Positions 1 to 64,000 of a stretch of 64,000 bases of DNA are shown in pieces. The notes below the pieces were generated by a model, which saw only the letters and a list, made by a program, of their open reading frames with translations, was not told the origin of the DNA and did no database searches. The position numbers were made by a program, and so were the translations under genes. Numbering within the stretch: position 1 is the first letter of the stretch; the number at the start of each line of letters is the position of its first letter. The stretch is taken from the IMG/VR virus record IMGVR_UViG_3300024272_002379, one strand, 5' to 3'. This DNA comes from a virus (lineage: Duplodnaviria > Caudoviricetes).

Positions 1-169
1 CAGGATTATCAGTTACAATGTATTCAAGAGCTTCATTTTTAGTCATGTTAAAGTTTTTCATGACATAGTTAACTCTTTTATCTAATTGATTATCGAGAGG
101 GGTGAGTAATTTAATGACCTCATCTAATTGAGCATCATTTAACCCCATTATAGTTTGACTAGCTGCCAT
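1..169 (-). CDS. hypothetical protein, N-terminal part (runs off window start)
   Basis: ATG at 169 with AGGAG SD; open frame MAASQTIMGLNDAQLDEVIK... to position 1. Confidence 0.7.
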   Translation of the reverse strand, partial: MAASQTIMGLNDAQLDEVIKLLTPLDNQLDKRVNYVMKNFNMTKNEALEYIVTDNP

Positions 170-181
170 ATAGTCTCTCCT

Positions 182-700
182 TTATATAGCACCTCTGTAA
201 TAAGTACGAGCTTCGTTTCCTAGTACAGATTGTGTATTTAAACCATTACTTCGAATAGCATTCAAGCTACGTTGCCTCATAGTATATCCTGCTTGTGTCA
301 TTTCAAAATAACCAGAGCCAAGTTTTCCTTTGTTCCTATATGCTTGATTCATTGTTTTGGCTGTATGCTGTGCTGAAGCAGAAATTAATTTAGTACCTGC
401 CGTTACTCCAATATATGCTGCCATCATGCCAACATTACCAGCAACACCCATCGCTGTACCTAATTTACCAGCACCAAATACTTTTGTTGCAGTATTGGTT
501 ATTGCAGAACTTGCTCCGCCAAATACAGCTTCACCAAACACAAAAGAACCTGCTGCTTTAGCAACTGAAACAGCTTTGCTATTACCTTGTTCTCTAGCAT
601 AATTATAATCACCCACAGCTCCAATGACGTTAACTGCGTCGCCAACAAAACTGCCAACATCTAACCCTTGTAACGCTGTTTTAATCATTGCTCCTGCCAT
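182..700 (-). CDS. Gly/Ala-rich hypothetical protein, possibly virion-associated
   Basis: ORF track; GGAGG SD; tightly packed leftward operon. Confidence 0.8.
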   Translation of the reverse strand: MAGAMIKTALQGLDVGSFVGDAVNVIGAVGDYNYAREQGNSKAVSVAKAAGSFVFGEAVFGGASSAITNTATKVFGAGKLGTAMGVAGNVGMMAAYIGVTAGTKLISASAQHTAKTMNQAYRNKGKLGSGYFEMTQAGYTMRQRSLNAIRSNGLNTQSVLGNEARTYYRGAI

Positions 701-702
701 AA

Positions 703-1125
703 TTATCTACCTCCCATATTATACAAAGCAGATATGAGTGCTGAATTGGCTCCGTAATCGTCTATTTTTCCCATAATTCCTGGGGATGCTACTACATCAT
801 CAGCAAGTTCAGAAAATGCGACTGGATTACCTCCAGAAATGCGGCGGATTGCTTGACCAGCACCCGTCCCATGTGGAGCTATTGTACTATGCATATAACT
901 GGCTGAAACTTTACCTAATGATGCCCTATTGTGTCCTTTAAGTCCCTCATTTGCCAAATTAAAGGCACCCATACCTCCAAAAACAAGGGCGGCTCCTGTG
1001 CCTGTCATTTTTCTTCTCACAAGAAGAGCTGATAGACCACCGCCTCCAGCAACAGTATTTTCTACTGTTAATGCTTTACCTACTCCAATAACTCCATCAG
1101 CAACTTGTTTCATTGTCATTGCCAT
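703..1125 (-). CDS. Gly/Ala-rich hypothetical protein
   Basis: Start refined to ATG 1125 (MAMTMKQV) behind GGAGGTG SD. Confidence 0.75.
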   Translation of the reverse strand: MAMTMKQVADGVIGVGKALTVENTVAGGGGLSALLVRRKMTGTGAALVFGGMGAFNLANEGLKGHNRASLGKVSASYMHSTIAPHGTGAGQAIRRISGGNPVAFSELADDVVASPGIMGKIDDYGANSALISALYNMGGR

Positions 1126-1939
1126 TATTTTCACCTCCAGAATCCATAACTGTATGGATTTCAGACTTACCTTCTTCATTAATAACTGCTTCTTCTATTA
1201 TAATTTCACCGTTATCATCAAATTCTACATCACTAATGTTGATAATTTTCTGAGTCTTTTCCAGTTCTTTTACTTGCTGGAATATCTTAATTGCAGTATC
1301 AGATGCTGATTCTTTACGCTTATCAGCAGCTTTATCTTTACGTGTAGCGTTAAGCTGATTAAGAATTTTAATCTTTCTATCTTGTAAAGTCATTAAGAAT
1401 TCTGTTTCAGGAGCTACTATTTTACCAAAATAAGGCTGACATTTCTTATCTATATCAAGTAATGTATCAGCCATGAAATCTCCATTTAACGCTATTTTAT
1501 TTTCCGCTCTCAGTATCTGTACCTCAATATTTACCAAATCTTTAATTAAAGTAGCATCAACGAGGTCTTTTGAGTCAATCATATCATTGGATGTATCTAT
1601 TTCAAAATGCATACACCACTGCTCATATCTTGATAAAATAGCAGCGATTTCCATTGGGCATCTTTGACCTAATTTACGCTGAGCAGGACTAACCATACAT
1701 ACATCTTTATATGCACAGTCAACATCTCTACATATAATAGGAACAGATGCAAACATTCCATGTTTAGAGGAATAAACCCTGTTCATGTTTCCAATTTCTC
1801 TAATAACAGCAGGGTCTATTCCCCACATGGCTGTGGTTATTTCAGTACCAGATTTATTGGCAAGGTCTGGTAATGTATTATTATTGTTATATTCTACAGG
1901 CTGATTTACATTCATGCCTTGCGTTAAAGTATCACTCAT
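1097..1939 (-). CDS. hypothetical protein with Cys cluster (C-x4-C-x4-C...CPxE) and coiled/acidic C-terminus
   Basis: 280-aa ORF, AGGAG SD. Confidence 0.8.
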   Translation of the reverse strand: MSDTLTQGMNVNQPVEYNNNNTLPDLANKSGTEITTAMWGIDPAVIREIGNMNRVYSSKHGMFASVPIICRDVDCAYKDVCMVSPAQRKLGQRCPMEIAAILSRYEQWCMHFEIDTSNDMIDSKDLVDATLIKDLVNIEVQILRAENKIALNGDFMADTLLDIDKKCQPYFGKIVAPETEFLMTLQDRKIKILNQLNATRKDKAADKRKESASDTAIKIFQQVKELEKTQKIINISDVEFDDNGEIIIEEAVINEEGKSEIHTVMDSGGENNGNDNETSC

Positions 1940-1949
1940 AAATATTCTC

Positions 1950-2519
1950 CTATAAAAATGGCACTCCTGCTATATCTTTTCTACCATAACTATCAGCAGT
2001 TAAAGTTCCTCCAGTTAAATATCTTCCACCAATTGTTGCTCCAGCATACGCTCCTACTGCTGTTGCAATACGGGTATTTCTAATGTGTTTATCTGGATTC
2101 ATAAAGTAAGCCGCTGGATACTTCAAGGCTTTGTCTGGTATAGACATAGAACTAGCGTCTACTCCTTTAGATATTTCTTTCTGAGTAACAGTTTTAGCTC
2201 TTTCGATAACTTTGTCTACTGGTTTGTCTGTGTATTTGGCAATGTCTTCACTTAATGAATTTATTGCCGTATCATAATTTTTAGCAGTAACAGTTTTAGC
2301 CATTCTAACAGCTTCTGCTTCTGGTATGTTTATACCCTGAAACATAGAAGCTAAGCTTTTTTGTATGTTTTCATTATGTAAAGACCCAGCAAGTTTTGCA
2401 TTACTGGATATAGTCTGGTTTAATTCATTAGCAGTAGGAACAACAGCTTTACCCCATTTGCTATTTGCAACAGATGAAGCTATATCTTGAATGGTGTCAC
2501 CTATAGCTTTTTTATTCAT
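1950..2519 (-). CDS. hypothetical protein
   Basis: ORF in packed operon. Confidence 0.8.
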   Translation of the reverse strand: MNKKAIGDTIQDIASSVANSKWGKAVVPTANELNQTISSNAKLAGSLHNENIQKSLASMFQGINIPEAEAVRMAKTVTAKNYDTAINSLSEDIAKYTDKPVDKVIERAKTVTQKEISKGVDASSMSIPDKALKYPAAYFMNPDKHIRNTRIATAVGAYAGATIGGRYLTGGTLTADSYGRKDIAGVPFL

Positions 2520-2531
2520 AACATCACGTCC

Positions 2532-2834
2532 TTATCTTAAACCTTTAGCTATTGCTAACGCTACACCAGCAGCACTTCCGCCTACCGCACCAAGACCAGC
2601 TCCATTAAGACTTCCACTAGCCCCGCTTCCGATTCCTTCATCTATATTCATTGCTAATCCAGCGGCTGCTCCTACTGTAGCTCCACCGATTATACCTGTT
2701 CCAACTTTTTGAGCAGTATCTAATGTAATATTTCCACCTAATTTTCCTACTCCCTTATAAACGCCATAACTTGCTGCTCCTGATGCATCAGTTAAAAAAT
2801 TTCCAACTACTCCAGGTAATTTACCGATTTTCAT
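2532..2834 (-). CDS. glycine-zipper-like small protein
   Basis: GxxxG repeats; AAGGAG SD. Confidence 0.75.
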   Translation of the reverse strand: MKIGKLPGVVGNFLTDASGAASYGVYKGVGKLGGNITLDTAQKVGTGIIGGATVGAAAGLAMNIDEGIGSGASGSLNGAGLGAVGGSAAGVALAIAKGLR

Positions 2835-2854
2835 AGTACTACTCCTTTCTTATA

Positions 2855-3205
2855 CTATATTATATTGAAACCACCACGATTTTCGTATCCTTGCTCTGGT
2901 GATTTTCCATACTTAATTTTATTCTTCATTCTTTTATATACATTATTATTAGAAGCACGTTTATTGCCCCCAATAATAGTATTACCGTACACATCATATC
3001 CTGATGCAGCCATTTTTGCTTGCATATTAACATTACCCGAAGTAAGTGACGAATACGACTGTACGGTTCCATTATATTTAGTACGTTGATTATCTAATTC
3101 AACTCTTATTTGTCTTGAAAGCTCAGCTTTGATTTCGTTGTTATTCAAAGCAGCTAATATAAGTCTTACAACTTCTTGGCTGACTCCTTGATATGGATAC
3201 CACAT
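2855..3205 (-). CDS. hypothetical protein
   Basis: Start refined to ATG 3205 behind GAGGTG SD. Confidence 0.7.
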   Translation of the reverse strand: MWYPYQGVSQEVVRLILAALNNNEIKAELSRQIRVELDNQRTKYNGTVQSYSSLTSGNVNMQAKMAASGYDVYGNTIIGGNKRASNNNVYKRMKNKIKYGKSPEQGYENRGGFNII

Positions 3206-3216
3206 AATAGTCACCT

Positions 3217-3765
3217 CTAATCATCATCACCAAATAGGAGAGCTCCACCAGCTATACCGACTCCGCCAGCAATACCTGCCGCTAGTAATGTATTGTCATC
3301 TGCCCATTCTTTTACGCCAGACCAAAATCCTGCTCCAGATTCAGCGGCCTCTTCAGCCACTTCCATAGGTGCTGGTAATAATCTATCGCTAAATTCGGCT
3401 GCACTAGTTCCGTTACGTCTTCTAGCTTCAGCATATTCTTTATTGCTGATACTTTCCCATTTTTGTTTTCGTTTTGAAACTCCTAATGGTTGTCTTTCGA
3501 AAATTTCAGTACCGTCTTGCACTCTTGAACGGTAAGCATAATTCGGAGGACCAGCTTTACTTACACTCTTAGTTGCGGCTTCTGCTGTCTCTCCAAGTAT
3601 CTTTTTCTGCATTGCATTAGCAGCTTTTGCTCCAGAAACAAGTCCCTTACCTGTACCTTTCACAACTCCACCTACTGCCCCAACAGCGGTAGCACCTGCA
3701 AAACCAACTACAGCACCAGGAGCTTGAACAATACCGCCAAGTACTTTTCCTACAAGATTAGCCAT
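3217..3765 (-). CDS. Gly/Ala-rich hypothetical protein with C-terminal hydrophobic segment
   Basis: Start refined to ATG 3765 behind GAGGTG SD. Confidence 0.75.
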   Translation of the reverse strand: MANLVGKVLGGIVQAPGAVVGFAGATAVGAVGGVVKGTGKGLVSGAKAANAMQKKILGETAEAATKSVSKAGPPNYAYRSRVQDGTEIFERQPLGVSKRKQKWESISNKEYAEARRRNGTSAAEFSDRLLPAPMEVAEEAAESGAGFWSGVKEWADDNTLLAAGIAGGVGIAGGALLFGDDD

Positions 3766-3776
3766 TTTATTCACCT

Positions 3777-4073
3777 CTATTCGTTACAATATTGTTCTTG
3801 AATCTTTTGATTCATAATTGATTCACATTTTGGGCAACAAATTCCAGGTTTTTCTTTTCTACGGATAAAATATTCGCCACAACATTGAGGGCAAATTACT
3901 TTTTTATCCTTTCTCATGTCTTTATTATAAGTAGGAATATCATTTTCGTTACGAATTCTCTGTATACTTACTCTGTTATATTTAATTATATCAGCAATTT
4001 CAGAATCCTTCAATCCTTCTTCTTGTGATAATCTTCTAATTTCGTTTACTATAATAGGACTTGTTACGCTCAT
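3777..4073 (-). CDS. HTH plus zinc-ribbon putative transcription regulator
   Basis: GLKDSEIADIIKYNRVSIQRIR (HTH-like) followed by CPQC...CPKC. Confidence 0.65.
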   Translation of the reverse strand: MSVTSPIIVNEIRRLSQEEGLKDSEIADIIKYNRVSIQRIRNENDIPTYNKDMRKDKKVICPQCCGEYFIRRKEKPGICCPKCESIMNQKIQEQYCNE

Positions 4074-4075
4074 AT

Positions 4076-4234
4076 TTACCACCTTTCTTTGAATCTATAT
4101 CCAACTGCACCAATTATATTACCAATGTGGATACAAATCTGAAATTCATCTATATCTGTAAGATATGCTATTGAACATGTAATCCCAATCATGTCGGTCT
4201 TTTCAAACACCAAATAAAATCCTTTTTTCTTCAT
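4076..4234 (-). CDS. small hypothetical protein (52 aa)
   Basis: Read manually: MKKKGFYLVFEK...ERW*; GGAGG SD. Confidence 0.6.
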   Translation of the reverse strand: MKKKGFYLVFEKTDMIGITCSIAYLTDIDEFQICIHIGNIIGAVGYRFKERW

Positions 4235-4351
4235 TTTAATTACCTCCATATCTTATAATATACCTGATTTTTACTATAAAATGCAACATTATCTTGCTAT
4301 TTTAGGGCGAAGCCCTCCGCTATATAACTCTTTTTTTGTAATATATGACAA

Positions 4352-4385
4352 CAAAAAAGCCCTAGATTTCTCTAGGGCTAGTTTC
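4352..4385 (-). terminator. intrinsic terminator
   Basis: AGCCCTAGA/TCTAGGGCT hairpin with T-tract on minus strand. Confidence 0.55.
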
Positions 4386-4634
4386 TTGGGAAAATAACTA
4401 TATAATGTTTGGAATATAGGGTTATATGTCCTTGTTCGGACATATTTATAATAACATTAAAATTGCACTTGTACAAGAAAAAATTTTATATATATATTTT
4501 TCAAGTCAAAGGTTAAAAATTAAAGACCAGTTTGGATATCTAACCCCACTGGTCTTTTTTGAAAAAGGAATTGTGTAGTTAGATTAACACCTCTTGTAGT
4601 ATACCCTGCCTTGCGAAGCAAGGCAACTGGTAAA

Positions 4635-4799
4635 TTATGTATGGTTAAATAAGTACTGTTTTATATCTTCAAATTCAAATCTGTTCACATCTTTTAAAAC
4701 ATCGTTTACTTGAGTATAAGCTGTAAGTAAATCAATCTGATTATCTTTCATGTATCGAAATATCATTTCTGATACCTCTTTAATACTGAGTTTTCTCAT
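4635..4799 (-). CDS. small hypothetical protein (54 aa)
   Basis: Read manually: MRKLSIKEVSEM...NHT*; AGGAGG SD. Confidence 0.6.
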   Translation of the reverse strand: MRKLSIKEVSEMIFRYMKDNQIDLLTAYTQVNDVLKDVNRFEFEDIKQYLFNHT

Positions 4800-4986
4800 A
4801 TTAAATTACCTCCTGTTCTATGATATACCACTTTTTGTTTCAAATTGCAAATTTGATACTGTTTTTGACAGGGGGTGTAGCTCCCGCAGGGAGCTAGAAA
4901 CCTAGTAAAATCAAGGGTTTTCAGGCTTTTATTAACAATTTTTGAAACCTAATGTAACGCACTTATAGTCTGTACTGTGCTATGTT

Positions 4987-5000
4987 CGAACGTGTGTTCG
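4987..5000. promoter_or_regulatory. LexA/DinR SOS (Cheo) box
   Basis: CGAACGTGTGTTCG, exact match to the Firmicutes consensus CGAACRNRYGTTCG, in the divergent intergenic region. Confidence 0.65.
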
Positions 5001-5145
5001 AGCAGTATAGGGTATTTTTATATATATATTTTTGGGGGTGACCTGCTTTTAAATCTTTGTGATGTTCTTTAGTTCGATACCACACCCCTATGTGAGAAGA
5101 TTGAACAACAAGGAACAAATAAAATTATATTAGGAGGTCATCATT

Positions 5146-5355
5146 ATGACAAAATTAGTAAAAACAGTAGTAAAGGCAGTAGTAGCAACAGGAGCATTTG
5201 TATTATCTTACAAAACAGGTGAATGCATTGGACGTGCAGTACAAGAAAGTGACAGTATTGATGTAGCAGACAAAGAGATAGTAACAACTGTAAGCTGTTT
5301 CGCATCAGGATATGCTATAGGTGCTATTGCTAAACGTATCATTAAACACATATAA
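5146..5355 (+). CDS. small hypothetical (membrane?) protein
   Basis: AGGAGG SD; first rightward gene. Confidence 0.75.
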   Translation: MTKLVKTVVKAVVATGAFVLSYKTGECIGRAVQESDSIDVADKEIVTTVSCFASGYAIGAIAKRIIKHI

Positions 5356-5372
5356 GAAAGGAGGAAGATAAT

Positions 5373-5465
5373 ATGAGTAAGTATAGTCTATATGTGGCAG
5401 ACACATATGTAGTAATCACATGGTTTATGAATGGTAAACTGTGCCAGTACAGAATAAACGCATAA
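5373..5465 (+). CDS. small hypothetical peptide (30 aa)
   Basis: AAGGAGG SD; MSKYSLYVAD... Confidence 0.5.
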   Translation: MSKYSLYVADTYVVITWFMNGKLCQYRINA

Positions 5466-5483
5466 AAAGAAAGGTTAAATAAG

Positions 5484-5753
5484 GTGAATATTATGACAAG
5501 ATTATTAGCAAAGGTAGTATTAGGTAAAAGAAAAGCAGGAGAAATTGGATATTACAAGAGATTAGCCATGGTAGAACGCAATATTAAGAGTGCTATATAC
5601 ACAGTAGTTGCATCTATACTCATGCTCGCACTCATGTTAGGTACATTACTAGCATGGGCTGCTGGTCCAGTAGATGGTTATGTATACAAAGATGGACATG
5701 CAGATGGCACAGGTATTTACTACTATATGAAAGAAGGTGATATTAATGAATAA
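5484..5753 (+). CDS. hypothetical membrane protein
   Basis: One hydrophobic helix. Confidence 0.7.
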   Translation: MNIMTRLLAKVVLGKRKAGEIGYYKRLAMVERNIKSAIYTVVASILMLALMLGTLLAWAAGPVDGYVYKDGHADGTGIYYYMKEGDINE

Positions 5754-6165
5754 TAGTACTTACATTAATGGTTATAGGGTATCCCTTACTACACATGCAA
5801 AAGAACGTATTATAGAAAGATTTAAAGCTTTATCTATTGCATTCCCTACAGATGAGGAATACATAGACCTTGCTATAAGTGGTATAGAGCAGATAATAAA
5901 TAACCCATTCATGGATAAGTACCTCTATAACCTTATTAGTAATAGTAAGCATAATGATGAGAATGTTCTCGTATATGACGAGGTTAATAAAGTGGTATAT
6001 GCACTAGTAGTAAAACCATATCAGAATGGTCGTATTGTAGTAAAGACTATGGGTACAGAACACGATATTGAATGGTTATACGCTGACAGATTTCAAAGAT
6101 TATGCTGGATATACAAAGATGTATTCAAATTCAGCACTTTAAATGGAAATGTTACATGGTTTTAA
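5746..6165 (+). CDS. hypothetical protein with BECR/RelE-like HAKERxxER motif
   Basis: LTTHAKERIIERF...VVKTM pattern. Confidence 0.6.
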   Translation: MNNSTYINGYRVSLTTHAKERIIERFKALSIAFPTDEEYIDLAISGIEQIINNPFMDKYLYNLISNSKHNDENVLVYDEVNKVVYALVVKPYQNGRIVVKTMGTEHDIEWLYADRFQRLCWIYKDVFKFSTLNGNVTWF

Positions 6166-6184
6166 GAAACAGGAGGAAAATACA

Positions 6185-6463
6185 ATGGTAAAAGAATTAG
6201 ATGGAAAATATATTGAAGTAATCGGTTGGGTAGAAGACGTATATGATATAGTAAAAATGTTTGAACAACGTGGAGCTATATTGGTTTACTTTGGAAAAAG
6301 AACTTGGTTAGGAACCATAAATCATGAAGGTATCGCTATAGGACGTGCAGGGTCACCATACAAACAATGTATGATTGCAATCCAGATAACAAAGGAACTT
6401 TATAAGGAAGTAGAAATGGATTTGGTAGACTTTGAATTTCCTGACCCATATTTTTTGGAATAA
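6185..6463 (+). CDS. hypothetical protein
   Basis: AGGAGG SD before ATG 6185. Confidence 0.7.
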   Translation: MVKELDGKYIEVIGWVEDVYDIVKMFEQRGAILVYFGKRTWLGTINHEGIAIGRAGSPYKQCMIAIQITKELYKEVEMDLVDFEFPDPYFLE

Positions 6464-6541
6464 CAATATTGCTATAGTTAGAAGGCATCTCTACGGAGGT
6501 GTCTTTTATAGTGTAGCAATACACTAATAAATAACAAGGAG

Positions 6542-6736
6542 GTGATTCCTATGGATGAGGAACGCACGCTACTAAGTATAGCTAACACATATGCTAGTAG
6601 TATGACACAAAAAGAATTGGATTTGTGGAAACAACTTCTAAAAGATAGCACTGATAGAAGAGCATACCGCATATTCAATAACGGTCACTGGTACGATACC
6701 AGGAAAGAATACTTTATCAATTACAAAGAAAGGTAA
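6542..6736 (+). CDS. hypothetical protein
   Basis: AAGGAGG SD. Confidence 0.65.
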   Translation: MIPMDEERTLLSIANTYASSMTQKELDLWKQLLKDSTDRRAYRIFNNGHWYDTRKEYFINYKER

Positions 6737-6748
6737 AAAGGTGATTTT

Positions 6749-7822
6749 ATGAAGATTCAGTTTGGCAGAGGATTAAGAACAGTAAATGAAAAGGATTTAT
6801 TCGCTATTGATGTAATACCCACATGGGTAGATATTCCTTACGACATCGTTAAGAAATATGAGGATTTTATCACAGAACTTTGTGAACAAAGTGGGACTAT
6901 AGGCAGATTCAATGAAGCTGTTTATAAAGATATAGTGGCATATGCTACAGAACTTATTAACCCAGTAAAAGAAGAAATGGAGGACACAGATATGGGTACA
7001 ACAACAATTAATGAAACAACTAACAACACAAATGAAATGGAGGAAACAACAATGACAGGAACAGTAAAAGGAAACGTAGAATTAGCAGTGGAAGAAATGA
7101 TGAGTAAGTTTGTAGAAGCTAAAGAAAACATTAAGGTTAATGTTGGTGAAACAGCAGAGGAATACATTGAAAGAGTAGATGACTCAGTTGATGTAATGAA
7201 AGGTGCTCTTGGTAATGTACTTGATGTTCTTGACAAAACATTAGGCTATACAATCTTAAAAGACAGTATCCTTGAAATTATGGAAGCTGGCACTACAGGT
7301 AAATCTTCTAAGAAAGACTTATTTAAAATGGCTAAGAGATGTCGTGAGTTATTAGAAGAAGAAATTGATAACCTTGAATTCTGGGGAGACCAGGAATCAT
7401 TAGCAAAGGCTGTTCAATTAAAAGCTCTTACTGAAGCTGACAGAGATAAATCTGTATTTGAAGCATTCGTATCAGGATGTATTCATATTGCAAAGAGAGT
7501 AGCACGTAAGTTACGTAAATGGTTCCAGGTAGATAACGAGAAATCTGTTGTTGGTGCTATTTGCAGAAGTATTTCTGGATTTACAAAAGCCATTCGTGCT
7601 GGTGTTAAAATCGTATGGAATACAGCTAAGTTTGCAGTATCATTCATCATTGCTGGTGCTGTAAAGGTTGGTGACTTTATCGTAAGAACATTTAAATCTT
7701 TATTCATTAAGATGAAAGAATGGGCTACTGTTCAGTATCAGAAACTTTCTAAAGAAGATGCTGAAGATGATTTTGCAGAAGAAGACTTCATTATTGATGA
7801 AGAAGTTGTCATTGCAGATTAA
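6749..7822 (+). CDS. hypothetical protein with amphipathic C-terminal helices and acidic tail
   Basis: 357-aa ORF; internal in-frame SD+ATG at 6992 and 7052. Confidence 0.8.
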   Translation: MKIQFGRGLRTVNEKDLFAIDVIPTWVDIPYDIVKKYEDFITELCEQSGTIGRFNEAVYKDIVAYATELINPVKEEMEDTDMGTTTINETTNNTNEMEETTMTGTVKGNVELAVEEMMSKFVEAKENIKVNVGETAEEYIERVDDSVDVMKGALGNVLDVLDKTLGYTILKDSILEIMEAGTTGKSSKKDLFKMAKRCRELLEEEIDNLEFWGDQESLAKAVQLKALTEADRDKSVFEAFVSGCIHIAKRVARKLRKWFQVDNEKSVVGAICRSISGFTKAIRAGVKIVWNTAKFAVSFIIAGAVKVGDFIVRTFKSLFIKMKEWATVQYQKLSKEDAEDDFAEEDFIIDEEVVIAD

Positions 7823-8024
7823 TCATTAATATTACTGGTCCAATGAGTATATATGACCTTAAACTATTTTACTCACTGACATACATATACTAAAAATTAC
7901 CCCTAGTTGAACTTGAAATTACTCGCTGTGTATTTCTTGAAGAGCTAGGGGTAAGTATTTTACCCTTAACTACAATGAGAACTCAGTTTTACGTGCATGA
8001 TGAGCACAGAAAGGATGGTCTATT

Positions 8025-9257
8025 ATGACAACAAATGAAAGAATTCAGGAACTTATCAACTTAGTAAATCGTTATGACTGCTACATTGAGTATATTGATG
8101 ATTATCGTCAATACAAACAGGCAGAACGTGCTAATGGAAATATTGAGGCACGTTTTATCGAAGTATGTTCAGAACTTGGCATGGAAGTAACTTCATCTGA
8201 TTTTCACAATGTTTTATGGAAATCACGCTATGACACCATAGAAGAGGCTGTTAATAAACTTTTACAAGACAAAGGCTTTAATAAGGAGGAAACCAATATG
8301 ACAACAAACACAACACCAGCAAACAACACAAATAAGGAGGAAACAAAGATGATTACTAATACTGCAAGCAAGGCATTGGATATGGTTGAGCACATGAAGA
8401 AAGGTGAAACTACTTACAAGAAATCAAACTTAGCATTAGTGTTACTCAATATCAATACTGTTACAGAAAGATTAATGTATGTATGGGATAATGTCCAGCA
8501 CGTAACTCGCACATCAGATGAACTTTATATTAGCAAGGAGGACTTAGCTCAGTTCTTATTTGATGCAGACATTATTCAGCGTCACTTATCCAAAACAGAA
8601 CTCAAGAAGATTAAAAGACAGAAATTAGTAGATACTCTGTCTACTGCTGTTAATAATCTTATCAAGGCTGGTGTTATTACCCCTATGAAAACTGTAACCT
8701 TTGAAGAAGCTGAAAAGATAGTAGCCGCAATGCCTCCTGTAAAAGAACACACCCATGTTGCATACGGAAAGACTACTTCTATGGATATACTCGAACAGGT
8801 TATTCGCAATGCTAATAAGAACAATGACCGCAACTTCATTAGTGATTGGATGCTCACAAGTATTATCTCTAAGATAGTTACTGGTAACCCATTAAAAGGA
8901 TATGAGGATGGTGAACTTGTAGAATACTACAAAGCATTTACCGAAGCTCAGAAAGATAACATCAATGAGATAAAAGCAGAGTTCTTAAGAAAGAGTAATT
9001 TTATTCCTGTTAAAGATAAACATGATGAGAATAAAAACTCAGGATATATTATTCCAGCAGCATCATTAGTATATGGTAGACATATTTGGTTGGGATATGC
9101 ATGTGTATATCGCTTGAAAAAGGATATGAATGCTAGATACGAAGTATCCCTTAACGGCATCAAGAATACACAGACTGGTGAAACAACATTATTTACACTT
9201 GAAAACAAAGCAACATTATTCGCTAAATTAGACAGCGAGTATGTATTTATTGGGTAA
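8025..9257 (+). CDS. hypothetical protein (410 aa)
   Basis: AGAAAGGATGGT SD; internal in-frame SD+ATG at 8298 and 8349. Confidence 0.8.
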   Translation: MTTNERIQELINLVNRYDCYIEYIDDYRQYKQAERANGNIEARFIEVCSELGMEVTSSDFHNVLWKSRYDTIEEAVNKLLQDKGFNKEETNMTTNTTPANNTNKEETKMITNTASKALDMVEHMKKGETTYKKSNLALVLLNINTVTERLMYVWDNVQHVTRTSDELYISKEDLAQFLFDADIIQRHLSKTELKKIKRQKLVDTLSTAVNNLIKAGVITPMKTVTFEEAEKIVAAMPPVKEHTHVAYGKTTSMDILEQVIRNANKNNDRNFISDWMLTSIISKIVTGNPLKGYEDGELVEYYKAFTEAQKDNINEIKAEFLRKSNFIPVKDKHDENKNSGYIIPAASLVYGRHIWLGYACVYRLKKDMNARYEVSLNGIKNTQTGETTLFTLENKATLFAKLDSEYVFIG

Positions 9258-9311
9258 TAACTAAAAGCGGCCCGTTAGGGCCGCAACTCTACAAGAAAGG
9301 ATGGTACTATT

Positions 9312-9740
9312 ATGAATACAATATTTGACAAGTTTCTTACAATCCAGCACTGTGATTACTATGCTAATCAGGTAGCTAAAAAGCTTAATCTAAAGACTTA
9401 CTCATATTACTGGGATAATTCTTCTCAAATGCAGTTTCCTGGTAATTCTAATATCTTAAACTGGGGTGTTCTTAAATCATATGAGCCGTGGCGTATTAAG
9501 TTTAACTTAACTAAACCAGCTACTATTATGAAGATGGGATTAGAAGAATATGTATCTAAGAACCATGAGTTAAGATTTAATTTAACTATAAAGGGACTAA
9601 GTATTATCTATGTTATACAGTTTTATAATCCTAGTGATGATGGTTCTATGAATGCTGTAATAGATGAGAATACTAAATGTCTCTATGTAGAAGATAAGAC
9701 CACAGGGCAGTATTCTTTTGCCTTCGGCCCTGAGGTATAG
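9312..9740 (+). CDS. hypothetical protein
   Basis: AGAAAGGATGGT SD. Confidence 0.75.
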   Translation: MNTIFDKFLTIQHCDYYANQVAKKLNLKTYSYYWDNSSQMQFPGNSNILNWGVLKSYEPWRIKFNLTKPATIMKMGLEEYVSKNHELRFNLTIKGLSIIYVIQFYNPSDDGSMNAVIDENTKCLYVEDKTTGQYSFAFGPEV

Positions 9741-10534
9741 AGGTGTGCTTGTAACCTTGATAGGTACTAAACTGAACTACGTTCAGTTTAGCAGATATTT
9801 TCTTAAAAGTCAAGAGGTAACTCAAATAAAATCAGAGCGTTATCTGCTGTGTAAAGATAGCGGTTTAACGGAGCCACAAGACTATATTCCGTGGCACACG
9901 GACATTTATACGGGGATTTTGATATATCAACCCCTAATTTGTCTGTCCGTGGCGAACAATCTTAGGATTAGTAGCCCTCACAATGGAGCAAATTCTTGCG
10001 TAATAAGGCCCTTCGGGATTGAGTTGGCGTTACAAAGTCCGTAGAGATGAGATGATAATAGAATATTATACAGTCTCTCGACGAGGGTAGCTGGTCATCT
10101 TATTCTATTTTTGAGTATTTTATAACAAAATGTAACATAGTACTACTCATCGTAGTGTTACATTCTATATGAGGAGATATTCTCTTATATAGGTTATATT
10201 CCCCTCTTGACTCTATATACATGTATCTTATTACCTCTATTATATGGCTATGGTATGCTATGTTATTTATTATATACTATAGCCATTTTATATATTCATT
10301 TATCTAAGGTTTTCTTATATTCATATCTTATCTTTATGCCATATATTCTTTTATGGTTCTTAGAGATTTTATTCTATATTATTTAGGTTTTTAAGTTAAA
10401 TTATCTCTCCCTTCGGACTTAAATAATATACATGGTTTATTTCAAATATGTCGGAGGGTTTGAGGAATTTCTTTTAATTAGTATGGATTATCACCATATC
10501 TAACAGGCTATCGCCTGGTTTAAAGATTGGAGGA

Positions 10535-10873
10535 ATGTATATTATGGATGAAAGATTTGTTGCTATTATTGTATCTGCTATTATCGCTATTATATTTGCT
10601 TTAATATATCAGAGTATTGAAGATGCTTTCTTTACTGTGAAATATGATGAAGAAAATGATGAGGATGATACAGTAGAATACGAATTCATTGATGAAGACC
10701 TTTATCCTGGTTGTTTTGTTTATGACACTATTACAGGAGAAATCGTACAATACACTGGTGTTCATCTGGGTGAAGACAATAATAATTACGCTACCTGTGT
10801 ATCTATGAAAGATAATACAGTTCGCTATTATTATTGTTTATTTGAAACTATATTACATGTAAGACAGAAGTGA
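10535..10873 (+). CDS. hypothetical membrane-anchored protein
   Basis: N-terminal TM helix; GGAGG SD. Confidence 0.7.
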   Translation: MYIMDERFVAIIVSAIIAIIFALIYQSIEDAFFTVKYDEENDEDDTVEYEFIDEDLYPGCFVYDTITGEIVQYTGVHLGEDNNNYATCVSMKDNTVRYYYCLFETILHVRQK

Positions 10874-10915
10874 TGAGCTGTCTTTAAAGAAAAAACGAAA
10901 GGTTGGTATACTATT

Positions 10916-13900
10916 ATGACAAACATTAATTTTGAAGATTTAAAGGTAACTGAATTGAAAGAGCTTTGCAGAAAGGCTAACATTAAAGGCTATTCTCGTA
11001 TGAAGAAAGCTGAACTCGTTGATGCTCTCAATAATAATAAAGAGGCTAAGAAAGTTATTCTTAATGAGGCTAAGACATTTGCTAAAAATGAATTAGGACG
11101 TGACTTTGGTAAAGCTGTATCTTTCTGGAAACAGTTACGTAGCATTAAATTCATGACTGCTAACGACTATACTGAAATGGTTGATAACTGGAAAATCCTT
11201 ATCAGTTTATTCCATATCGCTGAAGTTGACGGTACTCAGAATCGTGCTTTAACCGACTCTCTTATGGGTACTGCTGAATCTCTTCGTGATATCTTCTGTC
11301 CTGGAACTGATATCAGTGGTTATTCTGATGACGAACTTAAAGAGTTTATCGAATCATCAATCGAAGAGTTTTCATTATCTGTATTCTCTAAACGCTTAAA
11401 GAAAGAGAATACTGAAATCATTAAAATGAGCATGGACCATATTTCATTTAATGACCAGGGATTGGCATACTTTGACTCTACTAAAGCATCTAAATTCACT
11501 GGCAAAGAGGTTAGAGCTCATAAAACTGATATGCGTATCGTGGAATCATCTGAAGACGGTATCTCTCGTATGCTTATGAGCAGAGGATTATCATCTATCA
11601 CTGTATTTATGGGTAAAACTGCTCAGAAAGAAGAAGAGATGAAACTCATTAATGACTGTAAGAGAAACATCTTCAAAAATGGTTTTGTTGACATCTCTAC
11701 TGGCAAGCATTATATGTTCGCATTCCAGAATCCATCATCATGTCGTAAATCTAACTTCATGTTTGTTGAGGCAAACGACTGGAATGAAGTAGTTTCATTA
11801 TGGCTTGAGATTACTGGTCTTAAGACATGGGAAGAATTCCAGCGTGCATTCTTTGATGATGAGGGTAAAGTAGTTATGGCTAAGTTATTGGCTAGAATTT
11901 CTACTAGAGGTTCTAACTCATTTAACTTATCAAAGATTAGTCCTGTGTGGGCTGATAAGATTGCGAAATCTAATATCAGATATTGTAAAGACCCATCATG
12001 GACAATTAAGAGACCTTTCAAAACAATGAAAGGACCTGGTTGTATGGAAATGCAGGAAGACGTTGAACGTACAGTTACTCCTGGTGACGGTCAGATGATT
12101 GGCTCATTTGAATTCCATGCTCTTATGGCAGTTGCTTTAAGAGTTATCTCAGAGAATGAATACAATGAGTTCTCTATGTTATGGGAGAAAGCCAATAAGG
12201 ACGTTAAGAATGTAAAAGAGGGTTCTCGTCTTTACAAACTTATTAAGAAAATCCCAGGTGTATTCCAGCTTCGTCATGGTGAAAAGAAAGGTATCTGTGT
12301 AAGATACAATATTGAGGCTATTGATGAACTTAAGGATGTAAATGCTATCGTACCAGACAGTGTTCGTAAGTTCGTAGCTGGTGAATGGGATGAGTTCCCA
12401 TTGGAAATTTGTAATTATATCAAGAAGAAAGACCAGTGGGTAGCTTTAAATCCACAGTTCATTCAGGCTCTTGAATATGAAAATCCAAATGCTTTATTAC
12501 CTATTGTTAAGTTCTGGTTTGATTACATGAAAGACTCTCTCAGCGATATTGCTAAAGCTCAGCAGTTCCATGGTATTATTAAGAACTCTGATGATGAGGA
12601 GAATAAAACAATTGCTGGTAATCTTGTTACAGCTATGCGTACTTCATCTGATTTAATTGATGATGCACAGATTTGTAACTGGAGAAAAGACCAGTATCGT
12701 AAATTCATTTCTGATATGAAAATCGGTAGAATATTAGTTCCTGGTCAGTATACTTATATGGTATGTGACCCAGCATTCATTATCAATCAGGTATTTGGTC
12801 TCGATTTACCTCATCTTGCAGAGGGTGAATATTACCACAATGGTAAAGAATGTGAATGTGGATTATTCAGAAGTCCATTAATTCATCCAAGTGAGGCTCA
12901 GAGAGTTAAGTTATCTAACAATGAGGCTTATTGGTACATGCAGGATGTAATCGTCTTTAATGGTAAAGACGGTGCATGGGATAGAATGTCTGGGGCAGAT
13001 TTTGATGGAGATACCTGTGCTGTTATCACAAACGACACTGATTTTGGTAAGATTGTTGTTGACGGTATCAGACAATTATCATTTGATATCTGGGAAGAGG
13101 CACAGAAAGCTGTAAAGAAACCATTTAATATGGATAACTTTATTGAACATCTTGTAACTTCTGCTAAAGTTGATAGAACTGGTGTTATTACCAATTATGC
13201 TTCTAAAGCATTGGATATTAGTAATCATTTAAAGAGTGCTGTATACTTTGCTAAGTTATTAGGCTGTGAGAATATCACATTAATTCACCCACAGGCATTT
13301 GGTGAAAAGCTCGGTAGTGATTTCCAGCCTAAGACTGGTATTATTGATGGTGTGAAGACATTCATGCTCAAAGGATTTGTTGAGGCTAAATATAATTCAC
13401 AGACAAGACGTGTTGAATTTGCAGACACTGGTTTTGTTGGTACATTTGATTTCGATAAAATCCTTGAAATTGCAGATAATTATCTTAACCTTGTAGAGAT
13501 TTTAAGAATCTTACAGGGTAGAGAGATTGATGGTGCTAAGACTGGTGTATATGCAGAGGGTGTATCTGGTAATGACTTCATTGATGCTGTTAAGATTAAA
13601 TTCACTCCTCATGAAATGATTGTACGTCAGGAAACATTGGATAGAGAAGTTGCTTTATCTTCTAAATGTAATGAGTATTGGTCATTATCTCCTCTTGCAC
13701 GTATTCATGATTATGTAGTAATGCATGAAAATGAGATTATGGACTATTTAACAAATGGTTCTAATAAAATCTTCTTACTTCAGTCATTACTTACAGATGA
13801 GGAAGCTAATGCAATGAATACACCATATTTAATGCAGGATGGTAGTTATAAAACTCTTATTGACATTATGGCTATTCGTAAGAAAGCATATAACTCTAAG

Positions 13901-14650
13901 ATTTATGACACTATGAAGAATCTTACAGGTGATGATGCTTCTAATACTTTGAAAGAAATCAAAGATGTTGAGGTTGATGACTTGAATGAATTAGCTACAG
14001 CATTAAATATCAGCACCGAAATCGTAGCTGTTGCAGGCTATATTGCAACATACACTAAAGACAGTAAGCAGGGCGAGGGCTTGACATATGCATGGTTATT
14101 ATTCGATGAATTATTATCAGTATTTAGCCGTGGCAACAAGAAATTTGAGCTTTTCAGATTACCTTCTTCTGTTGAGAATGCTTATATTGAAAATAAGGTT
14201 CTCTATGTCAATGGGAACAAATACATCAACATTAATGCAAATGATTGCAATAACGTTGTAATTCAGGTAATTAATGGTAGACCTTACGGTTTAATCCACA
14301 AGCTTGTGGATAAAGTAGCATCTCCTAGAAAGAGCAACGTTACTTATGGTAGTGCAGTATATACTATTGGTACTTTAGGATTTAAATATCACATTGTAAG
14401 TGAGAATCCTAAAGATGAGTGGAAGAAACTTGTCAAAGAAAATGGTTATGTATTCGACATTACTATGGATGCTACAAATCGTGCAGTTATCAGCATTAAT
14501 GGCAAATCTATTTCTGCTCTTATGAGTGTTGGTGCAAGCTTTGACTTAATGAATAAGAAAGTTAAACTTGTAAATGATATGCAGAATCCTATTAAGGAAA
14601 CAAATGCATCTATTACAAATCTTGCTGTTATTATCATTGGCGAGGCTTAA
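10916..14650 (+). CDS. single-chain two-barrel DNA-dependent RNA polymerase (YonO-like, eukaryotic RdRP-related) with N-terminal Rho-N/HeH domain
   Basis: Catalytic SGADFDGD; RdRP-family motifs DGQMIG, FQLRHGEKKG, RSPLIHP; N-terminal LKVTELKELCRKANIKGYSRMKKAELVDAL. Confidence 0.85.
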   Translation: MTNINFEDLKVTELKELCRKANIKGYSRMKKAELVDALNNNKEAKKVILNEAKTFAKNELGRDFGKAVSFWKQLRSIKFMTANDYTEMVDNWKILISLFHIAEVDGTQNRALTDSLMGTAESLRDIFCPGTDISGYSDDELKEFIESSIEEFSLSVFSKRLKKENTEIIKMSMDHISFNDQGLAYFDSTKASKFTGKEVRAHKTDMRIVESSEDGISRMLMSRGLSSITVFMGKTAQKEEEMKLINDCKRNIFKNGFVDISTGKHYMFAFQNPSSCRKSNFMFVEANDWNEVVSLWLEITGLKTWEEFQRAFFDDEGKVVMAKLLARISTRGSNSFNLSKISPVWADKIAKSNIRYCKDPSWTIKRPFKTMKGPGCMEMQEDVERTVTPGDGQMIGSFEFHALMAVALRVISENEYNEFSMLWEKANKDVKNVKEGSRLYKLIKKIPGVFQLRHGEKKGICVRYNIEAIDELKDVNAIVPDSVRKFVAGEWDEFPLEICNYIKKKDQWVALNPQFIQALEYENPNALLPIVKFWFDYMKDSLSDIAKAQQFHGIIKNSDDEENKTIAGNLVTAMRTSSDLIDDAQICNWRKDQYRKFISDMKIGRILVPGQYTYMVCDPAFIINQVFGLDLPHLAEGEYYHNGKECECGLFRSPLIHPSEAQRVKLSNNEAYWYMQDVIVFNGKDGAWDRMSGADFDGDTCAVITNDTDFGKIVVDGIRQLSFDIWEEAQKAVKKPFNMDNFIEHLVTSAKVDRTGVITNYASKALDISNHLKSAVYFAKLLGCENITLIHPQAFGEKLGSDFQPKTGIIDGVKTFMLKGFVEAKYNSQTRRVEFADTGFVGTFDFDKILEIADNYLNLVEILRILQGREIDGAKTGVYAEGVSGNDFIDAVKIKFTPHEMIVRQETLDREVALSSKCNEYWSLSPLARIHDYVVMHENEIMDYLTNGSNKIFLLQSLLTDEEANAMNTPYLMQDGSYKTLIDIMAIRKKAYNSKIYDTMKNLTGDDASNTLKEIKDVEVDDLNELATALNISTEIVAVAGYIATYTKDSKQGEGLTYAWLLFDELLSVFSRGNKKFELFRLPSSVENAYIENKVLYVNGNKYININANDCNNVVIQVINGRPYGLIHKLVDKVASPRKSNVTYGSAVYTIGTLGFKYHIVSENPKDEWKKLVKENGYVFDITMDATNRAVISINGKSISALMSVGASFDLMNKKVKLVNDMQNPIKETNASITNLAVIIIGEA

Positions 14651-14724
14651 TAATAATTATACTCCCTGTACTGCTAACGCAGTATGGGGAGTATTTGATT
14701 TTATGAAAGGAATGGTAAATAATT

Positions 14725-14988
14725 ATGAGAAGAAGAGTTGAAAATGACAAAATGGCATGTGGAAGAATGAAAGAAGATTACTTTAAGAGTTGCAGAAATC
14801 CAGATTACACATGGAAAAGTAATCGTCTTGTATTTACTGGAATTAAGTTTTTCTGGCACAGAAACAAACCAGTAATACACATTCATTATGAAATTGTATG
14901 TAGAAAATGTGGTCACACAAGACAGTCAGGTAATTGCTTTGGATTGCCAGTCATTAAAGAATTAATCACAGGTAAAATATGTTTTTAA
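14725..14988 (+). CDS. hypothetical Cys-containing protein
   Basis: ORF with CRKCGH; AAGGA SD. Confidence 0.6.
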   Translation: MRRRVENDKMACGRMKEDYFKSCRNPDYTWKSNRLVFTGIKFFWHRNKPVIHIHYEIVCRKCGHTRQSGNCFGLPVIKELITGKICF

Positions 14989-15000
14989 GGAGATGATTAT

Positions 15001-15813
15001 ATGATTACATTAGGCTCTTTTAAAGATATTTCAGATGAATATGATGAGGTATGGCTTATTGTACGTTCATTACAAAATACTCCATATGTTCCAAATACAA
15101 GTGTTTATCACGTTCCAGCATTAAGTCCATCGCCAGAATTGTTTCAAGATTATCTGGCATGGAGAGATGCTGGTATGTGGAATAAAGATATGTTTGAGAA
15201 ACGATATAAGCCACGTTTCTTAGAAGAAATGAAAAATATGATAGCTAAATGTGCATTAAACACACTGAAAAAACGCAGTAAGGATAAGCATATTCTACTT
15301 GCTTGTTATTGTAGAGATGAGGAAATGTGTCATAGAAGTCTTGTTTACCAATTGGTACAAGAAATGCAAGAAACATTTTATTTATTAATAGCAGGTTCTC
15401 GTGAATATGTTAATTATAATGAAATGTGTAAGGTTACTGATTTCTTGCTAAAGAATCAGGTTGCACAGAACAAACGCATTGTGATTGTATCTGGAGGTGC
15501 AAGAGGTGCTGATGCAATGGCAGAAAGATATGCAAAAGAAAGAGGATACCATTGTGAAGTATTTCCTGCTAAATGGTATAAAGATGACGGTAGCTATGAT
15601 AAAAGTGCTGGCTATCGCCGTAATGAAGATATGCATTTATTCTTAGCTGGCCCTTCGGACAAGGAAAGAGGTTGTGTCTGTTTCTGGGATATGACTTCAA
15701 AAGGAACTAAACATAATTTTAGTCTTTCTGTTAAATACGGTAATCCATTAAGAGTTTACGACGTTATTAATCACAGGTTCTTGTCAGAGGAAGAGGTAAA
15801 GCAGTACTCCTAG
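15001..15813 (+). CDS. DUF488-like domain fused to YspA/SLOG (DUF2493-like) domain
   Basis: LSPSPEL...LACYC..E..CHR; then IAGSR...IVSGGARGAD...AGYRRN...FWDMTSKGT. Confidence 0.75.
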   Translation: MITLGSFKDISDEYDEVWLIVRSLQNTPYVPNTSVYHVPALSPSPELFQDYLAWRDAGMWNKDMFEKRYKPRFLEEMKNMIAKCALNTLKKRSKDKHILLACYCRDEEMCHRSLVYQLVQEMQETFYLLIAGSREYVNYNEMCKVTDFLLKNQVAQNKRIVIVSGGARGADAMAERYAKERGYHCEVFPAKWYKDDGSYDKSAGYRRNEDMHLFLAGPSDKERGCVCFWDMTSKGTKHNFSLSVKYGNPLRVYDVINHRFLSEEEVKQYS

Positions 15814-15829
15814 CGGAGTACAATTGGAA

Positions 15830-15875
15830 TAAAAACCACCATCCTTTCTTTTACTACAGGGACTCATCATCCCTT
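15830..15875 (+). ncRNA. putative anti-SD antisense sRNA (copy 1)
   Basis: ACCATCCTTTCTT plus GGGACTCATCATCCC hairpin, complementary to the 8025/9312/10916 leaders; motif repeated at 22829-22888. Confidence 0.5.
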
Positions 15876-15877
15876 AC

Positions 15878-15910
15878 GGGCTGAGCTAATGCTCAGCCCT
15901 CTATTTTTTT
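15878..15910 (+). terminator. intrinsic terminator
   Basis: GGGCTGAGC/GCTCAGCCC hairpin plus T-tract. Confidence 0.7.
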
Positions 15911-15956
15911 AATCAGATTTAATTCGACGTGGCTTTTATACCAGATTGGAGGTTTT

Positions 15957-16223
15957 ATGGAGTACAATAACAGAACTCAATATTATAAAGGAGTTCCTAT
16001 TAAATTAATTATATATACTGAAAAGCATTTTGCACGTTTAAAAGCTAAACGCTTTATATTAGGAGACCCAAAAGCTCATCAAAATATTTGGATACCTAAT
16101 CAATACTTAGAACCTAATGGTTCATTAAAACCTGGTGTCGATATAGATTTCATTTTTAAAAAAGCATATCAGCAAAAGAAATTCTATTACGCACGTATCA
16201 ATATTAATCCAATGTTATGGTAG
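15957..16223 (+). CDS. hypothetical protein
   Basis: GGAGG SD. Confidence 0.7.
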   Translation: MEYNNRTQYYKGVPIKLIIYTEKHFARLKAKRFILGDPKAHQNIWIPNQYLEPNGSLKPGVDIDFIFKKAYQQKKFYYARININPMLW

Positions 16224-16231
16224 GAGGAATC

Positions 16232-16384
16232 ATGAAAAAGTATAGAATAAAATACAAAGAATACATATCAAAAGAAATTCACTATGCAGAAATTATTGCA
16301 GAATGTAGTCAAGATGCAGTTGATATTTTCTTTGATAATTATAGTGGAATGTTTTTAGACATAGAATTTGTAGACTACGTATAG
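16232..16384 (+). CDS. small hypothetical protein (50 aa)
   Basis: AGGAGG SD; MKKYRIKYKE... Confidence 0.6.
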   Translation: MKKYRIKYKEYISKEIHYAEIIAECSQDAVDIFFDNYSGMFLDIEFVDYV

Positions 16385-16396
16385 GAGGTATATATA

Positions 16397-16561
16397 ATGA
16401 GTCCAAAAGTAAGAATTAGACCATTTGCAAATATAAATTTATGTAGCAAATGCGGTTGTCCAGTACCACGATTAGGCGTATCTTTACGTACAGATTTTGG
16501 TAGTGTTGCTACTAAGACACCATTTATTTGTCCTAAATGCAAAAAGAAAAAGAAGAGGTGA
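16397..16561 (+). CDS. small zinc-finger protein (54 aa)
   Basis: AGGAGG SD; CSKC...CPKC. Confidence 0.6.
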   Translation: MSPKVRIRPFANINLCSKCGCPVPRLGVSLRTDFGSVATKTPFICPKCKKKKKR

Positions 16562-16565
16562 TATT

Positions 16566-16907
16566 ATGTTAGATAAAGACAAAGTTATAGAAAAAATGTC
16601 AGAATGTGATTTCACAGTTGCATCTTATAGCATGGGACCTAACGATACCATTAAAGCAATTCATTTTCAATCAGAACCATTTATCAGAAGAGGAAAGGTT
16701 CTTATTCCTTCTTTTGGTTGCAATATCTATCTTGAAGAAGATGAATTTGAATTTAAATATATTGTACCTGGTTCCATAAACATATTATGTACTCCTAAAT
16801 GTAGTTCATTCGAAAGTATGAATGGAGACCATTTTAAAAGAATATACGTAAAGTTTGAAGACCAAGTACGAATACTTTATAGAGCTTTTGGAGGAGATTA
16901 TGCTTGA
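16566..16907 (+). CDS. hypothetical protein
   Basis: Start refined to ATG 16566 behind GAGGTG. Confidence 0.7.
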   Translation: MLDKDKVIEKMSECDFTVASYSMGPNDTIKAIHFQSEPFIRRGKVLIPSFGCNIYLEEDEFEFKYIVPGSINILCTPKCSSFESMNGDHFKRIYVKFEDQVRILYRAFGGDYA

Positions 16908-17379
16908 ATTAAGAGGTAATTATGACATATTTGATTTGCCACAGAACGGCGAGGCTATGTGTGTTACCACTAATGGCATTGTTAAAGCAGACGGTCATGC
17001 CGTTATGGGTGCAGGAATTGCTAAGCAAGCAAATGAAAAGTTTAACATATCAGCACGATTAGGTCAGTATCTTACACAGTACGGCAATCGTGCTTTTAAT
17101 ATGGGTAAATTTTCAAATGGTTCCAGGTGTTTTACTGTTTTTACATTGCCTACAAAACATGATTGGAAACAAGATAGTGATATTACTCTTATCTGTAAAT
17201 CATGCGAACAACTTGTGGAAATGTGTGATAAGTTTGGCATTACCAAATGTTATCTTACGCCACCAGGTTGTGCAAATGGTCATCTTAATTATGAACGACT
17301 TGTCAAACCATGGATATCCATGATACTTGATGACAGATTTATAGTAGTTGATAATCGCACTAGCTTTAAAATATGTTAG
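16900..17379 (+). CDS. macrodomain (ADP-ribose binding/hydrolase) protein
   Basis: TTNGIV..DGHAVMGAGIAKQ...PTKHDW...PPGCANG motifs. Confidence 0.75.
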   Translation: MLELRGNYDIFDLPQNGEAMCVTTNGIVKADGHAVMGAGIAKQANEKFNISARLGQYLTQYGNRAFNMGKFSNGSRCFTVFTLPTKHDWKQDSDITLICKSCEQLVEMCDKFGITKCYLTPPGCANGHLNYERLVKPWISMILDDRFIVVDNRTSFKIC

Positions 17380-17448
17380 CAATGCCCCTATCGGGGCATT
17401 TGCGAAATAAACATAATATTTTACACAAACAATGAGGGAGGTATAATA

Positions 17449-17607
17449 ATGGCTCATCCAAACATCGCTGTTGCCATGGTTGTGGAATACATAGTCACAA
17501 GTGGTTTGTACAGCTTCAAATCATTAGCTGAAGAGACTCAGCAGAAACTTATAGGTGCATATGGAGCAGATTTTGAAAAAGAAGTTAATGCACAATTAGC
17601 ACTGTAA
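17449..17607 (+). CDS. small hypothetical protein (52 aa)
   Basis: GGGAGG SD; MAHPNIAVAM... Confidence 0.6.
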   Translation: MAHPNIAVAMVVEYIVTSGLYSFKSLAEETQQKLIGAYGADFEKEVNAQLAL

Positions 17608-17621
17608 AACCCAGAGGAGGT

Positions 17622-18101
17622 ATGAATATGTCATTTGGTGTTATACCAGAAGTAATTGACTGTCCTCAATGCAGATTTCCAGCTCACAAAGACGATTATC
17701 ATGTCGTTGGTGAAGAAAGAGTAGTCTGTAACTGGTGTGGGTACACCCATACGAAAAGTGCAAGCGGAACAGAATCAAGTAGAGGATATGGAAGTATTCA
17801 TTACACTCCTAAAAACGAATCTACAAATGGTTCCAATCAAACGGAGAATATTGTCCGTCTTAAAAATCCGTTGGACTTAGTAGGTAGACATAAAACCATT
17901 ATGGAAATAGAAAAAGACTTTGATATTAACAATTCTTCATTCTATGTATGGAATGAAGAAACGCAAAGTCTTGAATGTCTAATCGGAAAGTTACCCAGAA
18001 CCATAGACGAGGAATACGAGGAACGCAAGCAAGAAATTCAATATGAAATTGAAATGCGTTACACTCAAGGAATAAACTTATCAGACTGTAAAGATTTTTA
18101 A
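17622..18101 (+). CDS. zinc-ribbon hypothetical protein
   Basis: CPQC...CNWCG. Confidence 0.75.
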   Translation: MNMSFGVIPEVIDCPQCRFPAHKDDYHVVGEERVVCNWCGYTHTKSASGTESSRGYGSIHYTPKNESTNGSNQTENIVRLKNPLDLVGRHKTIMEIEKDFDINNSSFYVWNEETQSLECLIGKLPRTIDEEYEERKQEIQYEIEMRYTQGINLSDCKDF

Positions 18102-18170
18102 ATCACTTATCGTGACTATGTAACAGGTCTACCGACCTAATTAAAATTCTTTACTATCAAGGAGGTTAAC

Positions 18171-18623
18171 ATGGAGAATGTAAAAGTATTAAACGTACAG
18201 GTTGAGCCTGCTAACGCAAGTACAGAAGATTTGCGTAAAACAGTTGAGGCTACAGCCCAAGCAGTAAAGGAAAGTCTTGATAGCTTTTCAGATGAAGTTC
18301 CAACAGAATCAGAAGAGACTAAAGCAAGAAATTTCCTAAATATGTTCACTGATTATATCAAAGGAGAATCATTCAAGAAAGATATCAATGATACAGCAAA
18401 GAAATATGGTGTTCCACCTAAAAAGCTTGCTGAAAATTTCTTTGAGAAAGCATTAGGCACAGTTGGTGACGTATTAGGTATCGCAATCGGAACTGTTGGT
18501 AACGCAGGTCATACACTTATTGATATTCTTGCAACCATTGCTCATGGTGCTGTTAATGTAATTATTAGTGTAGCTAACGCATTAGCAAGACTTGTTACTT
18601 TCAACAAAACATGTATTGCTTAA
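18171..18623 (+). CDS. hypothetical protein
   Basis: AAGGAGG SD. Confidence 0.8.
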   Translation: MENVKVLNVQVEPANASTEDLRKTVEATAQAVKESLDSFSDEVPTESEETKARNFLNMFTDYIKGESFKKDINDTAKKYGVPPKKLAENFFEKALGTVGDVLGIAIGTVGNAGHTLIDILATIAHGAVNVIISVANALARLVTFNKTCIA

Positions 18624-18770
18624 TAAAGAGGCAAGCCCCTATCGGGGCTTAGATGAATAGCAATATTCAAAACACCGTGCCTATCGGCACGACAATAGAG
18701 TGGTCTAGCCTGTTCCACTTTAATATTACGGGTTTAACTATTAATCGTTTTTCCAAAAGGAGGAAATTTT

Positions 18771-19460
18771 ATGAAGACATCAGTTTTAGACGCAAGAACA
18801 GTAGCTATTGTTAGAGACCTTGAAGTAAAACAGGTACAGGGAGCAAATGGTACATTTGAAAGCAAAAGCATCCTTATGCGTATCGCTGTAGACCGTGACT
18901 ATAAAGTTACACGTACAGAAAACGGTAAAACAATTAGCGAATATCCAACAGATTTCTGGTTAGCAAAAGCTACAGGTAATGTTGCTCAGGCAATTTCTGA
19001 TTATTGCACAGCTAAGAAAGAAGACGGCAAACTTGTTTCTCGTCACTTATTACTTTCTGGTAGCTTTGAAACATATCAGAAGAATCGTAACGTAAAAGAA
19101 ACAGTTCAGGTTAACATCAATGGACAGCTTTACAACATCGCTGTTGATTTACAGGTTCCAGACGTTAATACAATTTTCATGATTGACGAGTTCAAGTTCC
19201 TTGACCGCAATCCAGAAAACGTAGGAACAACAGCAACACCAGTGGCTACAGCTTCTGTTACACCTGTTGCTACCCCAGTAACACCTGTTGCTCAGCCAGC
19301 TATGACAACACCAGTTGCACAGCCAGTAGCAGTAGCACCAGTGGCACAGCCAGTTGCAACAATTCCTGTTGCTCAGCCTGCTGTAGATATGGGAGCAACT
19401 ATGAACCCACCAGTTGTAGATAGTAACTTTACACCTGCTGGACAGACAGCTCCGTTCTAA
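18771..19460 (+). CDS. ssb: single-stranded DNA-binding protein (OB fold) with PVA-repeat linker
   Basis: IAVDRDY...DFWLAKATG..AQAISDY SSB-like pattern; low-complexity linker ending in APF. Confidence 0.65.
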   Translation: MKTSVLDARTVAIVRDLEVKQVQGANGTFESKSILMRIAVDRDYKVTRTENGKTISEYPTDFWLAKATGNVAQAISDYCTAKKEDGKLVSRHLLLSGSFETYQKNRNVKETVQVNINGQLYNIAVDLQVPDVNTIFMIDEFKFLDRNPENVGTTATPVATASVTPVATPVTPVAQPAMTTPVAQPVAVAPVAQPVATIPVAQPAVDMGATMNPPVVDSNFTPAGQTAPF

Positions 19461-19527
19461 GATTTAAGTATCACCCCTCTCCTAGTGAATTGCTAGGAGA
19501 GGGATTTACTTTTTATGTAATATCATG

Positions 19528-19556
19528 TTGCACTTCTTTTTTCCTTAGGATATAAT
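19528..19556 (+). promoter_or_regulatory. sigma-A promoter
   Basis: TTGCAC-17-TATAAT. Confidence 0.6.
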
Positions 19557-19579
19557 AATCACTAGAAAGAGGTGATATT

Positions 19580-20098
19580 ATGAATCCTATTAACATCGAA
19601 GAGGCTCTTGAAAAAGATGAAAACATTCAGGCTGGAATGAACGAGTACAAAGCAATGGAACAAAAAGCAAATAGCGTTGCAGAAGAAATATCTTCTACAC
19701 TAATTGAATCTATTGTTAAAGAAGAGGGAAAATTTAATATCAGTACGGCTATTTTAGCAGTTGCTAAATCCTTATCTCATTTAACTTCTTACATGTATGA
19801 TACTGAAGAAGAATTTTTAATTGACGTTAAGAAAGCAAGAACAGCTACTGTATCTGATATCATACCAGCTTTACTTGACCCACAACCATGTGGAAATTGT
19901 GAAGATTGTAAAAATGGTGACCCATTAGATTGTCAGAATCCAGTTGTTAGAGGTGACTATACAACTAGCAGATTTCTACCAATTCTTTGTAATATGATAA
20001 TTGAGTATGACTTATTCAATAAGATATTACATATGCATACGGTAGGTAAGGAGACAAATCTCGACGAGGCTTCTATAAAAGAAAGTGAGGAAAGCTAA
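19580..20098 (+). CDS. hypothetical protein with Cys cluster
   Basis: CGNCEDC...C. Confidence 0.75.
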   Translation: MNPINIEEALEKDENIQAGMNEYKAMEQKANSVAEEISSTLIESIVKEEGKFNISTAILAVAKSLSHLTSYMYDTEEEFLIDVKKARTATVSDIIPALLDPQPCGNCEDCKNGDPLDCQNPVVRGDYTTSRFLPILCNMIIEYDLFNKILHMHTVGKETNLDEASIKESEES

Positions 20099-20099
20099 A

Positions 20100-20597
20100 A
20101 TGGCAATTTCAGAAACATATTACAGCGAAATGGAAAAACAGCGTAAAGGTTATCTTGATATCAATGCTTACGATTTTTATTTTAATAAGATGCGTCCTTT
20201 CTTAGAGGATATACTTATGAAATGTCGTACAGATGAGGAGCTTACAAGAACAATTTACAAAGTAATGAATGCAAGCGACTCATTCTGTCAGAGAAAGCAA
20301 TATGATTTACTTGCGGAATCATTTGATGTGCTCGAAGTAGCTATTACAGATAAGAATTACTTCAATGGAGTTATGAAAAAAGCTCCAGAATCAGAAAAAG
20401 AAATGGTACGTGAACTTATCGGTAAAATTGCTGATTTACGCATGATTATTAAATGTGAACCAAAGCAGGAACCAGAAGAAAAAGCTACCAAAGACAGAAT
20501 CGGTTATTCCCCTATCGGGGAAAATGAGGATTACTCTCACAGAAACATGGCTACATTAAATGAGCCTACTCCAAAGAGACGAATCCCAAACGTATAA
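20100..20597 (+). CDS. hypothetical protein
   Basis: Start refined to MAISETY. Confidence 0.75.
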   Translation: MAISETYYSEMEKQRKGYLDINAYDFYFNKMRPFLEDILMKCRTDEELTRTIYKVMNASDSFCQRKQYDLLAESFDVLEVAITDKNYFNGVMKKAPESEKEMVRELIGKIADLRMIIKCEPKQEPEEKATKDRIGYSPIGENEDYSHRNMATLNEPTPKRRIPNV

Positions 20598-20622
20598 TAA
20601 AAGAATAAGGAGTAAACGAACT

Positions 20623-21498
20623 ATGGAATTCAGACCAATGTCATCAGATGAGATTAAGAATCTCTCTACTGAAGAGAAGAAAGAATTTGTTCGTGCTCTA
20701 CTAAGTGAAAGCAGCCACGTAACGGCTGCTTTTATTGACCCAGAAACAGGTAAAAGTTATAACTTTTCTGAGTTAGTAGAGGCGAAAGGCGAAGAAGAGG
20801 CTATTGATATTATTATCAAAGTTCTTGAATCATCAAGTACTAAAACTATGGCTCTCACAGGAGAACAGGTTAATGAACTTCTGTCAAAAGCAAGAAAAGG
20901 CGAATGTACAGAAGACGAATTAGACATGTTAAAAATGATTTTATCATCATCTAAGCTTGAGGATACAGACTTTATGCAGTTCCAGGAAAGCTTTATGGCT
21001 ATGTTGTTAGATTTGACTAATTACGCACAGAAAGAAATCGGTTACAAACCAAGTCTTTATGATGTTGTTACACCAATTTCTATTTTAACCACAGTTAGTG
21101 GATTATTATCTGAAACAAGTTCAATACACAAATATGCACATATGAGTCCTCCTGCATTAACCAATATGGTTAATCAGCTCGGAAAAGATATCTATGATAC
21201 ATGGAAAGCTTCTTGTACATCTGAAGTAGATAAGGAACTTGTTATTTTAGGATTATTCCATTTAATTGAGAAATTAGCCATTGAATGTTCAGTTGAATTA
21301 CATGATGCAAAAGAAATCGCTACTTCATTAAGTGTACCGATTAGAGATATTAGTGATGATAACGAATGTGAATGCTGTGGCGATTGCAATTGTGAAAACG
21401 AAAACCATAATGGTTCCAATATCATCAAGCCTCATGTATTTAATGCATCACAAAATGAAGACGAAGACATGAGAGACTCTCTTAAAGAGGATAATTGA
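20623..21498 (+). CDS. hypothetical protein
   Basis: AAGGAG SD before MEFRPM. Confidence 0.75.
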   Translation: MEFRPMSSDEIKNLSTEEKKEFVRALLSESSHVTAAFIDPETGKSYNFSELVEAKGEEEAIDIIIKVLESSSTKTMALTGEQVNELLSKARKGECTEDELDMLKMILSSSKLEDTDFMQFQESFMAMLLDLTNYAQKEIGYKPSLYDVVTPISILTTVSGLLSETSSIHKYAHMSPPALTNMVNQLGKDIYDTWKASCTSEVDKELVILGLFHLIEKLAIECSVELHDAKEIATSLSVPIRDISDDNECECCGDCNCENENHNGSNIIKPHVFNASQNEDEDMRDSLKEDN

Positions 21499-21523
21499 CA
21501 TCAATAATCATACTCTATATAAT
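21495..21523 (+). promoter_or_regulatory. consensus sigma-A promoter upstream of tmRNA
   Basis: TTGACA-17-TATAAT. Confidence 0.8.
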
Positions 21524-21639
21524 CTTTTTATTAGCCCTGGCGGGCTAATTAAGGTGTTTGGTGTGATATGATTTTCCATTAAAGTTTTCCGCATTGAACT
21601 TTGGCACAGCCTTTCCCTAAATCAATGCGGACTCTTTCT

Positions 21640-22014
21640 GGGCCTGTAATGGTATCGACAGGGGCATGAAAGTTATGAGTTCGTCCGAGTGGTGACGCTA
21701 TCACCAACTTTAAAATTAAACGCAAACAGACCAATGTTAGCGGCTGCCTAGTTGCAGCTACCAAAACACAGTAAGATATTGCTGGTAACTGTTGAGGTTC
21801 AAAAACTAGCATAGTATAAGAAGTTCTCTGTATACAACTTAGTGAACAGAGTGGTGGAGCAAGTAAGAAACCTTACTAGCCTAGTATCTCAGGTCTGGAA
21901 GACGATAGCCAGTGAGTGAAAGCTGAGATGAAATAACTCATTTAAGTTCGTAACGACGTAAAGACTTATAATGAATAATGTTTTTGGACACGGGTTCGAC
22001 TCCCGTCAGGTCCA
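21640..22014 (+). ncRNA. ssrA: tmRNA; tag peptide (A)ANRPMLAAA
   Basis: GGGCCTG..GGTATCGAC 5' end with G3:U70; GACACGGGTTCGACTCCCGTCAGGTCCA 3' end; resume codon GCA at 21722, TAG at 21749. Confidence 0.92.
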
Positions 22015-22042
22015 CTCTATATTACTATAAGGAGACACAAAT

Positions 22043-22828
22043 ATGAAATTTCAAAAGTTTTTGGTAACTGCTCTTCTGTTAACTTTAGTTTTATATTCTA
22101 CATATTATTGGAATGAACAAAGTAAAACAGAAATCATACAAGCCGTTAACCAGTCTAGTAATGAAATATTAGAAAAAGAAAATAAAGTTGAAACCATAGT
22201 AGAAACTGTGTACATAGACAGAAAAGATAGAGACCATGAGAATTACTCTATTCTTCAACTTGATGTAAAAAGTATTTCTCAGCTTCCAGAGCTTCCAACT
22301 GGATGCGAAGTTACATCATTAGCTATTGTTTTAAACTACTTAGGATATGAGGCAGATAAAGAAATTCTTGCTGATACATATTTACCTAAAGGACCAATTG
22401 GAGAGACCCATCCCGACGTGGCTTTTATAGGTAATCCTAGAGATGCTTATGCTTATGGTGCTAACGCACCTGTATTGGTTAAAACTGCAAATGATTATTT
22501 AGCAGATATGAAATCCGACTATAAAGCTCACAATATTACTGGTACAGATTTTAAAGACTTACTTAGTTATGTAAATGATGGTTATCCAGTAATGATATGG
22601 GAAACAATTGGTTTTCTTGAACGTTATCCATCTACAAAATGGGTTATTGACAACAGAGAGTTTCAGTGGTATGCTAATTTCCATTGTATGGTGTTAATTG
22701 GTTATACAGATAGTGACTATATCTTATTAGACCCTCTGGATGAAAAGAATGAAGTTCATTTTGTAAATAAAGAACTTGTTGAAAAACGATATGACGAGCT
22801 TGCAAAGCAGGCTATTGTTATATATTAG
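22043..22828 (+). CDS. membrane-anchored peptidase C39-like protein
   Basis: N-terminal TM; QLPELPTGCEVTSL...HCMVLIGY...DP. Confidence 0.8.
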   Translation: MKFQKFLVTALLLTLVLYSTYYWNEQSKTEIIQAVNQSSNEILEKENKVETIVETVYIDRKDRDHENYSILQLDVKSISQLPELPTGCEVTSLAIVLNYLGYEADKEILADTYLPKGPIGETHPDVAFIGNPRDAYAYGANAPVLVKTANDYLADMKSDYKAHNITGTDFKDLLSYVNDGYPVMIWETIGFLERYPSTKWVIDNREFQWYANFHCMVLIGYTDSDYILLDPLDEKNEVHFVNKELVEKRYDELAKQAIVIY

Positions 22829-22888
22829 GTCATAATTAAGACCATCCTTTTGTAAAAAGATTTTTATACGGGTCTCATCAACCCGTAT
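22829..22888 (+). ncRNA. putative anti-SD/anti-start-codon antisense sRNA (copy 2), directly 5' of tRNA-Pro
   Basis: GTCATAAT-TA-AGACCATCCTTT complementary to 8010-8029; CTCATCA loop complementary to TGATGAG at 7998 and 10871. Confidence 0.55.
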
Positions 22889-22963
22889 CGGAATGTAGTT
22901 CAGCTTGGCTAGAACGCTTGTTTTGGGAACAAGAGGTCGCAGGTTCGAATCCTGTCATTCCGA
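22889..22963 (+). tRNA. tRNA-Pro(UGG)
   Basis: Cloverleaf; CTTGT-TTTGGGA-ACAAG; GGTTCGAATCC. Confidence 0.9.
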
Positions 22964-23172
22964 CTAAGACTTTTTGTTACCTCTAAGGCATTCTCTTATA
23001 CGGGTTCCGTATGGGGGATATAAGGAGCGAGGCGAACCTGAATCTTCCAGTCTCTAAAGAAGAATGAAGTGGCGTTTATGGTTATTATTTCCTTTGTACG
23101 ACAACAAAGAAATTTAATTCTTTTTCATTTTTTGGTGTTCCTTTAGGAATAAAGCTGTCTAACGACAGCTAA

Positions 23173-23252
<80 letters not shown>

Positions 23253-23339
23253 TTTTCAAAACGCCATAGTTTTGGAAAACCTCGTTTGTGTAAAAAATCA
23301 TCGAACCTGGCAGTGTATAGGTTAACTGCCACCCCACAT

Positions 23340-23412
23340 GCCCCAATTGCACAGTTGGTAGTGCGACTGATTTGTAATCAGTAGGTCGGCGGTTCGAGTC
23401 CGTCTTGGGGCT
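23340..23412 (+). tRNA. tRNA-Thr(UGU)
   Basis: ACTGA-TTTGTAA-TCAGT; GGTTCGAGTCC. Confidence 0.88.
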
Positions 23413-23857
23413 TTGTTACATAAGCATTTATGCCCTAAGTAGCAGATAGACATAAATGTGTAACAAAACGATGGTCTGCTATAATCGGTAAAGTTGTTCT
23501 ATCCTGTATAGAGGTTATTGGGTCCGATTCAGGTAAAACTAACGAAACAGGACGATTTATTGGCGTACTTTAGTGAAAGCAGAGTCGAGTAACTAAAGAG
23601 AAAATCAATACCCAGTTCATCATTCTTTCTGGGTTACGTGAGACGTTAGTATGGTCTCGCCGTAAAGATTAAGCTGTGATATAGTATCAAAGCTATATTG
23701 CGGAATCAGGTAGGATATTTATATCAGACCTAACGTATACATAAGTTAAAACGAAGGTAATCCAACAGTGAACCGCAGTACAGAAGGTGGGCCTAGTGTT
23801 TGTAATACAAAGTTAGACCGTGCGGGGCTAATGCATGTTTCTTATGATACGGTATAT

Positions 23858-23940
23858 GCAGCGTTGTGATAATGGTAGTCGGGCGGTCTTGAAAACCGTT
23901 GTGTCGAAAGGCATTGGGAGTTCAAGTCTCTCACGCTGCG
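23858..23940 (+). tRNA. tRNA-Ser(UGA)
   Basis: GCGGT-CTTGAAA-ACCGT; long variable arm; G73. Confidence 0.85.
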
Positions 23941-24079
23941 TTTGGCTAAGCATAGGTAGCCGTACCCAGATGACGAAACGACAGTCGTCATATAACAAGC
24001 CTATTGCAGTTTATCATGTACTAAACATGAAGGCTCTTCTGTTTTAGATGCCAGTCTGTGCAGGAGGGCCGAAGTCTCT

Positions 24080-24168
24080 GGAGTGTTACTCAAGTTGGTG
24101 AAGAGGGAACCCTGCTAAGGTTCTAGCGTCCATTATGGGCGGCGAAGGTTCGAGTCCTTCACACTCCG
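24080..24168 (+). tRNA. tRNA-Ser(GCU)
   Basis: GAACC-CTGCTAA-GGTTC; long variable arm; G73. Confidence 0.88.
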
Positions 24169-24434
24169 TTAAGGCTGAAGTGCAATGCTAAATTTTTATG
24201 TAATAGCACGCCCGTAAAAGACGTTGAGGTTGAGGACAATGAGTATGGAAGTGGCCTTTCGAGGCCTAACACGAAAGTTTGACAATAAGTACCGAATGCA
24301 TAAGATTGACCCATCTAAATGCTACGTCAGTGGGAGGAACTTATGTAAATACGTTGATACTACGAAGAAGTATCTGCTTGGAAAACGAATAGGTCATTCC
24401 CGTTTCTAGCATTTCTGTACGAAAACAGAATTAA

Positions 24435-24528
24435 CGGAAGGTAGCCTAGTGGCTAGGCTTGTTGCGAAAAAACGGGTGAAAGCAACTGGAAACGCCGTTT
24501 GACGTGAGTTCGAATCTCACTCTTCCGT
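24435..24528 (+). ncRNA. tRNA-like RNA with 16-nt anticodon-position loop and possible pseudoknot
   Basis: Acceptor CGGAAGG/TCTTCCG, D-arm, T-arm GTGAG-TTCGAAT-CTCAC; no canonical anticodon loop. Confidence 0.65.
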
Positions 24529-24708
24529 CTATATCATCAATATCAACTTACAACAGCCATGGTAATGTTGTGAGAGCGTCATAGGAAGACGTTCTTCCTA
24601 CTTCAAAGAGACTGGAGTATGCAACAATAGCTGATGAGGCTCATGACCCCATAAATTGCAGGATAAATAAACAGCGTCTGCTGAAAGATGACAAAGATGA
24701 TATTATTT

Positions 24709-24782
24709 GGACCATTAGCTCAGTTGGTCAGAGCGGTCGGCTCATAACCGATTGGTCCTTGGTTCGAGTCCAAGATGGTCCA
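24709..24782 (+). tRNA. tRNA-Ile2/Met(CAU)
   Basis: GGACCAT acceptor; GTCGG-CTCATAA-CCGAT; resembles Firmicutes Ile2. Confidence 0.85.
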
Positions 24783-24832
24783 CTAAGAACTCAATACGCC
24801 TCTTAACAATGCGGACCACGTTGAGTCAAAAA

Positions 24833-24957
24833 CCTGGGGGAGCTGTGGCAAGCAGCCATCTGATAAATGGTGAGTTAAAATATGAAGATACTTTATATCG
24901 GCATATTACTATGGTGAAAACCCATTCATTAACTAGGTTCGATTCCTGGCTCCAGGA
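24833..24957 (+). ncRNA. tRNA-Ile(GAU)-like RNA with ~55-60-nt insertion in the variable region
   Basis: CCTGGGG/CTCCAGG acceptor; CCAT-CTGATAA-ATGG; CTAGG-TTCGATT-CCTGG. Confidence 0.6.
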
Positions 24958-25112
24958 CTATAATGCCTAACGGCATTAATATGGAATAGAAACCCCAATC
25001 AATTCCGTGTCAAACGAATTTCAAGACTACCAGGGGGAACCTAACAAGGCTGTTATTTGTGCTGCTTGTGGCGTTAGGCTGGTAGAAGTAACCTACCCCA
25101 ATTACAATTAAA

Positions 25113-25817
25113 TATTGTGCTTTAAAATGCACACATATATCCTGGTGAAGATTGTTTAATCAACATGCCAGGGCATATCTACAGTAAGTATGAAATAATA
25201 TTCGTTACAGGCTTAGCCAGTATGTTTATTATGTAATACTGAGACGTATGAGAACATGGGATACTTTGTTCGGTAGTGCGTTTAACGGATATAAATCAAG
25301 TCCTAAGGACGTGGTGAAGTTCTGTTATGAAGAAGGGAACCCTTCAAACGATTGATATGGCGTAACTTATACATAACGATTAGTGTGACATGCTTTTGGT
25401 GAACAGAATAGACGCTCTCTGTGAGAGAATAACCCTGGGAACTGGATGAGCTGGTAACTCATTACAGATGGCAGGGAATTACCAAACAAGTTCATTCGCT
25501 GTGATACCGAGACAACTCGGAGTATAACGAAAGCATAAGTCGCAAGTAGCCTAAGGCGATAAAAGAGAATATAACAGTGATAAGATGAATGAATGTATCA
25601 TCAAAACATATTCTGAACGATTCGGGTGAAAGCTGGAGGTGCCAATCCTTCATGGGTTTTAGACTGATAAAAGGCTGTTAACCTTTATCAGTTGGGGCAA
25701 GAAGTATGGAAGTCATGAGCCATGCTCAGACTTGTCTCCCCATTCGCATAATAAATCACAATGTATATTTTATAAGATGAATAAAAGTCTATATGGTGTG
25801 TGTTTTAAAGCACAATA
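25113..25817 (+). ncRNA. large ornate ncRNA (GOLLD/ROOL-like)
   Basis: ~700 nt, ORF-free, closed by a ~20-bp terminal stem TATTGTGCTTTAAAATGCACAC/GTGTGTGTTTTAAAGCACAATA; lies inside a phage tRNA cluster. Confidence 0.55.
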
Positions 25818-25836
25818 CTAACAGCAACGGAAACTA

Positions 25837-25865
25837 TTGACATTCCATTGCTGTTTTTGTATAAT
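25837..25865 (+). promoter_or_regulatory. consensus sigma-A promoter upstream of tRNA-Tyr
   Basis: TTGACA-17-TATAAT. Confidence 0.75.
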
Positions 25866-25877
25866 TACAATCAATTC

Positions 25878-25961
25878 GGGTAGGTAGACCGTAGTTGGTA
25901 GCGGGCCAGACTGTAAATCTGGTGCCTTCGGGCTCCGTTAGTTCGATTCTGACCCTGCCCA
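25878..25961 (+). tRNA. tRNA-Tyr(GUA)
   Basis: CCAGA-CTGTAAA-TCTGG; variable arm GCCTTCGGGC. Confidence 0.88.
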
Positions 25962-26148
25962 TTTACATCAAGGACGGTTGGTGACAATTTATTTGTCAAA
26001 GGGATAAGGGCAATACATGTTACCGCTTATCGTGTAGATGTGTAGTGCAAAGTGTATTGGTGTGAGATTGTTTCCATATTAGAGAAACAGCCAATCTTAA
26101 ATGTGAAATATCTAATTAGAGAAGGATAAAGTAACAGCTTTGTATTAT

Positions 26149-26220
26149 AGAATATTAGCTTTAACGGCAAAAGCACACGGCTGATAACCGTGGTCAGCGG
26201 TTCGACTCCGCTATATTCTG
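26149..26220 (+). tRNA. tRNA-Ile(GAU)
   Basis: CACGG-CTGATAA-CCGTG; GGTTCGACTCC; atypical G discriminator. Confidence 0.8.
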
Positions 26221-26441
26221 TTCTTTGTGAGTGTGACTACTTACAATGACCTAAAACGGCTCGTAAACTTGTAGAAAGGGCAGGCCGACGGGTAAGAGTG
26301 CCGCAAGTACCAAATAACCCTGAGGGTAAAACTGGGTTCGCCTCTTTTTGAGCACGGGATGCAGAAAAGAATAGACATCTCTCAAAGTTTAGGTAAATAA
26401 ACAGCTTAGGTTGGTAACCTCTTAGTCAGAAATAACCATAT

Positions 26442-26514
26442 TGGGTATTAGCTCAGTCGGCAGAGCACATGGCTGTTAACCATGGTGTCGTAGGTTCGAG
26501 CCCTACATACCCAG
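26442..26514 (+). tRNA. tRNA-Asn(GUU)
   Basis: CATGG-CTGTTAA-CCATG. Confidence 0.9.
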
Positions 26515-26816
26515 TTTAAATCAAACTGAAACGAGTCAGGCCCAATCGCTCGATTAAGTATGTGAGGAAAGTGAGGTTGGTTGCCAGCTTACTCAAGACT
26601 TCGTGTGCTTGAGGACAGCCCATTTATGGGTCCCCACTGGTTGTAAAATGTCTTCGCATTTAAAGTGGTGTTGTAAAATACATTCCGCTTAATCTTTAGT
26701 TTGGTTTTATTTGGAGAGACATGTTGTAGCGGTTTCTACGTATGTACAAAGGCTCTGGACAAGTCTTATTTTTTGAAACAGCAAGCGTGCGATTATCAGG
26801 TTAGTCTCTCCAGTAT

Positions 26817-26890
26817 AGCGGGGTAGAGCAGTCAGGCAGCTCGCAAGGCTCATAACCTTGAGGTCATAGGTTCAAATCCTATCCCCGCCA
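26817..26890 (+). tRNA. initiator tRNA-fMet(CAU)
   Basis: A1:C72 mismatch; CAAGG-CTCATAA-CCTTG; GGTTCAAATCC. Confidence 0.88.
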
Positions 26891-26963
26891 CTCATGAAAA
26901 CAAGTGATTGTTTTCTGATATCAGGCATTTATCGGGTTCGAATAGATGTAGGTATTGTTTTTA

Positions 26964-26998
26964 ATCCCCAGTCGAAAGGCTGGGGTATTTTATTTTTG
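26964..26998 (+). terminator. intrinsic terminator ending the tRNA cluster
   Basis: CCCCAGTC-GAAA-GGCTGGGG plus T-rich tail. Confidence 0.7.
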
Positions 26999-27088
26999 TT
27001 GACATTATCTAATCGCTGTGATATATAGTATTTATAGGCATAGAGAGCTTATTACAGTATATTTCACTTAGAGAGGAGATTATCAATC

Positions 27089-27367
27089 ATGAACAAAACA
27101 GAATTAGCAAAAGCTATTGTAGCTGATAATAGCTACAACATTACTCAGGCATGTGCAGAAGAAATGATTAATTCATTCATCAGCAATGTAAAGAAAGAAG
27201 TAGCAGCAGGTAACAAAGTACAGTTAATCGGATTTGGTACATTCGAATCAGCAGAAAGAGCTGAAAGAACAGGCAGAAATCCACAGACTGGAGCAGAGAT
27301 GACTATTCCAGCTTGTAAGGTTCCAAAGTTCAAAGCAGGACAGGCATTCAAAGATGCTGTTAAATAA
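27089..27367 (+). CDS. hup: HU family DNA-binding protein
   Basis: MNKTEL...VQLIGFGTFE..ERAERTGRNPQTG...PKFKAG. Confidence 0.95.
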   Translation: MNKTELAKAIVADNSYNITQACAEEMINSFISNVKKEVAAGNKVQLIGFGTFESAERAERTGRNPQTGAEMTIPACKVPKFKAGQAFKDAVK

Positions 27368-27442
27368 TTAAAGTACATATAAGACAGGACATGTTTCGCA
27401 AGATTCATGTCCTGTTTTTGTTTTATACAAAGGAGGTAACAA

Positions 27443-27859
27443 ATGAAATCATTAGAACAAATCAAAGAAAGTCAGAGACTTATAATTTCAAGAACAGGTG
27501 TAGACGGTGGCATGGGCGAGATTCACATGCCACAATGGAAAGGTAGCGTTATTTGGAGTTTTGGTGGTGGTTGGGACCATGTTTCGGTATGCCCATACAA
27601 GTCCAACGTAACACCATCATGGGACGATATGTGCAGATTAAAAGACATTTTCTTCAATGATGATGAATGTGTCGTACAGTATCATCCACCTAAAACTGAA
27701 TATGTAAATAATGCAACTAACTGTTTGCATTTATGGAGACCAATTGACGTAGAAATGCCACAACCACCATCTATTATGGTAGGTATTAAAAAAGGCCAGA
27801 GTATGGCAAGTGCAAGAACCGAAATAAACAAATTATACGAGGAGGCATATCATGAATAA
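27443..27859 (+). CDS. conserved phage protein (DUF7694-like)
   Basis: GWDHVSV...PSWDDMC..KDIFF...YHP...YVN...CLHLW. Confidence 0.75.
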   Translation: MKSLEQIKESQRLIISRTGVDGGMGEIHMPQWKGSVIWSFGGGWDHVSVCPYKSNVTPSWDDMCRLKDIFFNDDECVVQYHPPKTEYVNNATNCLHLWRPIDVEMPQPPSIMVGIKKGQSMASARTEINKLYEEAYHE

Positions 27860-28328
27860 AGAAATACAAAGCAAAATAGAAATGTGTAGCAAATTGCTTA
27901 TCATATGGTTTGGACAGGAACGAGACGGTGTAGATTTTTCCAATCATGATAAAGAGATTAAACAGTTATTCATCTCTCAGGTTTTGCTAAAAAGATTTGA
28001 AGTATTTGGTATTAACATTGTTATACCTGACCCTTTATTAGCTATCTTATCATGTTGTACGGATAGCAATCCAGGTCAATCTCAGGTTATCCTTAAAGAT
28101 TTACTGAATCATATTAAGAAAATAAAAGGTCCAATTCCAGATGGTTATGTTATTCAAAGTATGGACTTCAGTTTGTGCTTCCCTATGAATTTTCCTATTA
28201 CTGAAATTCCAGAAGTTAATGCTAAATATGAATCTATGTGGATTGGTCAGAAAATTGAAAGAACTGGTACTTTTTCATCGGATAATTTATGCGATACTCC
28301 TGAATGGTGGAAGGAGGTAATGGAATGA
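27852..28328 (+). CDS. hypothetical protein
   Basis: ORF track; GAGGAGG SD. Confidence 0.75.
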   Translation: MNKEIQSKIEMCSKLLIIWFGQERDGVDFSNHDKEIKQLFISQVLLKRFEVFGINIVIPDPLLAILSCCTDSNPGQSQVILKDLLNHIKKIKGPIPDGYVIQSMDFSLCFPMNFPITEIPEVNAKYESMWIGQKIERTGTFSSDNLCDTPEWWKEVME

Positions 28329-28537
28329 TAGTAGTTTTAAAAGGAATCATTGGTAGAGGAATTAACGGCGTTGCAGAAATGCGTATAACAACTGATGATG
28401 AAATTGACCTTACAAAACCAGTTGTTAAATTTAAAGGTGAAATTGAACGCATGGATAGTTACTGGAAAGACCATCCACTTGCAGGAGAAAGAGTATTTAC
28501 CGTAAAAACAGACAATATTGTATGTTTAGTAGATTAG
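28325..28537 (+). CDS. hypothetical protein
   Basis: ATGA overlap with the upstream gene. Confidence 0.65.
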   Translation: MIVVLKGIIGRGINGVAEMRITTDDEIDLTKPVVKFKGEIERMDSYWKDHPLAGERVFTVKTDNIVCLVD

Positions 28538-28546
28538 GAGGTTAAT

Positions 28547-28888
28547 ATGGCAGATTATACACAAGACTGTTGGAAGTGCCATTGGTGTTGGCTGGGAAGA
28601 TGTATGGACGGCTCTCACTATGGACAGGATGTTTCCGTTAAAAAAGACCAGCCAAAAGACTGCCCAGCATATATTACCAAAGAGGAATGGAATAAAACTT
28701 ATGTACCACCTATGAAACAAGAACGTTGTATGGAACTTTTAAATGCAATGATTGACAACCTATCGGTTGCCGAAAAGTATTCAGAAATTATTAAGCACTT
28801 ACTTCATATTGGATTTACAAAAGAAGAACTGATTAATTACTTTAATTTTACTGAATCGGATATAGAAGAAGCTCTAACAAACAATTAG
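28547..28888 (+). CDS. hypothetical protein with N-terminal Cys cluster
   Basis: CWKCHWC..C; AGGAGG SD. Confidence 0.7.
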   Translation: MADYTQDCWKCHWCWLGRCMDGSHYGQDVSVKKDQPKDCPAYITKEEWNKTYVPPMKQERCMELLNAMIDNLSVAEKYSEIIKHLLHIGFTKEELINYFNFTESDIEEALTNN

Positions 28889-28901
28889 TAGGAGGTATTA
28901 T

Positions 28902-29105
28902 ATGAAAGACCGTATTTCATTTAACATGACAAATGGCGATGTATATCGAGACATACACACTATTAATGGAACAAAAGTGAGTACTTTAGAAACTCATCGA
29001 GATTTGTCAGCAATTGTCGATTCATGCGATAGGATATGTATTGAGTTTTCTCATTCAGGCAGTGCTATCGTTAAAACATCATGCATTTCCTCTATTAATT
29101 TATAA
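28902..29105 (+). CDS. hypothetical protein
   Basis: AGGAGG SD. Confidence 0.65.
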   Translation: MKDRISFNMTNGDVYRDIHTINGTKVSTLETHRDLSAIVDSCDRICIEFSHSGSAIVKTSCISSINL

Positions 29106-29116
29106 GGAGGTACGCA

Positions 29117-29872
29117 ATGAAAAAACATCTTTATACAGTACTGACCTTTATGGTCATTCTCGTAATATGGTACAATGCATCATTGATTGCAAATCCATTA
29201 TTCATTCCTAATCCACTAGCAGTGTGGAATGATTTTAAAATACTTGTATCAGATGGCTCTATCTTTATTCATCTTATTTATACCTTCAGGAGAATTATGG
29301 TTGCTACATGCTTATCAGGACTTGTCGCACTACCGTTAGGGTTATTGGTGCGTAATTTCAAAATAGCAAAAGCAACCATTTATCCTGTAATTATGCTATT
29401 ACGTTATATACCTGTAACAGCATTCTATCCATTGCTTATTATGTGGGTTGGTATTGAAGAGGAAATGAAAGTAGCTTTTCTGTTTATCGCATGTTTTGTT
29501 TACATGCTCCCATCAGTAGTTCTTGCTCTTGATGAAGTAAACGACCAGCTTATTGATACAGGATTGACTATTGGAATGAGTAAATTACAAACTATCACCA
29601 GAATTCAATTACCATCTACATTACCTAGTATTATGAACAGTTTTGTTATGATGGTTGGTATTGGCTGGACATATTGTGCAGTAGTAGAAACAATCAATGC
29701 CAAATATGGATTAGGCTACGTAATCCATCAGGCAACCGCTAGAGGTAAAACTGATTTGGTATTCATGGCTATTATTGCCATTATGATTGTTAGCTTTGTG
29801 TTTGATAACACTTGTAAATTTTTAATCCATAAGGTATTTAAATGGAGGTACGTTAATGATAAAACTAAATAA
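29117..29872 (+). CDS. ABC transporter permease (NitT/TauT/SsuC family)
   Basis: Multiple TM helices; LRYIPVTAFYPLLIMWVGI; EAA-like loop. Confidence 0.88.
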   Translation: MKKHLYTVLTFMVILVIWYNASLIANPLFIPNPLAVWNDFKILVSDGSIFIHLIYTFRRIMVATCLSGLVALPLGLLVRNFKIAKATIYPVIMLLRYIPVTAFYPLLIMWVGIEEEMKVAFLFIACFVYMLPSVVLALDEVNDQLIDTGLTIGMSKLQTITRIQLPSTLPSIMNSFVMMVGIGWTYCAVVETINAKYGLGYVIHQATARGKTDLVFMAIIAIMIVSFVFDNTCKFLIHKVFKWRYVNDKTK

Positions 29873-30452
29873 TGTATCAATAGGCTACAATTGTCTTGCA
29901 ATTCGGAAAGATTTAAATTATAATTTCCATCAAGGTAAGATTTATGGAATCTTAGGAGAATCAGGTTGTGGCAAGACAACATTGTTAAAGACCATTGCTG
30001 GATTAATAAGACCCGTGAAAGGCTCAATAAGATGTGATATTCCTAAAAGAGAAATTTACATGATGCACCAGTCTTACACATGTTTTGATTGGTTATCATG
30101 CTTAGATAATATCTTGATAACGGAACGCATCAAACATCATAAAATTACGGACGAAATTAGAAATAAAGCAATGGAAATGCTTAAGGCTGTTGGTCTTGAA
30201 GACCATGCAGACAAATACCCAACACAGTTATCTGGCGGACAGAGACAAAGATTAGCGTTAGCACGCACGCTATTCACTTCACCTAGACTGATTTTAATGG
30301 ATGAACCATTATCAGCATTAGATGAAGAAACCCGTACAGCAATGCAGGATTTAATCCTGGATATACATAAGAAAACCTATAACACAATCATCATGATTAC
30401 ACATAGCAAATCCGAAGCGGATAAAATGTGTGATGAGATTATTAACTTTTAA
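29856..30452 (+). CDS. ABC transporter ATP-binding protein
   Basis: GESGCGKT, LSGGQRQR, LMDEP, H-loop. Confidence 0.92.
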   Translation: MIKLNNVSIGYNCLAIRKDLNYNFHQGKIYGILGESGCGKTTLLKTIAGLIRPVKGSIRCDIPKREIYMMHQSYTCFDWLSCLDNILITERIKHHKITDEIRNKAMEMLKAVGLEDHADKYPTQLSGGQRQRLALARTLFTSPRLILMDEPLSALDEETRTAMQDLILDIHKKTYNTIIMITHSKSEADKMCDEIINF

Positions 30453-30466
30453 GGGAGGACAAAACA

Positions 30467-31015
30467 ATGGCTAGTTTTCTTGAAAGAATGGGCTTAGTTG
30501 AAAAAACTGAAGAAGAAACATTCGACTACGAACCAACTGAATATGAAGTAGAAACAGATGAATCTGTTGATGTAAACCTTGAAGGAGTATCCAAAGAAAA
30601 TTTACAGACAAATCTGATTTCTGAAATTTACAATGCGAATGGACTGTCTGATATGTCTAATTCTATTTTTAAAGCAGAAGAAATCAGCAAGAGTTTACCA
30701 GCTACAATGACAACTGAAGCAAAGAAAGCTTCTGTAGTAGGTATTCTTGGTTCATTCGGTCTTACAGTCGAAGGATTAATCGAAGATGCATCCACAAGAG
30801 CATTTATGCTCGGAGGAGCAGCAACACGTATTACAGAAGATAATACAGCAGTTATTAACGCAAAGAAATTAGAAATCGAAGAAGCGAAAAAGCTTATCGA
30901 ACAGTGCGAAAAGACAATCGCAGAACATGAACAGGTTATCGCTACATCCATGGATTTAATCGAGGATGAAGTAAAGCGTATCACTGGTCTTAAAGAATTT
31001 TTAGGAGGTAAGTAA
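30467..31015 (+). CDS. coiled-coil hypothetical protein in ABC/PspA operon
   Basis: GGGAGG SD; C-terminal coiled coil. Confidence 0.75.
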   Translation: MASFLERMGLVEKTEEETFDYEPTEYEVETDESVDVNLEGVSKENLQTNLISEIYNANGLSDMSNSIFKAEEISKSLPATMTTEAKKASVVGILGSFGLTVEGLIEDASTRAFMLGGAATRITEDNTAVINAKKLEIEEAKKLIEQCEKTIAEHEQVIATSMDLIEDEVKRITGLKEFLGGK

Positions 31016-31017
31016 TT

Positions 31018-31764
31018 ATGATTACTTTAACACAGATGATTTATGCTACCATAATCATTATTGTGGTAGTGGCATTAATTGTTTCAGGCAAATTACGTGC
31101 ATTAGGTAAGGCGTTTCTTAATCTTTTCGTGGAAGATTTAGCGGCATCTCCAGAAGGAGCTGAGGCTTTATTTAACCAGAAAATTGAAGAAGTTGAAGAT
31201 AAGTATCGTAAGGCTAACGATGTTTTCTCAAGAATCGCTGGTGAACGTACAAACTGCAAGAAACAGGTAGAGAATTTAAACGCTAGATTAAAAAGAGTAG
31301 AGTCTGTTTGTGAACAGTTAGCTCAGGCTCAGGATGTAGAAAGTTTAAAAATTAAAGCTTCTGAACGTGCAGAAATCGTAGAAGAAATTAAGCTTCATGA
31401 AGAAACATTAGTAACACTTGAAGCTGCATTAAAAGACGCAACTGAAGCAAGAAATGCTTGCGAAGAAAATCTTAACGAGCTGAGAAAACAGAAGAAACAG
31501 GTTGTTACAAAGATGAAACGTAACAGAGATATGAAGGCAGTTTATGATGACCTTAATGGCATCGGTGCTGGTGACCATACTTCTAAATTACTTGATAAAG
31601 TAATTGAAAGAGGTACTGATTTAAACAATCTCGTTACAGGTTCCAAAGAGGCTTATGATTCTAAGACCTCTACAAAATCAAGAAAGATTGACCAGAAACT
31701 CAGTGCTTCTGAAAACGATGCATATGTTCAAAGTTTACTGGGCAAGTACAGCAAAAAGTCATAA
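31018..31764 (+). CDS. PspA/IM30-like coiled-coil protein with N-terminal TM
   Basis: TM helix followed by a long coiled coil typical of the PspA family. Confidence 0.6.
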   Translation: MITLTQMIYATIIIIVVVALIVSGKLRALGKAFLNLFVEDLAASPEGAEALFNQKIEEVEDKYRKANDVFSRIAGERTNCKKQVENLNARLKRVESVCEQLAQAQDVESLKIKASERAEIVEEIKLHEETLVTLEAALKDATEARNACEENLNELRKQKKQVVTKMKRNRDMKAVYDDLNGIGAGDHTSKLLDKVIERGTDLNNLVTGSKEAYDSKTSTKSRKIDQKLSASENDAYVQSLLGKYSKKS

Positions 31765-31782
31765 CATCAGGAGGGAATTATT

Positions 31783-33378
31783 ATGAAACAGTACAGAATT
31801 ACAGGTAAGGCAAAAATTTTAATCATTGTCTTTGTTATTGTAGTATTGGCAGGACTTATCGGCGGTGGCTTAAAAACAGGCCTTATCAAAAACGACATCA
31901 AAGATGGTGGTAGTAATACAGTAGTATCTCAGGACAGCAATACAGGTTCTAACAAAAAAGAAGAATCTAATGCTACAGTAAAACCAGAAGTAACAGATAC
32001 AATTAACCTCTCATTAGATGAGTGGATTGGTTGGAAATCTATTGTAGATGCTAATGGTGATTTAACAACAGATGCAGAAGAAGCTTTTGCTTTAATGGGT
32101 ATCAATGTAAACATTCATGTTATGAATGATGCCACACAGTCAAGTAATGCATTAATCAAAGGTGATTTGGATGCTGCTGGTTATACAATCAACAGAACTG
32201 CATTCTTATCTTCTAAGTTTAAAAATGCTGGCGTAGATGTTGTAATGCCATTCATTACTAACTATTCTAACGGCGGTGACGGTATTATCGCAAAATCAAG
32301 TATCAAATCAGTTAATGACTTAGTTGGTGCTAAAATCGGTGTACCAGAATTCTCTGAGGCTCAGACATTAGTTGTTTGGTTTGTAAACAATTCTAACTTA
32401 ACTCAGGCAGAAAAAGATACAATTATCGACAATCTTATTATGTTTGCAACTCCAGATGAAGCCGCTAAAGCGTTCTTCTCAGGACAGGTTGATGTAGCTG
32501 CTACATGGGAACCATATTTAACACAGGCTGAAAATATGACAGATTGCCATATCTTATTTAGTACAGCAAGTTCTTCAAATCTTGTAATGGATGGTATCTT
32601 ATTCCGTAAGGATTTCGTAGATGCTAATCCAGAAACTGTAGAAAAATTCATTATGGCTTGTTTAATGGCTGCTGATAAATATGAAACAGATTTCGATGCA
32701 ATCAGAAAAGTTATGCCTATGTATTCTACAATGTCTGATGAAGACATTAAGGCAAACTGTGTTGCTGCTAAGTTAACAACATGGAAAGATAATGCTGATT
32801 TATTAAACGGAACTGCTAAGATTATGTACACAGACATGTGTGAAGTATGGCAGTCTATCGGTGAAGAAGTCGATGCAAGTATCGTAGATACTTTATTTGA
32901 TGATAAATACATTCAGAATATCGCTTTTAATTTCAGCAGTACAGATTCATCTTATGATACAGGTAAAACTCAGGTAACAGAAGAGAATAAACAGATTATT
33001 GCTGATACACAGGCATTACTTGGCGGTACAGCATCTGTAACATTCGAGAAGAATACAGCTAAATTCTCTGATTCTGCCGCTGCTTCTGCTGAACTTAATA
33101 AGTTTATTGAAATGGCAAAAGTACTTGACGGTGCTATTATCGAGATTGCTGGTAATACAGACCCAAATCCTAACAGCGACCCTCTCGATGAGTACAATAA
33201 GAAATTGTCTTCTCAGAGAGCTGAAGCTGTTAAGAATTACTTCATCATGAACGGTATTTCTGCTGATAGAATTGTTACGGTTGGTAACGGTTCAAGCAAT
33301 CCTATCGTTGATAACGATACAGAAGAGCATCGTGCAATGAATCGTCGTACAGACGTATCATTTAAAATTATTGAATAA
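31783..33378 (+). CDS. ABC substrate-binding protein (NMT1/SsuA-like) fused to C-terminal OmpA-like peptidoglycan-binding domain
   Basis: SNGGDGII...DVAATWEPY; IAGNTD...NKKLSSQRAEAVKNY...NRRTD. Confidence 0.85.
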   Translation: MKQYRITGKAKILIIVFVIVVLAGLIGGGLKTGLIKNDIKDGGSNTVVSQDSNTGSNKKEESNATVKPEVTDTINLSLDEWIGWKSIVDANGDLTTDAEEAFALMGINVNIHVMNDATQSSNALIKGDLDAAGYTINRTAFLSSKFKNAGVDVVMPFITNYSNGGDGIIAKSSIKSVNDLVGAKIGVPEFSEAQTLVVWFVNNSNLTQAEKDTIIDNLIMFATPDEAAKAFFSGQVDVAATWEPYLTQAENMTDCHILFSTASSSNLVMDGILFRKDFVDANPETVEKFIMACLMAADKYETDFDAIRKVMPMYSTMSDEDIKANCVAAKLTTWKDNADLLNGTAKIMYTDMCEVWQSIGEEVDASIVDTLFDDKYIQNIAFNFSSTDSSYDTGKTQVTEENKQIIADTQALLGGTASVTFEKNTAKFSDSAAASAELNKFIEMAKVLDGAIIEIAGNTDPNPNSDPLDEYNKKLSSQRAEAVKNYFIMNGISADRIVTVGNGSSNPIVDNDTEEHRAMNRRTDVSFKIIE

Positions 33379-33391
33379 TTGAATATTGTGT

Positions 33392-33424
33392 AAGACCCTA
33401 GTTAATAGCTAGGGTCTTTTTTAT
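33392..33424 (+). terminator. intrinsic terminator
   Basis: AAGACCCTAG/CTAGGGTCTT plus T-tract. Confidence 0.7.
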
Positions 33425-33439
33425 TGGAGGTGTGGTGGA

Positions 33440-33862
33440 TTGATAAAGAAAACTCAACCATATGAAAAGTTAGTGGATTATGTAAAGGACAATCCACAAA
33501 AAGGATTAACCATTCCACATACAGAAATTGAAACAATTATCGGAATTCCTTACAAAAGTAGCAGATACTCATATCATGTTACTAAGGCAAACGATAAATT
33601 AACACAGGTTTCATTAAGACTGGAACCAATTAACGGATTTGGTTACCGTATCATTCAGGATAATCAGTATGTTGACAGTATGCGTAAATCGTACAATATG
33701 GCAGTTAGAAACATTCAAAAAGCAAAATTCATTGCTGACAATACTGATGTTACAACTTTAAATGTTGGCGAACATATGGAATGGCATACTGTATCGCTAA
33801 AGATTAAGAACGCTCAAAGTGCATTAGATGCGATTTTACCAAAACCAACAAATATCCCATAG
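33440..33862 (+). CDS. winged-helix-like protein (candidate accessory gene of RAMP locus)
   Basis: TTG start with GGAGG SD; IPHTEIETIIGI...LRLEPINGFGYRII wing motif. Confidence 0.65.
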   Translation: MIKKTQPYEKLVDYVKDNPQKGLTIPHTEIETIIGIPYKSSRYSYHVTKANDKLTQVSLRLEPINGFGYRIIQDNQYVDSMRKSYNMAVRNIQKAKFIADNTDVTTLNVGEHMEWHTVSLKIKNAQSALDAILPKPTNIP

Positions 33863-33872
33863 GAGGGAACAA

Positions 33873-34334
33873 ATGGCAAACGAATATAATTATGATGCTG
33901 CGATAAAAGTAATTCTTGACGCATTTACAGTAGGAACAAATGTTACATATGAACAATTAGAAGTTGCAATGGGATTAAAATCTCCTATTACATCAGCAAC
34001 TCCTGCAAACAATTGTGCTCTTTCAAAACTTAAACGTCGTCTTAAAGAAGAACATGGCTTAGTTATGAAAAGTGCCAATGTAAAAGGTGGCGAAAACAAT
34101 TACTATGTCATTTCTAAAGTTAAAGATAATGTAATTAGCAAGAAAGAATCCAATTCAGATAAGGATTCTAATTATGAAGCTTTATCAAAAAACAATCAGA
34201 AACTCTACATGGAATTGGAAAATGCAAAAGCTGCTAACGCAGCATTACAGGAAAAATATATTGCATTGCAGGAAAAAGAACTGGAGTATATTACAATCAT
34301 CCAGTCTTTAATGGCTCTTGCAGGCATCGCATAG
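33873..34334 (+). CDS. winged-helix-like protein with C-terminal coiled coil
   Basis: VTYEQLEVAMGL...LKRRLKEEHGLVMKS...NYYVI. Confidence 0.65.
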   Translation: MANEYNYDAAIKVILDAFTVGTNVTYEQLEVAMGLKSPITSATPANNCALSKLKRRLKEEHGLVMKSANVKGGENNYYVISKVKDNVISKKESNSDKDSNYEALSKNNQKLYMELENAKAANAALQEKYIALQEKELEYITIIQSLMALAGIA

Positions 34335-34344
34335 GAGGTATTCT

Positions 34345-34845
34345 ATGGCAATAGTAGGAGAATGGATACCACAGTCTGGCTACAAAGGTAAAGCAGATGC
34401 AAACAAAGTAGCTTACGAAATTGAAACCATTGGAATCAGTAACACTACGGATGAGTTTAATACTCAGGAAATGGTAGATTATGCTCGTAATAATCCAGGG
34501 TCAGAATTACATAAGTTATTTGAATGGAACGATAGCGTTGCTGCTGAAGCATATCGAAATCAGCAAGCACGAGATATTTTACGTTTCTTAAAAATTACTG
34601 TTGTTGATGATACGACTCAGACTAAAAATCCTACATTAGTTAGGTATTTTGTTAGTACTGGTAATCATGATGGTATGTATAAGAAAACAGAACCTATATT
34701 CCAGAATGCTTCAGAAGCAGATAGGGTATTAGAAAATATGAGAAGAGACGCTGAAAACTTTATTAATAGATACAAAGCATATCTCAGTCTCAATCCAAAT
34801 TTATCTAACGCTATTACAGCTTTACAGGCAGTTGTTAATCCTTAA
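34345..34845 (+). CDS. conserved phage protein (LHxxFEWxDxxAAExYRxxQAR family), candidate accessory of RAMP locus
   Basis: MVDYARNNPGSELHKLFEWNDSVAAEAYRNQQARDILR; AGGAGG SD. Confidence 0.75.
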   Translation: MAIVGEWIPQSGYKGKADANKVAYEIETIGISNTTDEFNTQEMVDYARNNPGSELHKLFEWNDSVAAEAYRNQQARDILRFLKITVVDDTTQTKNPTLVRYFVSTGNHDGMYKKTEPIFQNASEADRVLENMRRDAENFINRYKAYLSLNPNLSNAITALQAVVNP

Positions 34846-34852
34846 GTTTTAT

Positions 34853-35567
34853 ACCTTGCTGTATATATATTGGCTTTAATTGGTCAATGAAAATACAACA
34901 AATTAGGACAAACCAATCCAGCAGAGAACATTATCAGCATACTACAGGACATAAGCAGGATAGGACATCACAAACGGCTCGTTAGAGCCTTTATATATAC
35001 AGCAAGGTTGTTGTATAAAGCTCATTATAGGACAGAATAGCTCATAGCAGATGATATCATTAAAATACATAATAACACAAAGTCTTTTATAATCTCTTAT
35101 ATGTATATCGACTTTAAATGCTTAGAGTCAATATACATGTAAGAGAGGACAGGACAACTCAGTGCATTTCTACCACAACAAATGACAATGTATAACAAAG
35201 CAGAGGGGCGATTTTCGCCCCATTTTTATGAATACATATATTGGCTTTAATGGTCAATAGAACAATACAGTGCAGAGCAGTATATAATAGCTCAGTTAAG
35301 AATACCATAGCATAACACAAATGGCTCTTAGAGCCTTTATATGTGTTCATAAATAGATATATTGACTTTAGCAGTCAATAAGCTCAAAAGACCGTAGAAC
35401 AGGACAGCTCATTACAAAGTAGTTCAGGTTAAAACAAGCGAAAACAAAGGCTCGTTAGAGTCAATGTATGTGTTTATGAAACACAAAAGCACAAAGACAG
35501 CATAATACATGTCAGTGCAACATAGGATATTACAAATCATTACAAAATCCTATTGAAAATCAATAGG
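34853..35567 (+). repeat. array of six 5-nt-periodic (NNNYA)n tracts separated by four conserved hairpin cassettes; candidate guide-RNA array
   Basis: Tracts at about 34891-34972, 35020-35079, 35147-35202, 35260-35319, 35382-35446, 35481-35544; cassette motif TATATTGRCTTTA...TTAGAGYC. Confidence 0.85.
35205..35228 (+). terminator. intrinsic terminator-like hairpin within the array
   Basis: GGGGCG-ATTTT-CGCCCC-ATTTTT. Confidence 0.6.
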
Positions 35568-35585
35568 TAGAAAGCGAGACGCATT

Positions 35586-36242
35586 ATGGCAGCTAAAGTT
35601 ACAGAAGAAGTAAAAGAGATTCAGAACAAAATTAATTTCGCTACAGCAACAATTACAATTGTTGGCGATAGTGACCTTATTCTTAACAAAATGAGAGATA
35701 GCACTACTCAGGAACTTGCAGATAAACAGGAAGGTAAAGTACAGGGTACAAAGAAACCTGTAAACATGTACGAGCATCTTGTTGGTTCCATTCATTGGCT
35801 CAAGGGAGAAGAAACAGACTATACAGAAGAAGGCTGGTTGAATGCATTAAAGAATAATGTTCCAGGTTATCCATCTTCAGGTATGAAGAAAGCATTATGT
35901 GATGCTGTTGTTCGTGTATTAGGCGAAACATATAGCACAAAGTTCAATGCTAACGTACAGATTCTTAATAGCTTCTTACCAATCGAATTTGGTTCAAGTG
36001 CTTATGATAAATCATTATTTAGCCCTCAGAAGGGTAGTCCAGTTCTTTGTTACAGAAATGTATTCAGAGATTGGAAAACAACATTTACAATTAAATATAT
36101 TCCAGACAATTATTCATTAGACCGTATCATCGAAGTTATTAACTGTGCAGGTTTTGCATGTGGTATCGGTAGCCACAGACCATCAAGTAAAGGTGGCTCC
36201 AACGGTATGTTCCACGTAGAATCCGTTATGGAAGTAGTTTAA
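35586..36242 (+). CDS. stand-alone RAMP/Cas7-like RRM-fold protein
   Basis: N-terminal strand TITIVGDSDLIL; PGYPSSGMKKAL helix; FRDWKTTFTI strand; C-terminal G-rich loop GFACGIGSHRPSSKGGSNGMFHV. Confidence 0.7.
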   Translation: MAAKVTEEVKEIQNKINFATATITIVGDSDLILNKMRDSTTQELADKQEGKVQGTKKPVNMYEHLVGSIHWLKGEETDYTEEGWLNALKNNVPGYPSSGMKKALCDAVVRVLGETYSTKFNANVQILNSFLPIEFGSSAYDKSLFSPQKGSPVLCYRNVFRDWKTTFTIKYIPDNYSLDRIIEVINCAGFACGIGSHRPSSKGGSNGMFHVESVMEVV

Positions 36243-36249
36243 GTACATA

Positions 36250-36980
36250 TGGGAAGGAAAACCCTATAATAAACCGCTAAGATGAAGGCAGACCAAGGCT
36301 GTTGCAGGACCTGAAAAGGCGTTCGCACTTAGATGTAATAAAAGCGAAGATTAGGAGACTCATATGCAAAACCCTGACATATGACATGGAGAAATACCGT
36401 TGAATGCAACCAGGTAGTTAAGATTTTATACCGACAGAAACGACCGTTACTGCGTAGCTCAAAGTCGGAAGTTTACTTAATTGAAATAAAAAACAAATAG
36501 AGAGCAAAGGTAACAGCTAAGATATTACGACCTCATGGGTGCCAACCACGCACACGAATCCGTATTAAATCTGACGTAGAGGCAAGTTCACTTAGATGCA
36601 ATCAAGAACTTTAGCGTGGGTGCTTCACAACTGCATAAATATTTTGAGAAGGAAAACTCGCTATCAAACCGCTAGGTTATGGGTCCCTTACCATGTTTAA
36701 AGACCTTGAACTCCTAGAGCGTAAGCATTTGTAACAAAAGTTTTAAAATTGAATAGTGGCTTTAGTGGTTTGATGGAAACCATCTCCCAGGAGGGGACTG
36801 GTGCGAATGAACCCAGGAGACAGGACTAACTCCTTACACCAGCGAGTCTTGAATTAGACCGCTCGGAGAAACGATGCCCAGCTAAGTTTTCAGAGGGATA
36901 AGGTATGCTTTGCAGGAAACCCTCGGTGCTGTTTGCCTATTTCTCCTACCAGGCTTCTTAGATGCAATAAAAAGACCGAT
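36250..36980 (+). ncRNA. structured ncRNA region with five tandem pseudoknot modules
   Basis: Covarying CTAAG/CTTAG, TTAAG/CTTAA and CTAGG/CCTAG pairs followed by TGNAAY-AAA. Confidence 0.6.
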
Positions 36981-37241
36981 AAAACAAAATAGGATATAGT
37001 TGGTAATATACGTAGTTTCGGGTTCGAGGAACCATTTTCTGTACCATCCACAGGAATAAACGAAGAGGAATTACAAGTACATTGGCGACAAGGTGTGCGA
37101 ACAAAGACGACCATTACAGTCATTCATGGTTAATCGTGTACAAAATGTATGAGAGTATCATATGCACTGCTCTCATACTACTTGTCGAACGAAATAAGTA
37201 TTGAAATATTTTTCAAATCTGTTACAATATATAACACATAT

Positions 37242-37313
37242 AGGGCTATCGCCAAGCGGTAAGGCACAGGATTTTGATTCCTGCATCCGTTGGTTCGAAT
37301 CCAACTAGCCCTG
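37242..37313 (+). tRNA. tRNA-Gln(UUG)
   Basis: GCCAAGCGGTAAGGC D-arm; CAGGA-TTTTGAT-TCCTG. Confidence 0.9.
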
Positions 37314-37398
37314 TTCATAGTGGTCAGTGTTAATGCACACTGTAAATAAAGTAGCCTCTCGATTGGCTTTCAATGGTCAGCTTTAACCACTATAACAT

Positions 37399-37573
37399 AC
37401 ACGGGTTGTCTGAGCTGGTGAGAGATGATATCTTATCAATAGGCCAGTGAACTAGGTGCCAACCACTCTGATTAGAGTAGGGACATGTGAAAGTTATAAG
37501 GGAAGGAACGCTGATACGTAGCATTGTTTTGGTAACTTGATGAGTAGTAGAGGTTCGATTCCTTGCCCGTGTG
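37399..37573 (+). ncRNA. tRNA-like RNA with a ~120-nt domain replacing the anticodon arm
   Basis: ACACGGG/CCCGTGT acceptor; GGTTCGATTCC T-loop; CTTATCAA/TTGATGAG internal stem. Confidence 0.55.
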
Positions 37574-37588
37574 TTAAAGACCAAGCAA

Positions 37589-37661
37589 AGGTAAGTAGCT
37601 CAGTTGGGAGAGCACCCTGCATTGAGCGGGGTCGTCGCAGGTTCGAGTCCTGCCTTGTCTT
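37589..37661 (+). tRNA. atypical tRNA (loop CATTGAG, nominal UUG anticodon without U33)
   Basis: TAGCTCAGTTGGGAGAGC D-arm, GCAGG-TTCGAGT-CCTGC T-arm, weak acceptor stem. Confidence 0.6.
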
Positions 37662-37823
37662 GATATAAGCTGAAGTCTTGAAGCCAAGTATAGTCATGCG
37701 GTGGGTGGATATTTACATTAGGTCCAATGAGATTAGACTTTAGTATCTATCAAATAGAACTGTTGACTAAAAATAATGCCCAGCAAAAACCATATGCTGG
37801 GCTATTTTATTGGAGGAAATTAT

Positions 37824-38372
37824 ATGAATTTAATAGTAACTCTTTGCCTTATATGTATTTTTATTGAAATATATCATGTCTGTTACCATGATTACATATA
37901 TAATCAGATATTTAATCCAATGTCAAAAAGACATGAAATGATTAAGGCATATCAAGATTTATGGCGTAGCCATGTAAAATTCGTAAAAGGCTATAGAGAC
38001 AATAAGAAAAAAGAAGAAATCAGCCTTGAGGACATTGAGGCTATACAAAAACTAACACAATTTACAGAACATTTTGGAACAAAAAGCTCATTCTTTAAGA
38101 AAGAATTCGTAGATTATTTTGGCTCTCTAATGGTTGGTAAATTTGTTCTTCAGCAGTTCATTGAGATTGCGTATTCAATTATTATTATCATTATAGCGTT
38201 AAACTTACCAATTGGTATAGGACTTGTATTTTACATATTTATGATATTAATTTCATATTTCGCTCAGCAAAACGAAAAAGCCAATGCTGAAGATAAAATT
38301 AAATATCTCTACATAGCAGATACAATAATCTGCATTACGGTGTACTTTGTAATTATTTTTGCATATTGTTAA
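37824..38372 (+). CDS. hypothetical membrane protein
   Basis: Several TM helices; GGAGG SD before ATG 37824. Confidence 0.75.
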   Translation: MNLIVTLCLICIFIEIYHVCYHDYIYNQIFNPMSKRHEMIKAYQDLWRSHVKFVKGYRDNKKKEEISLEDIEAIQKLTQFTEHFGTKSSFFKKEFVDYFGSLMVGKFVLQQFIEIAYSIIIIIIALNLPIGIGLVFYIFMILISYFAQQNEKANAEDKIKYLYIADTIICITVYFVIIFAYC

Positions 38373-38417
38373 CACTTAGCCCCTTCCTAACGGAAGGGGC
38401 TTAAAATCTTATAGGAG

Positions 38418-39107
38418 GTGAATATCATGGGTAAGATATCAGGCGAGGTATCAAAAGGACTCGGAACAGCTATTGCAGAAGTACAGGAAAAGTTAGGTAT
38501 CACACCTGTAACTGAAGATTCTTCTGTAACACCAGAAGATTTACTTAATTCTGGAGTAAAAGCAAAACGAAAAAGAAGAACAAAAGCTGAAATGGAAGCC
38601 GCTCGTCAAGAAGCTAATTCTGAAGGAAATTCATTATTTGAGTCTTTAGTTGCATCTGGCAAAGAAGAAGAGGTAAGACCAAAGAATCATGAAGAATTCT
38701 GTGAATTAGAATTAAAGAAAGCTCACGAGAAAGGTTTACCTGACCCAGATTTTGACTTTAGAGCTTTTTATGAAAAAGGCCAAACTGCATATTATGTACG
38801 TGTTCAGGAAAGACTTGGTGAAAAGGAAATCATTAAGGTATTTTTAAGAACAATATACCCTAGAACAATGATTGGTTCTGAAGAAAAATCTTGTTGTCAT
38901 TGTATAGGTTACCATGAAAGAGACCGTGTTTTCGATACACCAAGAGAAGCACAAGCTTTCTATGATTCTATCACTATAGCCTCTAAATACGCTGAAGAGC
39001 CCAAATCGGAACGGAAAAAGCGTAGGGGTGCAGTTGATGACTTAGAAGAAGAAAACGGCGATTATCAGCTAAATACGAGCTTAGAGGAGATAATGAATGA
39101 AGATTAA
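38418..39107 (+). CDS. hypothetical protein with KRKRRTKAEMEAA motif
   Basis: ORF track; AGGAGG SD. Confidence 0.75.
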   Translation: MNIMGKISGEVSKGLGTAIAEVQEKLGITPVTEDSSVTPEDLLNSGVKAKRKRRTKAEMEAARQEANSEGNSLFESLVASGKEEEVRPKNHEEFCELELKKAHEKGLPDPDFDFRAFYEKGQTAYYVRVQERLGEKEIIKVFLRTIYPRTMIGSEEKSCCHCIGYHERDRVFDTPREAQAFYDSITIASKYAEEPKSERKKRRGAVDDLEEENGDYQLNTSLEEIMNED

Positions 39108-39273
39108 AACCTTTATATGTACAAAAATCAATCAGGAGCACTTAAAAAACGTTGAAAAAGAAGTAAATGCTTTTACTGCTAAACACAAAGTAGTAGATAT
39201 CAAAGTTAATACTACATCTAATAATTATGGAGCTGTTGTTGTTTATACTGTAATTTATGAAGGAGAAGAATAA
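39097..39273 (+). CDS. small hypothetical protein (58 aa)
   Basis: Read manually: MKIKTFICTK... Confidence 0.6.
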   Translation: MKIKTFICTKINQEHLKNVEKEVNAFTAKHKVVDIKVNTTSNNYGAVVVYTVIYEGEE

Positions 39274-39458
39274 TGGGCAGAAGTGAGTTAATCATTTATG
39301 ATGAAAACCTTCGTGTTAAAGAATCCATTACATGGAAAATACAGCAAAAAAGTCTCACTCTTCATCTAAGAGATGCAAAAGGAAACCCTGTAGCTAGAGC
39401 TAATGTACCTTTTGATACAATGAAAAAATTTATATTAGACAACAACAAAATGAAATAG
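39273..39458 (+). CDS. small hypothetical protein (paralog of next gene)
   Basis: ITW...R..KG.PVARA similarity to 39467. Confidence 0.7.
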   Translation: MGRSELIIYDENLRVKESITWKIQQKSLTLHLRDAKGNPVARANVPFDTMKKFILDNNKMK

Positions 39459-39466
39459 GAGGAGCT

Positions 39467-39655
39467 ATGGCTAACTATTTAAGAGTACCAGATACAGACT
39501 CGCATATTACATGGAGACAAGGTGTAACAAGCGATAGAAAAGGTGAAGCGTTAGACTTTACTGTAAGAAAACAAGATGGTACGCCAATTGCTAAAGCAAA
39601 AATTACAGCAGAACAGTTACATGCTTATATCTGTATGCATAACACAATGAAATAG
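39467..39655 (+). CDS. small hypothetical protein (paralog of previous gene)
   Basis: AGGAGG SD. Confidence 0.7.
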   Translation: MANYLRVPDTDSHITWRQGVTSDRKGEALDFTVRKQDGTPIAKAKITAEQLHAYICMHNTMK

Positions 39656-39664
39656 GAGGAATTC

Positions 39665-40051
39665 ATGAAAGACATTAAAAGAGTTTTAAAGTTCACCAAA
39701 TATGATACATACAATAGCATTAGAAAAGTAGCTGATGATATTGTTATATCATTAATGAACAATGAAACATTTAACAGACCACGTACATTTACATCAACAA
39801 TAGTGGTAAATCCTATATATCAGATAGGTGTTGGATTAGGCATTTTTATACCAAAATGTAGAGAGTATGGAGTTGAGAAAGATGAAAGATACATGCTTTA
39901 TGATATCAAAATCTATCAGGTTTTGGGTAATCGAAAAAGCAGAATATCTATCGCTCAAAATGAACAGCTAAGACAAATTGTATTAGGCAATGATATTGTT
40001 GAGCAAGAAGAAATTATTAAAATAGAGGAGGAGTCCGATGGTAAGCTTTGA
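39665..40051 (+). CDS. hypothetical protein
   Basis: AGGAGG SD. Confidence 0.75.
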   Translation: MKDIKRVLKFTKYDTYNSIRKVADDIVISLMNNETFNRPRTFTSTIVVNPIYQIGVGLGIFIPKCREYGVEKDERYMLYDIKIYQVLGNRKSRISIAQNEQLRQIVLGNDIVEQEEIIKIEEESDGKL

Positions 40052-40400
40052 AGATTTATCGCCTGAAGACCAGGCAAAAGTATTAGAAGAAGCAAAGCAG
40101 TTAGTTGATAAGGAAAACATTCGTAAGCACGCTGTTGCAATGTATGGTTTAAAGAAAAAAGAACTCACAAATGATTATCTTGAAATCATTTATAAATCAT
40201 TAGGGTTGAAACCAGGCCCTGAACAGTCTGCAATAAGACAGCGATACATATCCATGGTTAATTATCTATACAAGATAGCCATTAATGGTAAATATCGTGG
40301 CGAAAACGTAAAAGCCATGTCAACGGAAGAAGAATGGATTGCTTATCAGGATGTTTCTAATAAAGTTAAAACTTTATTGGTAAGCTGTTCAAAAAAGTAG
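40038..40400 (+). CDS. hypothetical protein
   Basis: GAGGAG SD. Confidence 0.75.
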   Translation: MVSFEDLSPEDQAKVLEEAKQLVDKENIRKHAVAMYGLKKKELTNDYLEIIYKSLGLKPGPEQSAIRQRYISMVNYLYKIAINGKYRGENVKAMSTEEEWIAYQDVSNKVKTLLVSCSKK

Positions 40401-40410
40401 GAGGTATGCT

Positions 40411-40674
40411 ATGAACGAAAATAAGTTATTGGCAGACATCTGGAAAATTAAAACATTACAGGAAATATTCAGTAGTGCAGAAATTTTTACATATACAGAA
40501 TCATTCATTATTGATGCATTTGCTGAAAAACACCACATCAAAAACGAGAATAGTGAACTTATCTTACTGTTAGAAGAAATGTATACGAAAAATCCAGATA
40601 AGATTCCTACTATCATGGAATTATTGGAAATCTGTAAAGAAAGCAATTTGATTGAGGAGGTAGAAAATGGCTAA
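40411..40674 (+). CDS. hypothetical protein
   Basis: AGGAGG SD. Confidence 0.7.
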   Translation: MNENKLLADIWKIKTLQEIFSSAEIFTYTESFIIDAFAEKHHIKNENSELILLLEEMYTKNPDKIPTIMELLEICKESNLIEEVENG

Positions 40675-41080
40675 GTTTAATATTTACGCCGTTGCTTACG
40701 GCATTAATCCAGAAACAAAACAACCTACATTCTGTCATAAATTTCGTACATGGGATGAATGTAAACCTTATGTAGTTGGAGTTGAGGGAGCGAAATACAA
40801 AGGATTCTTCACTGAAACCGAGGCTGATATGTGGTTGGAAAAAACTGTTCAGGATTTGGTTCAGGTTAATGAAAAAGACAAAGAAACTGAATATGTACCA
40901 GCTATTGAAATCATTGCTGCTCATGGTGTGGATGAATTTGAGGTACTGTGTGCTAATCTTCACTTAGATTCTCATACCGTTACACAGTTTCTTAAGAAGC
41001 AGTTTGTTGAGCAATACAGATTCCTTTGTGATAATACAATTGATGTATCTGATATATCAACTAAAACATCAACCGAATAA
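40667..41080 (+). CDS. RNase H1 N-terminal hybrid-binding (viroplasmin-like) domain protein without catalytic domain
   Basis: IYAVAYG...FRTWDECKPYVVGVEGAKYKGFFTETEA. Confidence 0.75.
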   Translation: MAKFNIYAVAYGINPETKQPTFCHKFRTWDECKPYVVGVEGAKYKGFFTETEADMWLEKTVQDLVQVNEKDKETEYVPAIEIIAAHGVDEFEVLCANLHLDSHTVTQFLKKQFVEQYRFLCDNTIDVSDISTKTSTE

Positions 41081-41108
41081 CTTTGTCTTGAGCCGAATGG
41101 ACATAGTT

Positions 41109-41153
41109 TCTCCCCCTAGCCCCGAAAAAATAAAAGCTAGGGGGAGATTTTTA
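41109..41153 (+). terminator. intrinsic terminator
   Basis: TCTCCCCCTAGC/GCTAGGGGGAGA plus T-tract. Confidence 0.65.
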
Positions 41154-41753
41154 CTTTGTCTCTCGCATTAAGACAGTATCTTTAGTTTGACTGTTATCTC
41201 AAACAATCCTCATACCCACATCCATGACGTTCCGTATGTGTAATCTCTAAATATAGATAACTAACATATACATCTATATGTTATTCAAGTATTTATATTA
41301 TCATTGAGATAATGGTATGAGCTCCCTATTTTTATATCATGGCCCACGAACCCGTCGTCTGTTTTATTATTGAAATAATGAGGATGACCGACGTAGCTTC
41401 CTCTACAGTATGCGTAAGATACTCCGCTATACTGCAACCGAGATTTTCTGAATGAGCTCTCGACACCACTACCGTTTATTATCCTGTGTGCGTCACCACA
41501 GTTATCTATTATTATACAGGTTTAATCCTGTCGTATTTACTAATAATCTAGTATAATCACTTAAAGCTGATTGGCACTTATCGTCTATCTGGGTTATTTT
41601 ATTATACGTAGCATATAGACTTTATCTACGTAATGATTATAAGTATTAATACATTTTTGATATGTATGCACATGTCTATGCAATTTTTGACATTAAAAAA
41701 GACCGTATCTGAATGATACAGTCATACTTAATACACATATCTTGTAAAGAATA

Positions 41754-41782
41754 TTGACAACACTATGGCAAAATGCTATAAT
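41754..41782 (+). promoter_or_regulatory. consensus sigma-A promoter with extended -10
   Basis: TTGACA-17-(TG.)TATAAT. Confidence 0.75.
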
Positions 41783-41964
41783 TATATAAATTCAATACAT
41801 TTCTATGTTTGGTATTCACTCTACCATTCAGAACCTAACTTGATACTTGCAATATCAATTAGGAGTTTTGTATTAATGCTATGGTAGCATAGCTACCAAT
41901 GAAAGTCAAGCTCATTCTTCGGAATGAGCTTTTTCTATGAGCAAAAATAAAAGGAGGTAACACC

Positions 41965-42126
41965 ATGATACTTAAAGCTGGAGAATCGTATACTGTAGAG
42001 CTTATAGTTACTATAGAAGAAGATGTTGATGAAGCAGTAATAGATGCTACAATTACAAATGCTCTCTATAATGATACACCAACAGAATCATTGACTATTG
42101 GCCATTATGAAGAGTTAACTATATAA
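41965..42126 (+). CDS. small acidic hypothetical protein (53 aa)
   Basis: AAGGAGG SD; MILKAGESYT... Confidence 0.6.
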   Translation: MILKAGESYTVELIVTIEEDVDEAVIDATITNALYNDTPTESLTIGHYEELTI

Positions 42127-42156
42127 AATTCCTAACGGAATAGTAAATAGAATATT

Positions 42157-42468
42157 ATGGAGGACAATACAATGTTCAATCTTATTCAAAGTACTCCAAT
42201 GTCTGGAGATTGTACCTGTGGATATATTGTGGATTTGCACAATGACTATACTGTTAATGAATTCATTCAAGAAGTGTTAACCGAACATAAAAAAGAATGG
42301 GGATGTTTTAGAATCAACGAAGGAGTTCATCGGAATAGAGGAATTCGTTGGTACAGATATGGAAGATTAGAGTCTGGCATGATACCAGAAGAACTTTTAG
42401 ACATGAAAATAGAAAAAGTTACCGCTAGAGGCGGTTGGTCCGCAATGGACTACACTATTACAATTTAG
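42157..42468 (+). CDS. hypothetical protein
   Basis: ORF track (true start probably MFNLIQ). Confidence 0.7.
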   Translation: MEDNTMFNLIQSTPMSGDCTCGYIVDLHNDYTVNEFIQEVLTEHKKEWGCFRINEGVHRNRGIRWYRYGRLESGMIPEELLDMKIEKVTARGGWSAMDYTITI

Positions 42469-42480
42469 GAGGACAAACTA

Positions 42481-42858
42481 ATGTTAATATTTTCAAACGT
42501 TGCATTATTTGAGAGAGTGTACGACGCTGCTGCAAAGTGTTATCCAGAACTTAAGGATGGCATTATCGTTGTTGACTTAAATGGTACTGATAATCTTAGT
42601 ATCTTTGAAGGAACTGGGGAAGACCTGGGAAAATATAAATTATCCTTAAAAATGGAAGAAAGTTACATTGAAAACGTTAAGTCTATTGCATTAGGCTTTG
42701 CAATGATTGTATGTCACAATAAACATGGTCAGATGGATTCTAAAAATATGACACAGGAACAGCAGGATGACCTTGTAAAAGTAACAACTAACATCATTGA
42801 AGCGTATGCAGATATTCCATCTCATGGAGAAATGGCATATGAGACAGGAGCGGTGTAA
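42481..42858 (+). CDS. hypothetical protein
   Basis: AGGAGG SD. Confidence 0.75.
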   Translation: MLIFSNVALFERVYDAAAKCYPELKDGIIVVDLNGTDNLSIFEGTGEDLGKYKLSLKMEESYIENVKSIALGFAMIVCHNKHGQMDSKNMTQEQQDDLVKVTTNIIEAYADIPSHGEMAYETGAV

Positions 42859-43313
42859 TGGTTAAAGAGATTCTTAAGGTAACTACACATAATGATGAGG
42901 TTGAAGCATTTTTAAGTCAACCATGTAAAAAAATAACAGATATCAGAAAAGCTAGAGAAATCGTTAAAGATTTGATTGACACAGCTTTACATAATAACGA
43001 ACACAATGGTACAAAATGTTGCGGACTTGCCGCAAATCAGATTGGTATCAATGCCAGAGTTATTATTGCTCAAATGCCTAATGGTAAATTTGAACCATTT
43101 ATTAATCCAGTTATTGTGGACCACTCAAAAGCAATAACTCAGAGTACAGAAGGATGTATGTCATTAGAAGGAACACGAGAAGTTCCTCGCTATCATAGTA
43201 TTATACTTATGGCTCAGGATATCAGTGGTAGATGGAACAAAAGAAAATTTACAGGATTTACAGCTATTGAGCTTCAGCATGAGATTGACCACACAAACGG
43301 CGTTTTGATTTAA
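42858..43313 (+). CDS. def: peptide deformylase
   Basis: GLAANQIG, EGCMS, QHEIDH motifs. Confidence 0.92.
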   Translation: MVKEILKVTTHNDEVEAFLSQPCKKITDIRKAREIVKDLIDTALHNNEHNGTKCCGLAANQIGINARVIIAQMPNGKFEPFINPVIVDHSKAITQSTEGCMSLEGTREVPRYHSIILMAQDISGRWNKRKFTGFTAIELQHEIDHTNGVLI

Positions 43314-43375
43314 TATTTACAATTGACACAGAAATTGGGGAATTTCTATACTCATTTAGTAAAGGAGGAAAAGAA

Positions 43376-43657
43376 ATGAACCTAGAAAATTTCAATGTAA
43401 ACGTAAATCAAGTTGCCACAGTTGTAACTGAACATACATTTTGGATTGGCGAAGATGCTAATATTGAGGTTGTTGTTGATTTATATGAACACAACGGCAG
43501 CTATCAAATAATGGCTCTTCTTAATGGTAGCGAAGAAATTGACACAATAGATTACGAAGGCTCCATTGACGATACAGATGAAGTTCTGGCAACCATGGAA
43601 AAACTGGTAAACGACAATGAAGATTACATTTTGGATTTAGCATTGTGGAATGATTAG
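43376..43657 (+). CDS. highly acidic small protein
   Basis: AAGGAGG SD; TTGACA-18-TATACT promoter upstream. Confidence 0.75.
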   Translation: MNLENFNVNVNQVATVVTEHTFWIGEDANIEVVVDLYEHNGSYQIMALLNGSEEIDTIDYEGSIDDTDEVLATMEKLVNDNEDYILDLALWND

Positions 43658-43683
43658 GCAGATGAAAATCTGCCTTTTTATTT

Positions 43684-43923
43684 TTGGAGGTAACCATGAA
43701 AGTAATTGGCACCAATGATGAAATAACATATTTAATGATGCAATGCCAAAACACAAAGTACGCATGTGAAGAATGCGTATTGTATAAATTTTGTTCTAAA
43801 GACATGTTTATACGTATGAAACCTGCAACTTTAGATGCTATCGAAACAGGAAAATATCAATCTATTCTTATATCGAAAGGAGATGATGAAGATGCCAGTA
43901 GAACACAGCAATCCAGTAATTAA
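43684..43923 (+). CDS. hypothetical protein
   Basis: ORF track; Cys cluster. Confidence 0.65.
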   Translation: MEVTMKVIGTNDEITYLMMQCQNTKYACEECVLYKFCSKDMFIRMKPATLDAIETGKYQSILISKGDDEDASRTQQSSN

Positions 43924-44764
43924 GGATTTAACTGACAAGATAGTAAGTGCTTTAAAAAGTCAAGGATTTGTGATTCAAAGATATGATGCATATTCAACAC
44001 ACTCCGTATATTTGAAATTAGATTATGGAGTGTGTAACACTATTCGGATTAGTGACCATGAAGGAAAACAGCACCTTAAGTACAGATACAATTTAATTAT
44101 TGGTGGAGAAGACAACATTACCGACGAAGAATATACAAGATATTTCTTCAACGAGAATAGTGTAAGTAGCTTATTGAATCAGATTTTATTTGATAAAACC
44201 ATAAAACTTCAAAAGTATGGTAAAACATCATACAAAAATTTTATGGTTAGAAATATGCTAGACCATAGAAACGAAAAAGGTTTTTGGAGAGACGCTAAGT
44301 TAATCACCAAAGGAATAAATGATGATTTGACAGAAACACAAGTCTCTAGGAGATATTCATCAAACCCATTTTCAACTCAAGATGATGTTATGACACTTAG
44401 ACAAATGCCAGATGGTACTTATGCATGTGGGCCAGACGTGGTATTGAACGAATATAAAAAAGTAGTTGTCAATCAGATGAATTTAGATGCAAACGCAAAA
44501 TTTCATCCAAACGAAAAGGTAAGAGTAACAGCTAGTTTTAATGAATTAGTTAATTATTATATGAGTGCCAACGAAACTATTAATCAGGCTAAAACACATG
44601 CATTACAAATCTTAAGTAAAGGATTTGACACTGAAGAGTACGATGTTGGAACTGTTATAGGTGCAACTCAGTGTGACGAAGGAATGTTCTATACATTAGA
44701 ATTGCCATTAATTCCAATGGAATTTTTGCCTGAAAGTTTTATTAGTAAATTAGGAGGTATCTAA
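43835..44764 (+). CDS. hypothetical protein (IRISDH motif)
   Basis: ORF track; true start probably near 43892. Confidence 0.75.
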   Translation: MLSKQENINLFLYRKEMMKMPVEHSNPVIKDLTDKIVSALKSQGFVIQRYDAYSTHSVYLKLDYGVCNTIRISDHEGKQHLKYRYNLIIGGEDNITDEEYTRYFFNENSVSSLLNQILFDKTIKLQKYGKTSYKNFMVRNMLDHRNEKGFWRDAKLITKGINDDLTETQVSRRYSSNPFSTQDDVMTLRQMPDGTYACGPDVVLNEYKKVVVNQMNLDANAKFHPNEKVRVTASFNELVNYYMSANETINQAKTHALQILSKGFDTEEYDVGTVIGATQCDEGMFYTLELPLIPMEFLPESFISKLGGI

Positions 44765-44964
44765 TGGATAAAGAAACAGCAGAACTTTTAAAAGGTGCAT
44801 TAGAAGTAGTAAACAAGGTTGAAGACCCTGAGCTACATAGCATGATTGAAAAATTTGATTACACTCCAGCTCCTGAACTGACATTAAATATTAATGAATA
44901 TCTTAATATTTATAATTGGTTAAAAGAGCTGGAACTGTATAGAAAAATATGTGGACCGCTATAA
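44764..44964 (+). CDS. hypothetical protein
   Basis: AGGAGG SD. Confidence 0.65.
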   Translation: MDKETAELLKGALEVVNKVEDPELHSMIEKFDYTPAPELTLNINEYLNIYNWLKELELYRKICGPL

Positions 44965-44979
44965 ACAGGAGGAAATACT

Positions 44980-45483
44980 ATGAAAACATTTCAAAAGACA
45001 AGTAACGGATATACACTCGAAATCATTATTGATGATGAAGAGTTACTTAAGAAACTGGACAAAGAAATACAGACATATCAGCATTTACTGGAAAAGCACG
45101 CTGAGCATGAAAAAGAACGAGTAGAGGCAGAAGAAAACAATAATGACGATTATTACGATTATCGTTGGGAATATAATATGCAGTCAGTTTACGGAGACCC
45201 AGAATCTGACTATTGTACTCCAGAAGAAATTATCAGAGACCTTAAAGAGTTCAAAAAGATTATTACTGATGCGGTAAATGGCGATGGTTCTGAATTATGG
45301 GCTAAGGTATCTCTTAAGAAAAATGGTACATTTAAGAAAACAGGTAAACCTACATTAAAAGAAGCTATCAATGGTTCTTACTGGGAAGATAGCTATGGCT
45401 GGAACGCTCAGGTTTTAAGACTTGAACCTACTGATGATACTCATGTTCATCTCAAATTAAGTCATGTTACGTTGCATTATTAG
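44980..45483 (+). CDS. hypothetical protein
   Basis: AGGAGG SD. Confidence 0.75.
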   Translation: MKTFQKTSNGYTLEIIIDDEELLKKLDKEIQTYQHLLEKHAEHEKERVEAEENNNDDYYDYRWEYNMQSVYGDPESDYCTPEEIIRDLKEFKKIITDAVNGDGSELWAKVSLKKNGTFKKTGKPTLKEAINGSYWEDSYGWNAQVLRLEPTDDTHVHLKLSHVTLHY

Positions 45484-45503
45484 GAGGTTGTTAAGGAGGT
45501 AAT

Positions 45504-46085
45504 ATGTTCGGAGAACCATACGAAATACCACAGCCAGAATATTATACCTTCGTTTATGAGGAACCAGATAACGGCTGGTGGTTAAAGATTGACTCAATAG
45601 AAAAATTGGGCGATTACATGATGAAAACTGAAGCAATGTACGGAGATTGCATGGAAGAGTATATGAGATATGCATTTCATCAGGAAGAGAATGAAGAAAA
45701 TCGTCTAAAGCTTAGTAATAGACTTCAGGCTATTATTATGTTTGGAGAAAGAAGACATCTTACTATTATTGATGCTATTATCCAGTTTAGAATGTGTGTA
45801 TTTTCTCAAATGTGTGAAGTTATAAGAGAATCTGGATATATAGTAATCAATAAAGTAGGTGGTTATCATCGTGGTCCAGTAGAGCATTCACAGTTTGTAA
45901 ACAGAAAAACATTTACTTGGCCTGATTTTCAGGAAAATGACATTCGTATATCTCAGTTTCCAGGAGGAGAACATTATTATGTTCGCATTGGTGACATGGA
46001 GCTTCATGAGAATGGTGCCATTAAATGGAACACTAGAGAGGAAGCTTTAACGGTAGCAAGAAGATATATCTCAAAGGAAGGGTGA
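45504..46085 (+). CDS. hypothetical protein
   Basis: AAGGAGG SD. Confidence 0.75.
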   Translation: MFGEPYEIPQPEYYTFVYEEPDNGWWLKIDSIEKLGDYMMKTEAMYGDCMEEYMRYAFHQEENEENRLKLSNRLQAIIMFGERRHLTIIDAIIQFRMCVFSQMCEVIRESGYIVINKVGGYHRGPVEHSQFVNRKTFTWPDFQENDIRISQFPGGEHYYVRIGDMELHENGAIKWNTREEALTVARRYISKEG

Positions 46086-46089
46086 TATC

Positions 46090-46290
46090 ATGTCTAACGA
46101 CGAACAATATATTGGTTCAATGTCTCCAACAATAGGAGTCAAAGAACACAGAGAGCTATTGCAAGTTACAAAACAAGTAGGTTTTTTACTTACACAAGAA
46201 GAATTTGCAAAAATAATGGCTGTCTATATGCAAACATTGGATAGAGTTTTTAAAGAAAATGGATTAGCGGAGGTAGAAGATGAAGATTAA
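46090..46290 (+). CDS. hypothetical protein
   Basis: ORF track. Confidence 0.65.
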   Translation: MSNDEQYIGSMSPTIGVKEHRELLQVTKQVGFLLTQEEFAKIMAVYMQTLDRVFKENGLAEVEDED

Positions 46291-46990
46291 ATCAGTAAAC
46301 AATGATTTGAAGAAATACGGTTATCCAACAGAGATGGAATACAATAATCACAATTTCAATGGACATCAGATTGGTGTAGCTGTATGTATTAAAAACAATG
46401 TAACAGGATTAATCGAAGAGAATTTCCTATCAGAAAGTCTCGGTGATAAAGCAAGTAGAGATTCGCTTCTGTCTGAATTACTTGCAGATGAAAATATAAC
46501 ATTAATTCCAGATATCATTACACAGTTTGACAGAGAAAATGGCGGTTTAATACCTAAAACAATTTATTATATTCCATATGTTGTAGAAAATCATTCAAGA
46601 TTTATTCCAACAGTAACGAATGATAACATTGTGGATTCTTGCAATGCTTCTTACGACATCAAGATAGAACTTCTTTTTACAGAAGAAGAAGTAAGTCGTT
46701 ATTTGGTAATACCATTTAAAACAAGGAATATATCCGTAATGGATTTGGTGTATAACCTATTTGAAGGTGACAGAGAAGATTTGAAAGAAGTTGGTATTGA
46801 ATGGCAAGACGGTTCAGACGATACAGAAGCAGGTTATACTCTTGACTTTTACACCAACACAGGTGAAAGATATAATCTTGTATTCAGTAACGGAGAAAGA
46901 TTAAGAGACGCAATTGCATCAATGCGTTTAATTGATATCGTATGCCATATAGATGGCGAGGACGAAGAAGATGGAAACAAATCTGAATAA
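46280..46990 (+). CDS. hypothetical protein
   Basis: GGAGG SD. Confidence 0.75.
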   Translation: MKIKSVNNDLKKYGYPTEMEYNNHNFNGHQIGVAVCIKNNVTGLIEENFLSESLGDKASRDSLLSELLADENITLIPDIITQFDRENGGLIPKTIYYIPYVVENHSRFIPTVTNDNIVDSCNASYDIKIELLFTEEEVSRYLVIPFKTRNISVMDLVYNLFEGDREDLKEVGIEWQDGSDDTEAGYTLDFYTNTGERYNLVFSNGERLRDAIASMRLIDIVCHIDGEDEEDGNKSE

Positions 46991-47669
46991 AATAAAAGAA
47001 ATGGCTAAACTTTTCTTGCATTTGCCTATACAAGAAGACAAACATCTACATCCGTTACTATGTGTTCACCATCCTTTTTTAGCTAGTTGTACAACATGTA
47101 TTAATCATGAATTTGTTAATCTCTTAGAAAATCCAGAAAGGTTATCAGATTTTCATGAGTACATGGAAGAACAAATAGATAAAGGTGATTTATGTAAGAT
47201 TTATGTTCTTATTAGAAAACCATATCGTTTAACCTTTTTAAAGCACTGTGAACCATATTTATCACCAAAAGATTTAGCTGAATATTTTGCAGATGCATGG
47301 GTTGCAAGCGAAAACCCAAATCAGGATGCAAATTGTCCAATTCCGTATCTAGTCAGAATGTTTAAGAAATGTAGCAAAGAACATCTTATGACAGAAGAAG
47401 ATTACGAAGTATATCAATCATTGCCTGAAACATTTACCATATATCGTGGTGTTGCAGTTGGAAGAAATCCAAAAGGATTATCATGGACTCAAAATTTCGA
47501 AAAAGCAAAATGGTTTTCTGAAAGATTTGACAGAGAAGATAAAAAAGGTTATATTCAGAAAGCAACAGCAAAGAAAGAAGATGTTCTAGCATACTTTAAT
47601 ACACGAGGAGAAGATGAAATCGTATATGACAGTAGAAAACTAGAAATATCTGTTTTTGAAGAGGTGTAA
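46971..47669 (+). CDS. putative ADP-ribosyltransferase-fold protein (R-S-E type)
   Basis: TIYRGV...GLSWT...RGEDEIV. Confidence 0.55.
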   Translation: METNLNKIKEMAKLFLHLPIQEDKHLHPLLCVHHPFLASCTTCINHEFVNLLENPERLSDFHEYMEEQIDKGDLCKIYVLIRKPYRLTFLKHCEPYLSPKDLAEYFADAWVASENPNQDANCPIPYLVRMFKKCSKEHLMTEEDYEVYQSLPETFTIYRGVAVGRNPKGLSWTQNFEKAKWFSERFDREDKKGYIQKATAKKEDVLAYFNTRGEDEIVYDSRKLEISVFEEV

Positions 47670-47672
47670 GTC

Positions 47673-49462
47673 ATGTTAACAATAACCCAATTGCCGAATA
47701 AAAAGTTAAGCATCAAGGCAGATTACTTTTATCGACAAAGAATCAAAGAGATTCCAACAGCTACTTTTGATTCCGTTACAAGACAATGGATAATCGAAGA
47801 TTTCATGCTTGGTACATTAGAGCATCATTTTAATGGTGAGCTGGTATATAAAACTCCTCGATGGGTTATTCTTAACCAGTCTATGCCAGATATGTCTGCT
47901 ATGTATCAAATATCAGATGCATCCATAACAGCTCCTCAGTTAAAACTAAAACCATATGATTATCAAGATTATGGTATTCGTTTTATGATAGACAAAATAT
48001 TACAGAAAGGATTTGTTCTAAACGCAGACGACGTTGGATTGGGAAAAACAATTCAGACCATTGCAACGTTAAAATGGTTTATAGAAAATCGTGGCGTTAG
48101 AAAAATACTTATCATCTGTAAGAAGTCTATTAAGAAACAATGGCTTGATGAAATTCAAAAGTTTACAGATTTAGGCAACGTTTTTGTAATGGAGCGTACT
48201 GGCACAACTCCAGCTCAACGTAAAAAGTCATATGATGCATTTAATAATGCTTCTGATGCAATCCTGGTTACAAACTATCATACCTTTTTAAATGACACAA
48301 ACTTATTCCAAAACATGAATATAGATTTTGTAGTTATTGACGAAGTACATAGTGTTAAGGCTAGGACTGGCAAACTGAATAATAATATTTCAAAGATTAC
48401 AATGGGAAAACCCACTGTATTCTTAACAGGTACTCCAATTATGTCTAAGCCAGAAGATATCTTTGGCATTGTACAAATGGTAGCACCTAAATATTTTGGT
48501 AAATGGACAGATTTTAGCGATACTTCTTAACCATTGACCGTAATGGTAGATTTGGAGTAAGAGTTGTTGGAGCTAAAAACCTTGATATTTTAAGAAATAT
48601 GGTGCAAGATATTGTTATAAGACGTACTGAGTACGAAGTATCTATTCAGTTGCCAAAAACCCTTATTAACGAAATGAGATGCACAATGGATTCTGTGCAA
48701 GAAAGTCTGTTGATGGAAATACAAAAGACTCAAGATACAATAGCAGAATCACTGGATAAACTAAAAGTAAATGGAGTTATTCCAGATTATCATCAGGAAA
48801 AAGCAGGTCAGTTAGAGGCTAAATCTAAAGGATTGATTGCTGCTAGACAAGCAGCATCTACAGACCCTAGATTGTTCTTAATGAGTTATTCTAAAATGAT
48901 GAAAGATACATTTGGAAAACTCGTACCATCATCATATAAGATGTCTAGTAAGGTAGAATCCATTCTTGATGTAGTTGAAGATATCCTTGCAAACGGAGAT
49001 AAGGTAATCTTATTTACTAAGTTTAGAACTTGTGCTGAAATGATTGCTAATGATATTCGAAAGGAATTGAAAGAAAACGTTCTTCTATATACAGGTGCCG
49101 AATCAGAAACAGATAGAGAAATGAATGTAGATTTCTTCAAGAATACAACCATTTACAATATCTTGATTGGTACTGAAGCAATGGCGGAAGGTTTAAATCT
49201 TCAGTGTGCCAAATATGTCATTAATATTGACCAACCAGACACTCTTGCTATCAAAACACAGCGTATTGGTAGAGCGAGAAGAGCAGGTTCTCAGTTTAAC
49301 AATGTAATTGTATATGATATGATTACATCAAGCACAGATAAGGCACACTCAAAAGATGAAGAAAGACTTCAGAATATCATGAACAATCAGGATTTAACAG
49401 ATGCATTGGTATCAATAGATGAAGCTCAACGTCAAGCATTAATAGAAGCTATGAGGAGGTAA
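47673..49462 (+). pseudogene. SNF2-family helicase interrupted by a 1-nt frameshift near 48524 (sequencing error or pseudogene)
   Basis: DDVGLGKT, DEVH, TGTP in 47673-48530; GLNLQ, QRIGRARR in 48599-49462; open -1 frame LTIDRNGRFG bridges the gap. Confidence 0.8.
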
Positions 49463-49465
49463 AAC

Positions 49466-49630
49466 ATGGTTCAAACAGTTGGAGAAATCATAGAAGAACT
49501 CATAAGTGTTAAGGATAGACTTTCACCAGATTTATGGGGAACAGAAATAGATGCTATCAATAATGCTTGTAATATTCTTAATCATAATTTTGATAGAATG
49601 GTCACTTCAGATAAGTTAACGGAGGTTTAG
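49466..49630 (+). CDS. small hypothetical protein (54 aa)
   Basis: GAGGAGG SD; MVQTVGEIIE... Confidence 0.6.
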   Translation: MVQTVGEIIEELISVKDRLSPDLWGTEIDAINNACNILNHNFDRMVTSDKLTEV

Positions 49631-49632
49631 GT

Positions 49633-49980
49633 ATGAGAGTAATAGGTATATCAACAGGATATACTCCAGGAGTATACATTATATGGGAAGTTCCACATGA
49701 AAACATTACAGGATACGAAGTGTATCGTAATGGACAAATGATTGCTTCATCATTATTGGAATCTGAAGAAGAAAGAGCTGAATTTGTTCAGCCTACAGTA
49801 TTTGACCATGACCATCAAACAAATCTTTTCAAAAAAGACTCTATTTTTAAACTGATGTACGTCGATGAAGATGTGCATAGATATCAGTTTTATGAGTATA
49901 AAGTAGTAGCAAAAAGAATTGTAGATGGTGTTGTCATGGAAGAAATAACATCTAACGATGTTCATATCACAGCGAATTAG
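49633..49980 (+). CDS. fibronectin type III-like protein
   Basis: IIWE...ITGYEVYRNG...YVD...YEYKVVA. Confidence 0.6.
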   Translation: MRVIGISTGYTPGVYIIWEVPHENITGYEVYRNGQMIASSLLESEEERAEFVQPTVFDHDHQTNLFKKDSIFKLMYVDEDVHRYQFYEYKVVAKRIVDGVVMEEITSNDVHITAN

Positions 49981-49991
49981 GAGAAAACACG

Positions 49992-50531
49992 ATGTTAAAT
50001 GATATATTTGCAAAGTATGTCAAACCAGCATCCAAAAATGAATCCCTAGTGAACGAAAGTATATGTGAGAAATGTGGCGGAGATTGTTGTAAAACAATGG
50101 GATGCCACATTTCTCCTTTTGATTTAAGGGAAATTTCAGAACAATCCATCATTAACTTTATAGATGAAACAGGATGCGTATCTATAGATTGGTGGGAAGG
50201 CAACCCTATTACAAATGAACATGACGGAACAAAAGGATTTTATCTACGCATTAGAAATGTAAATAGTGCGATAGTTGACCCAGCATACAAACGCCAATGT
50301 TCTATTTTGACAGATAAAGGATGCCCTCTTGCTTTTGAGTATAGACCAAAAGGAGCAAGAGAATTGGTTCCAGGCTTGTTGCAATGTAGCCCAGATTATT
50401 CTAAGCAACAATGTGCTATTGACTGGTATCAATATATAGACATCTTATCGAATGTTTATGATTATTATGTTTCAAAAGGAGAAGTAGCATCTCCAGATTT
50501 TGATTGGATTATTGAGATGTTAGGGTTATGA
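49992..50531 (+). CDS. YkgJ/CxxCxxCC family Cys-cluster protein
   Basis: CEKCGGDCC...CSIL...GC...RP. Confidence 0.7.
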   Translation: MLNDIFAKYVKPASKNESLVNESICEKCGGDCCKTMGCHISPFDLREISEQSIINFIDETGCVSIDWWEGNPITNEHDGTKGFYLRIRNVNSAIVDPAYKRQCSILTDKGCPLAFEYRPKGARELVPGLLQCSPDYSKQQCAIDWYQYIDILSNVYDYYVSKGEVASPDFDWIIEMLGL

Positions 50532-50866
50532 TGGATAAAGTAGAGAAATTTATTTCAGGAATGAAAGAAGTGTTCCCTGAAGAATTAGAATTTACTTTCT
50601 ACAGAGGATATTGTTACTGGTTTGCATTTATTCTTGCGGAAAGGTTTAAGGGAGATATTTGGTTCAACTCAAAGACCGTTCATTTTGCTACGAAAATAGA
50701 TGGACAGTTGTATGATATATTTGGAAAAGTAAAGCTTGGTATTTGCCCCGTAAACGGTGAAGATGATTACAGTGAAAACGATTGGTCAAGCTGGGCAGAT
50801 TACCAAATTTCACATCACGATGTAGTTGAATCAATAGTAAATTCCTGCATAAAAAAGACATGTTAA
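50528..50866 (+). CDS. hypothetical protein (GxCYWFA...H...YDI, papain-like triad pattern)
   Basis: ORF track. Confidence 0.7.
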   Translation: MMDKVEKFISGMKEVFPEELEFTFYRGYCYWFAFILAERFKGDIWFNSKTVHFATKIDGQLYDIFGKVKLGICPVNGEDDYSENDWSSWADYQISHHDVVESIVNSCIKKTC

Positions 50867-51225
50867 AGAAAATATACGACAGTAATGGAATTATGACAAT
50901 AATTGATACACAAACTGGTCAAAAATATAGTGAGTTTGAGTATGATGATTTTCAAACCGATAGTTATTTGTCAGATGATGGAGTTATATCATCTCTGGCC
51001 CCACCAACAGCAGAAGAACTAGGACGCCAAGTAGTTTTTATGCAAAAAAGAATAGCTGATTTAGAATACGAAATACGGCGATTAGGTCGTGCAGTTCATT
51101 CAGATATGGAGTTTCTTGATAACAAAGTCATTGAAATAGAGGACAGAGTACAAGAGCATACAGGTTCATTTCATGCAATGCTTATATGCGGAAAGGATAA
51201 TTCAAATGAAAGTAATATTTCTTGA
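50860..51225 (+). CDS. hypothetical coiled-coil protein
   Basis: ORF track. Confidence 0.65.
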   Translation: MLKKIYDSNGIMTIIDTQTGQKYSEFEYDDFQTDSYLSDDGVISSLAPPTAEELGRQVVFMQKRIADLEYEIRRLGRAVHSDMEFLDNKVIEIEDRVQEHTGSFHAMLICGKDNSNESNIS

Positions 51226-51769
51226 TGTTGATGGAGTGTTAAATTCAGAGTATTGGTATAAGAAAAATCATGAAAAACATCCCGAATTATGCCGTGTAGA
51301 TACAGCAATTGACCCACGATATGTGCGTAATTTAAGAAAAATTGTAAAACGTACAGGAGCTAAAATCGTATTATCTGCTACCTGTCGTGGTGTTGTCCGC
51401 AAGGATAAAACGCATTATTTGCACAAGATTCTTAAAAAATACGGACTGGAAATCTACGATTATACACTACGATTAAGTGGAGAACGAGGTTATGAAATTC
51501 AAGATTGGCTTGATAAACATAAAGATGTAACTAATATTGTAATTCTGGATGATGATTCAGATATGTTACATCTTTCTAAGTATCTAGTACAAACTTTAAG
51601 TGGACCATACATTAAAAAGAAAGATGGTACAGAAAAAAGGGATACTTCACCATTTGGCTGGTTAAGAGAAGGTCTAAGCTTCAAGGCAACTCGACAAGCT
51701 ATTAAAATGCTTCGTCGTCCATATGTAAATATTTATGCCACCAAGAGTGTGCATCGTAAAAGTTTTTAA
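51206..51769 (+). CDS. HAD-superfamily phosphatase (RNA-repair Swiss-Army-knife type)
   Basis: MKVIFLDVDGVLN...IVLSAT...RGYEI...VILDD. Confidence 0.8.
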   Translation: MKVIFLDVDGVLNSEYWYKKNHEKHPELCRVDTAIDPRYVRNLRKIVKRTGAKIVLSATCRGVVRKDKTHYLHKILKKYGLEIYDYTLRLSGERGYEIQDWLDKHKDVTNIVILDDDSDMLHLSKYLVQTLSGPYIKKKDGTEKRDTSPFGWLREGLSFKATRQAIKMLRRPYVNIYATKSVHRKSF

Positions 51770-51821
51770 TAACTCCCTAACGGGAGTTATTTGGTTATAA
51801 AACTTAGGAAGGAGAATAAAA

Positions 51822-52571
51822 ATGTTCGATTTACAAATTGCAAGCATCGAATTAAAAATGCCTGTGCAAGATTTTGAAACAGCATTACGTGATTGTATTG
51901 ATGATTATCACGAAGACATGGATTATGCAATAAAACCAATGAGAACAAGACATGGTAAAAACATGTATAAAATCACCATTGACAATACACAGAGTTCAAC
52001 AATCGAAATTGTTGGTGAGCAGGATGATGTATCTGGTGATATTTATTTGCATCCATTCAAACTTTCAAATATGAACGAAAGTTTTTACAAAGTCAATTAC
52101 AGTGATTCAAGTATTGCAGGAACAGATTCAGACCCAAGTATGTTCTTTTGTCATGCGATGAATGAAATCTGTAGAAATCAAAAAGGTAGTTTTGCTTATA
52201 TCGACGCTAAAGGAAACACAACCATTATAAGAGATGGTTCAACAAAGAGAGGCTCATCAGTTGCTCTGGTAGATTCAGAAGGCAACGTTTATTCATGCGT
52301 CGGAGCAAAAAGTGTAAAAGGCGTAACAGATAGTTCGGATTTCACTGTTAGAAAACCAATTAATGAATGGCTGGGAGAAAACCCAGAAGTACAAAGAGCA
52401 ATCGCCAAATTACCATTAGCAGATAAAATGAATTACATTGGCAAATATCTTATCAGTGCAAAGCTGAATGAAGAAATTGACGCCGACGAATTTACAGATA
52501 TATTCTGTCAAGCAGGTTTATTTGGATTCACAGAACAGTCTGTGTTAAATATTTATAAGTTAATTATGTAG
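51822..52571 (+). CDS. hypothetical protein
   Basis: AAGGAG SD. Confidence 0.75.
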   Translation: MFDLQIASIELKMPVQDFETALRDCIDDYHEDMDYAIKPMRTRHGKNMYKITIDNTQSSTIEIVGEQDDVSGDIYLHPFKLSNMNESFYKVNYSDSSIAGTDSDPSMFFCHAMNEICRNQKGSFAYIDAKGNTTIIRDGSTKRGSSVALVDSEGNVYSCVGAKSVKGVTDSSDFTVRKPINEWLGENPEVQRAIAKLPLADKMNYIGKYLISAKLNEEIDADEFTDIFCQAGLFGFTEQSVLNIYKLIM

Positions 52572-52975
52572 TGGAGGAATTAATTATGCAAAATTTAGAT
52601 GTAAGATATTTTGTTGACGAAGAAAAGAAAATCGTTGTATGTAAAATCGAGTGTTGCTGTCACGAGCTGATTATTGATATGGCTCGTAAAGGATGGCCTG
52701 GAGATGAAGCATTATTGCTTAACCACTGTTACACTGGCAAAGCAAAGTGTTCTTCTGAAGATACATTTGATGTTGAACTCGGTAAGAAAATCGCATTCAA
52801 ACGTGCTATTGCAAAATTAAATGTAGCGAAGAAGAGAACATTAACAAGATTCATTTCAGAATTCGCAAAAGTTCAGGCGAAATTAGAAAAAGACGCTAAA
52901 GCTTTAGCGGACAAGTATGAAACAACAGCGACTCGACAGGAAGAGTCTATTGCACATATGTTAAAGGAGGTATAA
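52571..52975 (+). CDS. conserved phage protein (GxAKC..EDxFD...GKxIAxxRA)
   Basis: Motif common in phage hypotheticals. Confidence 0.7.
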   Translation: MEELIMQNLDVRYFVDEEKKIVVCKIECCCHELIIDMARKGWPGDEALLLNHCYTGKAKCSSEDTFDVELGKKIAFKRAIAKLNVAKKRTLTRFISEFAKVQAKLEKDAKALADKYETTATRQEESIAHMLKEV

Positions 52976-52979
52976 CAGA

Positions 52980-54365
52980 ATGGCATCAGCATCTAGCAAT
53001 TTAGATTTCAGCGGTTTTGATGATTTATTTAAGGACATGGGTGTAAGCGAAAGCCCTTCTAATGCTGCTATGGAAGCATCAATCGCAAATGAGCAGAATG
53101 TTACAGCACAGCCAGTGCAGGTTGATGGAATTCAGATTCAGAATGTAAATGCACCTATTAATCCAGCACTTGTTCAGTCTGGTCAGGTGAAAATGCAGCA
53201 GATTTTCGTAGAAATGAACAATCTTTTCGTAGAAAGAGATACATTGATTAAGTTAATGCAGTTAGCTGTTGTTACAGGTACTAACCTTTTAATGTTAGGC
53301 CCTCCTGGTACTGCTAAATCAGCTATTACTTATGAACTTTGCGGTAGAGTAGAAAATGCTAACTACTTCCAGTGGATGTTAAATAAGACTTCTGACCCAT
53401 CAGAAGTATTTGGTCCATTCTCTGTTAAAGAAATGGAAAATGATAAATTCATGCGTATTACAACAGGTAAGTTACCTGAGGCACATATTGCGTTCATGGA
53501 TGAGGTATTTAAATCAAATGCCCCTACCTTAAATGCATTGTTAACTATTATGAATGAACATATCTTCTACAACGACGGTAAGCCACAGCCTGTTCCGTTA
53601 ATCTCTATGTTCGGTGCTTCTAATGAGCCACCAGAAGATGAAACTTTGGATGCTATGTACGACCGTTTCATTTTCCGTATCAATGTTCAGTACATTCATG
53701 ATGCAGCTAACAAAAAGCGTATGCACGCTAACTATGTAGACAACAGAGCTGGTTTACTCGGTCTTGCAGGTAAGACTACAATTACTTTAGCTGAATTACA
53801 GGCTTTACAGGAAGCTTCTAAATCAGTAAAAGTTCCAAAAGATATTATCAACAAGTTCATTCGTCTTATCAGTGATTTAGACCGTCAGGCTATTCACGTA
53901 TCTGATAGACGTCAGAATGAATGTTTCAAGGTAATGCAGGGTAACGCAGTTCTTGCAGGTAGAAACGTAGTAGGTCTTGATGACTTTAAATCTCTCATCT
54001 ATGTATTATGGGAGAAAGAAGAGCACATTCCTATGATTGAATCTGCAATTCTTAAGATGGTTAATCCTTATGATGACCGCTTCAAAGAACTTAAAGAGAA
54101 CTTCAGTCAGGTTAAGACAGATATCGACAGCATCTCAGATTCATCTCAGAAATCTAAGAAAGCAATCGAATCTAAGGGTGTAATCGAGAAAATCGTAAGC
54201 AAGACAAACAAGCTCATCAACGAAGCATCTAAGAATGGTAAAGATGTAACTGAATTTACAGAGTTCAGAGATGAAATGATTCAGTACAATCAGAAATTAA
54301 TCTCTGCTGCTCTCGGTACTGCATTCGGTGGCTTTGGTGATGATGATAGCGATAGTCCCTGGTAA
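52980..54365 (+). CDS. MoxR/RavA-family AAA+ ATPase
   Basis: GPPGTAKS, EVFGP, FMDEVFK, GASNE, DRF, SDRR. Confidence 0.9.
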   Translation: MASASSNLDFSGFDDLFKDMGVSESPSNAAMEASIANEQNVTAQPVQVDGIQIQNVNAPINPALVQSGQVKMQQIFVEMNNLFVERDTLIKLMQLAVVTGTNLLMLGPPGTAKSAITYELCGRVENANYFQWMLNKTSDPSEVFGPFSVKEMENDKFMRITTGKLPEAHIAFMDEVFKSNAPTLNALLTIMNEHIFYNDGKPQPVPLISMFGASNEPPEDETLDAMYDRFIFRINVQYIHDAANKKRMHANYVDNRAGLLGLAGKTTITLAELQALQEASKSVKVPKDIINKFIRLISDLDRQAIHVSDRRQNECFKVMQGNAVLAGRNVVGLDDFKSLIYVLWEKEEHIPMIESAILKMVNPYDDRFKELKENFSQVKTDIDSISDSSQKSKKAIESKGVIEKIVSKTNKLINEASKNGKDVTEFTEFRDEMIQYNQKLISAALGTAFGGFGDDDSDSPW

Positions 54366-54450
54366 TTCGCTAAAATATACGACAACATTTACCATTAACA
54401 ACAATGCAGTTGTTAATATGACTTTTTATTAACCAGAAAGGGAAAAATAA

Positions 54451-56286
54451 ATGGGAAACTTAGACAATTTAGGTTTTGATGAATTATTGGAAGAACTTGA
54501 TGAGATTGCAAATATCTCACAGTCTTCTGTTTCAACAAACAGTGTTTCGCCAGCTCAGAAAAAGGTTGGTGGTTTTCAGGATATGTCATCAGAAGAAATT
54601 GAGCAGTTTCAGAGTTCCCAGGAATATAAAGAGTATAAAGCAGATATTGAAGAGGCTGTAAGTACACCTGCAAATTTTAAAGGTAAGACTGTTCAGGAAA
54701 TTATGGGTTTATCCAATAGAAAAGATACTATTGGATATTCCTATAATGCATTGGAGCATTATGATGTTGACATTGACATCTATCAGGACATTGTTGACCA
54801 GTCACCTGTTATGCAACAGACGTTGGAAGAGGGCGAGGAACTTCTTCCAACGTTTAAGTATTTACATCAAGATATCTTCTTAAGTCTTTATAAGTATAAA
54901 GCAAGAGTACTTCCTGAGACAGAAATGCACATTTCTACACGTATGAATCGTGGTATTATTAGTAATTTGATTAACACACCAGAGTATATCTCATTGCGTC
55001 AGACTTGTCGTATGGACCAGTTTAATGCTGCATTAGGTACAGAGATTATTGGTAGAGAAGCTATTGACATTCTAAGAGAAGCCATTGATAAAATCAAAGA
55101 CCTTCAGAAAAAGAAAGATGCAATGGACAGACTTCTTGAAGAAGAAGAAAAGATGGATGCTCTCATGGAAGAAATTGGCGATATTGATGAGCTAATCGAA
55201 GATGCTAAGCGTCAGGGTAATGGTGCTTATGCCGCTCAGCTTGCTGCTGATAGACAAGCTAAAGAAGAGGCCGTTGCTCGACTTAAAGCAATGGCTAACA
55301 AGATTGCTGAAGAATGTGACGAACTTCTTGATGATGATGAATTAGCATCTGAAGTAAGTACTGTTATGGGTAGTACATTATCCCAGACAGGTCAGGAAGT
55401 ACAGGAAGTATCTGACTTATGTCAGGCATGGGGATTAGGTACTGGTGAAAACTGTCACGTTGCTTTCCAGAACAAGAAAGATGCAATTGAGCGTATTAGA
55501 CGTTCCTCTAAATTAAATAAGCTTACTGATTTAGTTGGTAGATTTAAAGAATCTGCCATTACTGAACAGAAAAAGAAAGCTAAACATGGTGCAGTTGAAA
55601 TTAAATCTGTAACTGTTGGTAGTAGAGTAGAAGATACATTACCTTCAGACAGAATGAATCTTTGCAATGACACAACAAAGAAAGATTTCTATCGTCGTAT
55701 GACAGAAAATCAGTTGATGACATACAGCAAAGAGGCACACAAACAGAAGAACAAAGGTCCAATTATCGTATGTGTTGATACTTCTGGTTCAATGCAGGGT
55801 GATGAGGAAATCTGGAGTAAAGCTCTTACTGTAGGTATTCTTGAAGTTGCTCAGATGCAGAAACGTGACTTTGCTTGTATTATTTACAGTAGTCATGCTG
55901 ACGCACCAATTGTTATCAAGAAAGATGAAATTGCTCCTCAGAAGATTATTAATTGTGCCGAACGATTTCATAATGGCGGTACAAGCTTCGAGGCACCATT
56001 AAATGAAGCCCTTGAGTTAATTAAGGACTCAACATTTAAGAATGCTGATATCGTATTCATTACTGACGGTGATTGTTACGTATCAGATAGTTTCAGTCGT
56101 AAATTCAAACAGATGAAAGAAGAGAAAGACTTTAAGACTCTCGGTGTATTAGTAAACATGGGTAGAGGTCATGTATCTGATAGCAGCTTGAAAGAATTCT
56201 GTGATAGTATTACACTAGTTAGTGATATTGCAGATTTGAAGGATAGTAGTTCAGATGTAAATAAGTCTATCTTTGGTGCATTATAA
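54451..56286 (+). CDS. vWA domain protein (ViaA/CoxE-like), partner of the MoxR ATPase
   Basis: KGPIIVCVDTSGSM...GGT...ADIVFITDG MIDAS. Confidence 0.9.
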   Translation: MGNLDNLGFDELLEELDEIANISQSSVSTNSVSPAQKKVGGFQDMSSEEIEQFQSSQEYKEYKADIEEAVSTPANFKGKTVQEIMGLSNRKDTIGYSYNALEHYDVDIDIYQDIVDQSPVMQQTLEEGEELLPTFKYLHQDIFLSLYKYKARVLPETEMHISTRMNRGIISNLINTPEYISLRQTCRMDQFNAALGTEIIGREAIDILREAIDKIKDLQKKKDAMDRLLEEEEKMDALMEEIGDIDELIEDAKRQGNGAYAAQLAADRQAKEEAVARLKAMANKIAEECDELLDDDELASEVSTVMGSTLSQTGQEVQEVSDLCQAWGLGTGENCHVAFQNKKDAIERIRRSSKLNKLTDLVGRFKESAITEQKKKAKHGAVEIKSVTVGSRVEDTLPSDRMNLCNDTTKKDFYRRMTENQLMTYSKEAHKQKNKGPIIVCVDTSGSMQGDEEIWSKALTVGILEVAQMQKRDFACIIYSSHADAPIVIKKDEIAPQKIINCAERFHNGGTSFEAPLNEALELIKDSTFKNADIVFITDGDCYVSDSFSRKFKQMKEEKDFKTLGVLVNMGRGHVSDSSLKEFCDSITLVSDIADLKDSSSDVNKSIFGAL

Positions 56287-56302
56287 AATAGGAGGTTATA
56301 CC

Positions 56303-56902
56303 ATGAAAGCAGATGAAGTTATTTCAAAAGCCGAGCTTTTTGCAATGGGTTTTATTTCTAAAATTCAGGATAAAAGCGAACAGCCTGGAAGAAGACAGGC
56401 ATATTTTCTTGACAACCAGGAAGAGTTAAAATTATACATGGGTGCTTTGCAGAAAATCATTAAAGTGGAAGACGAATCCGCACTTACTGATGATGACCTG
56501 GTATTAGTGCAGAGAGCCGAGGAAACTCTTAGTAAGTTAAAGCTTGCTATGGATGAGTTCCAGAAAGAATTAATCATTCAGGATACAGTTTCAGAAGAAG
56601 ACACAACAGCGGTCTTTACAGAAGAAACTCTTAGCAATGCTATGAAGACAAATAAGACTACACAGGAAATTTCCGCAAACATGACAGCAATTGCTGAACA
56701 GCAGAAAGCTGCTGCTAATATCGGTTACAATTATGCTTTAGTATGTGATGGAGCGATTAACTTAATCGGAGCTCAGGATAAAGCTCAGTTAAACGATTCT
56801 ATTAATGCTATTGCAAATGCAGGTAATTTTAAGAGCATCCAGTTGTATGAACTGAAATTTACTCCTGTTCCTCTTAAGAAGAAAACTGTTCTTACAGTGT
56901 AA
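56303..56902 (+). CDS. hypothetical protein
   Basis: AGGAGG SD before MKADEV. Confidence 0.75.
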   Translation: MKADEVISKAELFAMGFISKIQDKSEQPGRRQAYFLDNQEELKLYMGALQKIIKVEDESALTDDDLVLVQRAEETLSKLKLAMDEFQKELIIQDTVSEEDTTAVFTEETLSNAMKTNKTTQEISANMTAIAEQQKAAANIGYNYALVCDGAINLIGAQDKAQLNDSINAIANAGNFKSIQLYELKFTPVPLKKKTVLTV

Positions 56903-56914
56903 AGAGGTGATTTT

Positions 56915-57892
56915 ATGAGTAATGTTTTGTGTAAAACAAATCAGGAAATACCACAGGATATGCTCTTAGGAAATCTTTTATTTACAAATTTAATTGATAT
57001 GCAGATAGCAGACAGTGATTTGTCTGCTATCTTTCAAAAGAACAATATTCCTGAGCGTTACGTAAAAAAGATTTCCCCATCAGATGCATTCCGTAGAGCA
57101 TCAGCCAGCATTAAAAATCGTATCATGTACATTACTGCAACCAATGGCAATGGTAATGACAAGGTACGTGTTGAAATTGACGAAATCAAAAGTGATGTGG
57201 ACTCCATCAAGAGAATTATCGGAATTAAAAGAGTGAACGAAGTCAGTGAAGACATCACATATGAACCAATGGGTGAAATCATTTTTAACAGAGCAGGTGG
57301 TACTTGCGTTGCTACTCCATATTTGGTTCCTGGTGACGCTGATTATCAGCAGTTTAGAGATTTATGTGACGAAGTAGAAAATAAATACTCCGAATGGTCT
57401 GTGTACCACAATAAGGATACGGTAAGAAACATTATTAACCGTATTATTGCTGACACTCATCCAGTAAATCTAATGCCAACTGGTTTATGTAAATTTGTTC
57501 CGTCAGGTTCTACAGATTTACTTTATCACCTTAAAGAAGCATTATCTGATATGTCTCTTTATAGAGCAAAAACATCAAATGGCGGTGATAACATTATGGA
57601 AATCATTCCAGTTATCGACACCGAAGAACAAAGAGCATTAATCGAAAAGAATTTCACGGCAGAAATTACAGAAGAACTCTTTGGATTCACTCAGGAACTC
57701 AAAGAGGTCTTATCCAAAAAACAGACATTAAGTACACGTACCGCTACAGCTTATGTTGAAAAATTCAACGTATTAAGAAACAAGGCAAAAGAATACGAGA
57801 GTTTGTTAGGAATCTATGTTGATTCTATTTATCAGCAAATTACAGACTCATTAGCCCTTGTTGATGATAACGTAGAGGATGCTACAGAGTAA
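56915..57892 (+). CDS. DUF6744/DUF3150-like protein
   Basis: PSDAFRRA motif; adjacent to MoxR-vWA. Confidence 0.55.
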   Translation: MSNVLCKTNQEIPQDMLLGNLLFTNLIDMQIADSDLSAIFQKNNIPERYVKKISPSDAFRRASASIKNRIMYITATNGNGNDKVRVEIDEIKSDVDSIKRIIGIKRVNEVSEDITYEPMGEIIFNRAGGTCVATPYLVPGDADYQQFRDLCDEVENKYSEWSVYHNKDTVRNIINRIIADTHPVNLMPTGLCKFVPSGSTDLLYHLKEALSDMSLYRAKTSNGGDNIMEIIPVIDTEEQRALIEKNFTAEITEELFGFTQELKEVLSKKQTLSTRTATAYVEKFNVLRNKAKEYESLLGIYVDSIYQQITDSLALVDDNVEDATE

Positions 57893-57893
57893 T

Positions 57894-58298
57894 ATGTACG
57901 AATATATTAAAGGCTCTAAGGTTTTAATGGAAGAACACATGCTTTCTGCAACTGAACTTGCAAAAATGTATGGTCTTTACACATTAAATAACAATCCTAA
58001 TGGGTTATTAGTATGTTGCGTTCTTGCGGATTATGTTGAGGCTAACAATTTAAATGTAGCTGAATATTATTACCCTCATGGCCGTGGTGTCATGAGGGTA
58101 TATCCATCTCTTGTGTATAGAAAATCGTTAACAGATTTTGTGTTCGATTTAGAAGAAGACACAGAATATACTTATGTTACAAAAGGTAAACGTGAGAAAC
58201 GCAAAATAAATTATAAGTTTAAGAAACAAAAGTGCGGTACAATTATATCTATGACAGAAAGGAGATATACAAATGTCAGAGAACAAAGAGGTAAATAA
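57894..58298 (+). CDS. putative DNA-binding protein
   Basis: LSATELAKMYGL HTH-like start. Confidence 0.6.
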   Translation: MYEYIKGSKVLMEEHMLSATELAKMYGLYTLNNNPNGLLVCCVLADYVEANNLNVAEYYYPHGRGVMRVYPSLVYRKSLTDFVFDLEEDTEYTYVTKGKREKRKINYKFKKQKCGTIISMTERRYTNVREQRGK

Positions 58299-59070
58299 CA
58301 AGGTATGTCCTGATTGTGGCGGAAAAATGTTCATGGCTACCATTACAAGAAGTTGTGTAGTAGAAGTTATCGCCCCAGAGAAAGAAGGGGAAGAATCTTG
58401 TTATAAGATTTTAAAAGAAAACGAAAACAAATACGATATTAACGTTATTATGTGTGCTAGATGCAGAAAAGAACTCTCAGAAGAAGAGTTGGTTACAGGT
58501 GTAAAATGTGTAGAATGCGGTAAAATTGTTAGCCCAAATGACGTTGATGAGAAAGGTGTTTGCGATGTATGTAACGCAAAGCATCAGCGTGCTGAATTAC
58601 AGAATGCTTCAAGAGAAGATTTAATCAAAATGCTTCTTGATGCAGAAAGAAAAGCAAATCCTGTAGCTTCAAAAATTGAAAAACAGATTCAGAAAGCTAC
58701 TGAAGTTGAAGTACCTGCTGACCAAACTGTTGCTGAAGAGATTCCTTCAGAACAGACAACTGAAGAAACTTCAGATGTAAAACCTACAAAAAGAGCAAAA
58801 GCTCCAAGAGGAAAGAAAGCAAAAGAAGTAGTGGAAGATGCTGATACTTCTGTAACTGAAGAATCGGTTACTACAGAAGTTCCAGCAGAAGAACCTACAG
58901 AATCAGTTGAAGCAGTAAATGATTTAGCAAATCAGCAGGAAGCACCATTTCCTGAAATGAATCTTCCAGAAGAATCAACTCCAACTCCTGTTGTTGAAAC
59001 ACCAGTTGCAGAAGAGCCTATTGGTGCTCCAGGATTTCAAATGTTCGATGATGGAGATGAACCGTTTTAA
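58273..59070 (+). CDS. multi-zinc-ribbon protein with acidic tail ending DDGDEPF
   Basis: Four CxxC pairs; SSB-like C-terminal tip. Confidence 0.7.
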   Translation: MSENKEVNNKVCPDCGGKMFMATITRSCVVEVIAPEKEGEESCYKILKENENKYDINVIMCARCRKELSEEELVTGVKCVECGKIVSPNDVDEKGVCDVCNAKHQRAELQNASREDLIKMLLDAERKANPVASKIEKQIQKATEVEVPADQTVAEEIPSEQTTEETSDVKPTKRAKAPRGKKAKEVVEDADTSVTEESVTTEVPAEEPTESVEAVNDLANQQEAPFPEMNLPEESTPTPVVETPVAEEPIGAPGFQMFDDGDEPF

Positions 59071-59077
59071 TTAATGT

Positions 59078-59118
59078 TAATAGGCAGAGATAGTTAATAT
59101 CTCTGCCTATTATTTATT
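59078..59118 (+). terminator. intrinsic terminator
   Basis: TAATAGGCAGAGATA/TATCTCTGCCTATTA. Confidence 0.6.
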
Positions 59119-59128
59119 TCGAAAGGAA

Positions 59129-59899
59129 ATGTATATGATTGACAATAATGCGATTATGCAAGAAATGCTTGCTAATAATGAAAATTGTAGAATTATTCAG
59201 GATGGTGCTCAGGTAATAGCAAAACTTAGACCTCTTGCTGTCACTCAATCATTAATTGGTAAATTATCTGGAAATGATATAGAGCAAGGAATATCGCTTA
59301 TTTCACGACAGACATCTTTATCTAATCTTAAGACAGGTTTATATCGTCAATGTTCGAATACAAATTGCATAGCAAAAGATAAATGTGTTTTTAGGGCCAT
59401 ACCTAACGGTAACACTAATGCTGATGTTGTATTTGTAAGTAAAATGCCTACTCAATATGAAATGTGTAATATGACTAGTCATTGTGATAGAAATGGAGTA
59501 TTCTTAACTTTGATTTTAAGTAAGATGAATGTTTCAAGAGATTCTATATATTGCACCGATGTAATTAAATGCAATACCCAGTTAGATGAACAATCATATG
59601 ACGAATGCATTAGAACTTATCTTGAACGTGAAATTGAATATGTTTCACCAAAAATAATCATATGCAACGGGTTATCTGTTCTTAAAGCCTGTATTAAATC
59701 AGGAATACTAAGCGACTTGTCATTGGATGTCACTTATGGTAAGATATACAATACTAGATTATCGTCAGGATTGCCAGTAAAAGCAATTGCGATATACGAT
59801 TTAGATACGGTACTACAGAAAACAGGAGAAAATTACGAAAAGTGCAAGACAGAATTATGGACACAAATTCTATCAGCATTTAAAGAATTATCAGTTTAG
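59129..59899 (+). CDS. uracil-DNA glycosylase family-4-like protein (divergent)
   Basis: GNTNADVVFV...YCTDVIKC...C..YLEREIEYVSPKIIICNG. Confidence 0.7.
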   Translation: MYMIDNNAIMQEMLANNENCRIIQDGAQVIAKLRPLAVTQSLIGKLSGNDIEQGISLISRQTSLSNLKTGLYRQCSNTNCIAKDKCVFRAIPNGNTNADVVFVSKMPTQYEMCNMTSHCDRNGVFLTLILSKMNVSRDSIYCTDVIKCNTQLDEQSYDECIRTYLEREIEYVSPKIIICNGLSVLKACIKSGILSDLSLDVTYGKIYNTRLSSGLPVKAIAIYDLDTVLQKTGENYEKCKTELWTQILSAFKELSV

Positions 59900-59911
59900 G
59901 AGGAAGTAAAC

Positions 59912-60220
59912 ATGGACGCAAGTAAAATCAAAATCAATGGTGCAAGAGTTCTTGTAAAAGAAGAAAGATTAAGTGACACCACTACTTCTGGCATTATTAT
60001 GCCAGGTAGAGACAAACAGCAGACCAACAAGGGTAAAGTACTTATCGTAGGAGATGGAGCTATCCTTGAAAACGGAACTAAAATTCCAGTTCAGGTAAAT
60101 GTAGGTGATACAGTTATCTATTCAAGTTTTAGCGGTTCTCCAATTAAGCAGGATGCTAACGATGAAGATGTATATTTAATTCTTAATGAAAGAGATATTC
60201 TGTGTGTTGTTACAGAATAA
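59912..60220 (+). CDS. groES: co-chaperonin GroES
   Basis: RVLVK...TTSGIIMP...GKVLIVGDG...VNVGDTVIY...YLILNERDIL. Confidence 0.92.
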   Translation: MDASKIKINGARVLVKEERLSDTTTSGIIMPGRDKQQTNKGKVLIVGDGAILENGTKIPVQVNVGDTVIYSSFSGSPIKQDANDEDVYLILNERDILCVVTE

Positions 60221-60267
60221 TAATTAAGGCTCATGGAAACATGAGCCTTTTATTTTGGAGGTAAACA

Positions 60268-60576
60268 ATGACAACAATTAAACGTAAGCAGATTAATAAC
60301 GTTAGTGGAGAAATTATCGAAACTAAAACATATGACTGCGAAGATTTTACAGATGCTGTTGAGGTTATAGAAAAACTTCGAAAAGCAGACTTAGCAAGAT
60401 ACACTCTTCTTATGACAAAATACCCAGATTTATTTTATGACGATTGTCATAATTATACTTCGTATACTTTTGTTGTTGGAGATACTGAAATTTCATGTGA
60501 AATTGAAGATGCATTAGAAGATGCTTGCTTGGAATTTTTGATACCGTATCAGTTAAATTTACCGCTAGAAAAATAG
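60268..60576 (+). CDS. hypothetical protein
   Basis: GGAGG SD. Confidence 0.7.
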   Translation: MTTIKRKQINNVSGEIIETKTYDCEDFTDAVEVIEKLRKADLARYTLLMTKYPDLFYDDCHNYTSYTFVVGDTEISCEIEDALEDACLEFLIPYQLNLPLEK

Positions 60577-60584
60577 GAGGTAAT

Positions 60585-60752
60585 ATGAAAAAGTTTTTTA
60601 AGATTTTATTTCAACTTTTATTGGCGATATTGCTTGCACTTTTACTTATTAGGATAATCAGTGGTCTTATTCGATTATCAACTATTATTTGTGTAGTATT
60701 GGTTTGTGCAGCATGTATCTCCTTATCATGGTTCTTTTCAAGAAAGAGGTGA
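60585..60752 (+). CDS. small two-TM membrane protein
   Basis: AGGAGG SD; two hydrophobic helices. Confidence 0.65.
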   Translation: MKKFFKILFQLLLAILLALLLIRIISGLIRLSTIICVVLVCAACISLSWFFSRKR

Positions 60753-60758
60753 TAACCC

Positions 60759-61508
60759 ATGATGATTAAGATTACAGAGAAGTGCTCAATGCATTGTAAA
60801 CATTGCCTAAATGATGCAACCTCTTGCGAAAATCATATGGACTTCCATACATTCAAGAAAGCAGTTGCTTTCCAGAAAATGTATGGTGGTCCTTTTTGTA
60901 TTATTACAGGAGGAGAGCCAACTGAACACCCACTTTTTGCCTATTTTATAGGTTTTATAATGGAAGAGTTGAAAGATTGTTTTATTACCGTAACAACAAA
61001 TGGGGTATGGATGCAAGATAATGAATCTTTTATACGCAATATGAATGAAGTATATGGAGTACGTCTCATGTTTCAGGTAACAAATGATGAGAGGTATTAT
61101 CCAACTCGCATTGACTTATCTCTTCCTGTATTTAATTTAGACAATGTTGTAGTGTGCGAAGAGATTGCACAAATTTATCCACAAGGAAGGGCTCTATATA
61201 ATAACTTACCATGGGAATCTAAAGGTAGTAAATGCTTTAACATACGTGCAATAACTCATCAAGTAGAGGTTAAGGATTTACGTATCATTATCGGAATGCT
61301 TGCAGTAAAACAAAAATTTTGCACACCTCATATTGGTATTAATGGCTGCATAAAACTAGGTGAAAGTGATTTATGCCCAGCATGTAGTCACATTGACAAA
61401 TCACATGACGAAATAATAAAAGACATATTGGAATTTCGCTGTGATGGTTGTAAACATGTAAATGATAATTTGCCACAAGAATACAGAAAGATAATAGGCG
61501 AACCATAG
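60759..61508 (+). CDS. radical SAM protein
   Basis: CSMHCKHC, GGEP, TTNG; C-terminal Cys cluster. Confidence 0.88.
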   Translation: MMIKITEKCSMHCKHCLNDATSCENHMDFHTFKKAVAFQKMYGGPFCIITGGEPTEHPLFAYFIGFIMEELKDCFITVTTNGVWMQDNESFIRNMNEVYGVRLMFQVTNDERYYPTRIDLSLPVFNLDNVVVCEEIAQIYPQGRALYNNLPWESKGSKCFNIRAITHQVEVKDLRIIIGMLAVKQKFCTPHIGINGCIKLGESDLCPACSHIDKSHDEIIKDILEFRCDGCKHVNDNLPQEYRKIIGEP

Positions 61509-61516
61509 GAGACAAT

Positions 61517-62281
61517 ATGCAATATATAAACGAAAGTAATATGGATAATTTTAAGAAAATAGATAGTTCTTCATGGGAAACTTTAAAGAGCAATGTCTAT
61601 TTACGTCTTATAAATATCAAAACCTTAGACAAATTTGGTGATGACATTGCTTACTTAAAATATCTTGATTTAGCTATTGTATTTTCTGTTCAGGAAAAAA
61701 GAAGTCAATCAATGCTTTCACATATGTTGACAAATGCAGAATTACAAAGTTTTGGTATAACCGTTGAAGACGCATATAGAGAAGCGTTTGATAATACAAA
61801 GCACGACAAGAAAAGAAGAATTATGACATTCAAAGAGAGCACATTAAAGAATAATGTCATGTATCCTGTTTTAACTTTCCCTAGTGGAATGACGTTAGGA
61901 ACTGGTGGAACTTCGATAAACAATTGTGGTCTTATTGAAGATGTAGACCCTAATGACAATACGGAAAACATTCTTATGCTTTGTAATAAATACGACATTT
62001 TCGGAGCTGCATATATGATTGTACCAAGCATTTTAGAGGAAATATATGAAAGATTCGATTATGAAAATTTTTATATAATTCCATTATCTATTCATGTAGT
62101 TATGTGCGTTAAGGGTTCTTATGTAACACGAAATAAGAAAATTTATGAAGCTGAAGACGACTTATTAGATATGATAGAAGCATATAATGACCAAAACAAT
62201 AAGTCCTGGCAAGATATACTATCGTATAAAATATATTATTATATGGGTGATGACGGTAAGAAACTATTCCTCATCAAATAG
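61517..62281 (+). CDS. DUF5688-like protein
   Basis: LRLIN...YLDLAIVF...FGAA...FYIIPLSIH. Confidence 0.6.
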   Translation: MQYINESNMDNFKKIDSSSWETLKSNVYLRLINIKTLDKFGDDIAYLKYLDLAIVFSVQEKRSQSMLSHMLTNAELQSFGITVEDAYREAFDNTKHDKKRRIMTFKESTLKNNVMYPVLTFPSGMTLGTGGTSINNCGLIEDVDPNDNTENILMLCNKYDIFGAAYMIVPSILEEIYERFDYENFYIIPLSIHVVMCVKGSYVTRNKKIYEAEDDLLDMIEAYNDQNNKSWQDILSYKIYYYMGDDGKKLFLIK

Positions 62282-62295
62282 AAAGGAGTTTTAAA

Positions 62296-63489
62296 ATGTT
62301 TAATATTAGTATTGAACAAAAAGTGCTTGCTAAAGCATTAGAGTATCTTGAGCCAACCGTTGGAAAGAACGCTATGGGATTAGGAGATAATTGTGTCTCT
62401 ATGAGAACAACGGGTAATGGTTCTATCGAAATGTATACCACAAATACGGTTGAGTTTACAAAATTAGAGGCTATTGTTGCAGTCGGTGGCAACACTCAGG
62501 ATGTAGCTCCATATGTGGATTTTAAGAGATTTAAAGCTATTGTTATGTCTATCCCAGCTAATGAAGTTATATCTCTTGAGGCAAACGTGAATGACTTATT
62601 AATCAATTTTGCATTAAAGAAAACACCGATAACATTAGTTGGTTGCACAAATGGTATGATACCGTTACCAAGTAATCAGTTCCCATCTGCAAACATGATT
62701 ACGGTTCCAAAACAGTTTATCAAACAGGCAGTTGAAAATGTATGTAGTATTATTACTGATAATGTTTCAGCTCCAATTTATAACTGTATGAGAATTTTTA
62801 CAACAGCTATGAGCGTAGAAGTAACTGCTGTTGATATGACAAGTAAACGTACATTTGCACAAACTGGTACGACAACTAACAACAATCCTCAACAGGATAT
62901 ACTTATTGAAGCATCTAAATTAAAGAAATCTCTAAAGTTATTCGAAGATTACAACGAAATGGAATTCTATATGGATGCCAATATGGTGAAGGTTGATGGA
63001 ACAGATATAGTTCCTCAATATAGTCAGCACGCTAACGGTATGATTAGTGGTATAAGTTATTATTCAAGAAGATTGAATGGAGCTTTCCCTGCTAATATTA
63101 AAGCTAATTTCACACCAATGCCTACTGAGTTTTCGGAAATAAACAAGGAAGACGTTGCTAATTGTTTCGCAAGAGTGAAAGCTATTGAAGACCAGGTATC
63201 TGGTGGTATTGTAACTTTTGAAATCAATGGAAGTAATGTTGGCATCTCAATAAATTCTTCATATGGAAATATTGAAGATAGCATTACTGCCGAAAATGCC
63301 ATTGCAAAAACATTCAGAACTATGTTCAAATATGAGAACCTTAATGATATAATGAAGGTAATTGGCACTGATACATTTGAAATAGGTGTGTTACCAAATC
63401 ACCCATCAAATTATGTCATAAAACAAAAGGGTAGCGATGAAATTATGTTTACTATATCTGGAATGGCTGGAGCATCTGCTACACCTTAG
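62296..63489 (+). CDS. dnaN: DNA polymerase III beta-clamp-like sliding clamp
   Basis: 397 aa with three-domain pattern; SRRLNGAFP corresponds to DnaN SRLIEGxFP. Confidence 0.7.
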   Translation: MFNISIEQKVLAKALEYLEPTVGKNAMGLGDNCVSMRTTGNGSIEMYTTNTVEFTKLEAIVAVGGNTQDVAPYVDFKRFKAIVMSIPANEVISLEANVNDLLINFALKKTPITLVGCTNGMIPLPSNQFPSANMITVPKQFIKQAVENVCSIITDNVSAPIYNCMRIFTTAMSVEVTAVDMTSKRTFAQTGTTTNNNPQQDILIEASKLKKSLKLFEDYNEMEFYMDANMVKVDGTDIVPQYSQHANGMISGISYYSRRLNGAFPANIKANFTPMPTEFSEINKEDVANCFARVKAIEDQVSGGIVTFEINGSNVGISINSSYGNIEDSITAENAIAKTFRTMFKYENLNDIMKVIGTDTFEIGVLPNHPSNYVIKQKGSDEIMFTISGMAGASATP

Positions 63490-63508
63490 AAGGAAAGGTG
63501 AGTAAAAA

Positions 63509-64000
63509 ATGGCAGTGAAGAAAACAATTGCCGTACTTGGTCCAGATGGAGTTTATCTTAGTCATTGTACATGGAATAGGGCATTAAGCCTACTGGAATC
63601 TAAAAGAGCCATTAGACTTGATGCCACTACTGTACGTTTAAAGCAAACAAAGAAAGAACGCATAAGAAAAAAGCATGACATAATTGCTGAATCAAAAAGA
63701 ATCTGTTATATTTGTAATACTCAAATCCCGATTGAGGAAACTGCAACTATTGACCACATTATTCCAAAGTCAAGGGATAGAAGAGCAGATGTATACTCAA
63801 ATATGAGATGTTGCTGTAGTCGTTGTAATAATGACAAAGGAAATATGACACTTTCTGAATATGTAGAACATATGTTAAAACACAGAGAGGATTATTTGTA
63901 CATCTCAGACAAGCGGCTAAGATATCTTGAAAGATTTGCACAATGCTATGAAGAAGAATTCTATAGCCAAAAGAGGATACATATAAAAGATTTAAAGACA
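63509..64000 (+). CDS. HNH endonuclease with N-terminal RRXRR/PLMP-like segment (runs off window end)
   Basis: Read manually: MAVKKTIAVLGPDGVYLSHC..RALSLL...CYIC...TIDHIIPKS...N...CCSRCNNDKG. Confidence 0.8.
   Translation, partial: MAVKKTIAVLGPDGVYLSHCTWNRALSLLESKRAIRLDATTVRLKQTKKERIRKKHDIIAESKRICYICNTQIPIEETATIDHIIPKSRDRRADVYSNMRCCCSRCNNDKGNMTLSEYVEHMLKHREDYLYISDKRLRYLERFAQCYEEEFYSQKRIHIKDLKT

What the first reader, a model, noticed from the sequence alone, without database searches (positions are those of the whole stretch)
36250..36980. Five tandem pseudoknot modules with compensatory changes directly downstream of the RAMP gene
Seen: P1 pairs CTAAG/CTTAG (36277/36328), TTAAG/CTTAA (36418/36476), CTAAG/CTTAG (36517/36591), CTAGG/CCTAG (36672/36713) and CTAAG/CTTAG (36882/36957). 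Each is followed by TGNAAY-A-rich sequence and a second crossing stem that differs per copy (TTCGC/GCGAA, GTTT/AAAC, AAGTTC/GAACTT, GAACT/AGTTT; weaker in copy 5). The interiors are unrelated 35-70-nt sequences. Copies 1 and 4 share an upstream GRG-AAGGAAAA-CYC hairpin. Inference: an undescribed modular ncRNA, such as a nuclease-resistant scaffold, a type III antitoxin mimic, a protein sponge or a ribozyme array.
Basis: partly seen in the sequence, partly recalled or inferred. Interest (0 to 1): 0.75.

Follow-up and report, generated by a model that had tools for sequence, protein, structure and literature searches.

The report
Pseudoknot RNA modules beside phage VIPR
The gene-free stretch after a CRISPR-like (VIPR) protein gene of a large gut or rumen phage encodes five copies of a small, knotted RNA fold that compensating mutations preserve. 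It matches no catalogued RNA family, it is not the system's guide RNA, and its function is unknown.

Summary
All five copies have a perfect 5-bp P1.

I found 12 more copies in four related ~205-210-kb phages. P1 is paired in 17 of 17 copies, with two kinds of two-sided change and no one-sided change. P2 beats mismatched partners (p about 0.003). The 5' hairpin keeps its AAGGAAAA loop on five different stems. No Rfam family matches.

The gene upstream is a Vipr protein, the Cas7-like RAMP of the VIPR systems described in 2026 preprints. Its guide RNAs are the 5-nt-periodic array upstream of the gene (34855-35470). The modules have no 5-nt period and evolve slowly, so they are not guides.

Copies also sit inside tRNA arrays, and one follows its own consensus promoter. 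The family therefore belongs to the phage's non-coding RNA/tRNA island, not strictly to vipr.

The smallest copy (~70 nt with its hairpin) is little more than the hairpin and a ~40-nt H-type pseudoknot with an A-rich loop, so the core is the functional unit. My best guess, at low confidence, is a protein-recognition or decoy module. Function is unproven.

The scan has noted comparable, untested pseudoknot arrays in other phages' tRNA clusters, and this same stretch was also read in another window.

The parts
35586..36242 (+). vipr gene (218-aa Cas7-like RAMP). Context only, not part of the modules.
   Evidence: phmmer hit to PDB 36pp 'SUSP1 Vipr protein', E = 4e-5. One homologue carries PF03787. 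The AF2 model (pLDDT 81) gives Csm3/Cmr4 as top Foldseek hits.
34855..35470 (+). The VIPR guide (vrRNA) array. Each unit has a 5' hairpin ATTGGC..GTCAAT, a 5-nt-periodic YA(G)NN tract and a 3' hairpin GGCTC..GAGCC followed by a T-rich tail. Context only.
   Evidence: Autocorrelation is 0.45 at lag 5 and 0.42 at lag 10 against a background of about 0.25. The same architecture with different tracts occurs in L005, L006 and L121.
36246..36348 (+). Module M1: 5' hairpin (loop AAGGAAAA, 36254-36261), P1 36277-36281/36328-36332, P2 36322-36326/36344-36348, L3 ATGTAATAAAA.
   Evidence: Orthologues are in L120, L002 (A) and L121 (Y). The L121 P2 is ATTGC/GCAAT, two two-sided changes.
36360..36414 (+). 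Linker domain: hairpin 36360-36366/36378-36384 with conserved loop AAAAYCCUR. The loop CCTG (36373-36376) pairs with CAGG (36411-36414). The domain includes the M2 5' hairpin ATGG/CCGT (36386-36400).
   Evidence: The stems differ completely in the window, L120 and L121. The loop pairing changes from CCUG/CAGG to CCUA/UAGG in L121.
36418..36494 (+). Module M2: P1 TTAAG/CTTAA (36418-36422/36476-36480), interior helix CCGAC/GTCGG, P2 GTTT/AAAC.
   Evidence: The orthologue in L120 has P1 CTAAG/CTTAG and interior helix GTAAC/GTTAC, both changed on both sides.
36517..36622 (+). Module M3: P1 36517-36521/36591-36595, P2 AAGTTC/GAACTT (36584-36589/36606-36611), structured 69-nt interior and a conserved 3' extension TAGCGTGGG.
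   Evidence: In the three-orthologue alignment, three interior pairs change on both sides. P2 is invariant.
36645..36743 (+). Module M4: 5' hairpin GAG-AAGGAAAA-CTC, P1 CTAGG/CCTAG (36672-36676/36713-36717), P2 GAACT/AGTTT with one G-U pair, 21-nt L3.
   Evidence: Recovered by model R1 although it was left out of the model.
36882..36976 (+). Module M5: P1 36882-36886/36957-36961, L3 ATGCAATAAAAA. P2 is weak, forming only with a bulge.
   Evidence: The 3' half is orthologous to module C of L002.
36977..37185 (+). Conserved non-coding tail of the array, ending in a hairpin (arms 37140-37155/37170-37185) whose stem covaries with L002. The tRNA-Gln promoter follows at 37201-37228.

Best explanation
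Shown: the stretch encodes five paralogous copies of a previously uncatalogued small RNA on the + strand. Its conserved core is an H-type pseudoknot. A 5-bp P1 of almost fixed sequence (CUAAG/CUUAG) is crossed by a 4-6-bp P2 of free sequence. The strand joining them is 10-11 nt long and A-rich (..UGNAAYAAAA), which is the geometry in which such a loop lies in the minor groove of P1. A hairpin with the loop AAGGAAAA often precedes the core. The loop between the P1 and P2 5' strands holds anything from 4 to about 80 nt. The family belongs to the non-coding RNA/tRNA island of one clade of ~205-210-kb gut or rumen phages. That island also holds a VIPR system, but the modules are not VIPR guide RNAs. 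Inferred: the smallest copy is essentially hairpin plus pseudoknot, and what is conserved is base identity in P1, L3 and the hairpin loop rather than pairing alone. The core is therefore most likely a recognition unit for a protein, and tandem copies would then act as a multivalent binding platform or decoy, as type III antitoxin arrays and CsrB-type sponges do. The partner is unknown.
For: P1 is paired in 17 of 17 copies (85 of 85 cells). Its variants are CUAAG/CUUAG (12 copies), UUAAG/CUUAA (4) and CUAGG/CCUAG (1), with no one-sided change. A register-constrained permutation test of P2 on 12 non-orthologous copies gave 51 of 20000. The M1 and L121 P2 differ by two two-sided changes. Interior helices covary. 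The hairpin stems are GGG/CCC, GAG/CUC, CAG/CUG, AAG/CUU and AGAG/CUCU with a constant loop. G-U pairs occur only when the + strand is read. Model R1 recovers the two held-out copies M4 and A and finds further copies in tRNA arrays of two complete phage genomes and of L121. The minimal copy in L205 has a 4-nt L1. One copy follows a 12-of-12 sigma-70 promoter. No ORF is conserved. No Rfam family matches. There is no 5-nt period.
Against: No partner protein has been identified and there are no expression data. Folding energies are unremarkable. P2 is weak or absent in 5 of 17 copies, and it is broken in the L120 orthologue of M1. Only five phage genomes carry the family, and all were reached through vipr or close relatives, so both the covariation sample and the context statistics are small and biased. 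Single scattered copies fit a sponge less well than tandem arrays do.
Confidence: 0.4

Rival explanations
1. End caps or processing punctuation. The 5' hairpin and the 3' pseudoknot block exonucleases or mark cleavage sites, so that long untranslated transcripts (the vipr 3' region and tRNA arrays) are cut into stable pieces.
For: M1-type copies start within 10 nt of an upstream stop codon in the window, L002 and L121, and overlap the stop in L120. One copy sits at the 5' end of a transcript. Other copies lie in tRNA-array spacers.
Against: Stems of 5 bp are weak blocks compared with an ordinary GC hairpin. Five copies in a row with nothing obvious between them to protect is unexplained. No copy abuts a tRNA end. 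Conservation of base identity in P1 and L3 is not needed for a steric block.
Confidence: 0.2
2. A VIPR accessory RNA, that is, an atypical vrRNA or a Vipr-binding regulator or cap.
For: An M1-type copy lies directly after the vipr stop codon both here and in L121, whose Vipr is only ~50% identical. SUSP1 vrRNAs end in a 3' pseudoknot (bioRxiv 10.64898/2026.04.26.720920 and .720927).
Against: There is no 5-nt periodicity (lag-5 autocorrelation 0.21 against 0.45 for the true array). Orthologues are about 71-78% identical by blastn where they align, whereas the guide tracts look entirely different between the same phages. In three close relatives (L002, L120, L001) genes separate vipr from the modules, or the module has moved 3.3 kb upstream. 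A fourth, L119, has genes after vipr and no module in the 576 bases available. The other ~50% Vipr relatives have no module after vipr, and no module motif was seen in the ~45% Vipr relatives scanned. Copies also occur inside tRNA arrays.
Confidence: 0.12
3. A type III antitoxin mimic: decoys that neutralise ToxN/CptN-type abortive-infection nucleases of the host, like pseudo-ToxI of phage phiTE.
For: The architecture matches CptI, a 45-nt H-type pseudoknot with a 9-nt A-rich minor-groove loop containing a U kink (PMC4627078). The modules are phage-borne and tandem. ToxN genes occur in 20 of 121 sampled genomes of the family of the Blautia MAG G005 (Lachnospiraceae by its record title), which is a guess at the host group. 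The precedent is PMC3475682.
Against: The units are not near-identical and range from about 70 to about 150 nt. No toxin gene is adjacent. Model R1 found nothing in 151 genomes of that family. The core pattern gave only coding-sequence chance hits in 401 genomes of the order of G005, 8 against 3 for the control. The antitoxin repeats found beside sampled ToxN genes share no core with the modules.
Confidence: 0.1
4. A new self-cleaving ribozyme class that processes the non-coding transcripts.
For: The core is conserved and pseudoknotted, with freely variable peripheral insertions. Copies are tandem and tRNA-linked. Hammerhead-interspersed vrRNA arrays and tRNA-linked theta ribozymes are precedents (bioRxiv 10.64898/2026.04.26.720920; PMC10879173).
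Against: No known ribozyme family matches. The strand order differs from HDV-like ribozymes. No copy lies within 5 nt of a tRNA. Few nucleotides are strictly invariant and unpaired.
Confidence: 0.08
5. Not an RNA structure: a DNA-level repeat, or remnants of a small gene's 3' end.
For: In L120 a small ORF reads through the hairpin and stops at the TAA inside GCTAAG. The P1 variants CTAAG, CTAGG and GTTAAG all keep a stop codon.
Against: Single-base indels in the hairpin loop break the frame in L001 and L002 B. The implied peptides are poorly conserved while the stems compensate. G-U pairs are strand-specific. P1, P2 and the interior helices covary.
Confidence: 0.03

Closest known systems
VIPR vrRNAs (Vipr plus guide RNA; type II examples are phage SUSP1 and a Pseudomonas fulva prophage; bioRxiv 10.64898/2026.04.26.720920 and .720927)
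   Same: They lie next to a vipr gene. They are small non-coding RNAs in arrays with a constant pseudoknotted element and a variable part.
   Different: The modules have no pentanucleotide repeat tract. The variable part is enclosed by the pseudoknot and is itself folded. They evolve slowly. The locus already has a bona fide periodic array upstream.
Type III antitoxin RNAs (ToxI, CptI, TenpI) and pseudo-ToxI of phage phiTE (PMC4627078, PMC3401426, PMC3475682)
   Same: Tandem H-type pseudoknots with an A-rich loop in the minor groove of stem 1, and there is a phage-borne precedent.
   Different: Antitoxin repeats are near-identical, 31-62 nt long and sit upstream of a toxin gene. Here the units differ, are longer and have no toxin. 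No host antitoxin with this core was found.
Phage T4 stable RNAs species 1 and 2 (RNA C and RNA D) of the tRNA gene cluster
   Same: Small structured phage RNAs of unknown function embedded among tRNA genes.
   Different: Homology was not tested because no sequence was on hand. T4 has single genes, not a modular pseudoknot family. This comparison rests on my own knowledge.
ROOL and GOLLD large ornate RNAs (PMC12286853); ROOL is present in this window at 25117-25810
   Same: Phage-borne, tRNA-adjacent structured RNAs without a known function.
   Different: Those are single 500-800-nt folds with fixed architecture. Here 70-150-nt units vary in number and order between close relatives.

Membership tests
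VIPR vrRNA | Tract of at least four tandem pentanucleotide units (YNNGG or a related consensus) | tested here: not met
   Lag-5 autocorrelation is 0.21 in the module interiors against 0.45 in the upstream array. No YNNGG or NNNGG runs are present in the window.
VIPR vrRNA | Variable positions hypervariable between close relatives | tested here: not met
   M3 and the M5 3' half align to their L002 counterparts at 78% and 71% identity, and the three M3 orthologues align column by column. By eye, the guide tracts look entirely different in the same phages.
VIPR vrRNA | Encoded beside vipr | tested here: inconclusive
   True for M1 here and for Y in L121. Other copies lie in tRNA arrays or kilobases away. 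All loci were found through vipr, so the sample is biased.
VIPR system (the neighbouring gene) | Vipr-type minimal RAMP protein | tested here: met
Type III antitoxin (ToxI/CptI/TenpI) | Near-identical tandem repeats of 31-62 nt | tested here: not met
   Units are about 70-150 nt with unrelated interiors.
Type III antitoxin (ToxI/CptI/TenpI) | Cognate ToxN/CptN/TenpN toxin gene directly downstream | tested here: not met
   tRNA genes follow the array. The next two ORFs have no Pfam or PHROG toxin match.
Type III antitoxin (ToxI/CptI/TenpI) | H-type pseudoknot with an A-rich loop on stem 1 | tested here: met
   P1 and P2 covariation and L3 composition. The tertiary contacts are inferred, not shown.
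HDV-like / theta ribozyme | Nested double pseudoknot in the order P1-P2-P3-P3'-P1'-P4-P2', with the cleavage site within 5 nt of a tRNA | tested here: not met
   The strand order here is P1, interior hairpin, P2, P1', L3, P2'. The nearest tRNAs are more than 100 nt away. No Rfam HDV match.
Any Rfam 15 family | Covariance-model match | tested here: not met
   Nothing above noise at E up to 10 over 36000-38000, nor at E up to 5 in the tRNA-array copies.
T4 RNA C / RNA D | Sequence or structure homology | not tested

The most novel reading that the evidence does not exclude
The modules are a new kind of phage counter-defence or self-processing RNA. Either they are a multi-copy pseudoknot decoy that neutralises a host RNA-binding defence nuclease (of the ToxN/CptN type or another), or they are a new self-cleaving ribozyme class that punctuates phage non-coding transcripts.
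Probability: 0.15. Interest if true: 0.8.

Novelty: new variant of a known kind. Interest (0 to 1): 0.5.

Why it matters
Large phages keep islands of tRNAs and structured RNAs whose roles are mostly unknown. This is a compact motif of about 40 nt, supported by covariation, with a clear minimal form that can be synthesised and tested. It sits next to a newly described RNA-guided system. Showing that it is not the guide RNA of that system prevents a mis-annotation of VIPR loci. If it proves to be a decoy or a ribozyme it would add a new RNA tool to phage-host conflict. Several comparable arrays noted elsewhere in this scan suggest that pseudoknot modules in phage tRNA clusters are a general and unstudied phenomenon.

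Tried and rejected
- **Known RNA families:** Rfam at gathering and permissive thresholds gave nothing for the modules.
- **Public phage genomes:** blastn of the region against 50,697 phage records matched only the tRNA-Gln gene.
- **VIPR guide test:** searches for YNNGG/NNNGG runs and for periodicity in the modules were negative.
- **Stability:** single-module folding z-scores were not significant.
- **Antisense targets:** no significant complementarity between the modules and the rest of the window.
- **More copies in the window:** none in the main tRNA array, even with filters off.
- **IMG/VR pattern scans:** three scans added no new phage beyond the two relatives. The L004 hit is not a module and has no vipr.
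- **Metagenome and GTDB scans with the Vipr alignment:** two short close relatives plus L121 from metagenomes, and no close relative in genomes.
- **Host-genome searches for the core, and comparison with toxI repeats:** negative.
- **Coding reading of the hairpin:** rejected because indels break the frame.
- **Theta/HDV-like ribozyme:** rejected on strand order and distance to tRNAs.
- **Complementarity to tRNA 3' ends (lead from note e1-5380924):** UGGU occurs in only three tRNA-array copies and is not a family feature.
- About 20 close Vipr homologues from ENA, Logan and NCBI contigs (for example P0003, P0006, P0010, P0012, P0017, P0022) could therefore not be fetched.

Full report
**Setting**

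The window is part of a large phage genome at about 35% GC. It carries a tmRNA, a ROOL RNA, ten tRNAs at 22889-26891 and two tRNA-Gln genes at 37241 and 37588. The flagged stretch is the first 750 nt of a 1.5-kb gene-free gap between ORF 35586-36242 and ORF 37776-38372. Its G+C is raised to 0.41. Neither strand holds a conserved ORF. The short ORFs in the window and in the relative L002 are unrelated to each other.

**The observation**

- **P1:** a perfect 5-bp complement in all five copies at the stated coordinates.
- **3' motif:** CTTAGATGYAAT occurs three times without mismatch in 64 kb, all three here.
- **P2:** its 5' strand ends 0-1 nt before the P1 3' strand, and its 3' strand follows a 10-11-nt A-rich loop. 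It is TTCGC/GCGAA in M1, GTTT/AAAC in M2 and AAGTTC/GAACTT in M3. In M4 it is GAACT/AGTTT with a G-U pair and a longer loop. M5 has only a bulged, weak version.
- **Upstream hairpin:** copies 1 and 4 share a 30-nt upstream segment that contains G[G/A]G-AAGGAAAA-C[C/T]C.

This is the topology of an H-type pseudoknot. L1 is long and variable (the "interior"), L2 is one base, and L3 is A-rich and placed to run along the minor groove of P1.

**Relatives**

I built a covariance model (R1) from 11 copies. It recovered two held-out copies, M4 in the window and A in L002. Run over two complete ~210-kb relatives, it found further copies.

The 17 copies known so far are:
- five in the window;
- five in IMGVR_UViG_3300012983_000001: A, B and C after three ORFs downstream of vipr, and two inside its tRNA array;
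- two in IMGVR_UViG_3300023371_000067: X, 3.3 kb upstream of vipr behind a 12-of-12 TTGACA-18-TATAAT promoter, and one in its tRNA array;
- three on a short contig, L120;
- two in a 204-kb phage, L121, whose Vipr is only ~50% identical. One lies directly after the vipr stop codon and the other inside its tRNA array.

No module motif was seen in the ~45% Vipr relatives scanned (regex over all loci, model R1 over a subset). The other ~50% relatives have no module directly after vipr. None was found in the rest of the window.

**Evidence for structure**

*P1.* It is paired in all 85 cells. Twelve copies have CUAAG/CUUAG, four have UUAAG/CUUAA and one has CUAGG/CCUAG. No copy shows a change on one side only. 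One of the switches separates the orthologues M2 and M2'.

*P2.* For each copy I scored the best helix that starts 0-1 nt from P1 against its own downstream segment and against other copies' segments. On 12 non-orthologous copies, own partners beat shuffled assignments in all but 51 of 20000 permutations. M1 and its L121 orthologue differ by two two-sided changes (UUCGC/GCGAA against AUUGC/GCAAU). P2 is poor in M5, C, A and one tRNA-array copy, and it is broken in the L120 orthologue of M1.

*Interior helices.* M2 has CCGAC/GUCGG where L120 has GUAAC/GUUAC. In the three M3 orthologues, three pairs change on both sides.

*5' hairpin.* It keeps the loop AAGGAAAA (AAGGAUA or AAGGUA in two copies) on the stems GGG/CCC, GAG/CUC, CAG/CUG, AAG/CUU and AGAG/CUCU.

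*Linker between M1 and M2.* A hairpin there has three entirely different stems in the window, L120 and L121. Its loop AAAAYCCUR pairs with a downstream YAGG, changing from CCUG/CAGG to CCUA/UAGG.

*Strand.* G-U pairs appear only when the + strand is read.

*Stability.* Nested folding energies of single modules are ordinary. The case therefore rests on comparative evidence.

**What it is not**

ORF 35586-36242 is a Vipr protein.
- It matches the solved SUSP1 Vipr chain.
- One homologue carries the RAMP Pfam domain.
- Its AF2 model resembles Csm3/Cmr4.

VIPR systems pair this protein with guide RNAs built of about 9-16 pentanucleotide units and a 3' tail (bioRxiv 10.64898/2026.04.26.720920 and .720927). 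Such RNAs exist here, but upstream of the gene. At 34855-35470 there are units with a 5' hairpin, a tract with strong 5-nt periodicity (YA(G)NN, lag-5 autocorrelation 0.45) and a 3' hairpin with a T-rich tail. Relatives have the same architecture with different tracts. Other agents of this scan reached the same reading.

The modules show no 5-nt period (0.21). They are also much better conserved between relatives than the guide tracts. They are therefore not vrRNAs.

They also match no Rfam family. They lack the strand order and the tRNA adjacency of theta/HDV-like ribozymes (PMC10879173). They are not coding. An ORF in L120 does run through the hairpin to the TAA in GCTAAG, but single-base indels in other copies break that frame while the stems still compensate.

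**Context**

All copies lie in the phage's non-coding RNA/tRNA island, which also holds the VIPR system. M1-type copies begin within 10 nt of an upstream stop codon in three phages and overlap the stop in a fourth. Others lie in tRNA spacers more than 100 nt from any tRNA. One lies at the start of its own transcript. The number and order of copies differ even between phages whose Vipr is 85-89% identical. Because every locus was reached through vipr, the link to VIPR cannot be measured fairly.

**Mechanism**

The minimal copy (L205) reads: hairpin, UAAACC, G, CUAAG, AAGA, AAGG, U, CUUAG, CUGUAACAAAA, CCUU. It is a textbook compact H-type pseudoknot with a 4-nt L1. The function therefore lies in the core, and the 35-80-nt interiors are tolerated expansions.

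What is conserved is base identity in P1, in L3 (..UGNAAYAAAA) and in the hairpin loop. P2 and the stems are free to vary. That pattern is typical of a surface read by a protein, or of tertiary contacts.

Tandem arrays of such units resemble multivalent decoys. The closest architectural analogue is CptI of Eubacterium rectale, a 45-nt H-type pseudoknot with a 9-nt A-rich loop that has a U kink on stem 1 (PMC4627078). ToxN toxins are common in the family of the Blautia MAG G005 (Lachnospiraceae by its record title), my guess at the host group: 20 of 121 sampled genomes carry one. However:
- the module core was not found in 151 genomes of that family or 401 genomes of its order;
- the sampled toxI repeats share nothing with it;
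- the modules are not identical repeats;
- no toxin gene is adjacent.

I therefore commit only to "protein-recognition or decoy module" at 0.4. End-capping or processing (0.2), a VIPR accessory role (0.12), a specific antitoxin mimic (0.1) and a ribozyme (0.08) are rivals.

**Novelty and score**

This is a real RNA family supported by covariation that is absent from Rfam. It is so far known from five phage genomes and its function is unknown. It belongs to a known general kind, small structured RNAs in phage tRNA clusters, and this scan has noted comparable but untested pseudoknot arrays in other phages. The neighbouring VIPR system is already published. Interest is 0.5.

Noticed in passing
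window 34855-35470 (also L005 2890-3390, L006 2550-3330, L121 9240-9480): The true VIPR guide array lies upstream of vipr. It has units of YA(G)NN rather than GGYNN, each flanked by a 5' hairpin ATTGGC..GTCAAT and a 3' hairpin GGCTC..GAGCC followed by TTTATAT. Other agents of the scan have already reported it.
   Followed up: partly
window 37400-37590: A tRNA-like RNA of about 170-190 nt lies between the two tRNA-Gln genes. It has a possible 7-bp acceptor stem (ACACGGG..CCCGTGT) and the motif GGTTCGATTCC, with a large insertion. ARAGORN and Rfam did not call it. L002 has a counterpart at about 6705-6880. Over-long tRNAs of 108-112 nt also occur in L203 and L202.
   Followed up: no
window 37355-37385; L001 5725-5755: Just after tRNA-Gln there is a hairpin, GATTGGCTTTCAATGGTCAGC, that resembles the 5' handle of the upstream vrRNAs. 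It may be a solo or degenerate vrRNA.
   Followed up: no
window 37140-37185; L002 6525-6570: A hairpin ends the module array. Its stem differs completely between relatives but its loop (TCATATGC) is shared. It has no clear U-tract, so its role as a terminator is uncertain. The tRNA-Gln promoter (TTGAAA-16-TACAAT) follows at 37201-37228.
   Followed up: partly
L119 700-1261; L120 780-935: A small conserved ORF (about 45-50 aa, M[AG]KV..LQDGWGGS..NCAPGWPSQED) is inserted between vipr and the modules in two close relatives. In L120 it reads into the M1 hairpin and stops at the TAA of GCTAAG.
   Followed up: partly
window 36744-36881: The 138-nt spacer between M4 and M5 is G-rich and has three consecutive units that end in GG (CCAGG AGGGG ACTGG). 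It has no counterpart in L002. It was not assigned to any element.
   Followed up: no
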